Source of the DNA: Candidatus Thorarchaeota archaeon SMTZ1-45
GTDB taxonomy: Archaea > Asgardarchaeota > Thorarchaeia > Thorarchaeales > Thorarchaeaceae
Reading direction: 5' to 3'
Assembly: GCA_001563335.1 (NCBI GenBank)
Contig: LRSL01000037.1
Coordinates: 1 to 53,151 of the forward strand
Length of the DNA stretch: 53,151 bases
The translations under genes were made by a program, and so were the position numbers. The notes under the pieces were generated by a model. That model was not told where the DNA came from. It saw only the letters and a list, made by a program, of their open reading frames with translations, and ran no database searches. This document shows positions 1-53,151 of the stretch, in pieces (positions within the stretch are counted from its first letter, which is position 1; each line of letters begins with the position of its first letter).

Positions 1-259
1 CGACAACTACAAGTTTGAGACCCTGGGTGACGCACTCCATCGTTGTTCCAGCTCCACCTGTACTTACTATTACTGATGCTTTTCTATAGGCTTCATTGAG
101 ATTTTCTAGAAATCTGAAATATCTGAAATTCTTTGGAACATAGGTCCCTCTACCTATCTGTCCCACAACTGGTTCCTTTATTTCTCCTTTTCCTACTAAC
201 TCATCTATTTTCTTGATCAATGGGTCGAAGTGAGCTGTCCCTACAGTGACAAAGATCAT
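1..259 (-). CDS. Alg13/PssE-like glycosyltransferase (GT28 C-terminal-type subunit); 3' end runs off the window
   Basis: Not in the ORF track. Manual translation from ATG at 259: MIFVTVGTAHFDPLIKKIDEL...VVGQIG...VIVSTGGAGTTMECVTQGLKLVVV. IFVTVGT and GGAGT are Alg13/PssE hallmarks. ATGA overlap with the upstream Alg14-like gene. Confidence 0.9.
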   Translation of the reverse strand, partial: MIFVTVGTAHFDPLIKKIDELVGKGEIKEPVVGQIGRGTYVPKNFRYFRFLENLNEAYRKASVIVSTGGAGTTMECVTQGLKLVVV

Positions 260-738
260 AGTAATTGACCTCCGTATATTGCATTAGGTGTATTCTCTGC
301 GAGTTTCTCCCATTGAACGAAAAAGAGGCTGACTTTTCCAAGAAGTAATCGTCCAGTCTGGGAGAGCGTTTCAACTCTAGACATGCTCTCAATGAATACT
401 GTTGGTATCCCAAGAATCCTTGCAGAATAAAACACTGGCACAGTCATTCCGGTTCCACAACTGATAACAACATTTGGTCGAATAAGAAACAAGTAAATGA
501 ACGATAGGAAGAGTGTGAGAATAGTTCGTAGACCTGACATCACTCGAGAATCTTGTGGTAATAAGCGTGGCGCGAAAACACAAAGTACCCTGCCCTGTAT
601 GCGTATTTTCTTTGGTGTTAGTTTGTCAAGAAGTCCTACTATGTAAAGATACTCAAACTCATCACCCATTGCATCAATAAGGGCAAACGTTTGCGCAGTG
701 TGACCGCCTCTGCCTAACACAACTGCAATCTTCTTCAT
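256..738 (-). CDS. Alg14/PssD-like oligosaccharide biosynthesis protein
   Basis: VLGRGGHT, RPNVVISCGTG, VFIESMSRV..LSQTG and FFVQW motifs; translationally coupled to the Alg13-like gene. Confidence 0.9.
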   Translation of the reverse strand: MKKIAVVLGRGGHTAQTFALIDAMGDEFEYLYIVGLLDKLTPKKIRIQGRVLCVFAPRLLPQDSRVMSGLRTILTLFLSFIYLFLIRPNVVISCGTGMTVPVFYSARILGIPTVFIESMSRVETLSQTGRLLLGKVSLFFVQWEKLAENTPNAIYGGQLL

Positions 739-871
739 CAGAGTACCTCTTGTTGCCTCACAACCTAGTTTCCTGATAAAGAGTTTCCTCGACTAGCGTT
801 GAGTACTTATACAAGAACTCAGCCCAGTTGCATTGTAATTGGTTGACTTTCTTGACATTTGAGGATGAAGG

Positions 872-1840
872 ATGATGATCAACAAGTGGAAAATGCCAAC
901 GACTATGACAATGATCCTGCTATTCCTGATAACTTGTACAGTAATTATAATGTCCATTATTCGTTTTGGATATGCATACCCGGATAGCTCTTACTATCTT
1001 GATATGGTCGAGTTCTTTTCAGGTACCCTCTCTGGCTTAGAGTTGACAGCTCCATTTTGCTATCGACCTATGTTGCCCTTGATTGTTGCATTACTTCCAT
1101 TAGAAGCAGAAATTTCCTTTGCAATAATCAATCTAATCTTTCTCATACTAATCAGTTGGGTCATTTTCTACATGTCACTAAAAAGAGATTCAAATCCACT
1201 TGTTGCCTTGTTAACAACTCTAGTGTTTATTGTATCCTTGCTCTACCTCTTCTATGGAGCAGTGGTTTTAGTCGATCCGGGTGCTATCTTCTTTCTATCT
1301 CTTGCGTATTATTACCTCAGAGAAGAAGGTCGTAATATGCAAATTACTATATTACTAACTCTAGGTGTTTTATTCAAAGAAGTAGCACTTGTTGGAGTTG
1401 CTACTTATATCCTATTAAGAAACTTCAAAGAATGGTGGCTCATGGTGTTTCCTGTGGGAACATATACGATATTGCGAATCATTACTCCTTCAGGCAACCC
1501 AGGATACATATGGTCATTTCATCTTGACAATTTAGTCATGAATGGTGTTGCTACTCTGAAAACGTTTCTATTTGGAATGACTCCTTTTCTGATTCTCATT
1601 ATCCTGGCATATCTTCATTGGCGGAGTAGTAAAACACATGAGTCCACAGATAGAAAATGGATCTTAGCTGCAGGAATTCCTGCACTAACATATCTATTCT
1701 TGGGATTGTTCTTCGCACATTTTGATGTAAGATTCTTCTGGCCAATCTATCTCATGCTAGTTCCACTATGTACGGATGGTTTTTCTGAGTTCTTTAGACT
1801 CATTCGGTTCTCATTACCGAGTGAATCTGCAATGGAGTGA
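872..1840 (+). CDS. Polytopic membrane protein, probable GT-C fold glycosyltransferase (ArnT/PMT-like)
   Basis: About 9-10 hydrophobic segments; loop DS..Y and PF.YRP after TM1; GVLFKE and late RF motifs; glycosylation context. Confidence 0.6.
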   Translation: MMINKWKMPTTMTMILLFLITCTVIIMSIIRFGYAYPDSSYYLDMVEFFSGTLSGLELTAPFCYRPMLPLIVALLPLEAEISFAIINLIFLILISWVIFYMSLKRDSNPLVALLTTLVFIVSLLYLFYGAVVLVDPGAIFFLSLAYYYLREEGRNMQITILLTLGVLFKEVALVGVATYILLRNFKEWWLMVFPVGTYTILRIITPSGNPGYIWSFHLDNLVMNGVATLKTFLFGMTPFLILIILAYLHWRSSKTHESTDRKWILAAGIPALTYLFLGLFFAHFDVRFFWPIYLMLVPLCTDGFSEFFRLIRFSLPSESAME

Positions 1841-1845
1841 AATAA

Positions 1846-2655
1846 TTGACAGAATACATCCTCGTTACCAAATTTTACAATGAACAGACACAGTTACCGA
1901 TATTGATTGCTAGTGTCGCTGCTCAAATAATGCGACCAAAGATTGTAGTCTTTTTGGATGATGGTTCGACGGATGCAAGCGCTGATATTGCCATGAATGA
2001 AGCAAAGAAGCATGGTTTGGATTTTGAAGTCATTTCAATGCCTAAGAAGAAGAAAGGGAATTTGGATACCATTGGACGGATTTGGACAAAAGCCCAACCA
2101 AGATTGAAGCAATTGTCGAAGGATGTTGAGTATTTTGCTACAATAGATGTTGATACTATCCTTGCTCCATTTTATTTTAGATATATGACAAACTATCTTG
2201 AAAAGAATAGATCAATTGGAGTCGTGGCAGGTCAAGCAATACATGAGCCAAAACGGACATTCCCCATGTTTACTGGAAAGGTATTTCGGTCTACAATAAT
2301 AAGTAGAATCAATAAATACTGGGATATATCAGCTGATTCATTCATCAATGTGAAAGCTTTGAAAATGGGATACAAACTAAAAATCTTAGACATTCCTGTA
2401 AATACTCCCCCAACTCACCTTCAAACATCAAAGGGAAGATATCGCTCTGGTCGATTAGCTTATTATACAGGAACAAGTCTTCTCTATGTCCTGGCAAAAG
2501 GGGTCATGAAAATAGATTCCCAATACCTCCGTGGATATTGGTCAGAGTGGGCTAGAGGAACGTGGATTTGCACTGATTCAGAAATCAGAGAATATTATGG
2601 TGATGAATTCAAGCGTAGGATTCTTTCCCTTGCTCGAAAGGCATTATCATTATAA
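1846..2655 (+). CDS. Glycosyltransferase family 2
   Basis: YNE, DDGSTD and DxD (DVD) motifs; TTG start. Confidence 0.85.
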   Translation: MTEYILVTKFYNEQTQLPILIASVAAQIMRPKIVVFLDDGSTDASADIAMNEAKKHGLDFEVISMPKKKKGNLDTIGRIWTKAQPRLKQLSKDVEYFATIDVDTILAPFYFRYMTNYLEKNRSIGVVAGQAIHEPKRTFPMFTGKVFRSTIISRINKYWDISADSFINVKALKMGYKLKILDIPVNTPPTHLQTSKGRYRSGRLAYYTGTSLLYVLAKGVMKIDSQYLRGYWSEWARGTWICTDSEIREYYGDEFKRRILSLARKALSL

Positions 2656-2737
2656 GAGACTCGAAATCTAGAAACCAGGTTCGCTGTGCATGGCACACTA
2701 TGATATCACGAAGTTTTGAGATAGGAGAAACAATCCA

Positions 2738-3676
2738 ATGTCAAAGGTGTTGGCTATATCTGAGTATTACAATGAAGCCGACAATATCCCAGAACTTGTA
2801 GAAAATCTCTCTGAACAGACAAAGAGGCCAGATCTATTTGTAATAATAGATGATGGAAGTACAGACAACTCGACAGATCTTTTCCAGAAGAATCTAGAAG
2901 ACTTTGGATTTGAAAGTGCTCTTTATTCGATGCCTCCGAAAGCAAAGCCAGATCCAAATCTAAAAGGACGAGCTTTTTCGAAAGTAGATCTGCTAAATAG
3001 CGATTGGCTGGATTCCAGTGACTTTGATTATCTGATGCTGATTGGTGCAGACACTCGATTTCCCAGAACATACATTGAACTTTGCACCATGATTATGGAT
3101 AGATTCCCAATTTTTGGAACAATGGCTGGACGAATAAAAGGGGAGCCAGGAGGAGCTACTCCAATGGGTACAGGTAAGATTGTTCGATGGAGTGTAGTAC
3201 AACGAACTAGAAATCGATACTGGGATCTCGATCCTGACTCCTTGTGGAATCTGATTGCCATTGAGCTGGGATATCGAATGCTAATCCCGAAAGATTTGCT
3301 CGTTAATGTGACTAGACCAACTCATATGTACAGTCCTCAAGGGTTCTACAATTTGGGTCGTAGAATGTATTATGTAGGCTGGAGATTGCAAAACGCAATA
3401 ATCTATGCAATATCCCTATCGATAAAATTGAATCACCCTCAACATTTCTTGAAAGGATATATTCACGCATATACTGAAGGAACTTGGAGATGCAATGATT
3501 CCGAAGTGAAAGATTACTATAGCTTCTCTCGCATGCTTAGAAGAAATCTTGGACTTTCAAATCAACGAGACTTTGCTACTATTCTAGAAATAGGAATGCA
3601 ACCAAGTTATGAAGAAGAAATCACAGAGGATTTTCTGCAAGAGGTCCTTAAGAGAATACAGATGGCTATTGATTAG
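2738..3676 (+). CDS. Glycosyltransferase family 2 (paralogue of the upstream gene)
   Basis: YNE and IDDGSTDN; DxD position reads GAD; shares YWD..D and GTW.C.DSE motifs with 1846..2655. Confidence 0.85.
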   Translation: MSKVLAISEYYNEADNIPELVENLSEQTKRPDLFVIIDDGSTDNSTDLFQKNLEDFGFESALYSMPPKAKPDPNLKGRAFSKVDLLNSDWLDSSDFDYLMLIGADTRFPRTYIELCTMIMDRFPIFGTMAGRIKGEPGGATPMGTGKIVRWSVVQRTRNRYWDLDPDSLWNLIAIELGYRMLIPKDLLVNVTRPTHMYSPQGFYNLGRRMYYVGWRLQNAIIYAISLSIKLNHPQHFLKGYIHAYTEGTWRCNDSEVKDYYSFSRMLRRNLGLSNQRDFATILEIGMQPSYEEEITEDFLQEVLKRIQMAID

Positions 3677-3689
3677 AATTCTTTCAATA

Positions 3690-5057
3690 TTAGTCAAATG
3701 TAGGTTCAACTTCTGACTTGATGAAGAATATCTTTCCTGTTGGAGATTTTTCTATTTCTGTAACCTCCTGGAAAACGATCTTCATGTCAGCTCCCAAAAC
3801 ATCTCGCATTTGTTTAGAAAGAATGTCAATCTCATTTTGATTGAAGTTTTCGTTTTTCACAATTCTCACCTCAATCTCATGAGTTGAGATCTGGTGAACA
3901 AAATAGTGATCGAATCCCACAACCTTCTGAAAGAGATGCGGAATGAATTCACCTGGAACTGGCCTACCCACTGTAGATGTAAGAAAATCATGTGTACGTC
4001 CTTCAACCTTAGCAATCTTTAGCAAGTTTCTTTCACAACTACAATCTGCATCTCTGAAATTCAAGACATCCCCTAGTTCATATCGAATGAATGGCATCGC
4101 ATAATTATCTAAGTCAGTTATAATGGCTGATACTCTGTCACTGGTTTTACCAAGTATGCTCGGGTCTTCCACTATAACATGTTCCTCAAACACATGGTAA
4201 GCTTGTTTTCTGTCGCATTGTGAAGCAATGGATAGAATCTCAGCACTGCCATATTGGTCATATACATCCGCAGTCAGATTTTCCTCGATAGTGGCTCGTT
4301 GTTGGGGAAATAATAGCTCCGAAGTTGTTTGGACTATCTTAAGATGCTCAAAATCCAGATTCATTGATTCAGCATATTTTGCTAGAAGGTATATTCCTGA
4401 CGGGTAACCCCTAAGTACTCGAATTCTATGTTTCTTCGATAAATCACATATCTCCGATGCCATATCTGCATCTAACTCAAACGAAGGGAAGAATGGATTT
4501 CTTTGGACTTTTCTGAGGATTGTGGAAAGAGCTTGTTTCATTCCCCCTTTGCTAAGGTAACCACCAAGCGACCCGCCTCCAAGGTCAATCCTACCTTCAC
4601 CAAACCTCATGCCAGTCCATTGATAGTATCTATACATAGCTCCCCATGCCCAGCTCAAGGAGTTCGTATCGTTATAGAACTGAATTGGTTCTCCAGTTGA
4701 ACCACCTGTTCTTCCAGTTCTTATTTTCGATTTGTCAAAACTACTTGCTAATAACTCGGTCTTGCAATTTCGAACATCGCGCTTAGACAAAATAGGAAGT
4801 TTTGAGATATCTTCTAAGTTCTTAATATTCGAAGGTTCCAATCCTCTCTCTTTGAAAATACGACGATAGTAAGGGACATTTTCGTATGCGTGTGAAACTA
4901 AACCTCGCAGTTTTGTGAATCGATATTCATCAATTTGGGATCTATTCCACCATTGGCTGCTCTCCATAAATCGAGCTTTTTCGATTGATGAAGTTCCTCG
5001 TAGCCTGTCAGCTATTGGTAATGCAGTCTTCGCAATGATGGATTCCCTTAGAGGCAA
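3690..5057 (-). CDS. Phenylacetate-CoA ligase / CapK-family adenylate-forming enzyme
   Basis: HAYENVPYY, TGGSTGEP, YGSAE, MPFIRYELGD, EGRTHD and terminal GK motifs; family common in polysaccharide clusters. Confidence 0.85.
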   Translation of the reverse strand: MPLRESIIAKTALPIADRLRGTSSIEKARFMESSQWWNRSQIDEYRFTKLRGLVSHAYENVPYYRRIFKERGLEPSNIKNLEDISKLPILSKRDVRNCKTELLASSFDKSKIRTGRTGGSTGEPIQFYNDTNSLSWAWGAMYRYYQWTGMRFGEGRIDLGGGSLGGYLSKGGMKQALSTILRKVQRNPFFPSFELDADMASEICDLSKKHRIRVLRGYPSGIYLLAKYAESMNLDFEHLKIVQTTSELLFPQQRATIEENLTADVYDQYGSAEILSIASQCDRKQAYHVFEEHVIVEDPSILGKTSDRVSAIITDLDNYAMPFIRYELGDVLNFRDADCSCERNLLKIAKVEGRTHDFLTSTVGRPVPGEFIPHLFQKVVGFDHYFVHQISTHEIEVRIVKNENFNQNEIDILSKQMRDVLGADMKIVFQEVTEIEKSPTGKIFFIKSEVEPTFD

Positions 5058-5321
5058 TGGAGTTCCCTCAATATTGAAAGGAATTGATGGACCTGCATAT
5101 CAACATTTCCAGATTGATTTCGAATAGTTCGGAATAATGTTGTTTGCAATTTGTCATCATCTTACTTGACATGTTTATCTCTATCTATTAATCAAATCTC
5201 TTGAATTTACTATTGACTTCTTTTGAGAAATATTGTCTTTTTTGAATATGACAATCTATATCTGTTATCTGCAATTCAGCCTTCCTTAAGGGATAGAAAC
5301 AGTTCTCTCAAATGAGAGGTA

Positions 5322-6035
5322 TTGATGATGAGAATATTAGGAACCATTTGTGCAAGAGGAGGCTCCAAGGGTGTTAGGAATAAGAATATCCGACACCTCC
5401 ATGGCAAACCTCTCATTGCCTATACAATTGAGTGTCTTTTAGGATGGGGCAAAGCCCAGAGAGTTGTAGTTTCCACGGATTCGCCTGAAATAATGCAGGT
5501 CGCAAATGATTATGGAGCTGAAACTCCTTTTACTCGACCAGATGGATTAGCCTCTGATGCTGCTCCTAAAATCCCTGTCATTCAACACGTTCTCCGTTTT
5601 TGTGAAGAACAAGAGAAGTCCAAGTATGACATTATTATTGATTTAGATCCCACCTCACCATTACGGAGAATCGATGATATTGAAAACGCACTCATAGAGT
5701 TCCTAAGAACAAAAGCTCAGGTTCTTTATAGCGTGACTGAATCAGCAAAGAATCCATATTTCAATATGGTCGAGCTGGATGATGCAGGAAACGCGTATCT
5801 TTCAAAGTCACTTGAAGGTGAAGTATTCAGGAGACAAGATGCTCCAAAGGTATATTCCATTAATGGCTCAATCTACATATATGAACGAGACTTTCTTGAA
5901 ACCACAAAGAGTCTTCATTGTGAGAAGGAAAGAGTGTACATCATGGATGAATTGTCATCTATTGATATTGACCGTGAGATTGATTTTCAATTCATTGAAT
6001 TCTTGCTTGAGCGTGGACTTTTCAAATTCAGGTAA
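5322..6035 (+). CDS. neuA: Acylneuraminate (nonulosonate) cytidylyltransferase
   Basis: ARGGSKGVRNKN, VVSTD, PTSPLR, NGSIY and SIDID motifs. True start may be the ATG one or two codons downstream. Confidence 0.92.
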   Translation: MMMRILGTICARGGSKGVRNKNIRHLHGKPLIAYTIECLLGWGKAQRVVVSTDSPEIMQVANDYGAETPFTRPDGLASDAAPKIPVIQHVLRFCEEQEKSKYDIIIDLDPTSPLRRIDDIENALIEFLRTKAQVLYSVTESAKNPYFNMVELDDAGNAYLSKSLEGEVFRRQDAPKVYSINGSIYIYERDFLETTKSLHCEKERVYIMDELSSIDIDREIDFQFIEFLLERGLFKFR

Positions 6036-6055
6036 AGCCAAGGAGTGTTACTGAA

Positions 6056-7123
6056 ATGGTTCAATCTATTCAGATTGATGGTCGTGTTATAGGAGAGGAC
6101 AACCCTGTCTTTATTATTGCTGAAGCTGGGGTTAATCATAATGGTGATATTAAGCTCGCCAAAAAACTCGTTGATAAAGCAGTTTTGGCTGGCGCGGATG
6201 CTGTGAAATTTCAAACCTTCAAAACTGAGGATCTCACAACAAAAGATGCTGAAATGGCTGAAAATCAAGTTGAGAATATTGGCGAATCTGGCAGCCAGTT
6301 TGAAATGATACAGAGATTAGAATTAGGTTATGATGAATTTGTTGAATTGCAACGCTATTGTAGCAGCAGAGGAATATTGTTCCTTTCCACTCCTCATACC
6401 CTCGATGCAATGAGGTTTCTGGATTCAATTGTTCCTGCCTTCAAAATTGGTTCTGGTGACTTGACAAACCTTCCCTTTTTGAAAGAGTTAGCAGACCTTG
6501 GAAAACCAATACTCCTATCCACTGGTATGTCAACCCTTGATGAAGTACGTGATGCTGTCCAAACAATATTGGATAGAGGAAATGAACATCTAGTACTTCT
6601 TCATTGTGTCACAAATTATCCTGCAGCAATTGAAGACATGAACTTAAGAGCTATTGAAACACTTCGCCGTGAATTCAATCTACTTGTCGGTTTTTCTGAT
6701 CATTCAACAGGCTATGTTGCATCAATAGCTGCTGTGTCTCTGGGAGTTGTTATTCTAGAGAAACATTTCACATTAGATCGAACTCTTCTTGGTCCCGATC
6801 ATAAAGCATCACTAGATCCTGTACAATTGCAGGAGTATGTGAGTTTTATTAGAGCTGCAGAATCCTCGCTTGGTGATGGTATCAAGAAACCTGCATCTAG
6901 TGAAATTCCGATCAAGGACGTGGCACGGAAAAGTCTTGTTGCGATTCAAGATATTAAAGCAGGTACAATGTTAGAAGAATCAATGATAGGGATAAAGCGT
7001 CCAGGCACCGGGATACCTCCGAGATTCCTTTCTGAGATAATTGGGAGAAGAATAAAAGTTGACATCAAAAATGATGCTCTTTTACATTGGGATATGTTAG
7101 AACCGGAACCTGTGGAGAGATGA
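6056..7123 (+). CDS. neuB: N-acetylneuraminate/legionaminate synthase with C-terminal SAF domain
   Basis: IAEAGVNHNG, AVKFQ, KIGSGD, LSTGM, LHCVTNYP, GFSDH, EKHFTLD and KRPGTGI motifs. Confidence 0.95.
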   Translation: MVQSIQIDGRVIGEDNPVFIIAEAGVNHNGDIKLAKKLVDKAVLAGADAVKFQTFKTEDLTTKDAEMAENQVENIGESGSQFEMIQRLELGYDEFVELQRYCSSRGILFLSTPHTLDAMRFLDSIVPAFKIGSGDLTNLPFLKELADLGKPILLSTGMSTLDEVRDAVQTILDRGNEHLVLLHCVTNYPAAIEDMNLRAIETLRREFNLLVGFSDHSTGYVASIAAVSLGVVILEKHFTLDRTLLGPDHKASLDPVQLQEYVSFIRAAESSLGDGIKKPASSEIPIKDVARKSLVAIQDIKAGTMLEESMIGIKRPGTGIPPRFLSEIIGRRIKVDIKNDALLHWDMLEPEPVER

Positions 7124-7127
7124 TAAA

Positions 7128-8288
7128 ATGAAACGAATTGGTGTTGTTACAGGCACCCGTGCTGAATATGGATATCTACGACCACTTCTTTACGCAATCT
7201 CTAATGAACCAACATTGGAGCTCAGAGTTTATGCCTCAGGAATGCATTTACTAAAAGAGTATGGTGACTCTATCAAAGAGATTGAGAGAGATGGTTTTGA
7301 GATTATCAGACGAATCGATATGGGTTCAAAAGCCATGTTGGATGAACATGATCTTCCAATATCAATCGGTACTGGAATTATCGGATTTGCAGATGTATTT
7401 GCTGAAGAAAAGCCAGACCTTGTCATTGTTTTTGGTGATCGTATAGAACCATTTTCAGCCGCCATAGCTTCTACGACAATGAACATCCCCGTTGCCCATA
7501 TCGCTGGAGGTGAAATTGGTTTGGGTGACATTGATCATGTGATGCGCCATGCAATCTCTAAGCTGTCACATCTACATTTTGTTCAGACTGAAGAAAGTAG
7601 ACACCGTCTCATAAAGCTGGGAGAGGAGGATTGGAGGATTCATAACGTTGGGTCATTAACCCTTGATACAATTCTAAACACAGAGCTCCGCTCACGTGAG
7701 GAACTCTCAAAAAGATACAACTTTGAGTTTGGAAAATTCATACTCATTGCATATCATCCAGTTTCAACTGAGTGGGAACATGCCGAGAAACAAATGAGTC
7801 TTGTTCTCGACTCCGTTGTTGAGGTCGCACTTGAGTCGAATCTACAGATAGTGATTACCTATCCAAATGACTATCCTGGTGGAACCAGTATTGTTGATGT
7901 AACCAAATCCTATTCTGATAGAGCATTTATTCAAGTTTTCAAGAATCTCTCTCATATTGACTATATTTCCCTGATGAAACTATGTGACGTCTATATAGGG
8001 AATTCTAGCAGTGGGCTTATTGAAGCTCCCTCACTTGGTGTTCCATATGTCTGTATTGGGACTAGACAGAAAGGGAGAGAGAGAGCAAGAAATGTACTTG
8101 ATGTCGACTATGATAAGGATGAAATAACAACCGCATTACGAAAGGCTCTACATGATGCGAAATTTCTCAAAGATGTCGCAAAACGTGAATCTCCTTATGG
8201 GGATGGAAAAGCCAGCCAGCGAATCATAGAAGTACTCAAACATACCAGTTTCGATGATAGACTATTGAGGAAGAAAATGACATACTAA
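7128..8288 (+). CDS. neuC: Hydrolysing UDP/GDP-N-acetyl-sugar 2-epimerase (NeuC/LegG)
   Basis: VTGTRAEYG, GDRIE, RHAISKLSHLHF, GNSSSG, GTRQKGR and YGDG motifs. Confidence 0.93.
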   Translation: MKRIGVVTGTRAEYGYLRPLLYAISNEPTLELRVYASGMHLLKEYGDSIKEIERDGFEIIRRIDMGSKAMLDEHDLPISIGTGIIGFADVFAEEKPDLVIVFGDRIEPFSAAIASTTMNIPVAHIAGGEIGLGDIDHVMRHAISKLSHLHFVQTEESRHRLIKLGEEDWRIHNVGSLTLDTILNTELRSREELSKRYNFEFGKFILIAYHPVSTEWEHAEKQMSLVLDSVVEVALESNLQIVITYPNDYPGGTSIVDVTKSYSDRAFIQVFKNLSHIDYISLMKLCDVYIGNSSSGLIEAPSLGVPYVCIGTRQKGRERARNVLDVDYDKDEITTALRKALHDAKFLKDVAKRESPYGDGKASQRIIEVLKHTSFDDRLLRKKMTY

Positions 8289-8302
8289 GAGGGAGAATTG
8301 AG

Positions 8303-8725
8303 ATGACATCACGATTCAATAATTGGAAACCTCCAGAGTTTGATGAAAGGAATATGACAAAATGGAACTGGATGTGTCAGCACCATGAAAACTTAGAACT
8401 GGGAGTAAATACCGATATTGGTGCATTTACTTATATCAACGCTAAATTTGGTGTCATAATCGAAGAAGGTGTGGAGGTAGGGTCTCATTGTTCAATCTAT
8501 TCTATCTCCACTATTGATAATAAAAGTGGTCAAGTTGTAATCAGAAAGAATGCTAAGATTGGTACACATTCAGTTATCATGCCAGGGGTTACAATTGGAG
8601 AAAACACTGTGATAGGTGCGTTCAGTTTTGTTACATCTGATATACCTGATAATACCATTGCCTATGGCATCCCTGCTAAAGTGCAGAAGAACCTCGATAC
8701 AGCAGCTAAAGATACAGGTGGATGA
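8303..8725 (+). CDS. Hexapeptide-repeat (left-handed beta-helix) sugar acyltransferase
   Basis: Hexapeptide repeats: IGTHSVIMPGVTIGENTVIGAFSFV..DIP...AYGIPAK. Confidence 0.88.
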   Translation: MTSRFNNWKPPEFDERNMTKWNWMCQHHENLELGVNTDIGAFTYINAKFGVIIEEGVEVGSHCSIYSISTIDNKSGQVVIRKNAKIGTHSVIMPGVTIGENTVIGAFSFVTSDIPDNTIAYGIPAKVQKNLDTAAKDTGG

Positions 8726-9852
8726 AGATGGAGATTCCTCTTTTCAAAATACACTGGAATGAAGATGATATAGATGCGGTAAACCGCATCATCAGATCTG
8801 GACTTTATTGGTGCATGGGCCGCGATATAGAGGAATTCGAGCAGGAGATTGCAGCATATTTAGGTTCGGATTATTGTGTGCTTCTCAATTCAGGTGGGTC
8901 TGCACTTCAAGCATTAATGGTGGCATACAATTTTCAGAAGGGTGATGAAATTATAGTTCCATCATTTACATTCATTGCCTCTGCCTATGCCCCATTATAC
9001 GTTGGTGCTCGACCAGTCTTTGCTGATATCGAAGAAGACACATATGGACTAGACCCTGAAGACGTCAAGCGAAAAATAACAAACAAGACCAAAGCAATTC
9101 TTCCTGTTCATTACGGTGGAATGCCCTGTAGAGTTGATATTCTCAATGAATTGGCTGAAGATTACGGTTTACTGTTAATTGAGGATGCCGCTGAAGCTCT
9201 TGGAGCGAAGCTTGGAGCTAAAGCAATAGGAACATTTGGTCATTCATCAATATTCAGCTTCTGCCAAAACAAAGTTATTACGACCAGTGAAGGTGGATGT
9301 CTTGTCACTAATGATAGCACAATCAACGAAAAAGCACGTCTCTTCAGATCATATGGACGTGTCATAACTGGTGACTATTTTGCTGGTGGGACTGATTTAG
9401 ACTATGTTGAATCCGGCTTCAATTTGCGAATGTCAACATTGTTGGCTTCATTAGGTCGTTCTCAATTAAAGAGAATCAATGATCTAATTGTGATGCGACA
9501 AAAGAATGCTCACTTTCTAATTGAGAAATTCAATGACCTTGATGAAATCAGCTGTCCGATGCCACCTAACAAAGATTTCTTTTCTGTTTATCAGATGTTT
9601 ACATTACGAGTTAGAACTGGTCAAAAGAAGAGAGATGCGTTAATGAAACATCTTAGCGATAAGGGGATATCTTCCAAAGTCTACTTCGATCCAGTCCATC
9701 AATATTCTGTATTTCGGAAACTGGGTCATCATACTATACAATTGCCAGTCACAGAAAGAGTAGCTTCAGAAGTTCTCACAATACCGATGTATCCTCACAT
9801 GACCAAAGAAGAATTGGAATATCTATCTACTTCAATAATCGAGTTCTTCTAA
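8722..9852 (+). CDS. DegT/DnrJ/EryC1/StrS PLP sugar aminotransferase (LegC-like)
   Basis: PSFTFIAS, PVHYGG, IEDAAEALG and SFCQNKVITTSEGG (PLP lysine). Confidence 0.92.
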   Translation: MKMEIPLFKIHWNEDDIDAVNRIIRSGLYWCMGRDIEEFEQEIAAYLGSDYCVLLNSGGSALQALMVAYNFQKGDEIIVPSFTFIASAYAPLYVGARPVFADIEEDTYGLDPEDVKRKITNKTKAILPVHYGGMPCRVDILNELAEDYGLLLIEDAAEALGAKLGAKAIGTFGHSSIFSFCQNKVITTSEGGCLVTNDSTINEKARLFRSYGRVITGDYFAGGTDLDYVESGFNLRMSTLLASLGRSQLKRINDLIVMRQKNAHFLIEKFNDLDEISCPMPPNKDFFSVYQMFTLRVRTGQKKRDALMKHLSDKGISSKVYFDPVHQYSVFRKLGHHTIQLPVTERVASEVLTIPMYPHMTKEELEYLSTSIIEFF

Positions 9853-9910
9853 AAGAAAATTTGACCGAAAACAACAAATGTTAGCACAAATGAAAACGGA
9901 ATGACTCTCC

Positions 9911-10831
9911 ATGAAGAAAGCGAAACCTGCAATTTTAGTTACTGGTGGAGCAGGTGCCATTGGATCGGCACTTGTTGAGCATCTTTTGAAAACGATGGGA
10001 ACCACCCATACGATTCGAGTATTCGATAGTGATGAGTATGGAATTTGGCAGCTCCAACAAAAACTCAGAGGAAATCCAAACGTACGATATTTCCTTGGAA
10101 GTGTTAGAGACTATCCTCGAATCGAAGACGCAATGTATGGTGTGCAATATGTCTTTCATACTGCTGCATACAAACATGTCGCACTATGTGAATACAATCC
10201 ATTTGATGCTGTTGAAACCAATGTTATTGGTACTCAAAATACAATTCGAGCTGCAATAGCTTCAGGCACAGTTGAGAAATTCCTGTATATCAGCACTGAC
10301 AAGGCTGTAAACCCAACGAGCTTGATGGGTGCAACAAAACTCATTGGTGAACGATTAGTTATGGCTGCCAAATATGTAAGTGGTCTCCGACCTGCGAAAT
10401 TTAGTGCCGCTCGATTTCCTAATGTTATCCAAACAAGAGGAAACGTCTTTGAAGCATGGCCAATGCAGCTAAAACAGAATGGAAAGATACTGGTGACTGA
10501 TCCTGAAATGACTCGATATTTCCTAACCATTGATGCTGCAATAAAATTCCTAATGGAAGCTTTTGAGCATATGGAGGGTGGTGAAGTGTTTATTCCAAAT
10601 CTAACTGAGGCTGATACACGAAAGATTATTGATGTAGCAGAGGAGTGGCTTTCAGCTCAGGATGTGAAGGGAGAGATTGTGTTTGGCTCGCCTGAATTTG
10701 GTGAGAAGTTATTTGAGAAGTTGCATACCGATGTGGAAGCTCCATATATTGAAGTTCTAAGTGACACTCTGCGTGTAATTCGAACTCCAGGTTATGATTT
10801 CATTCGCTGGATGCCTGATGAACGAAAATAG
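9911..10831 (+). CDS. NDP-sugar 4,6-dehydratase, CapD/PseB/PglF family SDR
   Basis: TGGAGAIG, FHTAAYKHV, NPFDAVETN, ISTDKAVNP, MGATK, TDPEMTRY and GEKL motifs. Confidence 0.9.
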   Translation: MKKAKPAILVTGGAGAIGSALVEHLLKTMGTTHTIRVFDSDEYGIWQLQQKLRGNPNVRYFLGSVRDYPRIEDAMYGVQYVFHTAAYKHVALCEYNPFDAVETNVIGTQNTIRAAIASGTVEKFLYISTDKAVNPTSLMGATKLIGERLVMAAKYVSGLRPAKFSAARFPNVIQTRGNVFEAWPMQLKQNGKILVTDPEMTRYFLTIDAAIKFLMEAFEHMEGGEVFIPNLTEADTRKIIDVAEEWLSAQDVKGEIVFGSPEFGEKLFEKLHTDVEAPYIEVLSDTLRVIRTPGYDFIRWMPDERK

Positions 10832-10950
10832 GATCAAGGAAATCTTTTGAAAGAAACATTCCTTAGCTTGCAATTTATGCAACAGAGACCAAAGAAATCC
10901 AAATTAGTATTATATAGAAAAACATGAAGAAGTTCGTCTGAGGTTTTAAA

Positions 10951-11373
10951 ATGACTGAGGAATACTGGTCCCCATGTGTACTTGAAGATGTAAATATCGA
11001 TACTCGATTATACATGGGTGGTCCTTACTATACATCTGCATCTGACACTGATTTTGAAGCCCTATTCCTATTACCTTTACCTACTCAAAAAGGTGCAGCA
11101 AGGCTTCATGTCGGAGATGTTAAAGTGAATATCTTTGATGCAAATCCTAACGATAGTGTGGATCGAATAATTGTATATGCTGCTTCCTGGAACGGGCTCG
11201 TTACTCTTCTGGATGATAGCACGAAAAGAGCCGCAAAAGGGTCGTATACATATCCGATTCCGTGGAAGGATGTTAGTGCCTTCGAAAAGGTTGTTGTACG
11301 AGTCTTCTGTGTAGTATCAGCACCAAAGGGATTGGACATTTCAAGTATTCAGGTTAAATGCAAATACATGTAG
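10951..11373 (+). CDS. Hypothetical beta-rich protein
   Basis: Clean 140-aa ORF with GAGG upstream; no family recognised. Confidence 0.6.
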   Translation: MTEEYWSPCVLEDVNIDTRLYMGGPYYTSASDTDFEALFLLPLPTQKGAARLHVGDVKVNIFDANPNDSVDRIIVYAASWNGLVTLLDDSTKRAAKGSYTYPIPWKDVSAFEKVVVRVFCVVSAPKGLDISSIQVKCKYM

Positions 11374-11386
11374 ATAACAATATAGG

Positions 11387-11422
11387 ATGACTGATTGAAA
11401 TGTAAATCAGTCATTTCTTTTA
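11387..11422 (+). terminator. Stem-loop plus T-run between convergent genes
   Basis: ATGACTGATT (11387-11396) pairs with AATCAGTCAT (11405-11414), followed by TTCTTTTT. Confidence 0.5.
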
Positions 11423-11481
11423 TTATCCAAATAGATTCAAATTTCCTATATGCCATTCATTTGAGGAATTCATTATCCTCT

Positions 11482-12873
11482 TCAAGTTGTTCGAAAACCT
11501 CTGAATGTTTCATCTCGTTCCAAGTAGAGTATCCTAGCAGTTTCAATCATTTTCTCTTTTAGATGATCGAAGTAATTTTCTAGTAATTTTCTATTTGCTT
11601 CAAAGAGATATTGATAGAATTCATCATCAGATAAGGGTGTGAAATTAACTGCAAGAAGGTCCGAATTGGTGTGTTTATTTTCGTAGAAATCTTCGACATC
11701 TTTGAGCAAACCTCTCTCAATAGCATAGTTATACAAATCCGATCCTGGGTATGGTGTGACTGGTCGTATTGTTCTCATTTGTGAATGATCGTCATATTTC
11801 AGAAGGAATTGTACTCCTTTTTCAAGGACCTTCTCATCCTCATCGATATTTCCCCATATAATGTTGAAACCTGGTGAGATGCCTGCTTCTAATGTGTTTT
11901 CAATTCCCACAGTTATTTGCTCAACAGTCAGATTCTTGTTCATCTTCTTCAATGAAGCATCATCGTAACTTTCAATTCCATAATTAATGAAAACGCAACC
12001 CGCCTTCTTCATAAGATCTAGAATCTCTGGTTTGGCAAAGTTAAGCCGTCCGTTACAATCCCATCTAATGTCTAGTCCTGACTCAATGAATGCATTGCAT
12101 AAGTCCTTGGTTCTCTGCGGAGAAACCATTGTTAGCTCATCTGCAAATGCGAAATACGTAATTCCATAATCCTCGTGTAAGAGGCGCATCTCTTGAACAA
12201 CATTTTCAGGACTCCTTAATCTGATTCCTTCATCCATTCTATAACAGAAATTACACCTATACGGACAGCCACGAGAACTAATAATCGGTAAACAACGATC
12301 ACTATTGTTGATATGAGGCATTCGTAGCAAAGAATAGTAGTCGATCGGGAATAGGTCATAGGCTGGAAACGGAATTGTATCCAAATCTTGTATCAAGGGT
12401 TGCCTATCTGTAACGACACATTCTCCATTCTCATCCATGAAACCAATCCCTTTCACATTTCGAAGGTCATCTCCAGTTTCAAATGCACTCAATAGATTTG
12501 GTGTGCTGATTTCACCTTCGCCAATTACTACTGCATCTGCTCCGGTCTTTTTCAGGAAATATTCTGGTTCAGGTGACGGTCCATGACCGCCAATTATGTA
12601 TCGAGGTCTGTCCTCGACCTTGGTTATTGCATCTGAAATTTTCAAAAGTTTTCGATACTGATAGTATCCTCCAATGACACCAACGCCAACAACATCAAAG
12701 CAATTGTTAGTTAGATAGTCTGTTAAGTGAGGTTCGGGATAATGATAGACATCCTGGTTGTAAATTGTAATATCATGTCCTGCTTCCCTAAGCACTGCAG
12801 CAAGGTAGGCTATACCTTGAGGGAACCAATGAATATAGGAATCATTGTCGTAGATTACAAAACAGACTTTCAT
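11482..12873 (-). CDS. Cobalamin-binding radical SAM protein (class B methyltransferase-like)
   Basis: N-terminal B12 domain (GIAYLAAVL, IGGHGPS, GEGE); SRGCPYRCNFC; GIES; PYPGS. Confidence 0.9.
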   Translation of the reverse strand: MKVCFVIYDNDSYIHWFPQGIAYLAAVLREAGHDITIYNQDVYHYPEPHLTDYLTNNCFDVVGVGVIGGYYQYRKLLKISDAITKVEDRPRYIIGGHGPSPEPEYFLKKTGADAVVIGEGEISTPNLLSAFETGDDLRNVKGIGFMDENGECVVTDRQPLIQDLDTIPFPAYDLFPIDYYSLLRMPHINNSDRCLPIISSRGCPYRCNFCYRMDEGIRLRSPENVVQEMRLLHEDYGITYFAFADELTMVSPQRTKDLCNAFIESGLDIRWDCNGRLNFAKPEILDLMKKAGCVFINYGIESYDDASLKKMNKNLTVEQITVGIENTLEAGISPGFNIIWGNIDEDEKVLEKGVQFLLKYDDHSQMRTIRPVTPYPGSDLYNYAIERGLLKDVEDFYENKHTNSDLLAVNFTPLSDDEFYQYLFEANRKLLENYFDHLKEKMIETARILYLERDETFRGFRTT

Positions 12874-13031
12874 CGAAATCGGTTTCTGAGAATTTGGATT
12901 GGATATAAGTCAACCCCTTGAAACAACTCGTTGACTAGAATTTCAAATTAATAGTACACCGCCTAATATTCAGTATAGGTTATATGTGGTTTTACTTCAC
13001 CTCCTTGTGGATTTAGACGAGGTCCCGAACT

Positions 13032-14084
13032 TTGTCCATAAAGAAATGGATTATGAAACAGTATTGGCGGATTGGTGCAATTCGTGCACTCACAAGTTTA
13101 GCCCTAGGTATGTTTGTGCTTGGAAGGCTTTACTATGAGTATGTTCCAGTCTTGCAGGATATGGGTCTTATCGGTGCACTTCTTTTGGGAAGCGCTCTTG
13201 TCCTAGTGTTTATGGGCCTCGGATGGATATACGATGTCAAAGGAAGAATGTGGAGTCCACAAGCTCAAGCAACAGTTGAGCGAAGTCCCTTCAGCTATGT
13301 GGCTGATTACCGGTCTTATGCAGTTGATTACGCTGTCTTTTACTCTATACTTAAGACTTTGAAAAGAATTGAATCCAAACTTGGTCTTGGTACTGAATCA
13401 ACTGATGATGTCTTAGTATATCTTGATGGATTTTTTCATAGAGGAATCAATCGCAAAGACATCTTCTCAGCCTTGAAAGATGCGACAGATTTCATGCAAG
13501 ACCATCCATTCACTCAACAGTCAGATGTGGCAGAAAGAACTCCCAGTCTTGGTGGAAAAGCAAAGTTGAGTTTCCAAGTTCAGATGCTTCGTCTTACGTG
13601 GATACAATCGCTGACTGGCTTATTTCAAGATGTTCTCATCTTTGGAACCTTTGTAATAACTTTGGTATATTTTGAGGGGTCTGATGTGATTGGCGGAGTA
13701 GTTCCACTTGAAATCCTGATTTTTGGATTCTTTGTTGTTTCTCTACCCTTATTCGTCCTTCTTGCTGTCCTGGGATGGTTCTATGACAGGAAATTACAGA
13801 TATGGACTCCCGACCTTATGGTCCAAGTGGAGCGAAATCCGTTTACATATGTTGCTGAACCCCGATTACATATTTTGGTCCTTCCTGCGCTTATCGTTGT
13901 CCTAGAAACCTTACGACAGGTTCTATTGTCACTTGGTGAAGAAACTAGTGAGGTTGAACAAATCCTTACTTACATCAAGGAATACAGCAAACTAGATGTT
14001 ACTAGGGATGAGGACATGGAGCATGCGAGAAACCTAAGAAAAAGCCTGGGTGTATTATTCAAAGCAGAAGAAGGGAGAGTTTGA
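13032..14084 (+). CDS. Hypothetical membrane protein with two internal repeats
   Basis: Two TM-hairpin units, each followed by GW.YD...W.P....VER.PF.YVA. Confidence 0.7.
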   Translation: MSIKKWIMKQYWRIGAIRALTSLALGMFVLGRLYYEYVPVLQDMGLIGALLLGSALVLVFMGLGWIYDVKGRMWSPQAQATVERSPFSYVADYRSYAVDYAVFYSILKTLKRIESKLGLGTESTDDVLVYLDGFFHRGINRKDIFSALKDATDFMQDHPFTQQSDVAERTPSLGGKAKLSFQVQMLRLTWIQSLTGLFQDVLIFGTFVITLVYFEGSDVIGGVVPLEILIFGFFVVSLPLFVLLAVLGWFYDRKLQIWTPDLMVQVERNPFTYVAEPRLHILVLPALIVVLETLRQVLLSLGEETSEVEQILTYIKEYSKLDVTRDEDMEHARNLRKSLGVLFKAEEGRV

Positions 14085-14088
14085 GATT

Positions 14089-14592
14089 ATGAGAATAAGA
14101 AAATGGTTGATGAAACAACAATGGAGAATTGTGCAAATCAGAGGTATTTGGAGTCTCTTTTACGGAATCCTGCTTCTCGCAATAGCATACTTCGAGTTCA
14201 TTCCCTTCTTTGCAGCAATGGGTACATTTGGTCCATTTGTTTTTGCAGGAATCTTACTATTTCTTTTCCTCATCTTAGGATACATTTACGACCGTGTTCT
14301 AGTTATGTGGGCACCTTCACAGGAAGTAACTATGGAACGAAATCCATATCAATATGTACCTAGTCCGAAAGAGCATATTTTTTGGTTTCCTCTGTATTCA
14401 GTCTTACTTGATAGCGTTGAGAAGGTTGCTCAGAAATTCGATGTTGATACTGATGCAATCGATGCAGCCCGGGAGTACTACTCAGAACTTGAAAAAATGA
14501 GTCCTGCGATAAAAGAGGATCTAGATAGAGCATTAGATTTAAGATTGGAGTTTATGTCCAAGAATCCATTTTGGGAATCTGATGAGGACTAG
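14089..14592 (+). CDS. Hypothetical membrane protein, single-repeat paralogue of the upstream gene
   Basis: MRIRKWLMKQQWRI matches upstream MSIKKWIMKQYWRI, supporting ATG 14089; GYIYD...WAP....MERNPYQYV. Confidence 0.7.
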   Translation: MRIRKWLMKQQWRIVQIRGIWSLFYGILLLAIAYFEFIPFFAAMGTFGPFVFAGILLFLFLILGYIYDRVLVMWAPSQEVTMERNPYQYVPSPKEHIFWFPLYSVLLDSVEKVAQKFDVDTDAIDAAREYYSELEKMSPAIKEDLDRALDLRLEFMSKNPFWESDED

Positions 14593-14599
14593 ATGGATG

Positions 14600-16024
14600 C
14601 TATGAGCCATCATCATTTTCCTCAATTTCCAATCCCTTAAGGAAAGACTTGATATTTTGTACTGCATTTGATTTGAAGAAGAACTCAACATCCAACTCCT
14701 GTGAACTTTTCCTTCCTTCAATATAATCCATCATTTGTTTTGGCGTTGAAACTTTGTTGACATTATTGCTTTCCAGCAGTGGTGCCATTAATTCAATGCC
14801 GGGTGCTTCAACAAGGAAAGTCTGCAATCCAAATGCAAGACCTTCATAAACTGCAGTTGAATAAACTCCAACTGATATGCTTGACTCTGCAAAGAGCTCA
14901 TGAAGAACAGCTTCCGGTTGATCTATAACTCTAACCCTGCTCTCAGCTAGCCAGGGATATGACTCTCTCCACATTGACAGTTCCTGAGGATGAAGTTTGT
15001 AAACAATCTCGTAGTCAAGTCCAACAATGTTACTCAGCTGCGCCGCAAATTTGGACAGTCTATCCCCGATTGTGTACTGAGAGATGAATATTATCTGCTT
15101 CTTCTTTGATAACCCTGAATAGCTGTCTTTCTTCATGTTGATATATGGGAAACCAACGCTGATTGCATTTTCAAGCTGAATTGGTAAGGGAGCAACTGTA
15201 TTCCAATAATCCCCCCACGAAAAAAGGAAGTCAGGGAAATACTCCTTCCTCCTCTCAGGACCTGCAAAAGAATAACCCGGTTGATAGGGACCAATGATGC
15301 CATGTTGCAGTTCTGCTGTGGGAATCCCAAGAGATTTGCTAACTTCAATGAGGTCTTCCCATCCATAACTCTGCGCGAAAATCACAATCTTTGGTGAGAT
15401 TCGTTTTAGCATCTTCCTATAATGTGGAAGTCGAGCTTTTCTTTCCTCTAGAATCCTTTTTGTCAATGATACCATGTCCAGCTGAAAACTGAATCTTTTA
15501 TCTATCTCCTCTTGAATTTGCATGAGTATCCCAATCTCTTCGTTGCTGAAGGAGATTCTAGCAAATCCAAGTTTTCGTTTTAGATAGGATAAGAACTCGA
15601 TGTAATCAAGAAATCTCAGGCTCTTTGTTTTGGCTGGAGAATAATGTTTGTTCTCAAAGTGTGTCTCAATCGCTAGTGGCGGCGGATCAAATGATTGGAT
15701 GATCGGATCTGTATAGATGTCCCAGTAATATCCATCCTTCTCTAATAGTCGCCGCGCACTACAAACAAACAACAAATCAGATTTGGGAGCATATCGTGCA
15801 TTCTTTCCCACTTTGAAAACGGAAAGTAAAAGTCTCTTGAGTCTTCGTCTTCCTGGTTTCACTCCCAGCTCAGCTTTTGATTTTCCTAGCTCACGTCTTC
15901 CTACAGCTGCATATACTTGGAATCTAATCCTTTCCCAGAAGTTTACACCCTGAATAGAGACTCTGAATAAACCAAGGTCATCTTCCATTTCTTGGAATTT
16001 ATTGAAGTCCTCTATCCAGCTCAT
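14600..16024 (-). CDS. Putative GT-B nonulosonate/sialyl-type transferase (capsule-biosynthesis-like)
   Basis: ELQHG, PD..FSWG, GFP, FISQ, KLHPQE and STAVYEGL motifs typical of transferase-like proteins in neu clusters. Confidence 0.6.
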   Translation of the reverse strand: MSWIEDFNKFQEMEDDLGLFRVSIQGVNFWERIRFQVYAAVGRRELGKSKAELGVKPGRRRLKRLLLSVFKVGKNARYAPKSDLLFVCSARRLLEKDGYYWDIYTDPIIQSFDPPPLAIETHFENKHYSPAKTKSLRFLDYIEFLSYLKRKLGFARISFSNEEIGILMQIQEEIDKRFSFQLDMVSLTKRILEERKARLPHYRKMLKRISPKIVIFAQSYGWEDLIEVSKSLGIPTAELQHGIIGPYQPGYSFAGPERRKEYFPDFLFSWGDYWNTVAPLPIQLENAISVGFPYINMKKDSYSGLSKKKQIIFISQYTIGDRLSKFAAQLSNIVGLDYEIVYKLHPQELSMWRESYPWLAESRVRVIDQPEAVLHELFAESSISVGVYSTAVYEGLAFGLQTFLVEAPGIELMAPLLESNNVNKVSTPKQMMDYIEGRKSSQELDVEFFFKSNAVQNIKSFLKGLEIEENDDGS

Positions 16025-16067
16025 GCAACTCTATCTCCAAGGATTCAATCTACTTTAATAGATTCAA

Positions 16068-17240
16068 TTATACTAGCTCAAGAGTCTTTAGGAACAGAGC
16101 CATCTTCAATATCCGAACATCAGGGTTTATATCAAATGCTTCGATGGATTTCATACCCTCTTCTGTAAACCAATCCTGAGCTATTCTCTTATCTGGATGG
16201 ATAGTTTCCATGTACTTCTTGTCCCTGAAGTATGGGTCTCCCGTTCCACCCCACCCAATCTTATCTAGATTTTCGCCCCTTGCTGCAAGCACATTTGGAA
16301 AACCATAATACTCCCGCATAAGTGTCCTAATTGGAGCTTTGTTGACCTTCACCGCAGGGTTGAGATCTAGACACTTTCTCATGAACTCCTTGTGCATGAA
16401 TGGATATACAACTTGGAGATTACATGATTTTGCTGAACGACTTATGAGATTGCCAAAGTTATGCAGCATTGCATCTAGGAGGAAATTATGAATTGAGTTC
16501 CACATTGTTTTTGTCTTAATTTTCTTCTCATATAATTCGCCAATATCTATATCACTGTCCTTTACGAATTGAGTTGCGTGCAATGGTGCCACGTGAGAAA
16601 GGAACCATGCTTTATCTGTGCCATATCTTCGTGCAAGTGGCGGACCATATCTCAACTTCGCAATTGATTTGATATCCGGAACTGCATGAATTCTCGACCG
16701 TTCGTAGTATTTTCGATGGAACGTATAACCAGCGAAGAGCTCATCTAAGCCCAAAGCATTTACTGCAATATCTACACCATCTTTCGCCATCTCATTGAAA
16801 GTCATGTACACCGGGATTGTGCTGTAGGAAATTGTCTTTGTTTTAGATAATGCATCATCTATGAATGGAATCTGTTTAGGCGTGCTGACATCAACAACCT
16901 TCAATGGTGCCTTAGCGAAGTCTGCCGCTATCTTTGCGTACTCAAGCTCTGAGTTTAGTGGGTAATCCCAATCACTATGATAGGCTGTTACATCGATGTC
17001 GGGAAAAATGCGTTTTAAAAGATAGAGTGCAAGACTAGAATCTACACCTCCAGAAAGAGCAAAACCTAGCTTGGAGTCCTTGTAATCCTTAAATGTTTCT
17101 CTAGTTAGTTTGAATAGAAGTTCAGATAGTTCTTCATAATCACTCTTAGAAAGTGATGATGGTGCTTCAGATGCATCATCTCTTGGCCATTCAATCTCTT
17201 GAACAAGGTTCTCTGCGCCAAATACTGTTCTTCCGAACAT
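16068..17240 (-). CDS. Asparagine-synthase-type ATP pyrophosphatase (synthetase domain only)
   Basis: LSGGVDSS PP-loop, GLDELFAGY, YPF, NKAPIR and KIGW; no N-terminal Cys glutaminase domain. ATG 17240 follows GGCGGAGAA. Confidence 0.75.
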   Translation of the reverse strand: MFGRTVFGAENLVQEIEWPRDDASEAPSSLSKSDYEELSELLFKLTRETFKDYKDSKLGFALSGGVDSSLALYLLKRIFPDIDVTAYHSDWDYPLNSELEYAKIAADFAKAPLKVVDVSTPKQIPFIDDALSKTKTISYSTIPVYMTFNEMAKDGVDIAVNALGLDELFAGYTFHRKYYERSRIHAVPDIKSIAKLRYGPPLARRYGTDKAWFLSHVAPLHATQFVKDSDIDIGELYEKKIKTKTMWNSIHNFLLDAMLHNFGNLISRSAKSCNLQVVYPFMHKEFMRKCLDLNPAVKVNKAPIRTLMREYYGFPNVLAARGENLDKIGWGGTGDPYFRDKKYMETIHPDKRIAQDWFTEEGMKSIEAFDINPDVRILKMALFLKTLELV

Positions 17241-17294
17241 TTCTCCGCCTATTTGGAGTACAAGCTCCAAGGCTCCTCTGTCAATCAGGTACTC

Positions 17295-18395
17295 CTACCT
17301 CCTCAGAATTTTCCTCATGAAACCAATAATCCTCTGGTCTCTAGAATGTGTAGCAAACTCGTCATGGCTTCGAATAGGCATCTCCATGAACTCCTCAAAC
17401 TGCTCTTCTGTAATTTTCATTCCTTTCAAAAAGAGCTGTTTCTCTCTTGCTATCTCCTCATCGGTAAAAGGTGGTTCTTTTAATAGTTCGAGTATCTCTT
17501 CTCTGGTTTTTTGACCAGAGCAAATCAATGGCGAATAGTACGCAAGTCTAAAATCAAAACCAAACCGTCTGGGGAAAATGTATGCTTCTACGAACCTAGT
17601 GTAGATATTCTCCTGATGTTTTCTCCCATAATCAGCCCAGCCCCATTCCTCTACGAGTTTCTTAATACTCTCCTCACGATTGTAGTTAATATGATTAAGC
17701 AATCGGTATGATTTTATTCCTCCCCTAGTGAGCCTCCAAGTCTTAGTTAATATGCCAAGGAATTTCGTGTTCTTGAGCGGAATGGTTCCAAACTTCTTGT
17801 GTATTGATCTAATGTTCTTATCATCATGTTGAGTATACACCCATGCTAATGGCATGATTCCTTCAGTTGCCCAATTTCCTCCTGATAGAATTGTTTTGAT
17901 GCCATACTTATCCATGACTTCATGTAATGTTGCAACAATGAGATGATCTGTTACTGCCTCAAGACCCTGAACACCTGCTTTAAAGTATGAGAGAGTAATG
18001 TCGCCAAACTCCTCTTCATCAACATGGACATGCTCAAAATCAAAGCCAGTCTTTTCAACGATAGTCTTCACGTTGTGCTTTGCTTCATTGGTATTCCATC
18101 CATCATCAACATGAAGCAATAGGACATTAAGATCATGTTTCTTTGCAAGATATGCCACCATTCCAGAGTCTATTCCACCGCTAATACCAACAATGGCATC
18201 ATATCTGCTAGGTGAATTTTGCTTGATTTCTGATATGACCTTCTCGATTGGCCTTTTATCAATCCTAGTTTCCCATACATCAAACCACTCTGTGCAGTGA
18301 TTGCAGATTCCATTCTCGTCAAATATGATGTTTGGATCAGTAGTGTCCATCACACATCGATTACATCTTTGATATTCCCTTGATGTCATTTTCAT
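17295..18395 (-). CDS. N-acetyl sugar amidotransferase (WbpG/PseA-like), copy 2
   Basis: CNRCVMDTTDP...CNHC, ISGGIDS and WGWADYGRKHQEN motifs. Confidence 0.9.
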   Translation of the reverse strand: MKMTSREYQRCNRCVMDTTDPNIIFDENGICNHCTEWFDVWETRIDKRPIEKVISEIKQNSPSRYDAIVGISGGIDSGMVAYLAKKHDLNVLLLHVDDGWNTNEAKHNVKTIVEKTGFDFEHVHVDEEEFGDITLSYFKAGVQGLEAVTDHLIVATLHEVMDKYGIKTILSGGNWATEGIMPLAWVYTQHDDKNIRSIHKKFGTIPLKNTKFLGILTKTWRLTRGGIKSYRLLNHINYNREESIKKLVEEWGWADYGRKHQENIYTRFVEAYIFPRRFGFDFRLAYYSPLICSGQKTREEILELLKEPPFTDEEIAREKQLFLKGMKITEEQFEEFMEMPIRSHDEFATHSRDQRIIGFMRKILRR

Positions 18396-18553
18396 ATCTC
18401 TAGACCTGATTGTTATAGCATAAACAGCTTGGACGAACTTTGAAGTCCTTTTATTCTCTTTGCATAGAGGACATCAAAGTGGATTGTTTCAGATAATATG
18501 TTATTAGATTTCCAATCAAGTACCGAACTTTTCCTAGAATACATGATACACTT

Positions 18554-19645
18554 CTAGTCTGCACCTAAGAGCCTTCGTATCCAACCATCAGTCTTGTACT
18601 CATCATGTTGCTTTATTGGAAGGTTCATTATTCTCTCAAATTCCTGTTCAGACCACCCAAATTTCTTTAGAACATATTCGGTGTCTCGTTTCAATTCCTT
18701 CTCATCATAGAGTGATTCCTGCAACACACTCAGTGCTTCAGTCCGATCAATCTGCCCGGATAGAATTAAGGTAGACAAATGGGCTTTTCGTTTATCAATA
18801 TTAAATTTGGTTGGGAGAATGTAAGATTGATAGAATTTTGTGAAGATGGACTCGTGATGTTTCCCACCATAGTCCTCCCAGCCAAGACTCTCAATTAGAA
18901 ATCTCTTTGCTTCTTCACGGTTATAGTCGATATAATTCAGAAATGGAACTGTTTGTATACCCTTTACTTTTCGAAGATAAATCAGACGTAAGAAACCAAG
19001 CATGGGGTAGGTCTTTAGTCTTTTAGTACCAAATTTCTTATGTATGTCCTTTAAATTGGTGAGATCATTTTTTATCCATACCCAACTTCTTGGCATTATG
19101 CCTTCCGTTGCATAATTCGTACCACCCAGTATGCACTTTATTCCTCTCTTCGCACATAGATTACGTATCATTGCCATAATCGCATGATCTGAGGCAACCT
19201 CGATATCAACTACTGACGCCTTGAAATAAGCCAACTGTAAGTCCTTAAATTCCTCCCAATCAATCACATGTGTGTAGAGGTCAACATCTAAATTATTCAA
19301 AACGCGTTCGATATTGGTGACTGCCAGTCTAGAGTCCCAGCCATTGTCTAAATGAACTGCTAGTGGTCTTAGACCAAGCTCAGTTGCTTGATAGACCATG
19401 AATGTACTATCAACTCCCCCTGAGATGCCCGCAATACAGTCATACGGCTTGTTCTTTCCATTCATCTTAATCTCTGTAACTATTTGATCTAGTTTCTTCT
19501 TTCTTTCATCTTCAGGTAGAATGAATTGGTCCATTTGTGAAAGATAATTTGTGCAATGATTGCATACTCCATTCTCATCGAATGTGATTTTGGGATCTGT
19601 TGTGTCCATTACACAGCGTGTACACATTTGATATTCCCTATTCAT
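18554..19645 (-). CDS. N-acetyl sugar amidotransferase (WbpG/PseA-like), copy 1
   Basis: CTRCVMDTTDP...CNHC, ISGGVDS, HLDNGW, YGGKHHES and DKRKAHLS motifs. Confidence 0.92.
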   Translation of the reverse strand: MNREYQMCTRCVMDTTDPKITFDENGVCNHCTNYLSQMDQFILPEDERKKKLDQIVTEIKMNGKNKPYDCIAGISGGVDSTFMVYQATELGLRPLAVHLDNGWDSRLAVTNIERVLNNLDVDLYTHVIDWEEFKDLQLAYFKASVVDIEVASDHAIMAMIRNLCAKRGIKCILGGTNYATEGIMPRSWVWIKNDLTNLKDIHKKFGTKRLKTYPMLGFLRLIYLRKVKGIQTVPFLNYIDYNREEAKRFLIESLGWEDYGGKHHESIFTKFYQSYILPTKFNIDKRKAHLSTLILSGQIDRTEALSVLQESLYDEKELKRDTEYVLKKFGWSEQEFERIMNLPIKQHDEYKTDGWIRRLLGAD

Positions 19646-19661
19646 TGCATTTTCCTCTGAG

Positions 19662-20426
19662 TTAGGTCAGATACTGCCTCAACTCATCCTGGGTTGGATA
19701 ATTGATTAAAACAGCTCTATATGGTCCATGAAAGACAAACATACTTCCAGCAGACACTGCTGAGGCGCCTCCATTTACTATTGCCTCCTTGAAATGCTCA
19801 AGACTTCCAGCTCCACCACAAGCAACTACTGGAATATTCACGGCAGACGCTACAGACTTAATCAGTCCAATATCGTATCCTTTCATTGTGCCATCACGGT
19901 CTATAGAATTAAGAAATATCTCTCCTGCGCCTGCTGATTCAACCATTTTAGCAAATTCCATTGGATTAAGTCCTGTATTTACTGTTCCAGAATGAGTGAA
20001 GACTCGATTTCCTCCTATTCTAGTATTCTTAACATCAATAGAAACAACAACGCTTTGACTCCCAAATAGATTGGCAGCTTTTCTTACGAGTTCCAAGTCA
20101 GTAGCTGCTGAATTGAAAATTACTTTTTCTGACCCCATCTTGAGAATTTTACTAGCAATATCGACACTATGAATTCCTCCTCCATATCCAAAAGGCATGA
20201 AGCATTCAGTAGCGATATCATGAATTAGATCCATCTGTGGTTCTCGCTTCTCAAGTGTAGCAGTTATGTCTAGAAAGACTAATTCATCAACTTCCTTATC
20301 GTTAAAGATTCTGACTGCATTAATCGGGTCACCAACGTATGTTGGATCCTTGAACTTGATTGTTTTTACTAGACCTTGACCGTGGAGTAACAAGCACGGA
20401 ATCACTCTTGTTAGAAGCATTAACAC
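19662..20426 (-). CDS. hisF: HisF-like cyclase paralogue (AglZ/WbuZ type) for glycan amidation
   Basis: RVIPCLL, YVGDPINAVRIFN, DELVFLDI, SIDRDGT and AGSMFVF..RAVLINYP typical of the glycan-cluster paralogue. Confidence 0.88.
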   Translation of the reverse strand: MLMLLTRVIPCLLLHGQGLVKTIKFKDPTYVGDPINAVRIFNDKEVDELVFLDITATLEKREPQMDLIHDIATECFMPFGYGGGIHSVDIASKILKMGSEKVIFNSAATDLELVRKAANLFGSQSVVVSIDVKNTRIGGNRVFTHSGTVNTGLNPMEFAKMVESAGAGEIFLNSIDRDGTMKGYDIGLIKSVASAVNIPVVACGGAGSLEHFKEAIVNGGASAVSAGSMFVFHGPYRAVLINYPTQDELRQYLT

Positions 20427-21034
20427 AACTCCACGAAATTTCCTAGCAATTTCATTCCAAATTTGTGGCTCTTCTCAGGATGAAATTGTACTCCGTATAT
20501 GTTGTCTCGAATCACTGAAGACGTAAAGGTAATTCCATAATCTGTTGTTGCAAGAACATTTTCTTCATTAGAACATTTCACATGATATGAATGCACAAAA
20601 TAGAATCGTGCCTCCTCATACATTCCCTCAAAGAGACAAGAGTCTTGCGCAGTGTGTATGGTATTCCATCCCATGTGTGGAATTCTTAAGCTTTGTTCAT
20701 TATCAAAACGAAAACGGAATGTATCTGCTTCTATCCAACTGAGACCCTCAAGCACTCCTTCTTCACTTTTTCTAGATAGTATCTGCATTCCCAAACAAAT
20801 CCCAAGAATAGGTACACGGTTCTCCAAAACTAGTCTATTCAAGACAGGTATCATCTTTTGAGTTTGTAAATTGGTCATGGCTAAATCGAATGCACCAACT
20901 CCTGGGAGGATTAGCTTCTCAGCATTTTCAATTGTTTCCAAGTCTGAGGTTATTTCCGCCTTGTAATCCATTCTTTCAAGCATATTCAGGATAGATCCAA
21001 GATTCCCCATTCCAAAATCAATTATTGTTATCAT
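20420..21034 (-). CDS. hisH: HisH-like glutamine amidotransferase (AglY/WbuY type)
   Basis: MITIIDFGMGN start (ATG 21034), LPGVG, GICLGMQ, PHMGWN, YFVHSY and QFHPEKS. Confidence 0.92.
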   Translation of the reverse strand: MITIIDFGMGNLGSILNMLERMDYKAEITSDLETIENAEKLILPGVGAFDLAMTNLQTQKMIPVLNRLVLENRVPILGICLGMQILSRKSEEGVLEGLSWIEADTFRFRFDNEQSLRIPHMGWNTIHTAQDSCLFEGMYEEARFYFVHSYHVKCSNEENVLATTDYGITFTSSVIRDNIYGVQFHPEKSHKFGMKLLGNFVELC

Positions 21035-21374
21035 ATGAATGGCAAGACCTTTGCATGGATTGGTTATATTCCAGAGCCTTGCGTTCACAACTAATAAACA
21101 GATTCATTGAATATGTGTCATCTCTTAGACCTGATTCAGAATCCTCTGCTTGCAGACACGACTATTTGGCGCCAAAGATGAACTCTCTTTGAATTATATT
21201 CACAAAAGTAATCCCCATTTCATACCCAGAGTAGTATGTAGGTATTATGTACGTCATTTGTAGCTATTTTCTGGGTTTGACCTATATTTTATATGATAGT
21301 GATGTCTATTCTCCAATGGAAGTTGAGGTCGGTTGATGTGCCGTCTCAATCCAGCAACAGCGAGTTGAGGTAAT

Positions 21375-22124
21375 TTGAGCCAAAGCACAACAAAGAAGCC
21401 AAAACCACAACCAGTTCAGGTTCGTGGTCTAGGTCTATCTATTAGACTGTTTAGAATGAGCAATATGAATCTAACTCCAAACCAGCTAGCAGCTAAAATG
21501 AAAGATCTCGTCTATGCACCAACGACTGGAAAAGTAAAGAAGCTTGGAGCTGGTTTTAGTAATGTAAAGATTGAGGGGAAAACTGTCACTGCTGACTTTA
21601 TGGCCGATTTTCGCATTCTCGTTCGGTCTTTTGGAAAGGATGGCTTCTCTACAATGCCTTACTATTCTGTTGATAATGGATCAGTACTTGTAAAGTTTGA
21701 TCGGAAAACTATGGAAGTAAGGGGATCTGAGAGAGTTGCCAGTAGAATTAGAAGAATACTGGTTGAGCAATCTGGAGCAACAATAGAACCACTCAGTCTG
21801 AACGGTGGTGCAAAGAAACTTTATGACATGGCCACTGATGTGGATGCTGTCCTCGTGACTGGTGTAGAAAAAGGAAATCTCACCCAAGCTGAATTCAAGG
21901 GCGGTGGTCTCCAGAGTGAAGAAGAGGTGGGAATGTATACACGCCGGTACAAGGGTTCGGTCGCGAGATTCAGGGGGATGTTTGAATATCCAAGTCCACG
22001 AACATCGTTGAAGACATCAGTTAATGGTCCAGCTGGTTCCGTCATGATATGGACAAGTGATGAAATAAGTGAAAGAAACGTCCGCTGGATTGTAAAGCTG
22101 ATGGAAGACTCAGCACCACCTTGA
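21375..22124 (+). CDS. Hypothetical basic alpha/beta protein
   Basis: 249-aa ORF, TTG start after GAGGT; no family firmly recognised. Confidence 0.65.
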   Translation: MSQSTTKKPKPQPVQVRGLGLSIRLFRMSNMNLTPNQLAAKMKDLVYAPTTGKVKKLGAGFSNVKIEGKTVTADFMADFRILVRSFGKDGFSTMPYYSVDNGSVLVKFDRKTMEVRGSERVASRIRRILVEQSGATIEPLSLNGGAKKLYDMATDVDAVLVTGVEKGNLTQAEFKGGGLQSEEEVGMYTRRYKGSVARFRGMFEYPSPRTSLKTSVNGPAGSVMIWTSDEISERNVRWIVKLMEDSAPP

Positions 22125-22200
22125 GAGAGATAATTGGCTCAAACTTAGTACAGAAGATATGGGCTTACGAGCCCATACCCCTATCTACTTCTAGGTATTT

Positions 22201-22497
22201 TCACATCCAATCCTTTGCTTCCCTTTTTACAGCAATAATGGTACGAGTGTTATCTATATACCATCTTGTCTTATCTCTGAAGATTGGCCAGAACTCAAAG
22301 AATGTCTGTGGGTCCTCAGTTTCGAGCAAGAGGAACCCACTCCAGTCAGAACCCCATGCGTACTTGTAATCGCCAATGATCTTGAGATGCTCAGGCCAGC
22401 TTCCCTTTGAAAACTCATCCCAAAACTCCCTCGCTTTCCCTGCCTGTTCAGGAGTCATCATTTGAAACCGGTAGAATACAATGAACGCATATGTCAT
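22201..22497 (-). CDS. Small ferredoxin-like-fold protein (DUF3303/GYD-like)
   Basis: Probable start MTYAFIVFY; G....W.GFLLLETED pattern. Confidence 0.55.
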   Translation of the reverse strand: MTYAFIVFYRFQMMTPEQAGKAREFWDEFSKGSWPEHLKIIGDYKYAWGSDWSGFLLLETEDPQTFFEFWPIFRDKTRWYIDNTRTIIAVKREAKDWM

Positions 22498-22610
22498 CCA
22501 AACCACAATAAAACTTGGATGTCCGCCAATTAAAAACATTAGGACTGTTTCAATGTTAGGACTAGAAGTCGGTTTCACCTTCGATGGATTAAAAAGATGA
22601 AGAATGGACC

Positions 22611-23357
22611 GTGATATCGAAGGACATGCCTCCTGCTTCAGATGACATTCTTAGACGAGATTTTCAGCATGGCAAGGTAGCCTATGGCTTTCAGTGGAAT
22701 ACAGCACATCATAAAGACCTAGGACATACAATCGGAGACTTAGCATCGCTATGGGCACATCTGAATTCAATCCTGACTGGCAACATTCCTGCTAATCCAT
22801 TCATGGATCCTTTCTATACACGAGCATCTCGGTTACGTTTCTCGGACATGTCAAAAACAGAAAAGATTGGACTTAGAAAAAAACTCCGGCGTACAGGAGT
22901 TCTCACCTCTAGCATCGAGGATGATTTGGTGAATCTACTTAGAGATTACCACAGATCGAGAAATGAACTCAGCTATTGCGCAAATCATAGTATATTGAAA
23001 GAGTTTATCCTGAACGATCCAAACACAATTGCCATAGAGGTCCCTGTCTGGTCTGAACGGTATAAGCTAACAGGTCATGTGGACTTAATTCGTTATAATA
23101 ATAGTTTCATACAAGTGTGCGACTACAAACCAGGACCTTTGGAACAGACAAAAAGTCGGTTCATGGAGTCGATTCCACAAGTTTCAGCTTATGGTGAGAT
23201 GCTAGCGCACCATCTTGCTAATACCCTTCGGTCTGCATTTGAAGCTCCTCTCCTACCACGTATCAACTGTTGCGTATTTGATACTCACTCCTGTTGGCAC
23301 TTTGGATCTGAACTATTTGTACAGCTTGAAACAATGGGAAAAATTTCTGGTCTTTAG
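22611..23357 (+). CDS. PD-(D/E)XK (RecB-like) nuclease family protein
   Basis: EVPVW....LTGHVDLI....VCDYKP....QVSAYG motif set. Confidence 0.75.
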   Translation: MISKDMPPASDDILRRDFQHGKVAYGFQWNTAHHKDLGHTIGDLASLWAHLNSILTGNIPANPFMDPFYTRASRLRFSDMSKTEKIGLRKKLRRTGVLTSSIEDDLVNLLRDYHRSRNELSYCANHSILKEFILNDPNTIAIEVPVWSERYKLTGHVDLIRYNNSFIQVCDYKPGPLEQTKSRFMESIPQVSAYGEMLAHHLANTLRSAFEAPLLPRINCCVFDTHSCWHFGSELFVQLETMGKISGL

Positions 23358-24190
23358 AACTTTGAATTTTTCAAAATTGTCATCCTTACTTCTTCTTCGA
23401 CCCAAGGTGCTTCAGATGCAATTCCACTCCATTTCAGATGAATTGTTGGTCTTTCTGAAACAAGCCCTTCTCGGATTCTTGAGAAATAGTTTTCTGACAT
23501 CGTACCAAAATTACCAAGAGCTGGGTCTACAGGAATCCATCCATTTCTCTCAAGGAACATCTCACACCATGCATGCGGTTCAGGTTCTGGTCCATCTCGA
23601 TAATAATGACCTACAATTCTCCGAGCTGGAATTCTTACTGCCCGTAGTAATGCAATAAATAGGTCTGCATGTTCATCACAGTCTCCTTCTTTTTCTCTAA
23701 CTGCGCGAGCAGCTCCAATACGTTCATCAAGATGGGTCTTGAGCTTCATACTATTACGTACCATTTGGAAAACAAGTCTAGCGTATGACTCATTATCCCC
23801 AGTTCTCTCAGCCGCCCTTTGAGATAATTCTTGGACTAATGGGTCGTTAATTTCCCAATATTTCTGCATAGAACAATATATTCCTCTGGTCTTTGCCACT
23901 CGTTCTTCGGTGGTTGTTTGAGGTTCCATTAACCAGTCTCGGGTGATTGTATCAATTCGTAGCTCAACAGTTGGTGAGAAACTCTCTCCTGGATTTAATT
24001 CTGGAACCTTGATGACCGCAACCATATTCTTCTCTGCTTTTTCTGTGACTCTAGCTGGTGGAAAGACGTCAATCATCTCTACAAACTGATTCTCTATATC
24101 GGTAAAGAGATGCCAGATCATCATTCCGCGTTTTAGCTTTGAAGAACCACGATTATGCACATTAGCTTGCATCTCAATCTTAAGGCGCAT
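23354..24190 (-). CDS. Transglutaminase-like (Cys-His-Asp) protein
   Basis: GDCDEHA, IPAR, HAWCE and GWIPVDP triad motifs; no signal peptide seen. Confidence 0.88.
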   Translation of the reverse strand: MRLKIEMQANVHNRGSSKLKRGMMIWHLFTDIENQFVEMIDVFPPARVTEKAEKNMVAVIKVPELNPGESFSPTVELRIDTITRDWLMEPQTTTEERVAKTRGIYCSMQKYWEINDPLVQELSQRAAERTGDNESYARLVFQMVRNSMKLKTHLDERIGAARAVREKEGDCDEHADLFIALLRAVRIPARRIVGHYYRDGPEPEPHAWCEMFLERNGWIPVDPALGNFGTMSENYFSRIREGLVSERPTIHLKWSGIASEAPWVEEEVRMTILKNSKF

Positions 24191-24302
24191 GGTGTTTTCA
24201 CAGGTTCCTTAGATGTTTCAGGCTTAACTCGAATAGATTTATGTATTGTCTGGCTAACTTACCATTAGTCCTTTCTGAAAATGACGAACATGAGGTCTTC
24301 GC

Positions 24303-25742
24303 ATGGCAAAAGAACCTGACAAAAAACCTACTGGGGATAAAGGTGTCGTAGATGAGCTTCTTACGGAGCTTGGTGTTGACGATGAGATGCGACAGGAGCT
24401 CATAGATTCTGGTCGCATGACAAGTGATGTCATGAGAGTGGAATCTGCAGATCAGGTTCGTCGAAGAATGGAGATTGATAAAAGCATAGAGCGGCTTCAA
24501 GACAGTATTGGCCATCTTGAACGGAACATCATGACCGTTGATAGCTCGATCGATCGCATTGAAAGAGACCTCGTTCCTGTTGTTTTATCATTCTTGGTTG
24601 GCTTGAAAGGAAACCTAGTAAGTATGAGAGGGGATATCGTTACCCGAAGTAAACGGGCTGCGAAGACAAATCTTCAGGTGACTTACATAGATAATGATGT
24701 GAAGCCTATTGTAGATCAGGAGTTTCACAAAGTCGAGGAATCTCTGACTTCAGGCATGTCAACACCAATCCTTGAGAAAGTCCGAGATTTGACAGAGGGT
24801 CTTAAGGAAGCTATGAAAGTGACCTACGAAGAACTGTCTAATCTTAAAGCGAATATTGATGATTATACGCAGCGGTCAACCACTGAGGTTGAATTCCTTT
24901 CATCAGAGTTGGGACTGAAACCAAAGGTTGAGGTCCCAAAGGATATCGCTGAGAAAATGAAGATACTTGAGAGACGAATAGATGAGCTTTCTCAAGAACT
25001 TAGTATCTCCCAACAGAAAGTTGAAACCAGAAACTCTGAGATTGAGAATCTTCGTAAAGATAATGCATTGCTCAAGGTGATTAACGAGGAGCTTGAGGAG
25101 GATCTGGCAAAACTAAAGGCAGCACCTCAAGCAGATCTAGAAGCTCTCACTGAACTTAGATCGACTGTAAAAACACTGGAAGCATCACGTGACCTTCTTC
25201 AAGAGAAGGTCAATGAGGTTGAAGCACGAGCAATAACGGCTGAACAAAAAGGAAAGATGTACTCAGATCAAATCGCTAAGAAAGATCTTGAGATTGGTGA
25301 TTTGAAGACAAAGGTTAGGCAGCTTGAGGACGAAAAAGCGAAAACCGCTACTCGTTTGACTGAGATTGAAGAAATCCGAGCTCGTCTTAGATCATATGAG
25401 TCTGGTGACAAGGCTAGAGAACTTGAAAGGCTCAAGACTGAATTCGAGCGGGCATCAGCCAACCTTCAAAGGACCACAAATGATCTAAATGAAACTAAAG
25501 CCAAACTTGCACATACTCAAGAGACCCTTGAAGGCTATCTAGATCTTATGGATAGTACAGAGAAGACAAAGGCATTCTTGATGGTGGAGGAGCATGGTGA
25601 AATGTCCATTCGGGAGATTGCCAGATCTTTAGGTGTGGCGCCTGCAATAGTAATGAAATGGGCTGATGAGTTTCAAACATTAGGTATAGCTTGGGTTGTA
25701 GATGGTCAGACTCTAGTCCATCGTGATTACAAGAAAGAGTAA
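24303..25742 (+). CDS. Long coiled-coil protein with C-terminal winged HTH
   Basis: E/K/L-rich heptads over most of the C-terminal half; terminal MSIREIARSLGVAPAIVMKW HTH; no Walker motifs. Confidence 0.75.
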   Translation: MAKEPDKKPTGDKGVVDELLTELGVDDEMRQELIDSGRMTSDVMRVESADQVRRRMEIDKSIERLQDSIGHLERNIMTVDSSIDRIERDLVPVVLSFLVGLKGNLVSMRGDIVTRSKRAAKTNLQVTYIDNDVKPIVDQEFHKVEESLTSGMSTPILEKVRDLTEGLKEAMKVTYEELSNLKANIDDYTQRSTTEVEFLSSELGLKPKVEVPKDIAEKMKILERRIDELSQELSISQQKVETRNSEIENLRKDNALLKVINEELEEDLAKLKAAPQADLEALTELRSTVKTLEASRDLLQEKVNEVEARAITAEQKGKMYSDQIAKKDLEIGDLKTKVRQLEDEKAKTATRLTEIEEIRARLRSYESGDKARELERLKTEFERASANLQRTTNDLNETKAKLAHTQETLEGYLDLMDSTEKTKAFLMVEEHGEMSIREIARSLGVAPAIVMKWADEFQTLGIAWVVDGQTLVHRDYKKE

Positions 25743-25750
25743 GAGTAAAC

Positions 25751-26209
25751 TCAGACTACTGACTCAACTTTTTTGAGAAACTGAACAACTTCAAGAAGGC
25801 CCTCAATCCTCAAAGCATCATTATATAGTGCTTCAATAGCTATAGGCTTCAAGTCTTCATTTCTAAGATATGTGTGTATAGCTGGTCGCAGGACTTTCTC
25901 CAGATATTTGGATCTGAGTTTCTCTAATATGCGAATAAACTCATTATCAAGCTGTCCTGATTCAACTACACTTCTTAGTTTAGTGTGAAATCTCTCATAA
26001 TCTTCAAGACTTGTCAGTCCAGAATTAGCTTCTTTTAGAGTCTGTTTTGTCAATTCAACAGTAATTGTTGTCGCTTTATCATAGTTTCTAACTGCTAGAT
26101 ATTTCGTTTCAGAACATCGATCAAGAAATGGTCTATTCCTCTCTGATGCAAGGGTGAATAGATTACCCAACCGTTCTAGCTCTTTTGGCGCTGGCATTAG
26201 CCTAACCAT
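25751..26209 (-). CDS. Hypothetical helical protein
   Basis: 152-aa ATG ORF filling the gap between convergent and divergent genes. Confidence 0.6.
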   Translation of the reverse strand: MVRLMPAPKELERLGNLFTLASERNRPFLDRCSETKYLAVRNYDKATTITVELTKQTLKEANSGLTSLEDYERFHTKLRSVVESGQLDNEFIRILEKLRSKYLEKVLRPAIHTYLRNEDLKPIAIEALYNDALRIEGLLEVVQFLKKVESVV

Positions 26210-26304
26210 TTACAATTTCATAATGTATCCTTTTAATAATGATTACTAGGTATGTTAGACTGCACCGTAAGAGGCATAAGAACCAAATTTGATTGCATCT
26301 TGAG

Positions 26305-27351
26305 ATGAGAGAAGCTGCACTTTATTCCAACCTGAAGAACGGAATCCGCTGTGATCTTTGTGCACGACGATGTGTGATTCACGATGATGAAACAGGTTTT
26401 TGTCGAGTTCGAACTGCAAAAGATGGCAAATTATACTCAATTGTCTATGGACTTATAGACGGTATGGCTGCTGATCCAATTGAAAAAAAGCCCCTCTTTC
26501 ATTTTGCACCGGGTAGTAGTACTTTTTCAATTAGTACCTCTTCGTGCAATTTTAGATGCCAGTTCTGTTTGAACTATCACTCAGCACATCGAGAAACCCC
26601 GGTTGGTCAACAACTCACCCCTCAGGACATTGTGTCTCTCGCCCAGAAATATGGTTGCGGTGGAATAACATATACTTACACAGAACCTACAGTGTTCATT
26701 GAATTGGCACATGATACAGCAGAGATAGCTCACAATAAAGGTATGTTCAACACTTTCGTCACAAATGGCTATATGACTCGTGAGGCTATTGACTACATTG
26801 CTCCCTATCTAGATGCAGCGTCTATCAACTTCAAGGGGAGTGCCAATAAGAAGTTCTACAAGGAACTAATGTCTGTCCCAAAGGTTGAACCGATTTTCGA
26901 TGCTATGCTAAGAATGAAGGAAAAAGGTATCTTCATTGAAATTACTAATTTGATAATACCTAAGGTCGGAGACTCTTTGGAGGATTCCAGTACTCTTGCA
27001 AGGTGGGTTGTGAATAATCTTGGTGAGAAAACACAATTTCATCTAACAGCATTCTCTCCAACCTATAAGATGACTCATCTCCCTCGTACATCTGCAGCAA
27101 CCCTTGAAGCTCATATCAATGTAGCAAAAGATGCTGGGCTTGTTTATGTATATTCGGGCAATATCGCTGGTCATGACTATGAAAACACATACTGTCCTGA
27201 TTGTGGGTATAGAGCAGTCGAGCGTTATTCGGTTTATCTCAGTAAAAACAACTTAAATGAGGAAGGTCTCTGTCCAAAATGCAAGACTGATTTGAATATC
27301 GCTGGAGTCAAATGGATGGTTCTAGGAAAGGGGCAATTCAAGCTTTTTTGA
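26305..27351 (+). CDS. amrS: AmmeMemoRadiSam system radical SAM enzyme
   Basis: CDLCARRC, DPIEKKPLFHF, CNFRCQFC, YTYTEP, VTNGY, EITNL, YSGN and TYCPDCG. Confidence 0.92.
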   Translation: MREAALYSNLKNGIRCDLCARRCVIHDDETGFCRVRTAKDGKLYSIVYGLIDGMAADPIEKKPLFHFAPGSSTFSISTSSCNFRCQFCLNYHSAHRETPVGQQLTPQDIVSLAQKYGCGGITYTYTEPTVFIELAHDTAEIAHNKGMFNTFVTNGYMTREAIDYIAPYLDAASINFKGSANKKFYKELMSVPKVEPIFDAMLRMKEKGIFIEITNLIIPKVGDSLEDSSTLARWVVNNLGEKTQFHLTAFSPTYKMTHLPRTSAATLEAHINVAKDAGLVYVYSGNIAGHDYENTYCPDCGYRAVERYSVYLSKNNLNEEGLCPKCKTDLNIAGVKWMVLGKGQFKLF

Positions 27352-27355
27352 GGGA

Positions 27356-28255
27356 ATGAATTTGTTAATAGTAGATGTTGCTTGGAGAGAATTGGATGAT
27401 TCAACCTATGAATCTGGACTTCAAGTCTGGAGAGAGGGAGTGGAAACACTCGACTTTCTACCAGTACCTCCTGGAAAGCATCTTAATTGGTCATTCAGAG
27501 GTCCCAAACATTGTATTGGTAGTGTAGACGCATCAGGTAAGTATGTAAAGTGTCCTGAGAACTCCACCATTCTTCGTCAGGGAATGCGTTGCGGTCCTTG
27601 TGCTGCTATAGATTTCTATGATCCTTGTATCCGCTGTGATGGCCGAAACTGCCTAGCTACTGAAGCAAGAAAGACACAATGTGACATGTCAGATTATGCA
27701 TTGTATATTGTTGTTTTCAGTGACTTAACACTAAAGGTGGGAGTTTCATCAATGAAGAGAGTACGACTTCGATGGATTGAGCAGGGTGCTGATTTTGGAG
27801 GAATAATAAAAACCATCACCGGAGGACGTAAAGCAAGACGCTTAGAAGATCGAATTGGCAAACGTACAGATGTAACTAAGATGGTTAGAAGTGAGAGGAA
27901 AATTAGGAGCCTTCAAGATAGTCTTGGTATCGAAACCGCTCAAAAAATCGTTGATGACTTCATAGTTGGAGTTACAAGCATCGAATTAGGAACTAAGGTA
28001 AAACTGGAAGACCTATCTAAGTATTATTCATTTCCTTCACTAGATGTTAAACCAATACCTTGGAGGCAAAGATCTGACCCAATTGACCAACGCCCACTTG
28101 TCGGTGATGTTGTTGGAATGAAAGGATCACTCCTTCTAACTAGCATTGGCAGTTCATTTATAGTCACAGATTTGAAACAAGTTATTGGGTATAGCTTGGA
28201 TGGTGATGCAGATATTACCATGGTAACACAGAGTGGGCTCATGGATTTCTTCTAA
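27356..28255 (+). CDS. DUF2797-like Cys-rich protein
   Basis: N-terminal Cys cluster; LKVGVS...RWIEQGA and A..LE motifs; G.VVGMKG. Confidence 0.75.
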   Translation: MNLLIVDVAWRELDDSTYESGLQVWREGVETLDFLPVPPGKHLNWSFRGPKHCIGSVDASGKYVKCPENSTILRQGMRCGPCAAIDFYDPCIRCDGRNCLATEARKTQCDMSDYALYIVVFSDLTLKVGVSSMKRVRLRWIEQGADFGGIIKTITGGRKARRLEDRIGKRTDVTKMVRSERKIRSLQDSLGIETAQKIVDDFIVGVTSIELGTKVKLEDLSKYYSFPSLDVKPIPWRQRSDPIDQRPLVGDVVGMKGSLLLTSIGSSFIVTDLKQVIGYSLDGDADITMVTQSGLMDFF

Positions 28256-28290
28256 CAACCTTATTTAGGGTAGCAGTCAGTCGATAATTT

Positions 28291-29166
28291 GTGAACGCAA
28301 CAGCTGTGACAAAAGCGGAAGTCCGCTATCTCTCTCTTGTTAGAAAAGAAGGGGGAGAACCAATTATTGGCATTCCATATAGACCTATGTCTGTTGACCC
28401 AGACTTAGTCGCCAGTTTCGTTCTAGCAGTTATTATTTTTGAGAATAGACAGCTGAAGACATTTGTGAAAGAGGGCTATGTAGTTGTTATTGAAGAAGGT
28501 GCGTATGTTGTAGGTCTCCTCATTGTTGACAAAGTTGATGACGATGAACCATATCGCCAAAATCTAATCAAAATCGTTGAAAAATTCGAAGCGAATTATG
28601 AGTCATTACTTACATCATGGAAAGGCGATATTCGACCATTCCGTGAATATGCTTTGGATATTCTTCAAGTATATCCATACAGAACCTTTGACCTGAAAAT
28701 GATTCCTCGATTGGTAAGTAAATCAGAAGCCACTCCTGATTATCAGGCAATCATCCCATGGAGTGTAGGAACGACTGATGAAAAGCTTCAGACTGTTCTT
28801 GGTTATATCAACGGAAAACGTACTATTGAGGAAATAATGCAACAGTCAGAATTTGAAGACTCTGAGATTATGGCAATAATGTCAATGCTTGATAAATACA
28901 AATGGATTACACTGATACGACGTCTTGAGGATAATTCAATCCTTATCAAAATTAATGATCCGCCTATGGTCTTACTTGGCGTTTATGGTGATCAACTGAC
29001 CAAACTTGTTGAGTTATGTGATGGCACAAGAACATTATCTGAAATTTGTGAGCTTTTGCCATTCAACATGGAAGCTGTTAAGACAGTGGCAAATCGTCTA
29101 ATTGATGCAGGCGTGTTGAGTTATGTGGATACTTCCTCAATAGTAGAAAGAAAAATGGAGGTCTAA
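28291..29166 (+). CDS. Longin-like N-terminal domain plus tandem winged-helix protein (NPRL2/NPRL3-like), paralogue A
   Basis: Longin-like pattern (LSLVRKEGG..I, DPDLVASFVLAV, WKGDIRPF); YINGKRTIEEI...LDKYKWI and CDGTRTLSEI...LIDAGVL wHTH units. Confidence 0.6.
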   Translation: MNATAVTKAEVRYLSLVRKEGGEPIIGIPYRPMSVDPDLVASFVLAVIIFENRQLKTFVKEGYVVVIEEGAYVVGLLIVDKVDDDEPYRQNLIKIVEKFEANYESLLTSWKGDIRPFREYALDILQVYPYRTFDLKMIPRLVSKSEATPDYQAIIPWSVGTTDEKLQTVLGYINGKRTIEEIMQQSEFEDSEIMAIMSMLDKYKWITLIRRLEDNSILIKINDPPMVLLGVYGDQLTKLVELCDGTRTLSEICELLPFNMEAVKTVANRLIDAGVLSYVDTSSIVERKMEV

Positions 29167-29170
29167 GAAT

Positions 29171-29998
29171 TTGGCTTTGGATGTTTCGAAAGTACGGTAT
29201 ATCTCCCTTATCCGTATGGAGGGTGGTGAATCCGTACTAAACATACCTTATGCCGAGCTCACGGTTGACCCTGATCTGATAGCTGGATTTGTAACAGCAG
29301 TCATCATATTTGCCAAGACTCCTATTAGAACTATTAGGAAAGCTGCTTATGATATTCTTATCGAGGTGGGGGAAACTGTGTTAGTCTTACTCGTTGTGGA
29401 CCCAGTTCCTGACGAAGTTCCATACCGGGAAAAGTTGAAACGTATCCTCGTACTTGTGGAAAGTGAACATGGAGATAAGCTGAAACATTTCGAGGGAGAT
29501 ATTCGACGCTTCAGAGAATTTGCATTAGACATCGTGAAAGAGTTCCCATTCTCATCTGTTGACTTGGATCTTGTTCCTATTATGAAAGAGAAAGGTGTTC
29601 GAATTCCTTTCAGAGTTGGATCTGTCGACCATGATCTCGAACAGATTGAATCTTTCATTAATGGAAAGCGTACTGTGGCTGAAATCATGGACCTCATTGG
29701 ATTTTCCGATGACAAAGCCCTAGCATTAATTTCAATACTTGATAGATATCAATGGATTGATTTCAAAACACGTCTTACAGACGATGATATTCTTGTCCGA
29801 GGGCACTGTCCTGAGATGAAACTTGGAATTCTAAAATCTCAGTATGGAAAGCCACTAGAAGATATCCTTGAGAAATTTGACGGCACAATGAAAATCAAGG
29901 ATGTAGCTGAATCACTTCCGTATGACCAACGTGCGTTATGGTTCTTAATCAACAAGCTTGTAGAGGTTGGGTGTCTCTCTGTAAAGAAATCTCGCTAA
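29171..29998 (+). CDS. Longin-like N-terminal domain plus tandem winged-helix protein (NPRL2/NPRL3-like), paralogue B
   Basis: Colinear with paralogue A: ISLIRMEGG, DPDLIAGFVTAV, FEGDIRRF, FINGKRTVAEI, FDGTMKIKDV...LVEVGCL. Confidence 0.6.
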   Translation: MALDVSKVRYISLIRMEGGESVLNIPYAELTVDPDLIAGFVTAVIIFAKTPIRTIRKAAYDILIEVGETVLVLLVVDPVPDEVPYREKLKRILVLVESEHGDKLKHFEGDIRRFREFALDIVKEFPFSSVDLDLVPIMKEKGVRIPFRVGSVDHDLEQIESFINGKRTVAEIMDLIGFSDDKALALISILDRYQWIDFKTRLTDDDILVRGHCPEMKLGILKSQYGKPLEDILEKFDGTMKIKDVAESLPYDQRALWFLINKLVEVGCLSVKKSR

Positions 29999-30825
29999 AG
30001 TATTGTGTCACATCCAGGGATACCTACAACATCACTTCTGCACTGCTTGCAATGAGTGAACTGATTGATGTAAACAGATGCCTCTTTTCGAATCTCTTGG
30101 AGCTCCTGATGGGACGGTTTTCGATATTTTATGAATTTGTCATTCGGAAAGAGTGGTACTATATTGTGCAATGTTGCACCTAGCTTAGAAATAATGCATG
30201 CCAATGGCACAATGTCCTTCATATTAAGCTCTGGAATTAGAATTGAATTTACTTTGACAAAAATTCCTGCGTTAGCTGCTTTAGATATGCCCCTCAATTG
30301 TGCCTTGACAATTTTTAACCCCATCTCTTCATTTCTAAGAATAGAATCCTTAAATCGTGCCCACTCATAGATCTTAGATGCTGTTGAAAAGTTAGTAGTA
30401 CTCATGGAAACCGTAATCGTATCTACATTTATTTCTCTCAACCACTTAATCTTGTCTTCCAATAAAAGCCCATTAGTACTCAAACACATAGCTATGTCCT
30501 GATGTTCTCTTCTTATAATCTCAAGAGTTTCAAATGTTTCTGGATTTGCAAGAGGTTCGCCTGGTCCGGAAACAGCAACAAGCCTAAGATTTGGGTTCTT
30601 CTGAATTTCGACTCGTGTTCTTTTTATAGCATCTTCAGGGGTCATTATTTGAGCGGAGAATCCTGGTTTTGAGGTATGACATGAATTACCAACTGAATGT
30701 GAGCAAAATGCACATTTAACATTACAAACTGAGGCTACGGGCAGATGGATTCTATGCCAGAGTGAATCACGATTTGTAGCATAGCAGGGATGGTGATTAA
30801 AGGGATATCTGACAGAAATTACCAT
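29995..30825 (-). CDS. NifB-like radical SAM protein (SAM domain only)
   Basis: HPCY, RIHLPVA..CNVKCAFC, SGPGEPLAN, CLSTNG, KVNSILIP and HCKQCRSDVVG. Confidence 0.85.
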   Translation of the reverse strand: MVISVRYPFNHHPCYATNRDSLWHRIHLPVASVCNVKCAFCSHSVGNSCHTSKPGFSAQIMTPEDAIKRTRVEIQKNPNLRLVAVSGPGEPLANPETFETLEIIRREHQDIAMCLSTNGLLLEDKIKWLREINVDTITVSMSTTNFSTASKIYEWARFKDSILRNEEMGLKIVKAQLRGISKAANAGIFVKVNSILIPELNMKDIVPLACIISKLGATLHNIVPLFPNDKFIKYRKPSHQELQEIRKEASVYINQFTHCKQCRSDVVGIPGCDTIL

Positions 30826-30828
30826 TTT

Positions 30829-31221
30829 TCATAGCGCCTTATGGAGTATCTTCCTTGCTTCTCTAGCTGTCTTTTTAGCGTCACTGAAAATCAACCCAAG
30901 TTTGGCATTTTCTGGAGCTGTGATAGTAAGAAGATAATCAGCTGAGATTGAAATCACAAGTGTTGTTCCAAGATCTCCTTGAATTATGATGGACTTGAGT
31001 TCACCTTGTCTGAGTGCTTTGACAGTTTGATCTCCAGCTGCATGGATGGCTGCAACGATAGCTGCAACTGAAGCCTCCTCAGTTCCTCCATGAAATCTAC
31101 TTGCAAATGGAAGGCCTTCGATGGAAAACACAGCAGCACCAAGAATAGGTGACTTGTTTGTGAGTTCCTTTAGGAGATCACTAAGGGTTTCCTGTATTTT
31201 CATAACTTGTTGGTCCTCCAA
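30829..31221 (-). CDS. Roadblock/LC7 (MglB/LAMTOR-like) domain protein
   Basis: GAAVFSIEGLP.AS, A.VAA, GEL.SIIIQGD.G and AKLGLIF pattern. Confidence 0.9.
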   Translation of the reverse strand: MEDQQVMKIQETLSDLLKELTNKSPILGAAVFSIEGLPFASRFHGGTEEASVAAIVAAIHAAGDQTVKALRQGELKSIIIQGDLGTTLVISISADYLLTITAPENAKLGLIFSDAKKTAREARKILHKAL

Positions 31222-31340
31222 GTTTATCTCTCCCTTTCAATAGAATACAACCCATTTGCAAACAGGGTCTTATTGATTTTTGACTTAACGTATTGATAAA
31301 GCTTGGGAGTTAACAATAAACTATCAATGAATCATAAAAT

Positions 31341-32345
31341 TCACTCAATTAATCTTACAGACGTCACTTTGTCACTATGAAGTGATGCTGTAGGAAGTTT
31401 CATGACCCTCAGAACATTGTCTGCTTCCTCATCAAGACCTGCACTTTTCAAAAGGTCGATGAACTCAAAGCCAGTTGTGATAATCAATCCCTTGACAGGT
31501 TTTCCTATCTTCATGGATTCTAGGAGTTCTTCTACTGACCATATTCTACACCTCATATCAAGGTCACTTTGCTTCTCAAGATGAGTGATGCCTTTCCTTG
31601 CTATCCCTCTATTCTCTCTTTGTTCGATGGTATAAGCACGACGTCTATTGATTCGCTTCAACCTCGATAATCCATTATTGATAACATCCTTTGAGCTAAC
31701 CATTTTTCCATACAAGTCTTTGACACTTTTTGTTGTACTAGTGACTAACCATGCAGTCCCATAAATTGCTTGGTAACGCATTCCTTTGAGCACTTCAGAT
31801 TCACTGAGGAGTGTTATGGACCTGTATCCTTTGTACTCAACTGATATTAACCAGTTCTGGTCTTTGTTCTCAACTATGAGATCTGGTGTAAGACCTTCAC
31901 CTGTTGATGGAACACTTGTCGTGACACCAGGAAATAGGCGCATGATAAGTGCTTGAAATGCCTCATGGAATATATTGTGTCTTAGATTCCTTGCTTCCTG
32001 AGGATGTCGTAGTCCAGCCTCACGGTATAGTACTGGCATCTCTGCTTTCTTGCCAGTCTTCGCCTTGACTTCGCTCTTGGTTGTCAACCTCCCCTTTGCA
32101 TAATTCTGTTTAACAAGAATTATTGCAGCTTCGTTACTGATAAGTTCAAAGACTATCTTACCTAAATCTGACTCTTTCTCCTCTGGATTCTTAGCGATTC
32201 GTCGTTTTGCTTCAGTATATGCCCAATCAATGACACTCTGAGCTTCTTCACCAAGTATTGAGGTGATTGAGTTCAATTTGTCATTCAGTGTGTATCTTCT
32301 TACGTATTTTTTCAGTGCTGTTCCAATGATCAATTTTCTAGACAA
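31341..32345 (-). CDS. Putative PD-(D/E)XK restriction-endonuclease-fold protein
   Basis: HE helix, then TPDLIVE...SVEYKG, followed by EV.K..RY and WLVT. Confidence 0.55.
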   Translation of the reverse strand: MSRKLIIGTALKKYVRRYTLNDKLNSITSILGEEAQSVIDWAYTEAKRRIAKNPEEKESDLGKIVFELISNEAAIILVKQNYAKGRLTTKSEVKAKTGKKAEMPVLYREAGLRHPQEARNLRHNIFHEAFQALIMRLFPGVTTSVPSTGEGLTPDLIVENKDQNWLISVEYKGYRSITLLSESEVLKGMRYQAIYGTAWLVTSTTKSVKDLYGKMVSSKDVINNGLSRLKRINRRRAYTIEQRENRGIARKGITHLEKQSDLDMRCRIWSVEELLESMKIGKPVKGLIITTGFEFIDLLKSAGLDEEADNVLRVMKLPTASLHSDKVTSVRLIE

Positions 32346-32369
32346 TAGGTATCTCTCTCTTCGCTCAGG

Positions 32370-33050
32370 TCACTTAGCTCTTCTAAGGATGTCCCTTGTG
32401 AGCTCTACCTCTTGGGTATTCTCATCATAGGATACTAAATCTGCTGCAGCTAAATCATGTACAGCTTTGAGAACAGCTGCTGGTTGAATTCCAGTACTTG
32501 ATGTTATGTTCTTCCTTGTTATAGAAGTCTTTACATCGTGTAGAGTGTATAATATTCTGGCATGAGGTTTTCCATAGAAAACGGTCTCGATGAGTGTTAT
32601 GTAAATAGCCAAAAGATCACTAACATCCACCTTTTCCTGTAAGGCTTCTTTTTCAGCTGATGCTTCCCTATAGAGTTCTGAAACTCTTGAAAGCTGCTCA
32701 TTGATTTCATCCATCTCTTTTCGAAGTTCATCTCTCTCTCTTCGAAGCGTTTCTTCCGCCTCGCTTTTGGACGCCTCTGCCTCCTCTGCTTTGGCACTTA
32801 ATTCTCCAATCTCTTCCTTTACAGTTGCAAGATCAGCTTTGGCTTTATCTCTGTCTTTCTCAGCTTTCTCAAGCTTAGTGGTGAGCTCCTTGATTTGTTC
32901 TTCAAGAGCCAGAGCACGTTCCTCAGCCTCCTTTCTTGCTGTCTTAATTTCGTCTGCTTCACTGCTTAGGCTCTCTCGTTCATCCATCAGTTTTACGATG
33001 GAGTCCTTAAACTCATCCAATAGTTCAAGCATCTTTTCCCTATCGGTCAT
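32370..33050 (-). CDS. Coiled-coil protein with C-terminal winged HTH
   Basis: About 140 aa of heptads, then KPHARILYTLH...ITRKNITSSTGIQPAAVLKAVHDL...LVSYD. Confidence 0.75.
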   Translation of the reverse strand: MTDREKMLELLDEFKDSIVKLMDERESLSSEADEIKTARKEAEERALALEEQIKELTTKLEKAEKDRDKAKADLATVKEEIGELSAKAEEAEASKSEAEETLRRERDELRKEMDEINEQLSRVSELYREASAEKEALQEKVDVSDLLAIYITLIETVFYGKPHARILYTLHDVKTSITRKNITSSTGIQPAAVLKAVHDLAAADLVSYDENTQEVELTRDILRRAK

Positions 33051-33085
33051 TAGATACTCCTCACTTGCAGTGAGCGCAACCTGCT

Positions 33086-34231
33086 TTATATCAGTTTCAC
33101 ATCATACTCATTTGACTTTGTTTTTAGATATTTAATATACATCTTCTTCAGTTCAACGAGAGGGTATCCAAATGCTTTGAAAGCCTCAAGTTCTCCCTTC
33201 TTCCTTCTTTTCAAGATGGATTCATTTTGCTTGTTCAGATAGGGATCTTGACTTAATGAAGGGATGTTTCTGTTTTGCTGAGCACATTTTATGTCTGCTT
33301 TTGTCATTGACTCTAATGTGTGCTCGATTCTAGAAAGCATGCTATTTCTTCCCCAGAAATCCTCTGTCGAAAGACCTGCATATTTTGCCTGTGGAGTTGC
33401 GAGCCCTTGAATATTTGCAAGTTCAATTGAATTGTTCTTGATTGTAGAGAAAATTCTCAGAGACCATGGACTCATATCAACCAGGACGAGAACTGGTACT
33501 TCATTATCTGCTAAGCGTCTTATCCATGCTCTCATATTTCTACCAGGTTGTCCAAAAAGAGCCCCTATACCAATTCTAAGGCGCTCTGCTAAACCAAGTT
33601 CGATTAGATTCCTTGCCATAGCCTCTTTCTCAACAAACAAAGCTGCATCCACGTTTATGTCATGAATTTCAACATCAAATGGTCTTGATGAGATGAACCA
33701 TCCATATTCACCTGCAGAATTACAGTTCAATCTCTTCCCAGATAAATCTGATAGAGTCACATCTCCATAGAATGTTCCTTTTGGTGAACTCACAACACCA
33801 AATTCTTCTCGAGGAATAGATGCTCCTCCTTGTCTTATGATCCTCTCACAAAGGTGGATCAACCTATTAGTTTCTGATTGGTTTGAAATCTTCATGACTT
33901 TTTGTACATGCTTAACTTTGTGCAAATAGTAAAAATCTCTCAAACTCATCGAGAGTCCCTGTTCTAGATGCTCTTTAAACTGAGTAAGTCCATAGACAAG
34001 ACTAGCTATTGTCTTCGCACTTTCAACTTTTCGACCGTCTATGAATGAAGCATTATCGTCAACTGGTATGTATCCCCTTGTTTCATTATAATTGACATTC
34101 TTCTTAGATGAACCGAAATAACCAATTTCAGGAAACTCACCATCATCTATCGTTTCAGCAATCGTTTCCAAAACATTATCAATCAGACTCAGAACCTTGG
34201 TATTTGCTGTATTCATTGAGGTATCATTCAT
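33086..34231 (-). CDS. top6A: DNA topoisomerase VI subunit A / Spo11-like protein (divergent)
   Basis: SLRDFYY (catalytic Tyr), G.FYGD, VEKEA (Toprim Glu), GQP.R..R, D-M-S-PW (DxD variant) and KGELEA. Confidence 0.85.
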   Translation of the reverse strand: MNDTSMNTANTKVLSLIDNVLETIAETIDDGEFPEIGYFGSSKKNVNYNETRGYIPVDDNASFIDGRKVESAKTIASLVYGLTQFKEHLEQGLSMSLRDFYYLHKVKHVQKVMKISNQSETNRLIHLCERIIRQGGASIPREEFGVVSSPKGTFYGDVTLSDLSGKRLNCNSAGEYGWFISSRPFDVEIHDINVDAALFVEKEAMARNLIELGLAERLRIGIGALFGQPGRNMRAWIRRLADNEVPVLVLVDMSPWSLRIFSTIKNNSIELANIQGLATPQAKYAGLSTEDFWGRNSMLSRIEHTLESMTKADIKCAQQNRNIPSLSQDPYLNKQNESILKRRKKGELEAFKAFGYPLVELKKMYIKYLKTKSNEYDVKLI

Positions 34232-35768
34232 TCAGACCACCTCTTCCAGAATCAAACAGAATTGAAATGGAAACATGTCTTTTCAAAGCTGATGAGAGTA
34301 TTTCTGCCATGAATGTATAATACTCGGTGAGTCGATTCTCTCTCTTCCTCTTTTTATACACTCTATCGCGCCTTCTGATCTTTTCTCCAATTTCTCTTAG
34401 ACAATCCTTGAACCCGAGTTCAATCTCTTTTCTGACAATATCTACGTCAGCTATGTACTCCTTGCCCACTGTCTTGTACGGGACCTTGGTGGAGCAAATA
34501 TGTATAACAAATGCAATGGGATCTTCTTGACGAAGTCCATAGTTCTTCAGATTCAGATTTCTTACAACCCTATAGGTCACATCAGACCGCTCATCATAGA
34601 GAAGAGGAATTCGGTTTGCGAATCGATAGACATTGATCCCAGGGTCTAGACTTCCACCATATGCTACACCAGTTTCAACTATGAATGGATGTCCCTCGTG
34701 AACATTTGGTGATCTTTGTTTGAATACAGAAAAATCAGGTGAGAGCCTTTGTATGCCTGCAGACAATACATCAATTCCCGCAGGTGAAAGTGACTTTGAT
34801 GATGGTGGAAGAAACTTTTCAAAAACTGCAAGTTTATTCATTAGAGTGACTAGTTCATCCTGTCCCAAAACTAATGGATTCTCATCAGGATTCATATTTG
34901 AATATGCAAGGAACTCTTCTGCAATTGAATTTCCAACACGTTGGAACGAGTTCTTCATAAACGCCTTCATGGTTCGTGCTCTTGTTGAATTAGTCATCTT
35001 CTTGAGTAATTCCACATCGATTCCACGTGGGTGTGGTTTCATCTCTCGTGGAGCGACAGGGAGCTTGTCAATCAGTCGATTATATGTCAATATCTGACCA
35101 TCAGGAGTGTCAAACAGAAGCGATGCGTAAGGAACTATAATCGCAGTCTTAGTGAAATAATCTATGATTCTTTTTTTACTCCTTACCCAATCCCCTTGAA
35201 GTTTATATGAAACCATAGTTCCTTTTTCATGAGGCGACTTCGAAATTTTCTCTTCATAGAGAATTTCAGGCTGGTTTGTTTCAATATCTAATTTCATCAC
35301 GATTTTGTGGCCATGTTTCTCACCATCTCTACCCGTAACCACTTCGATTGGCTCTTGTGTGGTGACTTGTCCATAAAGGAGCGCTAAACTACCTCCCAGA
35401 CCAAATGTTCCTCTATTTTGTTTGAGAGTAAATTTTGTGCCAGTAAGCATTTTCCCAATTAAAACTGGAATTGCCTCTTTTTTCATACCTTTTCCATTAT
35501 CTTTTACAACAAGCTCAAAGATTTCAGGTCCAACATTTAGGATATCTGTATCATCATTTGGTTCTTCTTCTCTTTTTAGAAATACACTGACTTCGGGCAA
35601 GACACGTTCTTCTTCACAAGCATCAAGGCTGTTTTCTACTAGTTCACGAATTGACACGTATAATGAGCGAGCAGGATTATCAAACCCAGCGATCGTACGA
35701 TTTCTATAGAACCAAGCTGACACTGAAAGTTCTGTAATTTCTGAACTGAATCTATTAGTCGTGAGCAC
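34224..35768 (-). CDS. top6B: DNA topoisomerase VI subunit B
   Basis: GHKL motifs ELVENSLDA, DNGKG, RGTFGLG and GT; PHPRG; H2TH region; RFANRIPLLY; KVPYKTVGKE. Confidence 0.95.
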   Translation of the reverse strand: MLTTNRFSSEITELSVSAWFYRNRTIAGFDNPARSLYVSIRELVENSLDACEEERVLPEVSVFLKREEEPNDDTDILNVGPEIFELVVKDNGKGMKKEAIPVLIGKMLTGTKFTLKQNRGTFGLGGSLALLYGQVTTQEPIEVVTGRDGEKHGHKIVMKLDIETNQPEILYEEKISKSPHEKGTMVSYKLQGDWVRSKKRIIDYFTKTAIIVPYASLLFDTPDGQILTYNRLIDKLPVAPREMKPHPRGIDVELLKKMTNSTRARTMKAFMKNSFQRVGNSIAEEFLAYSNMNPDENPLVLGQDELVTLMNKLAVFEKFLPPSSKSLSPAGIDVLSAGIQRLSPDFSVFKQRSPNVHEGHPFIVETGVAYGGSLDPGINVYRFANRIPLLYDERSDVTYRVVRNLNLKNYGLRQEDPIAFVIHICSTKVPYKTVGKEYIADVDIVRKEIELGFKDCLREIGEKIRRRDRVYKKRKRENRLTEYYTFMAEILSSALKRHVSISILFDSGRGGLNE

Positions 35769-35832
35769 TCAAGGAGCCCCCTGACAACATCAAGAGGCAA
35801 CTGTATTATCCTGCTATGAAGCATGGTATTAT

Positions 35833-36720
35833 TCACGCAACACTATAATCAACTAGTATTGGAAAGATTAGATAACCAAATATCAGCATAAACAGGAGTC
35901 CTAGAGTTTGAGCTATCCACACTCTATTATTCCAGTATCTAACCGTTGCTCCATCAAATGGTTGAAATGGAATCATATTGAATAAACCCAGAAACGCATT
36001 TAGTTGGATACCATATCGAAGCAGAAATCCAATTGCTATAATTGGAATCTTACCCAATGCCAGTATCATAGAAATTATCGCCAATGCTGTTGCAATTGCA
36101 AAATTCGTCAAAGGTCCAGCTAGATTCGATTTTCCATTTTGTTCTACATTGGATGTTCCACTGGTATAGACTACACCTGTGCCAAATATTGGCAATGAGA
36201 AAAGAATCGCCATTGCTGAGAGATAGTATCCCATTGCAGTCATTCTGAACTCTGACCACATACCATAACTCTGTGATACGAATTTATGAGCCATTTCATG
36301 TGCCATGAAGGATCCAAGAAATATAACAATGGTACCAACAATTACCCACAACAATCCCTCGCTGACAAGAAAACCAATTACAGTAATTGCATTGAATATG
36401 CCCAAGGGACTTCCAAAGATGGAGATGCCCACAAGAACTACTAGTACCGAAGCAATTGCAAGATCACGAATCTCAGTAGATGAGAAGCGCTTACGTCTTG
36501 TTCGTTTCTTTTTCAATCTGCGAGTGGGTTGAAATTGGTTTTCATCTGGTTCTTGAACTCTAAATGAATCAGATACCTTTCTTCGTGCATCCTCACGAAC
36601 TTTATGCATTGCAGGACAACCATGACTCTCTGGTAATCTATGTTCTGAACAATAGACGGTGTTACAATAGGGACAAGTAAATCCCAAATCATCAGCACCG
36701 CATAGAGAACATGTTGTCAT
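35833..36720 (-). CDS. AN1-type zinc finger fused to an M50 (site-2) intramembrane metalloprotease
   Basis: CSLC...FTCPYC..VYCSEHRLPESHGC; HEMAH, AGP and FNMIPFQPFDG. Confidence 0.88.
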   Translation of the reverse strand: MTTCSLCGADDLGFTCPYCNTVYCSEHRLPESHGCPAMHKVREDARRKVSDSFRVQEPDENQFQPTRRLKKKRTRRKRFSSTEIRDLAIASVLVVLVGISIFGSPLGIFNAITVIGFLVSEGLLWVIVGTIVIFLGSFMAHEMAHKFVSQSYGMWSEFRMTAMGYYLSAMAILFSLPIFGTGVVYTSGTSNVEQNGKSNLAGPLTNFAIATALAIISMILALGKIPIIAIGFLLRYGIQLNAFLGLFNMIPFQPFDGATVRYWNNRVWIAQTLGLLFMLIFGYLIFPILVDYSVA

Positions 36721-36881
36721 TTTTCCACACTCTACTCTCTATTGATTCAGCGATTGGTCAATATATTCGTATTCCTATTAGCTACAAAAAAAAAAAAATT
36801 CCTTCAATCGCTTGACACAAGGCTTAAGTGAGAGTAAGATTGACCCCGCCACGAGCCGTGAAACACAAGGAGCGGTACTAT

Positions 36882-38270
36882 TTGGATTATGATGTAGCCA
36901 TTGTTGGTAGCGGCCCTGCTGGAATATTTTGTGCTCTCGAATTAATAGAAAAGAAACCATCCTTGAAACTTGTCGTTATTGAACGTGGGGAAAGTATCGA
37001 AAGTCGTACCTGCCCTAACTCTACAGCAGCTGTTGGATGTAAGAAATGCAATCCTTGCAACATTCTTGCAGGATGGGGTGGGGCCGGAGCTTTTTCAGAT
37101 GGTAAACTCACGCACTCGACTCAAGTTGGTGGTTGGCTTGATGAACTAATTGGTGAAGATTATCTGATGGAATTGATAGAATATGTCGATGCCAAGTACC
37201 TCTCATATGGGGCTCCAAAGAAGATCTATGGTTCAATTAATGAAGACATTGAAACCTACAGAAATAAGGCTGCTCTAATCGGAATGCAACTAATACCCCA
37301 ACGCGTCAGACACATGGGTCGTGAGGGTTGCATCGATGTCATGGGTCAGATGTACAATGAGATTTTACAATATGCGGACATCAAATTCAAGACTGAGGCA
37401 AAAGACATCCATGTTAATGGTGGATCTGTTGAAGGTTTGGAAACAAATGGCGGTGATATGATCAATGCTCGCTATGTTGTTGCCGCTCCTGGAAGGGTGG
37501 GAAATGAATGGCTCTCTCGTCAAGCTCAGCGCCTCTCTTTGCATACTGAGAACAATTATGTTGACATGGGAGTCCGTGTTGAGATACCTGCACCTGTAAT
37601 GCAGGAGATTGCGGAATCCCTCTATGAGCCAAAATTAATCTACTATTCTCGCCGTTTTGACGATAAGGTCAGATTATTCTGTTTCAATCCTGGTGGCGTG
37701 GTGACGAGTGAGTACTATGATGAGATTCTTACTGTGAACGGTCAATCATTTGCCAATAAGAAGACAGCTAATTCAAACTTCGCACTCTTAGTTTCAACAA
37801 AGTTTACAGCTCCATTCAAAGAACCAATTGCTTATGGAAAGTACATTGCTCGACTTGCCAACATGTTGGGTGATGGTGTTATTGTTCAAAGGTTGGCTGA
37901 TTTACAGCGAGGAAAAAGAAGTACTGCAGACCGTATTGCTAGGAGTCCAGTGAAGCCAACCCTTCCTAGTGCTTCTCCTGGAGATCTTAGCTTTGCTCTA
38001 CCTTACAGACACCTTAGTTCTATTCTGGAAATGCTTAATGCACTGGATGAACTTTGTCCTGGTGTTGCCAGCTCTGGAACGCTTCTCTATGGGGTTGAAG
38101 TCAAGTTCTATTCCTCTCGCCTTATGCTCAGTAAGCAGCTGGAAACGCAAGTTAAGAACCTATATGCAGCTGGTGATGGTGCTGGAATAACCCGTGGTCT
38201 CATGCAAGCATCAGTATCCGGATTACTCGTAGCTCGTGATATTCTTCAGAAAGAAAGTATTGACCTTTAG
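36882..38270 (+). CDS. FAD-dependent oxidoreductase (uncharacterised dehydrogenase family)
   Basis: IVGSGPAG, GGAGAFSDGKL, GVRVE, FCFNPGG, EVKFYS and GDGAGITRG. TTG 36882 after AAGGAG chosen as start; ORF is open from 36828. Confidence 0.88.
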   Translation: MDYDVAIVGSGPAGIFCALELIEKKPSLKLVVIERGESIESRTCPNSTAAVGCKKCNPCNILAGWGGAGAFSDGKLTHSTQVGGWLDELIGEDYLMELIEYVDAKYLSYGAPKKIYGSINEDIETYRNKAALIGMQLIPQRVRHMGREGCIDVMGQMYNEILQYADIKFKTEAKDIHVNGGSVEGLETNGGDMINARYVVAAPGRVGNEWLSRQAQRLSLHTENNYVDMGVRVEIPAPVMQEIAESLYEPKLIYYSRRFDDKVRLFCFNPGGVVTSEYYDEILTVNGQSFANKKTANSNFALLVSTKFTAPFKEPIAYGKYIARLANMLGDGVIVQRLADLQRGKRSTADRIARSPVKPTLPSASPGDLSFALPYRHLSSILEMLNALDELCPGVASSGTLLYGVEVKFYSSRLMLSKQLETQVKNLYAAGDGAGITRGLMQASVSGLLVARDILQKESIDL

Positions 38271-38304
38271 CTGGTCTAGAAAAACACTGACTACTTCCAA
38301 ACCC

Positions 38305-38335
38305 TTAAATACTAATATACCAGATGGTATATTAG
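38305..38335 (+). promoter_or_regulatory. TATA box plus perfect palindromic operator upstream of hsp20-cdc48
   Basis: TTAAATA (38305-38311) is directly followed by CTAATATACCA-GA-TGGTATATTAG (38312-38335), an 11-bp inverted repeat. Confidence 0.65.
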
Positions 38336-38362
38336 GTACTGGCTGACAAGCCATACAGAAAG

Positions 38363-38410
38363 GGAGCCCCACTGGTGACTCGGAGGGCGGCACCAGCCGC
38401 CCGGGGCTTC
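38363..38410 (+). ncRNA. Candidate structured RNA leader (GC-rich, pseudoknot or switch potential)
   Basis: Stem 38363-38370/38403-38410 encloses hairpin 38385-38391/38396-38402 (loop ACCA); alternative helix 38372-38377/38391-38396. Confidence 0.5.
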
Positions 38411-38432
38411 GTAATGAGAGGTAATTTTCCAA

Positions 38433-38858
38433 ATGATAGATGATGACTTTGAGTCAGTGTTCAAAAGAATGATTGAAGAGTTAATGGGAACTTTTGGAAT
38501 GCCAATGGATAATATAAGATTAAGATCTTGGAATGACTCATTTGTCGATGAACCTCCTGAAGTGCAAATTGATTCCATGAGTGATGAACCGCTAGTTGAG
38601 AAGATTGATCTTGGAGATGGTGTCCTTATTGTAATTGATGGACTGAATGATTTAGAGGATCCCAAAGTAAAAGTTGCAGAATCGACAATTTTTGTTCAGC
38701 CTGGTCTAGGTAAAAAAGAAGTCACGATTGAAGTAGGATTCCCAATTGATCTAGAGAAGTCAACTGCTTCCCATCGAAATGGTGTCATTGAGATTACTGC
38801 TGTTAAGGCTAACAGCAATATCAAAAATATTAGTGATGGATTCTTAAGAATTAAGTAG
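38433..38858 (+). CDS. hsp20: Small heat-shock protein (Hsp20/alpha-crystallin)
   Basis: Acidic N-terminus, EPLVE, AS.RNGVIEI and C-terminal LRI (IxI-like) motif; upstream of cdc48. Confidence 0.8.
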   Translation: MIDDDFESVFKRMIEELMGTFGMPMDNIRLRSWNDSFVDEPPEVQIDSMSDEPLVEKIDLGDGVLIVIDGLNDLEDPKVKVAESTIFVQPGLGKKEVTIEVGFPIDLEKSTASHRNGVIEITAVKANSNIKNISDGFLRIK

Positions 38859-38874
38859 AATGAGAGTGAGCTGA

Positions 38875-41082
38875 ATGAGTGAAGATGTAGTTAGATTGAA
38901 AGTAGCTGCTGCTATGCCAAAGGACCAAGGACGTGGCATTGTACGACTAAACTCTGATGTTAGAAACCACTTGGGACTTCATTCAGGCGATTATGTCCTA
39001 TTGAAAGGTGTAAAAGAAACAATAGCTGTGGCTTGGCCTAGCCTCAAAGAAGATGAAATTCTTGACATGGTGAGAATGGATGGCCTCATCAGAAACAATG
39101 CGGGGATACGTCTTGGTGAAATGGTAGAAGTCAGCAAAGCAGATGTTCCTGAAGCAACAAGAGTTGTAATAGCTCCCAGTCAACCTATGAGATTTCAACC
39201 TGGCTTTGAGGATTATGTGAAACAACAAATCATGAACAAACCAGTAACCCGTGGGGATGTAATTCTTATTTCTGCTATAGGTTCTGGGCTGCAATTTGTT
39301 GTGACAACTGTTTCTCCTCGTAAGCATGGCAGAATCACTTCATCCACAACCCTTGAAGTGATGACGAAACCCACTAAACCTGAGGAACTCACAATACCCC
39401 AAATTACCTATGAAGACATTGGGGGTCTCTCTAAGGAATTACAGAAGATCAGAGAAATGATTGAACTTCCCATGAAGTCTCCAGAACTTTTCAGGAGATT
39501 GGGGATTGCTCCCCCAAAAGGAGTACTCCTTCATGGTCCACCCGGTACCGGTAAGACTCTGATAGCGAAAGCTGTGGCCAATGAATCCGGTGCAAATTTC
39601 AAAGTCATCAATGGACCTGAAATTATGTCGAAATTCTATGGTGAGTCTGAGCAGAAGTTACGTGAAGCTTTTGAGGACGCTGAAAAGAATGCACCTAGCA
39701 TTATCTTCATTGATGAGCTTGACAGTATCGCCCCTAAACGAGCAGAAGTCACTGGAGAGGTTGAGAGACGTGTTGTTGCACAGCTTCTTGCTTTGATGGA
39801 TGGACTCGCTGGAAGAGGCCAAGTAATCGTAATTGGCGCAACAAACCGAGTCGATGATGTTGATGAAGCACTACGAAGACCCGGTCGTTTTGACAGGGAG
39901 ATTGAGATAGGTGTCCCTGATAAAAAAGGTCGGTTGGAGATTCTGCAGATTCATACTCGTGCTATGCCACTTGAAGAGAAGATCGATCTTGAGAAGCTAG
40001 CTGCAATCACTCATGGATTTGTGGGAGCAGATCTAGCTGCATTAGCAAGGGAATCTGCGATGAATGCACTACGGAGAGTTCTACCTCATATTGATCCCGA
40101 TACTGGTGATATCCCCCCTGACATCCTGAGTTCATTGTTTGTGACACAGGATGATTTTGAGTCAGCACTGGCTGGGATTGCTCCATCTGCATTGAGAGAA
40201 GTTCTAGTTGAAAGACCAAACATAAAGTGGGATGATATTGGTGGTCTAAGAGATGTTAAACGACGACTTCGTGCAGCTGTTGAAGGTCCATTGAAATATC
40301 CTGAAGTTTTCGAGGGCATGGGTATTCGAACTCCTCGCGGTGTTCTCCTATTTGGTCCGCCCGGTACTGGAAAAACTCTGTTAGCAAAAGCAGTCGCAAC
40401 TGAGAGTGAGGCTAACTTCATCTCAGTTAGAGGGCCAGAAATATTCAACAAATATGTTGGTGAATCTGAGAAAGCTGTGCGTGAGATCTTTAAGAAAGCA
40501 AGGCAGACTGCCCCGTGTGTAATTTTCTTTGATGAGATTGATGCAATTGTAAGTTCCCGTAGTGAACGCGATGAAACTGGAGTTTCTAAACGCATAGTGA
40601 ACCAGTTCCTTGCAGAATTGGATGGTTTGGAGAATCTTCAAAACGTCCTTGTGATCGGAGCTACAAACCGTGCAGAATTGATTGATCCTGCTATGAAGCG
40701 ACCTGGTCGGTTTGATGAAATACTCTATGTTGACGAGCCAGATGAAGAGGCACGATTAGCAATCCTGAAGATTCATACCAAAAGAATGCCCCTTGCTAAT
40801 GATGTATCACTTGAAGATATTGCTAAGAAAACAAAATGGTATACGGGTGCTGATTTAGAGGGATTGACTCGCATTGCTGCGATGCTTGCCGCTGGGATTA
40901 TTAATATCAAAGATAAAGACGCAAAAGAACCAAAGGTGTCCAAAGTGACCATGGACCACTTTGATATGGCTATGACATTAGTGCCCGCTACACTTGATCA
41001 GAAATCCTCTGAGTACTATAAGAGTCAAGCTGATTTTGTCCTGAAACGTCAACCTGAACGAGGACCTGGTTACATAGCATAA
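38875..41082 (+). CDS. cdc48: Cdc48/p97/VAT family AAA+ ATPase
   Basis: N domain plus two AAA modules (GPPGTGKT twice, FIDELD/FFDEID, RPGRFD twice). Confidence 0.97.
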
Positions 41083-41088
41083 AGAACA

Positions 41089-41130
41089 TGGGGATACTCT
41101 GTTGTGATAATCCCCAGCTCATCTTTTATC
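41089..41130 (+). terminator. Possible terminator after cdc48
   Basis: TGGGGAT (41089-41095) pairs with ATCCCCA (41110-41116), then a T-rich tract. Confidence 0.4.
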
Positions 41131-41206
41131 TTCATTACAATCACGATATCCTTTTGAGTGGTGCCTGTCTGTTGAACTGGAAACTCACAAGTATTGAGGC
41201 GTAAAG

Positions 41207-42082
41207 ATGAATAACTTCTATCCAGTTTCTCCGCTCGTAGGAATCACAAACACAAGTTATGGTGCACAGGTGGGTGTTATGGATGAGATGTGGAGTGTTC
41301 GAGTGGTTAGGGGTAAGAAAATCATCGCAGAGAAGACTATTCCAGATTTGGACTTAGAGAACATTGTGGGTGTGGCTTATGGTCATATTCGGGTTGAAGG
41401 TCTCAGTAGGCACGCAGTTGCTATGATGGCAGGTAGATTGATGCAATTCGCCAGAAAATACCAGACTGCTGGAGTCTGTCCAAACTACGAGATCCCTGAT
41501 CTAGCATATGATGATGGAACAACCATAGGAGAGATTGCTGCTGAGGCTCGTGGTGAAGTTATCGTGACTGCTGAGGACACAGCACCTTCAGGGGACTTGC
41601 CAGACATGAGAATTGGAGAAATTCCAGTCATTCCTCGAACGACCGGGGAGGCTGCTTGGGCTAGTATTATTGAATCTCATGCAACAATGATTTGCGAAGC
41701 TGCAATTTATGCCTCAGAGTTACCAAAAGGTCACTTGGAGATTATGTTCAATAGAATTGCTGATGCACTCATCCAACAATGGGTTTCTTCCAGCCCTGAT
41801 GAACCTTCAACTGCGGTTATGAAGTTTGGAGCACTGATTCAAGCTTGCTCCGATGAGAGTCAACTTCCTAAGACTGGAGCTGGCACATCAACCATTGAAA
41901 CTGGAGTTTGCAGGATATTGAGTATTTGTAGAAATCTGGACCCATCAGCATCGAGGATTTCTGGAGGATATCCCTGCACTTTTCATGAAATCATTGCAAA
42001 GAAATTGAGCGAACTTACTGGCGCCAATATCAGTGTGAATACATCATCTACAGGATGTATTGTGAGCATATCTCTTCAATGA
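41207..42082 (+). CDS. Hypothetical protein with C-terminal V4R/metal-binding-like domain
   Basis: C-terminal C..L..C...YPC..H...TG...V....TGC.V.I pattern. Start may be the later ATG (MDEMW). Confidence 0.55.
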   Translation: MNNFYPVSPLVGITNTSYGAQVGVMDEMWSVRVVRGKKIIAEKTIPDLDLENIVGVAYGHIRVEGLSRHAVAMMAGRLMQFARKYQTAGVCPNYEIPDLAYDDGTTIGEIAAEARGEVIVTAEDTAPSGDLPDMRIGEIPVIPRTTGEAAWASIIESHATMICEAAIYASELPKGHLEIMFNRIADALIQQWVSSSPDEPSTAVMKFGALIQACSDESQLPKTGAGTSTIETGVCRILSICRNLDPSASRISGGYPCTFHEIIAKKLSELTGANISVNTSSTGCIVSISLQ

Positions 42083-42177
42083 TATTTTAGTTACCCAATA
42101 ATCTTAAATCGCTACACACGCCTCAATTTAAATTAGACGAGACTGCGTGGTATGGTCTCGATTAGGAGCTTAGAAAA

Positions 42178-42462
42178 TTGAGCTATTTGACATGGCGAGA
42201 TTATACGCGCTCAGGACCTGTGTGTTTTGGTGCGCTTTTAGTGATTGGTGGTGCCATTATTTCTCTGCTGGTTTATACAAATCCAGCAGCCTATGATTTC
42301 ATTCCTGGCTACACCATGTTGATTGGTGCGATTGTGGCAGTCGTAGGATTGCTGTTCATCATTATGGGCTTTGTCTTCACAAAGAGGAAGCGCGATTCGG
42401 TACTTAGACCGGTCGATACCAAGCTGGATGACACGCCTCCACCCCCGCCACCGCCGGATTGA
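42178..42462 (+). CDS. Small two-TM membrane protein with poly-proline tail
   Basis: Two hydrophobic helices, KRKR stop-transfer and C-terminal TPPPPPPPD; AGGAG upstream of TTG. Confidence 0.7.
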   Translation: MSYLTWRDYTRSGPVCFGALLVIGGAIISLLVYTNPAAYDFIPGYTMLIGAIVAVVGLLFIIMGFVFTKRKRDSVLRPVDTKLDDTPPPPPPPD

Positions 42463-42486
42463 TCATTAGAATCCGCTTTTCTTAAC

Positions 42487-42530
42487 GAGCCTTGGGATCC
42501 CTAGGGTCCTTTGGCTCTACTTCTCTTTCT
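42487..42530 (+). terminator. Stem-loop plus pyrimidine tract
   Basis: GAGCC..GGGATCC-CTA-GGGTCCT..GGCTC followed by TACTTCTCTTTCT. Confidence 0.45.
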
Positions 42531-42678
42531 TGGAATACTCGTCATGCAACGATACATGTTACAAAATCATCATCTGGGAAATCTAACTTCTTCAAGTAGC
42601 AGTGTATGAAATGTGTTACATGAACAATATTGAATGAATCAATTTCTTCTGTATACTGGCTTCTAAAGTCTATTCTCA

Positions 42679-43245
42679 CTATTTACCGCTGGTTTCCTTA
42701 TCATTCCAAGGGCTTGTCGATTCGGGTAGGGAGCTAGTTCTAATTATATACAACCCAATAAGCAGTTGGATTGGGATGGGTCCTGCATAGAAGAGTGGGT
42801 CTATCCCAATCCGGTACAATTCTAATAGGAGAGGTATGGTAGATAACACATTCGTGATTGGAAAGAACATTGTGAGTGCGCCTACTATCAGAGTTTTTCT
42901 TCTGGAAATTCTCCCAGTACAGCGAAGCACTACTGCAATTGCAAAAGCGAATCCAAAAACATTTTGGAAAAAAAGATAGGGCAAAGTATCCCTGTTTAGA
43001 AAATGGAAACCAGGCTCAGCGATGCCATACGCTGTTCCCCCTTCTCCCTCTTTTAAGAAAAAAATCCACGTAGCAGCCATGACATTAAAGTCGATTTGCA
43101 GCCCCTCCTCAGAGCTGTATTCTATACCACCAATAAAAGCACCATAAGGAGCTAATAATGTAATCACGAGCATAACCAGGGACGCCTGTTTAGCTGTAAG
43201 TTTAACTGGAATCTGAAAATCTCCACTCATTCCCAAGACAATCAC
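42679..43245 (-). CDS. Hypothetical four-TM membrane protein
   Basis: Four hydrophobic segments, GPIPIQLLIGL and a C-terminal PW motif; start may be MSGDF. Confidence 0.65.
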   Translation of the reverse strand: MIVLGMSGDFQIPVKLTAKQASLVMLVITLLAPYGAFIGGIEYSSEEGLQIDFNVMAATWIFFLKEGEGGTAYGIAEPGFHFLNRDTLPYLFFQNVFGFAFAIAVVLRCTGRISRRKTLIVGALTMFFPITNVLSTIPLLLELYRIGIDPLFYAGPIPIQLLIGLYIIRTSSLPESTSPWNDKETSGK

Positions 43246-43438
43246 CGGGTCAATGTATGCCTTAATCGTAATTTGAGCCGCTCAAATTATCATAAGTATT
43301 TTATCAGATTGAAGAAAGGCTCTTTGATCTAAGCCACGTTTATGATGTAAAATGCGTAAACCTTCATCCCGCAAATCCTAATATGTAACCTCGTTGGCTT
43401 ATCTCTAGAACTGTCTACTGGATGGTGTAATTGTCCAG

Positions 43439-43732
43439 ATGAAGCATGTGCTTGAATACAAAAATAGTCAATTTCACGAGTGCACTGGGACGCCAACTAC
43501 TCCCATTACTCTAACAGTTGACGATTCCGTGAAGAAGCTCATTCTAATTGTACCAAGTGGCACAAGCATGATTGAGCGAAGGGCTGCTGAACGCAACGCT
43601 CGTGGCATCGAGAAGGTTGGTTTCCAGACCGCCTCGAAGGGCCGTATTGGTAGAGGCTATGAGCTAGTTATTGAAGGCCATGGTGGAGGATTACCTGATC
43701 GCCTTAGGCATTCTCCACGAGAGGTATACTAG
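43439..43732 (+). CDS. Single-domain gelsolin-like protein (ProGel-like)
   Basis: LTVDD..KLILIV.SGTSMIERRAAERNARGI.....GR....LVIEG fits the gelsolin repeat pattern (strand-D, strand, long A-x3-A helix, V.EG). Confidence 0.55.
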   Translation: MKHVLEYKNSQFHECTGTPTTPITLTVDDSVKKLILIVPSGTSMIERRAAERNARGIEKVGFQTASKGRIGRGYELVIEGHGGGLPDRLRHSPREVY

Positions 43733-43835
43733 GATTTCGTCAAGACTGCAAAATACTTGGGAGTTGTCTATGCAGCGAAATTGGAAAACGCATAGACTCG
43801 GAGATGTTTGCAGATCGTGAGGAGAGAGATTCAAG

Positions 43836-45506
43836 ATGTCTGAAGAACGAGCGAAAAGATGGATTGAAGAATCACAGAAGGATACAATAAGACAGTCCGC
43901 TGGAAGTCAACACCTTAGGAGAGCTGCAGAAGCAGAACGAGCTGGTAATGTTGCCACTGCTGAACAAGAATATGCTCTTGCAGCAGAAGCGTTCCTGAAA
44001 TCTGCAAGCGAATACCGTAGTGGTAAGAGCTATCGGACTGCTGCGATTAACATGTGTGCTGCTGGTGATGTATACTCTGAAATCGGTGATGCTGCAAAAG
44101 CTGTAGAAACCTACGAAGGTGCGGCTGAGGATCTCCTCAGTGCTTCTGCTGAGCATCTTATGTGGGGTGAAGATGCAGAGACCAGCAAGGGCACAGCTCT
44201 TGCCATGACTGCATGCATGATATATATCATGATTGGGAAGGAAGCTGAAGGGTTCTATAAGGCTCGTGGATTTACAGCTGAACATGCTTCAAAGATTCGA
44301 CTTCCTGCAACAGTTAGATTGAGTCAGATTCCCCAAATGCTTGAAAGCGCGATTCAGTCTGTTAACCTTGAATCTTTTGCATCAGCAGAGAATGCTGCAG
44401 TAACTGAATTAAAGGCTGCTCTTGCGAGTGCGAATAGTCAGGACTTTGCCAAGTACGTAGACAAGGGTCTCGATATGGTTCGGGAACTCCTTCGTGGTAA
44501 GCTGAAGGTTCCGAAACTATCATCACAGCTTGTGCTTCCAAACGATGTAACATTCACAGAAGAATTTCCTGTTAGGGTCAAGATAAAGAACTCTGGCGAT
44601 GGTGAAGCTCTCAATCTATCAGTTGATTGGCACCTCGATGAAGGATTGGATTTAATTTCAGGTGAGCGATCGAAAAAAGTAAACAGTCTACCACCGGGAG
44701 AAATGCTCGACATTTCTGTTGTATTGAAATCAGCTCAACCACTTGTTGGTGAAAAAGAATTCTCAATTTTGGTCCGTGTATCCTATATTGATAAATTAAA
44801 GACTGAATACAGTCTTCAAGCTGGACCTGGAACTCTAGTCTTGAAGGATTACAAGATTAGTCAACAGCTAACACGTGATGCTGATCTTACTGATGGTCGG
44901 GTGGGTTTGCTAAAGGAGTCTATAGAATCATCTGAACTGGAATCTGAACCTCTAGTACGGATTGTTGATAGTCTAACTGCTTCAATGAAGCAAAGTCGAT
45001 CGGATATTGAAGAAGGCGATTTAGACCTAGCTAAAGCAAGAATCCGTATTGTAAACGACATGGTTGATACTATTGATGCTTTGATAGGTGATAATGAGCT
45101 ATTAAGGAGACTCACAGAAAGACGAGATGTAGCAAAGAAGGAATACGCTCTCAAGAAACTCACTCCTGCTTTTGATGAAGTGATTTCTTTTCTTGCAACT
45201 CAGGAGAAGAAGCTTGAACCAGAACTTCAAAATGCACTCGCTGATTGGGATGCTGAAGCATCAAAGAAGAGAACTTTGAAAGCAACAATTGGTCGTATCA
45301 AAGAGATTGCGGGAATTCTCGCTTCTGCAGGAGCTGATACCTCGGTTCTTGAGCATGAAACAGAGAATGCACTAAATGACCCTCTCCTTATAGTTGGTGA
45401 GCGGCCCTCTTCCCCTGAAAAGGTAGAGATGGCTTTAGTGCTGGCGCGCTCAATAAGAAATGAAATCACTCAGATGCTTGAATCTAGAAAGAACGAGCTA
45501 GCTTGA
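43836..45506 (+). CDS. SNAP/TPR-like solenoid plus Ig-like domain plus helical C-terminus
   Basis: Ala-rich helical hairpins (EYALAAEAFLKSA, AAINMCAAGDVY, KAVETYEGAA); Ig-like V.IKNSG.GEA.N...LPPGE; C-terminal coiled coils. Confidence 0.6.
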   Translation: MSEERAKRWIEESQKDTIRQSAGSQHLRRAAEAERAGNVATAEQEYALAAEAFLKSASEYRSGKSYRTAAINMCAAGDVYSEIGDAAKAVETYEGAAEDLLSASAEHLMWGEDAETSKGTALAMTACMIYIMIGKEAEGFYKARGFTAEHASKIRLPATVRLSQIPQMLESAIQSVNLESFASAENAAVTELKAALASANSQDFAKYVDKGLDMVRELLRGKLKVPKLSSQLVLPNDVTFTEEFPVRVKIKNSGDGEALNLSVDWHLDEGLDLISGERSKKVNSLPPGEMLDISVVLKSAQPLVGEKEFSILVRVSYIDKLKTEYSLQAGPGTLVLKDYKISQQLTRDADLTDGRVGLLKESIESSELESEPLVRIVDSLTASMKQSRSDIEEGDLDLAKARIRIVNDMVDTIDALIGDNELLRRLTERRDVAKKEYALKKLTPAFDEVISFLATQEKKLEPELQNALADWDAEASKKRTLKATIGRIKEIAGILASAGADTSVLEHETENALNDPLLIVGERPSSPEKVEMALVLARSIRNEITQMLESRKNELA

Positions 45507-45556
45507 TTATTGCCATGAGATGTTTCTACTACATGGCTTTAACTTTCCATTTTTAT

Positions 45557-45597
45557 TTTCAAAATTCTGAAATCCTGAATTTCAAAAATCTGAAATT
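45557..45597 (+). promoter_or_regulatory. Tandem palindromic operators TTTCA-N6-TGAAA
   Basis: TTTCAAAATTCTGAAA (45557-45572) and TTTCAAAAATCTGAAA (45580-45595), just upstream of an HTH regulator. Confidence 0.6.
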
Positions 45598-45638
45598 TAA
45601 TAAGCCTCTGTGAGTACATTCAATATGAGGATTCGTCT

Positions 45639-46121
45639 GTGGTTTCAGGTGATTTACGTAAAGAATTCCTTAAACTCGTTGGAAAAGCATACGAACACTA
45701 TGGTTATCCTGAGCATTGTGGTTGGATTGAGGGCCTTTTACTTTTGGAACCAAAAGAGTGGTCGCAAAAGGGACTCTCCGAAAGATTGAGTGAACTTTTC
45801 TCCACATCTACTTCCATTCCTTCAGTTAATAGAGCACTCAAAATTTTAGAGAGTTATGGTATAGTAGAAAAAACTGGATCAAGAAAGATTGGGTTTAATT
45901 ATCGTCTACAATCGTCATCCAACCTTGTTCTTTCAATGTTTTATCAACTCCTAATTGTGAATCAAGACTTCATAGCAAAGCTGCAAGCTCTTGAAACTAA
46001 GAATAAGAAAAGAGATTCAGAGTTGGGTAGAGCGATAACCACTGAAATCACGATGGCAGAGATTTGGAACCGTGCTCTGGAACAAATTATCACATCACTA
46101 CAAGACGAACAAGGAGAGTGA
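45639..46121 (+). CDS. GbsR/MarR-like winged-helix transcriptional regulator
   Basis: YGYP..CGWI.GLLLL, S...LSE, S.PSVNRALKILE.YGIV....RK. Confidence 0.8.
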   Translation: MVSGDLRKEFLKLVGKAYEHYGYPEHCGWIEGLLLLEPKEWSQKGLSERLSELFSTSTSIPSVNRALKILESYGIVEKTGSRKIGFNYRLQSSSNLVLSMFYQLLIVNQDFIAKLQALETKNKKRDSELGRAITTEITMAEIWNRALEQIITSLQDEQGE

Positions 46122-46127
46122 GTCATA

Positions 46128-47639
46128 TTGAGTCAAAAATCTATGATAATTATTGGAGCTGGACTAGCGGGTCTCTCGACTGGTTGTTATGCTCAGATGA
46201 ATGGATATGAGAGTAGAATTTTCGAGCATCACATAAAGTCTGGTGGAGTCGCGGCTGTCTGGAGGAGAGGAGAATTTCTTATTGATGGAGGCATACATTT
46301 TTTGATTTGCCACAAACCTGGAACTTCAATCTATGATGTGTACTCAGAAATTGGTGCAGTCGGGTCTTATGAGATTGCAGATATGACTACCTATCTTCGT
46401 TTCATTGATGAAACCAGCACAAAATTCATCGAATTCACAAATGATCTGGATAAACTCACACATGATTTGATACAGATTGCACCTGAGGATGAGGATGAAA
46501 TCCGAGCACTCATAAGAGAGGTTGAGTGGATGAAAGACTCTCCTTTATTGACAGACTTAGGGATGAGTACTTCTCCACCAGAACTGAAAGGCCGCTTGGA
46601 TTCACTTAAGGAGATGTGGCAGATGCGAAGTTTCATGAAGTACTTCACAGGTAAGTTTTCGAAGTCTGCAGGTGATTATGCCGATAACAACATTCGAAAC
46701 CCGTTTCTAAAAACAGTAATCAGAAACCTGTTCTCACCTGATGGTCCTATCTGGTTTGTGATCATGATTCTTGCCTGCGTTGCAGCTGGTCAGCTAGGTC
46801 TGTTCAAAGGTGGTTGTCATGAATTTGTTAACTCAATTGTGGAGCGATATAACTCCCTTGGAGGACAGATTCAGTACAAGGCAAAAATTGAGAAGATACT
46901 GGTTGAGGATGACACTGCTGTTGGTGTTCTCCTCTCTGATGGAACTGAACATAGAGCTGATGTGATTGTGTCTGCTGCTGATGGCAGAAGCACAATCTTT
47001 GATCTCCTTGGTGGCAACTATGTCGATGATAAGATTGAGAGGCGGTACAAGACTTGGAGACCATTTGATCCAATGGTGGTTGTGAGTCTTGGCGTTGCCA
47101 GAGAATTCAGGACAGAAGCCCCATTAACCGTCTTTGTGATGAGAGAGCCATTGAAGTATGCTGGGAGGGAGATAAGTTGTCTGCCGTTAAGGGTATTCAA
47201 TTATGGTGATGCCTTTGCTCCTGCAGGAAAGTCAGTCATTCAAGTAATGTTGGAGACAGATTGGGAGTACTGGTACAATCTCAGACAGAATCGCGAAGAG
47301 TATGATGTAGAGAAGAAACAATTAGCCGAAGAAATCATCAAGCGTCTTGAGGATCAATATCCAGGTATCACATCTCAAGTAGAGATGATCGATGTTGCTA
47401 CTCCGTACACCTCTTGGAGATACACGTTGAATGACAGGGGATCACCAATGGGATGGATGATAACCAAGAAGACAATTATGGAACTTATACCACGTACTTT
47501 ACCTGGTCTTGAGAACTTCTATATGGCTGGACAATGGGTCTTGCCTGGTGGCGGTGTCCCTGGGTGTATTTACACTGGTAGGAATGTGGTCCAGATATTA
47601 TGCAAAAGAGATAATGAGAAGTTCAAGACACGAATCTGA
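46128..47639 (+). CDS. Phytoene dehydrogenase (CrtI-like) family FAD oxidoreductase
   Basis: IIGAGLAGL, GG....W.R..F.ID, VATP and NFYMAGQW..PGGGVP. Confidence 0.88.
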   Translation: MSQKSMIIIGAGLAGLSTGCYAQMNGYESRIFEHHIKSGGVAAVWRRGEFLIDGGIHFLICHKPGTSIYDVYSEIGAVGSYEIADMTTYLRFIDETSTKFIEFTNDLDKLTHDLIQIAPEDEDEIRALIREVEWMKDSPLLTDLGMSTSPPELKGRLDSLKEMWQMRSFMKYFTGKFSKSAGDYADNNIRNPFLKTVIRNLFSPDGPIWFVIMILACVAAGQLGLFKGGCHEFVNSIVERYNSLGGQIQYKAKIEKILVEDDTAVGVLLSDGTEHRADVIVSAADGRSTIFDLLGGNYVDDKIERRYKTWRPFDPMVVVSLGVAREFRTEAPLTVFVMREPLKYAGREISCLPLRVFNYGDAFAPAGKSVIQVMLETDWEYWYNLRQNREEYDVEKKQLAEEIIKRLEDQYPGITSQVEMIDVATPYTSWRYTLNDRGSPMGWMITKKTIMELIPRTLPGLENFYMAGQWVLPGGGVPGCIYTGRNVVQILCKRDNEKFKTRI

Positions 47640-47791
47640 CTTCTAGTCATAAATCTGTCAAAGCATCATCAAATCATAATATTGCTCTTATTTCTTGTTG
47701 ATATTTTAGTCGAAATTTGATAGGTGAAATTCCCTATCTCAAATTGCGTATTAGATAAGTAAGAAAAGTCAAGAGGTCGCTTCATACATTT

Positions 47792-48244
47792 ATGAATGAC
47801 TTAACATTTGTCACCCATTTGTGCAAAGATAAGAAAGATAGGGAGAAACTCGAGAGTGGGTTAGTTGCTATCTATTCCGGTTTAGGAAATAACATCATTG
47901 AAAGAATTGGCATTACAGAGTTGAGTCGGTCACTAGGGGTTTTGATGAAGAATAATGCAGATGAAACAGTTGGTGGTGGTGTTGGGTATGTATTCGGAGG
48001 ATGGTTATACATCTCTGTCCTCTGGGTCGATAAGGCTCTGAGGAACAAGGGTTATGGGACTAAATTGATGAGCATCATAGAGCATGAAGCTGCCAAAATG
48101 GGATGTACAAATGTTCACCTAGATACTTATAGTTTCGAAGCACGACCTTTCTACGAAAGACTTGGATATGAGATATTTGCAGTTCTAGATGACTATCCAA
48201 AGGGACACTCAAAGTATTTCTTAAAGAAGCAACTAGCATCATGA
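47792..48244 (+). CDS. GNAT family N-acetyltransferase
   Basis: LWVD..LRNKGYG, LDTYSFEARPFYERLGY. Confidence 0.92.
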   Translation: MNDLTFVTHLCKDKKDREKLESGLVAIYSGLGNNIIERIGITELSRSLGVLMKNNADETVGGGVGYVFGGWLYISVLWVDKALRNKGYGTKLMSIIEHEAAKMGCTNVHLDTYSFEARPFYERLGYEIFAVLDDYPKGHSKYFLKKQLAS

Positions 48245-48264
48245 CCCTTTTATAAAACTTGAAT

Positions 48265-49464
48265 CTAGCGCTTGCCCATGAATCCGTCAAGACGATTCAT
48301 TGCCTCCTCAATTGTATCCGGTGGTGGTAAGAACACACTACGGAAATGTCCTGAACCATATTCTATTCCAAATCCTGAACCGGGGACAAAAACAACTCCT
48401 GTGCTTTCTAGCACATCTAGGACGAATTCTGTATCATCTTTCCATCGACCACGAAGGTCAATTTTAGGCATGATATAGAATGCTGCTTCTGGAAGTCTTG
48501 TTGAGATTGAATCAATCTCATTAAGTCGCTTGTGTATTAAATCTCGTCGCTTTCTCATCCTTCTCATTGTTTCGGTTAGATAATCACCCTCGCCTCTCAA
48601 TGCAGTTGCAGAGGCTATCTGAGCAGTTGCATTAAGACATATTCGTACTCGCGCCTGCCTGATCATTGCATCATAGAGCTGGTCTAGTTCACCATTTGAA
48701 TCGTGAAAATACGCATAACCAACTCGCCATCCTGGTGCGAGATACACCTTGCTAACACCATTAAAACCAATCACAGGAATATCTCCAGCGATTCGCACCA
48801 TCGGTGTCTGAGCTTCGTCGTAGGTCAATTGGTCGTAGATTTCATCAGATATCAGGGGCAGGTCATACTCGCCTGCTATTGCGACTATCTCTCTCAATAT
48901 CTTCTCATTGTATACTGAACCAGTCGGATTATTGGGATTGATGATAAGAATTGCGACTGTCTTGTCTGTTATTTTGCTCCTAAGGTCTTCTGTATCAGGA
49001 TTCCAATCATCTTCCTCTATTGTCCTGTAGGCAATAGGTTTTCCACCAAAGAATTTCACGTATGAAATGTAAGGTGGATAGCTAGGACCAGGAAGTAAGA
49101 ATTCTGAACCTACATCAATTAGAGCACCGGTTAGAAACTGGATGGCTTCAGAGACGCCCGCAGTTACAATCATCCTGTTAGGATCAACAGTAATCCCATT
49201 CACTCGTTTCTCTTTCTCTGCAGCTGCGACTCGAAGAATCTCTTCTCCCTCCGATGGTGAGTATCCGTGCCATCCGTCCTGAGCCGCTTTACACATTGCA
49301 TCTACCATATATTGTGGTGTTCGCCAATCATATGCAATAGGGTCTCCAATGTTTAGGTAGAGTGGTTTTTCCCCTGTTCGTTTCTGGTACTTTCTAGCTG
49401 CGACAACGATGTCACGTATTGCGTATTGCAGATCGGCTGCACGAGGAGTGATGTTTAATTTCAT
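48265..49464 (-). CDS. Class I/II PLP aminotransferase (alanine aminotransferase AlaA/AlaT-like)
   Basis: YAIRD, LNIGDP, GVSEAI, INPNNPTG, SDEIY, SKVY.APGWRVG and VPGSGFG. Confidence 0.92.
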   Translation of the reverse strand: MKLNITPRAADLQYAIRDIVVAARKYQKRTGEKPLYLNIGDPIAYDWRTPQYMVDAMCKAAQDGWHGYSPSEGEEILRVAAAEKEKRVNGITVDPNRMIVTAGVSEAIQFLTGALIDVGSEFLLPGPSYPPYISYVKFFGGKPIAYRTIEEDDWNPDTEDLRSKITDKTVAILIINPNNPTGSVYNEKILREIVAIAGEYDLPLISDEIYDQLTYDEAQTPMVRIAGDIPVIGFNGVSKVYLAPGWRVGYAYFHDSNGELDQLYDAMIRQARVRICLNATAQIASATALRGEGDYLTETMRRMRKRRDLIHKRLNEIDSISTRLPEAAFYIMPKIDLRGRWKDDTEFVLDVLESTGVVFVPGSGFGIEYGSGHFRSVFLPPPDTIEEAMNRLDGFMGKR

Positions 49465-49573
49465 TTTAGCCCCTATCTTCGTTGCATCCTATCCATCGTA
49501 TATTATTTACTGTCAAACCAAGTGCTTCTGTAAATGAAGGAAAGCCCATCATGACTCGTTTAATATATGAGGT

Positions 49574-49705
49574 CTTACTTTGAAGCACAGCTGCACTAAA
49601 GCAAAAGCTAACGTAGTTCTTGTATGCGTCAAATCCAGCAAGAGTACTATGATATTTGTAGAATGGCACGCCCCAGCTTAATCCTTCTTCTGCTTTTAGA
49701 ATAGC
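49574..49705 (-). pseudogene. Fragment of a DUF1801/YdhG-like gene
   Basis: KAEEGLSWGVPFYKYH..LAGF.AYKNYVSF matches the middle of DUF1801; the N-terminal helices and C-terminus are missing. Confidence 0.6.
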
Positions 49706-49763
49706 GAGTTGTAAAGAAAATGTCATCCTGCAGAGATGATTTTAAAAACTCAGGCTAAATTCA

Positions 49764-50357
49764 ATGATTATGCGCAAGCCATCAATTACTGCATTTAAAA
49801 AAGGGTTGTCACCAGAACAACGTGAAGAACTACTCAGAGCATTGAAAGTCCGTTTTGAGGAAAACATGAACCGACATAAAGGTCTTGTATGGACGAAAGT
49901 ACAAACAAAGCTGGAAGCTAATGCTGAAAGACTGTGGTCACTCAATGAAATGGAAAGAACTGGTGGTGAACCGGATGTTATTGGTCATGATAAAAAGACG
50001 GACGAATACATTTTTTATGATTGTTCAGCAGAAACTCCTAAAGGCCGCAGAAATGTTTGTTACGACCATGAAGGGCAGAAGGAGAGGGAAAAGAAAGGAG
50101 TGCATCCAGAAGGCAACGCTGTTGATATGGCAGCTGCTATGGGCATTGAGCTTTTAACAGAAGAACAATATCGAGAATTGCAGAAACTTGGAGATTTCGA
50201 TACAAAGACCTCGAGTTGGGTGAAAACACCCTTTGATATTAGAAAACTTGGCGGCGCTATCTTCTGTGATCGCCGCTATGACCATGTCTTCGTGTATCAT
50301 AACAGTGCACCCACTTTCTATGGTGTTAGGGGCTTCCGTGGCTCGCTTAGGGTTTAA
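49764..50357 (+). CDS. DUF4256 family protein
   Basis: LK.RFE.NMNRH, LWSLNEMERTGGEPDV, DCSAETPKGRR, FDTKTSSW, GGAIFCDRRY and RGFRG. Confidence 0.88.
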   Translation: MIMRKPSITAFKKGLSPEQREELLRALKVRFEENMNRHKGLVWTKVQTKLEANAERLWSLNEMERTGGEPDVIGHDKKTDEYIFYDCSAETPKGRRNVCYDHEGQKEREKKGVHPEGNAVDMAAAMGIELLTEEQYRELQKLGDFDTKTSSWVKTPFDIRKLGGAIFCDRRYDHVFVYHNSAPTFYGVRGFRGSLRV

Positions 50358-50565
50358 ATTAAGACTATGAAATTTAGCGTTTCTTTGAGTATCGGACGAG
50401 TTTCTCCGTCTGAATTGGTATTGTAAGAATCAATGTCTTTTAGCTTTGACATTTTCATTCATCGTTCCTCTTCTTACCTCTGAATTCAAGTGTTTACGAG
50501 TTTATGCAGAACCTTTTTTCCTGCATTTTGTGAATGTTGTTTCTTTTCTCTTTTCCTCCATTTTT

Positions 50566-53151
50566 CTACTCCTTATCCTCTTCTTTTCTGCGTGACCAAG
50601 CTTCCTTTCGATGCGGAATGACGATAAGCACGAGTTGGAAGCAGATAAGTCCAACAAGAAGAGTCAGGTCAAGAGGTACATATATCGCATTTGACTGAAA
50701 GAGAACAGCCGGTGGTGGCACTGGCGGAGCAATAACTTCATGCGTCACAACGTAGATTACACCGTTGCCATAACACAGAACATCGCGACCGGATGTGCTG
50801 TAGATATATCCAACTCTCGGGTCCAGGTTACTTGTCAAGTCATCTTTCCAGTAATGCCACATAAGCCGAGCTGTGGGTCCATCGACAACATTGATGTATT
50901 CTTTGTTGGTAAGAACGAGGTCAGTCCATCCATCTGTGTTCATATCCTCAAGTACAATATGTGTGTCCTTTCCTCCCATCACCAATGGCGCATTATATCT
51001 CCAGACTTCGGTCCCACTGAAGCTATAAGCAATAACACCATATCGCTCAAGATTGACCACCACTTCATCCACATTGTCATTGTTGTAGAGGTCTCCAGCG
51101 AAGAATTCTCTCACCATCCCAGTAGCGAAGTTCAGAGTAAAGCTACCTCCTCCAACAAACTCGAACATATGGATGTCTGAGCCGGAGTCCATCACAGCTA
51201 GGTCACCAGATCCATCTCCATTGAAATCGCCTGCTGCAAGACCATATGTTGATGAAGGAGACACAGTAGTCCAGAGAGCTCCGTTACCCCCGTTGTAGAT
51301 TCGAGCATTGAATAGTGATGCGCCCATAGCTATGTCCACTGTCGTCCCTCCTCTGAAGTTACCAACTGCCATACGATATGATGTTGCAGTTGATGTGAAG
51401 CCATCTGCTTTGGTGTTGTAGAGAACATTACCAGCCTCATCGTACCATTCTATGTATACTTCACTGCCACCAGAGAATTGTCTGATCAAAACAGCAATTT
51501 CTTCAAAATCATTGCCAGCTGCAGAACTGAAATCTGCAACCCTGATACCTTCAACTTCATGAGTGTCTGGTGCCTTCATTTGGAGTAACACCTGACCATC
51601 CAAACCATCAATTACATAGAGATCCCGCAGACCAGACCACACTGCGAGGTCCTTGGTAGACCAGTCGTTGATGTAGCCAATCTGGATATCAGCTATCTTT
51701 GACTCAAAGGTGATATTCCAACGAACCTGCATTGTCAAACCATCAATGAGTGCAAGATTGTACTTTCCGTCCAAGTTCCGACCAGCAACAACGATTTCGT
51801 CGAGAGAGGTTCCATAGATGTCATCTACCCAAACACCATAGACAGCATTTGCATCCATTTCCCAGTATACATCATGGGCATCATATGCTGGAGGCACAAC
51901 GAGCTCAGTTGGTTTCACGCCTGAAACCACTATGAGTTGTTCATTCTGCATGTCCCATGCAACAAGAGAATCATAACCCGAGTCATCCAGTCTTGCACCT
52001 ATGACCTCTCCGAGATCACCACCGGTGAAGTTGAACCATATTGGTATACCATTCTTTCCATCTATGGCGGCTACGATCCCAACATCATTGAGATATTCAG
52101 ACGCAACAACGAAGATATCAAGAGCTCCACTTCCGCTTGCGTTTCCAAAGCCTAGATTCCAAATGACATGGTTCTCAGTATCAAGATTGTAATGCCACTG
52201 AAGACTCTTGGATGCCACTTCCTCCAAGTATAGACCCCTGTCTAGTGTCAGGGTGAGAATCTCAGTGGAGTTGTCTCCATCGAAATCATGGACATACACT
52301 TCGTGGGGCCACCCTATGTCAGTTGTAGAGTTGTAGTAAACAGTACCTGTGAGCACATCAAGAATGTGTACTTTCCGCCGGACATATACGATGTCTTCAA
52401 ACCCATCTCTATTGAAGTCATAAGGAACAATTGTTGTATATGGAGTGGCAGTTCCATCCGGACTCTTGTAGTAGATGGTTCCGTTCAATGGATTCATGAC
52501 AACAATTGTTTCATTGTAAGTCACAAAGGCAAGTTGCTGCTCAGGCGCATCTGTGAAATTCCCGATTAACAGGGAGAAGATGTATGTTCCACCTGTGGAA
52601 TAGTTACTCAAGAGACCACCAGTATAGTTGAGGACATGAATATGTCCACTGTCATCGGTGAAAACAATTTCATGGATACTATCACCAGTCAAATCGCCCG
52701 TTGTCACAGAGACTAGGGGATTACCTGCATCTATGTAGCTCCACTCCAGATTTCCTGTTACAACGTCGAAGACATATAGGTTTGAGTCCTTCGAAGTGCA
52801 AAATATCTCAGCAATACCATCAGAATCTAGGTCACTAAGGATAACATTTGAGAATCCATCGGTCGCATCATCAGCATTTATCCAGATTTGCCCTCCGTAC
52901 TCATCGATTGCTTCGATTATTCCCAAGTCATATGACGCGAGAATTATTTCCTCTCTTCCATCTTGGTCCAGATCATTTGCCTGGAGTAAGTCAGGATAAA
53001 TCAGACCATCAATTAATATGTCCTGATCACCATTTGTAGGATAGGTCCATAGCTGCTTTGAATACCAAAGATTGACTGGTCCTTCTGAGGGGTCAATATA
53101 CTCGAAGATATATACATCACCCCGTTTCGAAGATACACCAATATCTTCCCA
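50566..53151 (-). CDS. Large FG-GAP/VCBS beta-propeller surface protein with C-terminal TM anchor; 5' end beyond the window
   Basis: Frame is open from the window edge (WEDIGVSS...NDLDQDGREEI...). Many DxDxDG.xE/D repeats (DLDSDG, DFNRDG, DFDGDN, DFNGDG, DMNTDG); Pro linker, TM helix and charged tail. Confidence 0.85.
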   Translation of the reverse strand, partial: WEDIGVSSKRGDVYIFEYIDPSEGPVNLWYSKQLWTYPTNGDQDILIDGLIYPDLLQANDLDQDGREEIILASYDLGIIEAIDEYGGQIWINADDATDGFSNVILSDLDSDGIAEIFCTSKDSNLYVFDVVTGNLEWSYIDAGNPLVSVTTGDLTGDSIHEIVFTDDSGHIHVLNYTGGLLSNYSTGGTYIFSLLIGNFTDAPEQQLAFVTYNETIVVMNPLNGTIYYKSPDGTATPYTTIVPYDFNRDGFEDIVYVRRKVHILDVLTGTVYYNSTTDIGWPHEVYVHDFDGDNSTEILTLTLDRGLYLEEVASKSLQWHYNLDTENHVIWNLGFGNASGSGALDIFVVASEYLNDVGIVAAIDGKNGIPIWFNFTGGDLGEVIGARLDDSGYDSLVAWDMQNEQLIVVSGVKPTELVVPPAYDAHDVYWEMDANAVYGVWVDDIYGTSLDEIVVAGRNLDGKYNLALIDGLTMQVRWNITFESKIADIQIGYINDWSTKDLAVWSGLRDLYVIDGLDGQVLLQMKAPDTHEVEGIRVADFSSAAGNDFEEIAVLIRQFSGGSEVYIEWYDEAGNVLYNTKADGFTSTATSYRMAVGNFRGGTTVDIAMGASLFNARIYNGGNGALWTTVSPSSTYGLAAGDFNGDGSGDLAVMDSGSDIHMFEFVGGGSFTLNFATGMVREFFAGDLYNNDNVDEVVVNLERYGVIAYSFSGTEVWRYNAPLVMGGKDTHIVLEDMNTDGWTDLVLTNKEYINVVDGPTARLMWHYWKDDLTSNLDPRVGYIYSTSGRDVLCYGNGVIYVVTHEVIAPPVPPPAVLFQSNAIYVPLDLTLLVGLICFQLVLIVIPHRKEAWSRRKEEDKE

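Follow-up and report, generated by a model that had tools for sequence, protein, structure and literature searches.

The E202 and D256 carboxylates of the M. mazei topoisomerase VI (Topo VI) cleavage complex lie about 4 Å from the metal, a distance at which a water bridge is possible. In plant SPO11-2 the Toprim motif is naturally DxN (PMC11302465), and the second Toprim Asp may be replaceable. The second-Asp mutant D231A (Asp to Ala) of S. pombe Rec12 is null for breaks, and DNA binding by E. coli topo I suffers when its second Asp is mutated.

Spo11 has coiled-coil accessory proteins, among them Mer2/IHO1. Further core and accessory proteins of Spo11 are Rec102, Rec104 and Ski8, and plant Topo VI has the partners RHL1 and BIN4 (PMC9665070). 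A third Topo VI pair has already been published for Thorarchaeia; the accompanying table gives three Top6A and three Top6B in the Thorarchaeia rows (PMC12680538). The window analysed here is a 53,151-nucleotide stretch of Candidatus Thorarchaeota archaeon SMTZ1-45 DNA and contains the following genes.

30829..31221, minus strand: Roadblock/LC7 protein, 130 aa (PF03259 at 1.2e-12), downstream of the nuclease gene
31341..32345, minus strand: PD-(D/E)XK (restriction-endonuclease-fold) protein, 334 aa, TTG start
32370..33050, minus strand: predicted coiled-coil protein with a C-terminal winged helix-turn-helix, 226 aa
33086..34231, minus strand: Top6A, third paralogue, 381 aa, 5Y-CAP and Toprim domains with D-M-S replacing DxD
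34224..35768, minus strand: Top6B, third paralogue, 514 aa, GHKL ATPase and transducer, GTG start
35833..36720, minus strand: zf-AN1 and M50-type peptidase gene (PF01428 at 4e-09; PF02163 at 4.2e-06)

The ORF list confirmed the four genes from top6B to the nuclease on one strand, together with the spacing given in the earlier note: an 8 bp overlap of top6B and top6A (34224–34231), a 226-aa gene starting 35 bp past top6A (gap 33051–33085) and a 24 bp gap between the 226-aa and 334-aa genes (32346–32369). Purine-rich, ribosome-binding-site-like stretches are located just upstream of the starts of the latter two genes. The nuclease and Roadblock/LC7 genes are separated by an AT-rich gap of 119 bp. 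The zf-AN1/M50 gene, whose PF02163 match (26.7 bits) is slightly below the cut-off of 27.2, is the upstream border of the site holding the Topo VI pair.

Three Top6A/B pairs are present in the genome, on contigs that fit it by composition, and the window pair is the divergent one. The suggestion of the earlier note that the window encodes an extra Topo VI is supported by the presence of two further pairs, one of which (contig C101) sits in a KH/Rio/eIF1A-like informational-gene context. Top6A matches number two to four per genome, three in most, in 24 genomes of the genus. The third Top6A was found in 58 of 85 family genomes and not in the one sister-family genome; in ten Thorarchaeia genomes it is present and the copy-2 type is absent.

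Top6A scores above the domain cut-offs of Pfam (PF21180, 83.4 bits against 24.1; PF04406, 26.6 against 26) but reaches none of the NCBIfam equivalog cut-offs (its best score is 265, where 424 is required), and is therefore truly divergent, as had been claimed from its drift away from the archaeal consensus. Its identity to the other two Top6A copies of the genome is only 23–28%. The phylogeny agrees with this drift: the branch leading to the third Top6A is very long (stem 4.89). In our Top6A tree, calculated without euryarchaeal or eukaryotic rows, its clade adjoins the conserved Asgard copy (SH-aLRT 96, two long stems), a placement rejected by a published AU test (PMC12680538).

Residues R98, Y102, E201, D252, S254 and E347 of the window Top6A align with R102, Y106, E202, D254, D256 and E342 of M. 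mazei; their roles were taken from the M. mazei literature. The motif D-[ML]-S-P-W-S is present in each of the 120 orthologues listed, and these share with the window protein the catalytic Tyr, the Arg, the Toprim Glu, the first Asp and the clasp Glu. Both other Top6A proteins of the genome have an intact DxD. The third copy thus carries a newly described, fixed Toprim variant, E + D-x-S, where the usual site is E + D-x-D.

The partner subunit is intact, as the earlier note had suggested. Top6B matches Pfam Topo-VIb_trans (PF09239) at 1.1e-49 and NCBIfam NF003218 with 531 bits (cut-off 274). The N-box (E42, N46, D49) is kept in 37 of 37 Thorarchaeia orthologues and the G1 (D90, G92, G94), G2 (G120, G123, G125) and switch Lys (K436) residues in 36 of 37 (one row gapped); all four elements are kept in the three Atabeyarchaeia orthologues. 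The reported reading L-K-N-Y at the WKxY position was also seen, W being replaced by L407. The first residue is L in 35 of 37 Thorarchaeia orthologues and W in 3/3 from Atabeyarchaeia. Since the canonical-looking Top6B copy on C101 itself reads W-S-R-Y, the motif is loose in the Thorarchaeia lineage.

Three Atabeyarchaeia genomes (G317, G046 and G047) each contain exactly one Top6A of the D-x-S type (58–61% identical, motif D-L-S) and one Top6B, with no GyrA/ParC-family match in any of the three, in agreement with the published table (Top6A 1, Top6B 1, gyrase none; PMC12680538). The sole Topo VI of Atabeyarchaeia is an orthologue of the window pair. Because the D-x-S type is the only Top6A/B there and no GyrA/ParC-type enzyme accompanies it, the enzyme is most likely an active topoisomerase and not a Spo11-like break-maker. 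Type IA topoisomerases could meet part of the decatenation need of Atabeyarchaeia, so that the step from sole type II enzyme to active enzyme is inferred.

The alternative that the third Top6A is crippled by loss of the second Toprim Asp, and has become a subunit that binds DNA or regulates without cleaving (e.g. in mixed dimers like those of plant SPO11-1/SPO11-2), is considered quite improbable. As Rec12 D231A makes no breaks, activity of a D-x-S enzyme is not a given; the poor DNA binding of the E. coli mutant, the two intact DxD copies in the same genome and the sub-cut-off equivalog scores point in the same direction. Against this, the remaining catalytic residues are invariant, the Top6B partner has kept its ATPase motifs, the ten genomes without the copy-2 type retain the third copy, and the three Atabeyarchaeia genomes have only the D-x-S protein. 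The third Topo VI is thus probably active despite its D-x-S site.

For the 226-aa protein an AF2 model (pLDDT 82) predicts a single helix (residues 3–140) followed by a helix-turn-helix with a beta wing (162–217; helices 162–173, 179–186 and 190–202, strands 206–209 and 214–217), and so agrees with the proposed long coiled coil plus winged helix. The protein gave only sub-threshold, generic coiled-coil matches in Pfam and NCBIfam. Its C-terminal 97 aa are 78–95% identical among the 120 matches listed of 292, and the organism labels of the relatives listed are all Asgard, mainly Thorarchaeota.

The restriction-fold assignment of the 334-aa protein was borne out by its catalytic residues and by structural comparison. 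E117, P154-D155 and E170-x-K172 are invariant in 18 sequences, down to 26% identity. In the AF2 model (pLDDT 87, pTM 0.76) an alpha-beta-beta-beta-alpha-beta core is preceded by an N-terminal helical domain (about residues 1–110). The best structural match is AF1548 (1y88; Z 9.2, rmsd 3.3 over 126 residues), followed by the nuclease domains of LlaBIII, AspBHI, Can2, McrC and FokI (Z 6.5–7.4). No family match was obtained in Pfam or NCBIfam; the Pfam models HSDR_N_2, Hjc and Mrr_cat reached E values of 0.01–0.1 in just one to four of the 18 members. A search of 1.84 billion proteins returned only 12 representative clusters, and the family is limited to one archaeal order. Sequence and model together indicate a new, Thorarchaeia-restricted PD-(D/E)XK family.

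A restriction-endonuclease fold beside Topo VI might suggest a mobile or defence island with a Topo VI-like nuclease module of the Wadjet or Gabija kind, since homologues of Top6 are described in the literature as the nuclease component of certain defence systems of bacteria. The defence role raised in the earlier note nevertheless found no backing, and we regard such an island as highly improbable. No PADLOC model matched Top6A, Top6B, the nuclease or the Roadblock protein, the 226-aa protein giving coiled-coil noise only, and no integrase- or transposase-like Pfam match was seen in the other ORFs of the window. The flanks consist of housekeeping-type genes (Cdc48, glycan synthesis, HisF/H) and the GC content is even over the region. 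The nuclease is near-universal in the family (66 of 76 genomes, and the one sister-family genome), with a single match in nearly every genome having one and a fixed chromosomal place.

The order Top6B, Top6A, coiled-coil gene, nuclease gene was found in 44 of 54 evaluable related loci, as the expectation of a conserved four-gene order had it. The third pair is directly upstream of the coiled-coil gene in all 44 loci having the pair and in the window; its placement is same-contig or compatible with a contig break in the genomes surveyed, and in the Thorarchaeia genomes searched the third copy was found nowhere else. The Roadblock/LC7 gene, left out of the earlier four-gene set, is a fifth, equally conserved neighbour: of 60 related loci, 59 (L082 of the sister family among them) have it beside the nuclease gene, and the one locus without it (L070) stops about 100 bp beyond the nuclease gene.

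In the other ten of the 54 loci both downstream genes are intact and the third Topo VI is missing; in nine loci no Topo VI separates the zf-AN1/M50 gene from the coiled-coil gene, of which it is the immediate upstream neighbour. Two of the Topo VI-less loci (L063 and L070) contain a 69-aa ORF corresponding to the last 59 residues of Top6A, a 3'-end relic which shows secondary loss there. Presence and absence of Topo VI require at least six changes on the nuclease tree. The coiled-coil/nuclease pair also occurs in the sister family, where no third Topo VI copy was found (one genome). In the three Atabeyarchaeia genomes no nuclease homologue was found and the pair is not next to Topo VI. The adjacency is thus conserved but not obligate.

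These data bear on whether the four (or five) genes form one machine, a Spo11-like programmed-break, segregation or repair system in which Topo VI cuts or gates, the coiled-coil/winged-helix protein tethers or regulates and the nuclease processes ends or junctions. The invariant order, the overlap and short gaps with their ribosome-binding-site-like stretches, and the confinement of the third copy to this place would suit it, and D-x-S, like the Leu in place of Trp in the DNA-binding loop of Top6B, might reflect a change in how cleavage is controlled. We nevertheless think it unlikely, as the downstream genes have come through at least one proven Topo VI deletion undamaged and persist without Topo VI in the ten loci and the sister family, while Atabeyarchaeia have this Topo VI type alone; nor did Pfam or NCBIfam reveal homology to known Spo11/Topo VI accessory proteins. 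Repurposing of the enzyme for break formation with its two neighbours, as the earlier note had proposed, is not supported by these distributions. Functional coupling is a hypothesis, one that explains the constant adjacency no worse than a single insertion in the past would.

We favour, with a probability of roughly 0.6, a working third Topo VI next to an independent, older coiled-coil/nuclease cluster. This reading builds on observed gene content, motifs, distribution and gain/loss pattern; from these we infer that the enzyme is active, that the genes are co-transcribed and what the downstream pair does. Positions 33086–35768 encode the third of the Top6B/Top6A pairs in this Asgard genome of Thorarchaeia type. 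Their products most likely form a functional A2B2 enzyme, a type IIB topoisomerase driven by ATP that would serve as an additional decatenase or relaxase. The pair lies between the M50-peptidase gene and an older Thorarchaeia-specific cluster of coiled-coil/winged-helix protein, new PD-(D/E)XK nuclease and Roadblock protein. It is probably co-transcribed here with the coiled-coil and nuclease genes. The older cluster would not depend on Topo VI; we take it for an independent module, a DNA-binding adaptor plus a nuclease, that would act on chromosomal DNA. A third topoisomerase VI thus probably works beside a lineage-specific gene pair that apparently does not need it.

The window pair is the published third Thorarchaeia pair: its A and B genes adjoin, a genome has three such pairs, and it is on a long branch outside the conserved Asgard/eukaryote-like clade (PMC12680538). 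The terms 'Toprim', 'catalytic tyrosine' and 'synten' are absent from the searchable text of that paper (text only, as distinct from figures and FigShare files), and neither the constant neighbours nor the D-x-S motif was found in this text, nor that the single Atabeyarchaeia enzyme is an orthologue. The 334-aa protein has a core fold in common with AF1548 and Mrr/type IV-like nuclease domains (LlaBIII, AspBHI, McrC, FokI, Can2; Z 9.2 to 6.5) and shares their D...(D/E)xK arrangement of catalytic residues; it differs from them in lacking sequence-family membership, in its own 110-residue N-terminal helical domain and in its restriction to one archaeal order. The eukaryotic parallel drawn in the earlier note holds as an analogy, a type IIB cutter with a coiled-coil companion being the common idea, and goes no further: the window neighbours have no sequence similarity to Spo11 accessory proteins in Pfam or NCBIfam, the coiled-coil protein giving only its sub-threshold matches, and neighbours and Topo VI each occur without the other. 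Plant SPO11-2 likewise has a natural, conserved replacement of the second Asp and is still a functional member of the Top6A/Spo11 family (PMC11302465); the window protein has Ser instead of Asn, is archaeal and has a complete Top6B of its own, and no sign of a break-only role or of heterodimers was seen for it. The two-subunit design is that of M. mazei topoisomerase VI (2q2e, 9o8p, 9o0g; PMC13040014, PMC5922973), to which the window Top6A aligns over residues 20–359 (80.7 bits). The window pair has equivalents of Tyr106, Arg102, Glu202, Asp254 and Glu342 together with the GHKL motifs and a switch Lys, and departs from the M. mazei enzyme in the replacement of Asp256 by Ser254 in Top6A and of the WKxY Trp by Leu in Top6B.

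The four genes studied here lie on the minus strand of the window. An earlier note had described four same-strand genes, with an 8 bp overlap followed by gaps of 35 and 24 bp, and its coordinates match the ORF listing exactly. The cluster and the neighbouring genes considered below are as follows.

35833-36720, AN1-type zinc finger fused to a membrane domain (M50 gene; Pfam M50-peptidase match 26.7 bits, just under the cut-off of 27.2)
34224-35768, minus strand, top6B (514 aa)
33086-34231, minus strand, top6A (381 aa), overlapping top6B by 8 bp
32370-33050, minus strand, coiled-coil/wHTH protein (226 aa), after a gap of 35 bp
31341-32345, minus strand, putative PD-(D/E)XK nuclease (334 aa), after a gap of 24 bp
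26293-29998, plus strand, radical-SAM gene, DUF2797 gene and two tandem paralogues (291 and 275 aa), head-to-head with the Roadblock/nuclease/coiled-coil group

Purine-rich stretches resembling ribosome-binding sites precede the starts of both the 226-aa and the 334-aa genes. The nuclease gene is followed by an AT-rich gap of 119 bp and then by a Roadblock/LC7 gene. Within the family, the AN1/M50-like fusion gene upstream is conserved as a neighbour of the cluster. The other genes around the cluster are glycan-synthesis, HisF/H-like, Cdc48 and oxidoreductase genes, the GC content is even and no integrase-like or transposase-like Pfam matches were seen among the window's other ORFs. Promoter and terminator scans were run with models unsuited to archaea: the sigma-70 promoter model gave 14 promoter-like sites (17.5 expected from shuffles) and the terminator model gave nine terminator-like sites, near the shuffle level (4.8 expected, s.d. 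3.0).

The coiled-coil, nuclease and Roadblock genes stand head-to-head with the radical-SAM/DUF2797/wHTH-protein group both in the window and in the sister family, and the two groups may form one larger conserved neighbourhood. Of the two tandem paralogues, only the 291-aa protein gave wHTH matches, just below the Pfam cut-offs; the sister-family locus (L021) carries the same radical-SAM/DUF2797 set with a single 275-aa homologue. L021 166-1614, at the far edge of that cluster, encodes a 482-aa protein that by eye resembles the 226-aa protein of the window in layout, with an extended coiled coil and a terminal helix-turn-helix-like segment.

Top6B was matched over its full length by PF09239 (E = 1.1e-49, 168.7 bits) and by NF003218 (531 bits, cut-off 274, residues 5-497). 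Its Bergerat-fold motifs are present (N box E42/N46/D49, G1 D90-x-G92-x-G94, G2 G120/G123/G125). Among 37 Thorarchaeia orthologues the N box is kept in all, the G1 and G2 boxes in 36 (one row is gapped) and the transducer switch lysine, K436, in 36; the three Atabeyarchaeia proteins, from another Asgard group with the same type of Topo VI, keep all three boxes. The WKxY motif reads L-K-N-Y in the window. Its Trp position is Leu in 35 and Met in one of the 37 Thorarchaeia orthologues and Trp in all three Atabeyarchaeia proteins, and most Thorarchaeia orthologues retain the basic residue and the Tyr. The description of an intact Top6B with an altered WKxY motif was accurate. The motif is loose in this lineage, since a second Top6B of the same genome (on contig C101) reads W-S-R-Y at this place; the WKxY mutants described in the available part of PMC5922973 altered the basic residues and not the Trp.

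Top6A passed the Pfam domain cut-offs (PF21180, 83.4 bits against 24.1; PF04406, 26.6 against 26) and fell below the cut-off in all seven NCBIfam models that it matched, the best Top6A equivalog being NF003335 (265 bits against 424). The drift from the archaeal consensus reported previously was borne out by the NCBIfam scores. Residues were mapped by aligning the window Top6A to that of M. mazei, with residue roles taken from the accessible text of PMC13040014.

Residues of M. mazei Top6A and their counterparts in the window Top6A
Clasp Arg: R102, window R98
Catalytic Tyr: Y106, window Y102
Toprim Glu: E202, window E201
First Asp of DxD: D254, window D252
Second Asp of DxD: D256, window S254
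Clasp Glu: E342, window E347

The second Asp is the only one of the six that differs: E201 and D252 of the Toprim Glu/DxD set are present and S254 replaces the second Asp. The 5Y-CAP motif R98-D-F-Y-Y102 aligns with R102...Y106 of M. mazei. This D-x-S form is fixed in the clade, as D-[ML]-S-P-W-S was found in 120/120 listed orthologues (69-91% identical), with the other five residues retained, and the Atabeyarchaeia proteins read D-L-S in 3/3. The gene is paired with top6B in the window, in the related loci and in Atabeyarchaeia. Among the article texts and passages searched there was no paper on the D-x-S motif of a topoisomerase VI Toprim domain or on its neighbour genes. A separate 320-aa orphan Top6A-like protein with a very long branch (stem 4.91) occurs in genomes G026 and G037 (loci L085 6718-7680 and L087 1972-2934). 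It has D-A-T at the DxD place and, by eye, lacks a Glu where the Toprim one is expected; the ORF listings of the flanks show no large Top6B-like gene. It is possibly a non-catalytic derivative of Top6A.

For the 226-aa protein, Pfam and NCBIfam gave only generic coiled-coil matches below the cut-offs, PADLOC-DB hits were confined to coiled-coil matches such as JetC and LmuB (E of 3e-6 or weaker) and no Pfam wHTH model matched. The predicted model (pLDDT 82) consists of a single long helix (3-140) and, C-terminal to it, a helix-turn-helix bearing a beta wing (helices 162-173, 179-186 and 190-202, strands 206-209 and 214-217; pLDDT of the block 79-86). The conserved parts are the N-terminal 25 residues and the C-terminal half. 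The coiled-coil/wHTH label given to the protein before thus agrees with its predicted fold.

The 334-aa protein had no Pfam or NCBIfam match at E <= 0.01, and curated families (Mrr_cat, Hjc, HSDR_N and others) gave only sub-threshold matches to 1-4 of 18 members. It has 217 close relatives, the few with an organism name being labelled Thorarchaeota or another Asgard group, and in a set of 1.84 billion proteins the family amounts to no more than 12 representative clusters. All 18 sequences compared, the most distant at 26% identity, share E117, P154-D155 and E170-x-K172; these correspond to the catalytic D...(D/E)xK set (D155, E170, K172) and the upstream helix Glu (E117). The predicted model (pLDDT 87, pTM 0.76) has an alpha-beta-beta-beta-alpha-beta core (helix 115-137, strands 142-144, 156-160 and 165-172, helix 182-195, strand 197-202). 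The closest structure is AF1548 (PDB entry 1y88; Z 9.2, r.m.s.d. 3.3, 126 residues); nuclease domains from LlaBIII, AspBHI, Can2, McrC and FokI come next (Z 6.5-7.4). Foldseek returned no row at E <= 0.001, its top rows being restriction enzymes, McrC and Hjc, and a sequence search against solved structures gave chance-level rows only. Leads from the ESM Atlas (PDDEXK_3 on 54% of one cluster, MunI) are consistent with the fold. The core fold and the invariant residues support the earlier assignment as a PD-(D/E)XK nuclease, and the protein represents a new, order-restricted sequence family of this known fold.

Three Top6A and three Top6B matches, in three pairs, were found in the genome, which comprises 3.54 Mb in 119 contigs at 87.7% completeness and 5.8% contamination.

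Topoisomerase VI pairs of the genome
Contig C37 (window; third pair, copy 3): Top6B 514 aa, Top6A 381 aa; upstream of the coiled-coil and nuclease genes
Contig C92 (L007 6333-10579): Top6B 672 aa, Top6A 743 aa; conserved Asgard-type pair
Contig C101 (copy 2): Top6B 508 aa, Top6A 350 aa; neighbours, judged by eye on their translations, are KH-domain, Rio-kinase-like and eIF1A-like genes

The C92 Top6A has a Lys-rich N-terminal arm of about 390 residues that contains two HhH_5 domains; about 3.7 kb downstream of this pair is a gene whose translation looks RadA-like by eye. Pairwise identities are 23-28% among the three Top6A proteins and 22-35% among the three Top6B proteins. The two further pairs agree with the earlier view of the window's Topo VI as additional to the housekeeping enzyme. 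Contamination as the source of the three pairs was rejected on the basis of composition (C37, C92 and C101 correlate with the genome at 0.97-0.99 in tetranucleotide usage), recurrence in the genus (2-4 Top6A matches, mostly three, in each of 24 other genomes) and a published table; homologues in public records are labelled Thorarchaeota. In the accessible text of PMC12680538 (2025), various Asgard clades have a second Top6A 'and Thorarchaeia a third copy', the table gives three Top6A and three Top6B for Thorarchaeia, and the extra copies are inferred from AU tests to be of horizontal origin. The paralogy itself is therefore not new.

Copies 2 and 3 showed no either/or relation in the 87 genomes of the order: 49 have both, ten only copy 3, 26 only copy 2 and two neither, about four with neither being expected by chance; these two are 62-65% complete. 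In G042, which keeps copies 1 and 3, a copy-2-type Top6B (L249 3752-5107; 51% identical to the C101 Top6B over residues 2-453) was found with no copy-2 Top6A in the surrounding 9 kb or in the genome, and the copy-2 pair appears to be decaying. In G010 (7% contamination; contigs C44 and C229) the nuclease is present twice, at 85 and 69% identity to that of the window, and so is the third Top6A, probably because two strains were binned together and not through duplication. A GyrA/ParC-family match (402 bits) occurs in G024, one genome of the genus (contig C269 7923-9038); none was found in the window's genome or in the other genomes tested, and the match could be foreign, as this genome has 7% contamination.

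A scan with the copy-3 Top6A alignment gave 59 loci, of which 56 are Thorarchaeota-type records under varied submitter labels and three, at 58-61% identity, are labelled Atabeyarchaeia or related. The flanks of these three contain no coiled-coil, nuclease or M50 gene. Each of the Atabeyarchaeia genomes (G317, G046 and G047) has one Top6A and one Top6B and no GyrA/ParC-family match in a search that was positive in 12 control genomes; the accessible table of PMC12680538 likewise lists one Top6A, one Top6B and no gyrase for an Atabeyarchaeia genome. As the sole type II topoisomerase of a lineage, the D-x-S enzyme most likely acts as a topoisomerase there, judging from gene content.

The Top6A tree (47 rows) was a quick search that included neither euryarchaeal nor eukaryotic rows. 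A clade with SH-aLRT 100, set off by a stem of 4.89 changes per column, unites the eight copy-3 rows with the only Top6A of G036, a single-contig genome. The tree joins this clade to the conserved Asgard copy (SH-aLRT 96), both on very long stems; an AU test in the accessible text of PMC12680538 rejects a placement of that kind (P = 2e-17). Copy 2 clusters with sequences of Bathyarchaeia and Nitrososphaeria (about 50% identity), in agreement with the same paper.

The nuclease gene is present in 60 related loci. The order Top6B, Top6A, coiled-coil, nuclease is found in 44; in nine the M50 gene lies directly ahead of the coiled-coil gene without Topo VI, one (L082, sister family) lacks both M50 and Topo VI, and six end too early to judge. 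Two loci (L063 and L070) retain, beside the coiled-coil gene, a 69-aa ORF that corresponds to the final 59 residues of Top6A, so Topo VI was deleted there. The presence and absence of Topo VI on the nuclease tree require at least six changes, and the third copy was found nowhere in four genomes whose loci are without the pair. The nuclease occurs in 66/76 family genomes and in the one sister-family genome, and the third Top6A in 58/85 and 0/1, respectively; the three Atabeyarchaeia genomes gave no match to the nuclease profile. None of the Thorarchaeia genomes searched had the third pair at another place, an apparent exception (G059) being a contig break. Adjacency is thus constant where the third pair is present, while the downstream genes need no pair and the Atabeyarchaeia pair needs no downstream genes. 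A single insertion of the Topo VI pair between the M50 and coiled-coil genes, followed by repeated loss, would account for both constant adjacency and mutual independence.

We consider an active variant topoisomerase beside an independent adaptor-plus-nuclease module to be the most likely reading. A facultative functional link between Topo VI and the downstream genes may exist. The alternative is that the Thorarchaeia enzyme was recruited into a DNA-break or chromosome-handling machine in which the coiled-coil/wHTH protein positions the enzyme, the nuclease processes the cuts and the changes in the metal site and the Top6B loop shift the enzyme towards cleavage. The divergent extra Topo VI and the four-gene order conserved in 44 loci, both parts of the module first proposed, were confirmed; the Spo11-like break machine found no support. 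The same enzyme stands alone in Atabeyarchaeia and the downstream genes persist without Topo VI, which speaks against a specialized break-formation module. A complex prediction for Top6A and the nuclease with the 226-aa protein as partner, run without controls, scored 0.00 and is neutral on this point. No PADLOC-DB defence-system model matched Top6A, Top6B, the nuclease or Roadblock. Recruitment is improbable; if true, it would give archaea an independently evolved equivalent of Spo11 with its accessory and end-processing factors. The cluster also defines a new order-restricted PD-(D/E)XK family with a constant coiled-coil/wHTH partner, and the two may have a part in Asgard chromosome biology.

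Extra Asgard copies of topoisomerase VI attract attention for two reasons: Spo11, which makes the meiotic breaks, descends from this enzyme, and among prokaryotes the Asgard archaea are most closely related to eukaryotes. The third Thorarchaeia copy is a poor proto-Spo11 candidate. Atabeyarchaeia have a member of its clade as their sole Topo VI. Its clade-wide Ser in place of the second Asp is a natural experiment on the Toprim metal site, though Ala there kills Rec12: in the part of the source available, S. pombe Rec12-D231A is null for breaks, which counts against tolerance of a change at this position. Two points favour tolerance. In the M. mazei cleavage complex, as given in the accessible text of PMC13040014, the E202 and D256 carboxylates lie about 4 Å from the metal, possibly bridged by water. 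Plant SPO11-2, an accepted family member, deviates at the same place, and the window Top6A would by its sequence likewise be a Toprim variant; the natural motif is DxN in SPO11-2 (accessible text of PMC11302465) and D-x-S in the window protein.

Follow-up and report, generated by a model that had tools for sequence, protein, structure and literature searches.

Bacteria carry RNA thermometers in the leaders of small heat-shock genes, among them ROSE, fourU and the cyanobacterial hsp17 element. Other cis-acting leader RNAs are protein-binding translational operators next to the Shine-Dalgarno sequence, as in thrS and rpsO of E. coli, or the K-turn that archaeal L7Ae binds in its own leader. Small riboswitch aptamers occupy about 35–55 nt, and the consensus of one riboswitch family, ZTP/pfl, resembles GUGACU and CCGCCNGGGC. 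For archaea, the part of the source that was consulted describes heat-shock control at the DNA level, by Phr-type repressors on palindromes; in Pyrococcus furiosus, heat induction is strongest for hsp20 and VAT1, which Phr represses via a palindrome (PMC10746257). In the literature covered, which was available only in part, we found no archaeal heat-shock operon with a natural structured leader, no Asgard-specific cis-regulatory RNA and no description of the leader motif reported here.

We analysed a 53,151-nt stretch of DNA from Candidatus Thorarchaeota archaeon SMTZ1-45 (hereafter the window; contig LRSL01000037.1) together with its relatives. The leader of its small heat-shock protein (sHSP)-cdc48 operon contains a GC-rich element built of an outer helix (P1), a one-sided internal loop (J) and an inner hairpin (P2). 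The RNA motif itself is new; its general type, a cis-acting element in an mRNA leader, is a known one.

With the bacterial sHSP thermometers this element shares a structured sHSP 5′ leader, action in cis and a position near the ribosome-binding site. It differs from them in that the Shine-Dalgarno sequence and AUG lie outside the conserved helices, in that these helices are GC-rich and predicted to be stable to 80 °C, and in its invariant single-stranded hexamer and archaeal host; no Rfam thermometer model matched it at E ≤ 10. Translational operators offer another likeness, namely a stable helix that shows a conserved loop a few nucleotides before the ribosome-binding site, at a single locus and with a constant spacing to the start codon. 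The Thorarchaeal element lacks the signature of the L7Ae K-turn, a 3-nt bulge and tandem G·A pairs, since its internal loop has just 0–2 nt on the 3′ side. Small riboswitch aptamers are comparable in size, in covarying helices and in conserved junction nucleotides; against ZTP/pfl in particular, no Rfam model, ZTP included, matched the 116-nt query at E ≤ 10, the neighbouring genes have no link to purines or folate, and a pseudoknot is unsupported. An initial resemblance to ZTP/pfl was dropped, as no model matched. The Phr-controlled hsp20 and cdc48/VAT unit of P. furiosus has the same gene pair and a palindromic promoter site, but its control is described as transcriptional, each gene has a separate start and the consulted part of the report mentions no structured leader RNA, whereas the Thorarchaeal pair shares one leader (PMC10746257).

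Gene context of the leader

The element lies in the spacer 38271–38432, between a gene for a FAD-dependent oxidoreductase and a 141-codon ORF (Table 1). The protein encoded by this ORF gave no match on its own in a search against Pfam, and its match to the archaeal Hsp20 family of NCBIfam (NF041800, E = 2.1e-5) fell below the family cut-off. A profile of 23 orthologues matched PDB 4rzk (E = 1.1e-10) and HSP16.5 (E = 2.4e-5), and three of these 23 orthologues match Pfam HSP20. By these matches the gene directly 3′ of the element is a divergent small heat-shock protein of the Hsp20/ACD type, with orthologues that share an N-terminus of the form MIDDDF(D/E)K. The preliminary description had placed proteostasis genes downstream of the element, and the sHSP gene, followed by cdc48, agrees with this. 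The two genes are 16 nt apart in the window and have one shared leader; cdc48 also follows the sHSP gene directly in 42 of 45 other loci, and the remaining three end at contig ends.

Upstream, the nearest gene is the FAD oxidoreductase in 28 loci, including the window, and a protease of the AN1/M50 type in 14 loci. In the window, this gene is located at 35833–36720 on the − strand, divergent from the sHSP-cdc48 unit, and its product joins an AN1 zinc finger to a membrane protease of the M50-like kind. No RNA-binding candidates were found among the conserved neighbours, as neither the AN1/M50 protease nor the FAD oxidoreductase has a known RNA-binding domain, and a search of the window with ARAGORN returned no tRNA or tmRNA.

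Table 1. Features of the sHSP-cdc48 locus (positions in the window).
Feature	Position	Strand	Remark
FAD-dependent oxidoreductase gene	36828–38270	+	Upstream neighbour in the window
TATA-like box TTAAATA, sHSP-cdc48 promoter	38305–38311	+	Read from the sequence
Palindrome TAATATACC-N4-GGTATATTA, putative DNA operator	38313–38334	.	Right after the TATA box
P0 hairpin UGGCU-GACA-AGCCA, 5′-proximal	38340–38353	+	Present in the minimum-free-energy fold
Purine-rich linker UACAGAAAG	38354–38362	+	Near-invariant in the genus, loosely kept across genera
P1 5′ strand GGAGCCCC	38363–38370	+	Pairs with 38403–38410
J, one-sided internal loop ACUGGUGACUCGGA	38371–38384	+	Core GGUGACUC at 38374–38381
P2 hairpin GGGCGGC-ACCA-GCCGCCC	38385–38402	+	38385–38391 with 38396–38402
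P1 3′ strand GGGGCUUC	38403–38410	+	Pairs with 38363–38370
Shine-Dalgarno-like GAGGU	38418–38422	+	7 nt past P1; outside the helices
Divergent small heat-shock protein (sHSP) gene, 141 aa	38433–38858	+	Profile and NCBIfam matches; ATG at 38433
cdc48, AAA+ ATPase (CDC48_N, CDC48_2, two AAA domains)	38875–41082	+	Second gene of the operon

A stable fold with covarying helices

The GC content is 0.66–0.68 in 50-nt windows over 38350–38424, compared with 0.30–0.36 in the flanking windows (38275–38349 and 38425–38474), in agreement with the GC-rich island in an AT-rich spacer that had been noticed earlier. The stems, hairpins, GAGGU sequence and complementary hexamers of that description were likewise all recovered from the sequence (GGCU-GACA-AGCC at 38341–38352, CUGGUG at 38372–38377 and CACCAG at 38391–38396). 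On the + strand, the segment 38330–38435 folds at −42.3 kcal/mol (z = −3.15), a value reached by none of 200 shuffles, and its minimum fold includes the small 5′ hairpin, the outer stem and the inner hairpin. The − strand gives z = −0.72, with 40 of 200 shuffles folding as well.

The orthologous spacer was recovered in 22 of 24 same-genus genomes. A MAFFT alignment has a conserved order of TATA box, one or two palindromic sites, leader and ORF start. When an alignment of 24 sequences of the genus (A2) was scored for a structure of P0, P1, P2 and a mini-hairpin in the internal loop, 90.8% of cells were paired and 10 of 27 pairs showed two-sided changes; none of 500 column shuffles scored as high, and slid controls had 33–50% of cells paired. 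G·U pairs, such as those in GGGUGAC/GUCGUCC, occur only on the + strand. In a wider alignment of 46 realigned model hits across 16 genera (A3), 91.6% of cells were paired and 15 of 19 pairs had two-sided changes, a level that 0 of 500 shuffles reached. A3 is biased toward the structure because it was fitted to the model, a bias from which the genus-only alignment is free, and the shuffle statistics overstate the support because related genomes are not independent. The proposal of a structured, conserved RNA in the hsp20-cdc48 leader, for which covariation in relatives had been named as a check, is thus upheld both by a + strand fold that beats shuffles and by the covariation of P1 and P2.

Both helices contribute to this signal. 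Eight of the nine P1 pairs in A3 are changed on both sides, as seen in the variants GGAGCCCC/GGGGCUUC, GAAGUCCC/GGGACUUC, GGGAGCC/GGCUCCC and GAGGCCC/GGGGCCUC. P2 is 96.9% paired, with five of its seven pairs changed on both sides; its stem, GGGCGG(N)/(N)CCGCCC, is unusually conserved in sequence and shows occasional compensatory changes, and its apical loop (about 3–6 nt past the closing pair) varies freely. Judged from the aligned sequences, P1 and P2 are real helices, kept by compensatory changes. Across genera, P1 measures 8–9 bp and P2 7 bp, in a core of about 50 nt of which about 20 nt are conserved. The 5′-side loop between the two helices comprises 11–18 nt and has a near-fixed centre, RGUGACUC, with UGACUC intact in 43 of 46 homologues and flanks that vary in length and sequence; on the 3′ side, 0–2 nt separate P2 from the 3′ strand of P1.

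A scan of all column pairs outside the helices revealed no further covariation clearly above the level of shared ancestry. The mini-hairpin YGG-UGAC-UCR within the loop was set aside as unproven: it is 79% paired, and two of its three pairs are unpaired in 13–14 of the 46 sequences. The pseudoknot, or pair of exclusive folds, that the preliminary description had drawn from the complementarity of CACCAG and CUGGUG did not hold up, as the exact 6-nt match occurs in one of 46 sequences, that of the window, whereas in the other 45 the complementarity does not exceed 4 nt and its partners shift; we therefore regard it as a chance feature. Outside the core, conservation is narrower. The sequence and register of P0 are genus-specific, with the hairpin kept within the genus while its register shifts (UGGCU/AGCCA versus AGGUGY/GCACCU), and no conservation of P0 was found across genera; the linker ACAGAAAGG is genus-specific too.

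The conserved pairs cover only 38363–38410, and the GAGGU sequence is 7 nt beyond them, as had been recognised. In silico, P1 and P2 are still paired at 80 °C with probabilities of 0.84 and 0.97. The Shine-Dalgarno region itself (GAGAG, 38416–38420) can form a weak hairpin with UUUUC (38425–38429) before the start codon, with a predicted probability that drops from 0.39 at 37 °C to 0.09 at 70 °C. The U-tract 3′ of the Shine-Dalgarno site that this hairpin uses is present in most sequences of the genus and in none of the other genera; from the folding model, the hairpin could be a small genus-specific thermometer of the fourU kind.

A motif restricted to Thorarchaeia

The window's assembly (G000; 3.54 Mb, 119 contigs, 42% GC) contains one full copy of the element and one partial paralogue. 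A covariance model built from A2 (R1) had matches in 62 of 87 genomes of the order and in 14 of 17 genera, with one strong match per matched genome, and it also weakly detected the partial paralogue in a few genomes of the genus. Rebuilt from A3, the model (R2) matched 63 of 87 genomes of the class and 16 of 17 genera, with a single weak match among the 17 genomes of genus g25 and none in the one genome of the second family of the class. In an even sample of the phylum, the motif was present in 23 of 26 genomes of the family, and one weak match (20 bits, E = 0.015) was obtained from 124 genomes of 26 other families. An exact-pattern scan over 185,579 species genomes (596 Gb) returned at least 121 stretches, of which 80 loci were fetched. 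Two of these gave full-length R2 matches (72.1 and 51.8 bits), both in Candidatus Thorarchaeota, and the rest were chance matches in GC-rich bacteria with at most 27.6 bits. On this distribution, the element is a lineage-specific structured RNA motif restricted to Thorarchaeia.

One of the pattern loci, in a Terriglobales MAG (L205 368–441), also forms a helix resembling P1 and reaches 26.1 bits along the whole model; chance is the probable explanation, because the pattern had pre-selected the loop and P2 across 596 Gb.

The position of the motif is as constant as its structure. The model match ends 15–22 nt 5′ of the sHSP start codon in 46 of 46 loci, always before the same gene, and in homologues a GGAGG-type Shine-Dalgarno sequence stands between motif and start codon, with P1 ending 6–8 nt before it. 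With one full copy in the window's genome, and elsewhere one strong match each before the same gene, the element does not behave as a dispersed repeat, a possibility that had been raised at the outset. The exception is g25, in which the orthologous sHSP operon and the operator-like sequence are kept and the leader, of about 110 nt, lacks the motif. Instead, the g25 leader (L142 1–180, L143 1380–1500) has another long hairpin, CCUAGGCAUC...GAUGCCUAGG, between operator-like CCTAGG sites; since the orthologous gene has a different leader hairpin there, the motif appears dispensable or replaceable in this genus.

Searches of Rfam 15 with 1.2 kb and with 116 nt gave no credible match, the best hits being unrelated (E = 0.065–9.7) and far below gathering scores, which agrees with the earlier statement that no known family was recognised. 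Several other candidates were considered and rejected. C/D box sRNAs have a C box (RUGAUGA), a D box (CUGA) and a terminal stem. A SNORD115 match at 38405–38482 (24.5 bits versus a gathering score of 39; E = 0.065) overlaps the Shine-Dalgarno sequence and the first codons and is spurious, and UGAUGA is present in only a few sequences of the genus, most of which have GGUGA. A K-turn bound by L7Ae is at odds with the 0–2 nt, without GA, from P2 to the 3′ strand of P1 and with the 5′ loop of 11–18 nt. A complementarity of UGACUC to GAGUCA early in the coding region is not maintained: the latter hexamer becomes GAGACA in three sequences of the genus and is absent in other genera, and UGACUC stays. 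An upstream ORF at AUGGGAGG has no conservation outside the genus, and attenuation at the oligo-U stretch UAAUUUUCC was dropped as the U-tract is absent in other genera.

Promoter, operator sites and a partial second copy

A TATA-like heptamer lies 29–59 nt 5′ of the model match in 41 of 46 loci; of the five loci without it, three can be seen by eye to have TTATATG variants, and in one the upstream sequence extends for only 16 nt. At the TATA-to-start spacing usual in archaea, transcription is predicted to start near 38334–38336, at the foot of P0, and it is from this TATA position that we infer the presence of the element in the mRNA. The TAATATACC-N4-GGTATATTA palindrome is homologous to CCAAATGGTCCCTAG sites of other genera. 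Operator-like sites between TATA and motif take the form TACCAAATGGTATCTTAG in this genus, in one or two copies, and most other genera have two GGTCCCTAG-type sites about 25 nt apart. By analogy with the palindrome used by Phr in P. furiosus, the DNA sites at the sHSP-cdc48 promoter would be a heat-shock operator, with the RNA motif as a separate, added layer.

A near-identical combination of TATA box and palindrome (CTTAAATGCTAAGATACCAATTGGTATCTTAG) is present on another contig of the assembly (G000:C58:63904–63915), about 80 nt 5′ of a 44-codon ORF, and may mark a second member of the same DNA regulon.

The partial paralogue of the leader (G000:C97:4221–4300; L002 1494–1613) is situated in the spacer between a grpE-dnaK-dnaJ operon on the − strand and a Sir2-like gene on the + strand. 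On the + strand this copy reads CUGACAA..UACAGAAAGG and, 30–45 nt later, CCCC-UU-GGUGACUCGGGCG (CCCC-NN-GGUGACUCGGGCG overall); it lacks P2 and the 3′ strand of P1, and it faces away from grpE. It was found at 11 loci, all within this genus. The sHSP and grpE-side loci share subclade variants (CUGACAA versus GACUAGCA), and among the differences between them in the P0 block G-to-A changes predominate (12 of 32). The consensus fold of the grpE-side copy is weak (−4.63 kcal/mol, with a covariation term of 0.05) and establishes no structure, and an Rfam search with this copy gave no credible match. The second copy may reflect a shared binding factor, gene conversion or pairing of the two leaders.

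Possible functions of the element

We favour, tentatively and at somewhat less than an even chance, the view that the element is a structured 5′ part of the sHSP-cdc48 heat-shock mRNA that serves as a displayed docking site for a trans-acting factor near the ribosome-binding site. The rigid P1 and P2 helices would display the invariant UGACUC loop to this factor, most likely a protein, and the factor, bound at a fixed short distance from the ribosome-binding site, would alter either the access of the 30S subunit or the lifetime of the mRNA. Such a mechanism would superimpose post-transcriptional control on that exerted by the putative DNA operators of the sHSP-cdc48 operon, and helices so rich in G+C would let the site stay folded in heat stress. 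The observation that UGACUC is fixed while its flanks vary fits sequence-specific recognition and not a plain stabilising hairpin. A displayed recognition site also agrees with the fixed position, the rigid GC-rich helices, an exposed hexamer that does not vary and the occurrence of one locus per genome. Against a docking site stand the 17 genomes of g25 with their other leader hairpin and the conserved neighbour genes, which offer no binding partner; in addition, a small-ligand pocket would be another way to account for a conserved P2 sequence next to an invariant loop.

It is unlikely, in our estimate, that the element is an Asgard-only sensor RNA in which the UGACUC loop and the GGGCGG/CCGCCC helix directly sense a proteotoxic signal and gate the translation of sHSP and Cdc48; the signal in that case could be a small molecule or ion, or else a chaperone or unfoldase whose free pool is depleted by unfolded proteins. 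A riboswitch or ion sensor in the strict sense, that is, a P1-loop-P2 aptamer that binds a stress-signalling small molecule or ion and in which stabilisation of P1 frees or blocks the Shine-Dalgarno sequence, would find about 20 conserved nucleotides within covarying helices and a core of about 50 nt. By eye, the P1 3′ strand CUUC(C) could alternatively pair with the GGAGG 6–8 nt downstream. This pairing, however, would have 4–5 bp against the 8 bp of a GC-rich P1 and lacks conservation, covariation gave no sign of tertiary contacts or a pseudoknot, and no expression platform is visible. With no Rfam class matched, and with one locus per genome that precedes chaperone genes rather than metabolic or transport genes, we consider a riboswitch quite improbable. 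We give a similarly small chance to a role in mRNA stability or processing, in which the 5′ structure would block 5′-3′ decay or the UGACUC loop would be cut by an endoribonuclease under stress. The structure does lie at or near the predicted 5′ end, the invariant hexamer is single-stranded between rigid helices, and g25 has swapped the motif for another long hairpin, as if any stable structure could partly serve; yet a purely protective hairpin needs neither an invariant loop nor a conserved P2 sequence, and there is no nuclease candidate.

Melting of the leader by heat, with release of the ribosome-binding site, was suggested by the preliminary description and would recall bacterial ROSE and fourU elements, which occupy the same position in sHSP leaders. 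The weak Shine-Dalgarno/U-tract hairpin of the genus does open with temperature in the predictions, and the mean predicted pairing of the Shine-Dalgarno sequence over 46 leaders is 0.65 at 10 °C and drops to 0.42 at 65 °C. This Shine-Dalgarno pairing is nevertheless of moderate strength and varies from leader to leader, the U-tract hairpin is confined to the genus, and an invariant loop would be unexpected in a thermal zipper. As the conserved helices exclude the Shine-Dalgarno sequence and AUG and are predicted in silico to be no less than 84% paired even at 80 °C, the GC-rich element is very unlikely to be a thermometer, and that part of the earlier proposal is not sustained. An element acting as DNA (a transcription-factor site or cruciform), or a separate small RNA gene in place of a cis-acting mRNA leader, might be considered on the grounds that the motif directly adjoins operator sites and that a second copy, in opposite orientation, is found next to another chaperone operon. 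The G·U pairs and the folding asymmetry point instead to a + strand RNA, and the 15–22 nt to the start codon, which hold the Shine-Dalgarno sequence, leave no room for a second promoter; the chance of either is accordingly slim. Even less credible is a direct pairing of the two mRNAs, in which a grpE leader, if transcribed through the blocks, would be complementary to the sHSP leader. The opposite-strand copies of two blocks (CUGACAA..UACAGAAAGG and CCCC-NN-GGUGACUCGG) upstream of grpE at 11 loci, the joint changes of both loci between subclades and the G-to-A differences, which would yield G·U pairs in the duplex, can be cited for it. The second copy, however, is confined to one genus and the motif is class-wide, the blocks are buried in P0 and P1 of the sHSP leader, and the grpE transcript would have to run through the blocks. 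Gene conversion or a shared binding factor explains the joint changes equally well, and the G-to-A counts amount to about three fixed positions in related genomes.

Implications

The element probably adds RNA-level control to a heat-shock operon. If it were a sensor, it would be the first natural RNA-level control of heat shock or proteostasis known in archaea. Small (a core of about 50 nt), well delimited by its covariation and found with one operon only, the motif is a concrete RNA that can be synthesised for tests, and it could enter RNA family databases as a marker that improves the annotation of Thorarchaeota genomes. It makes testable whether Asgard archaea have a post-transcriptional layer of proteostasis, what binds the UGACUC loop, and by what means these relatives of eukaryotes bring ribosomes to structured leaders.
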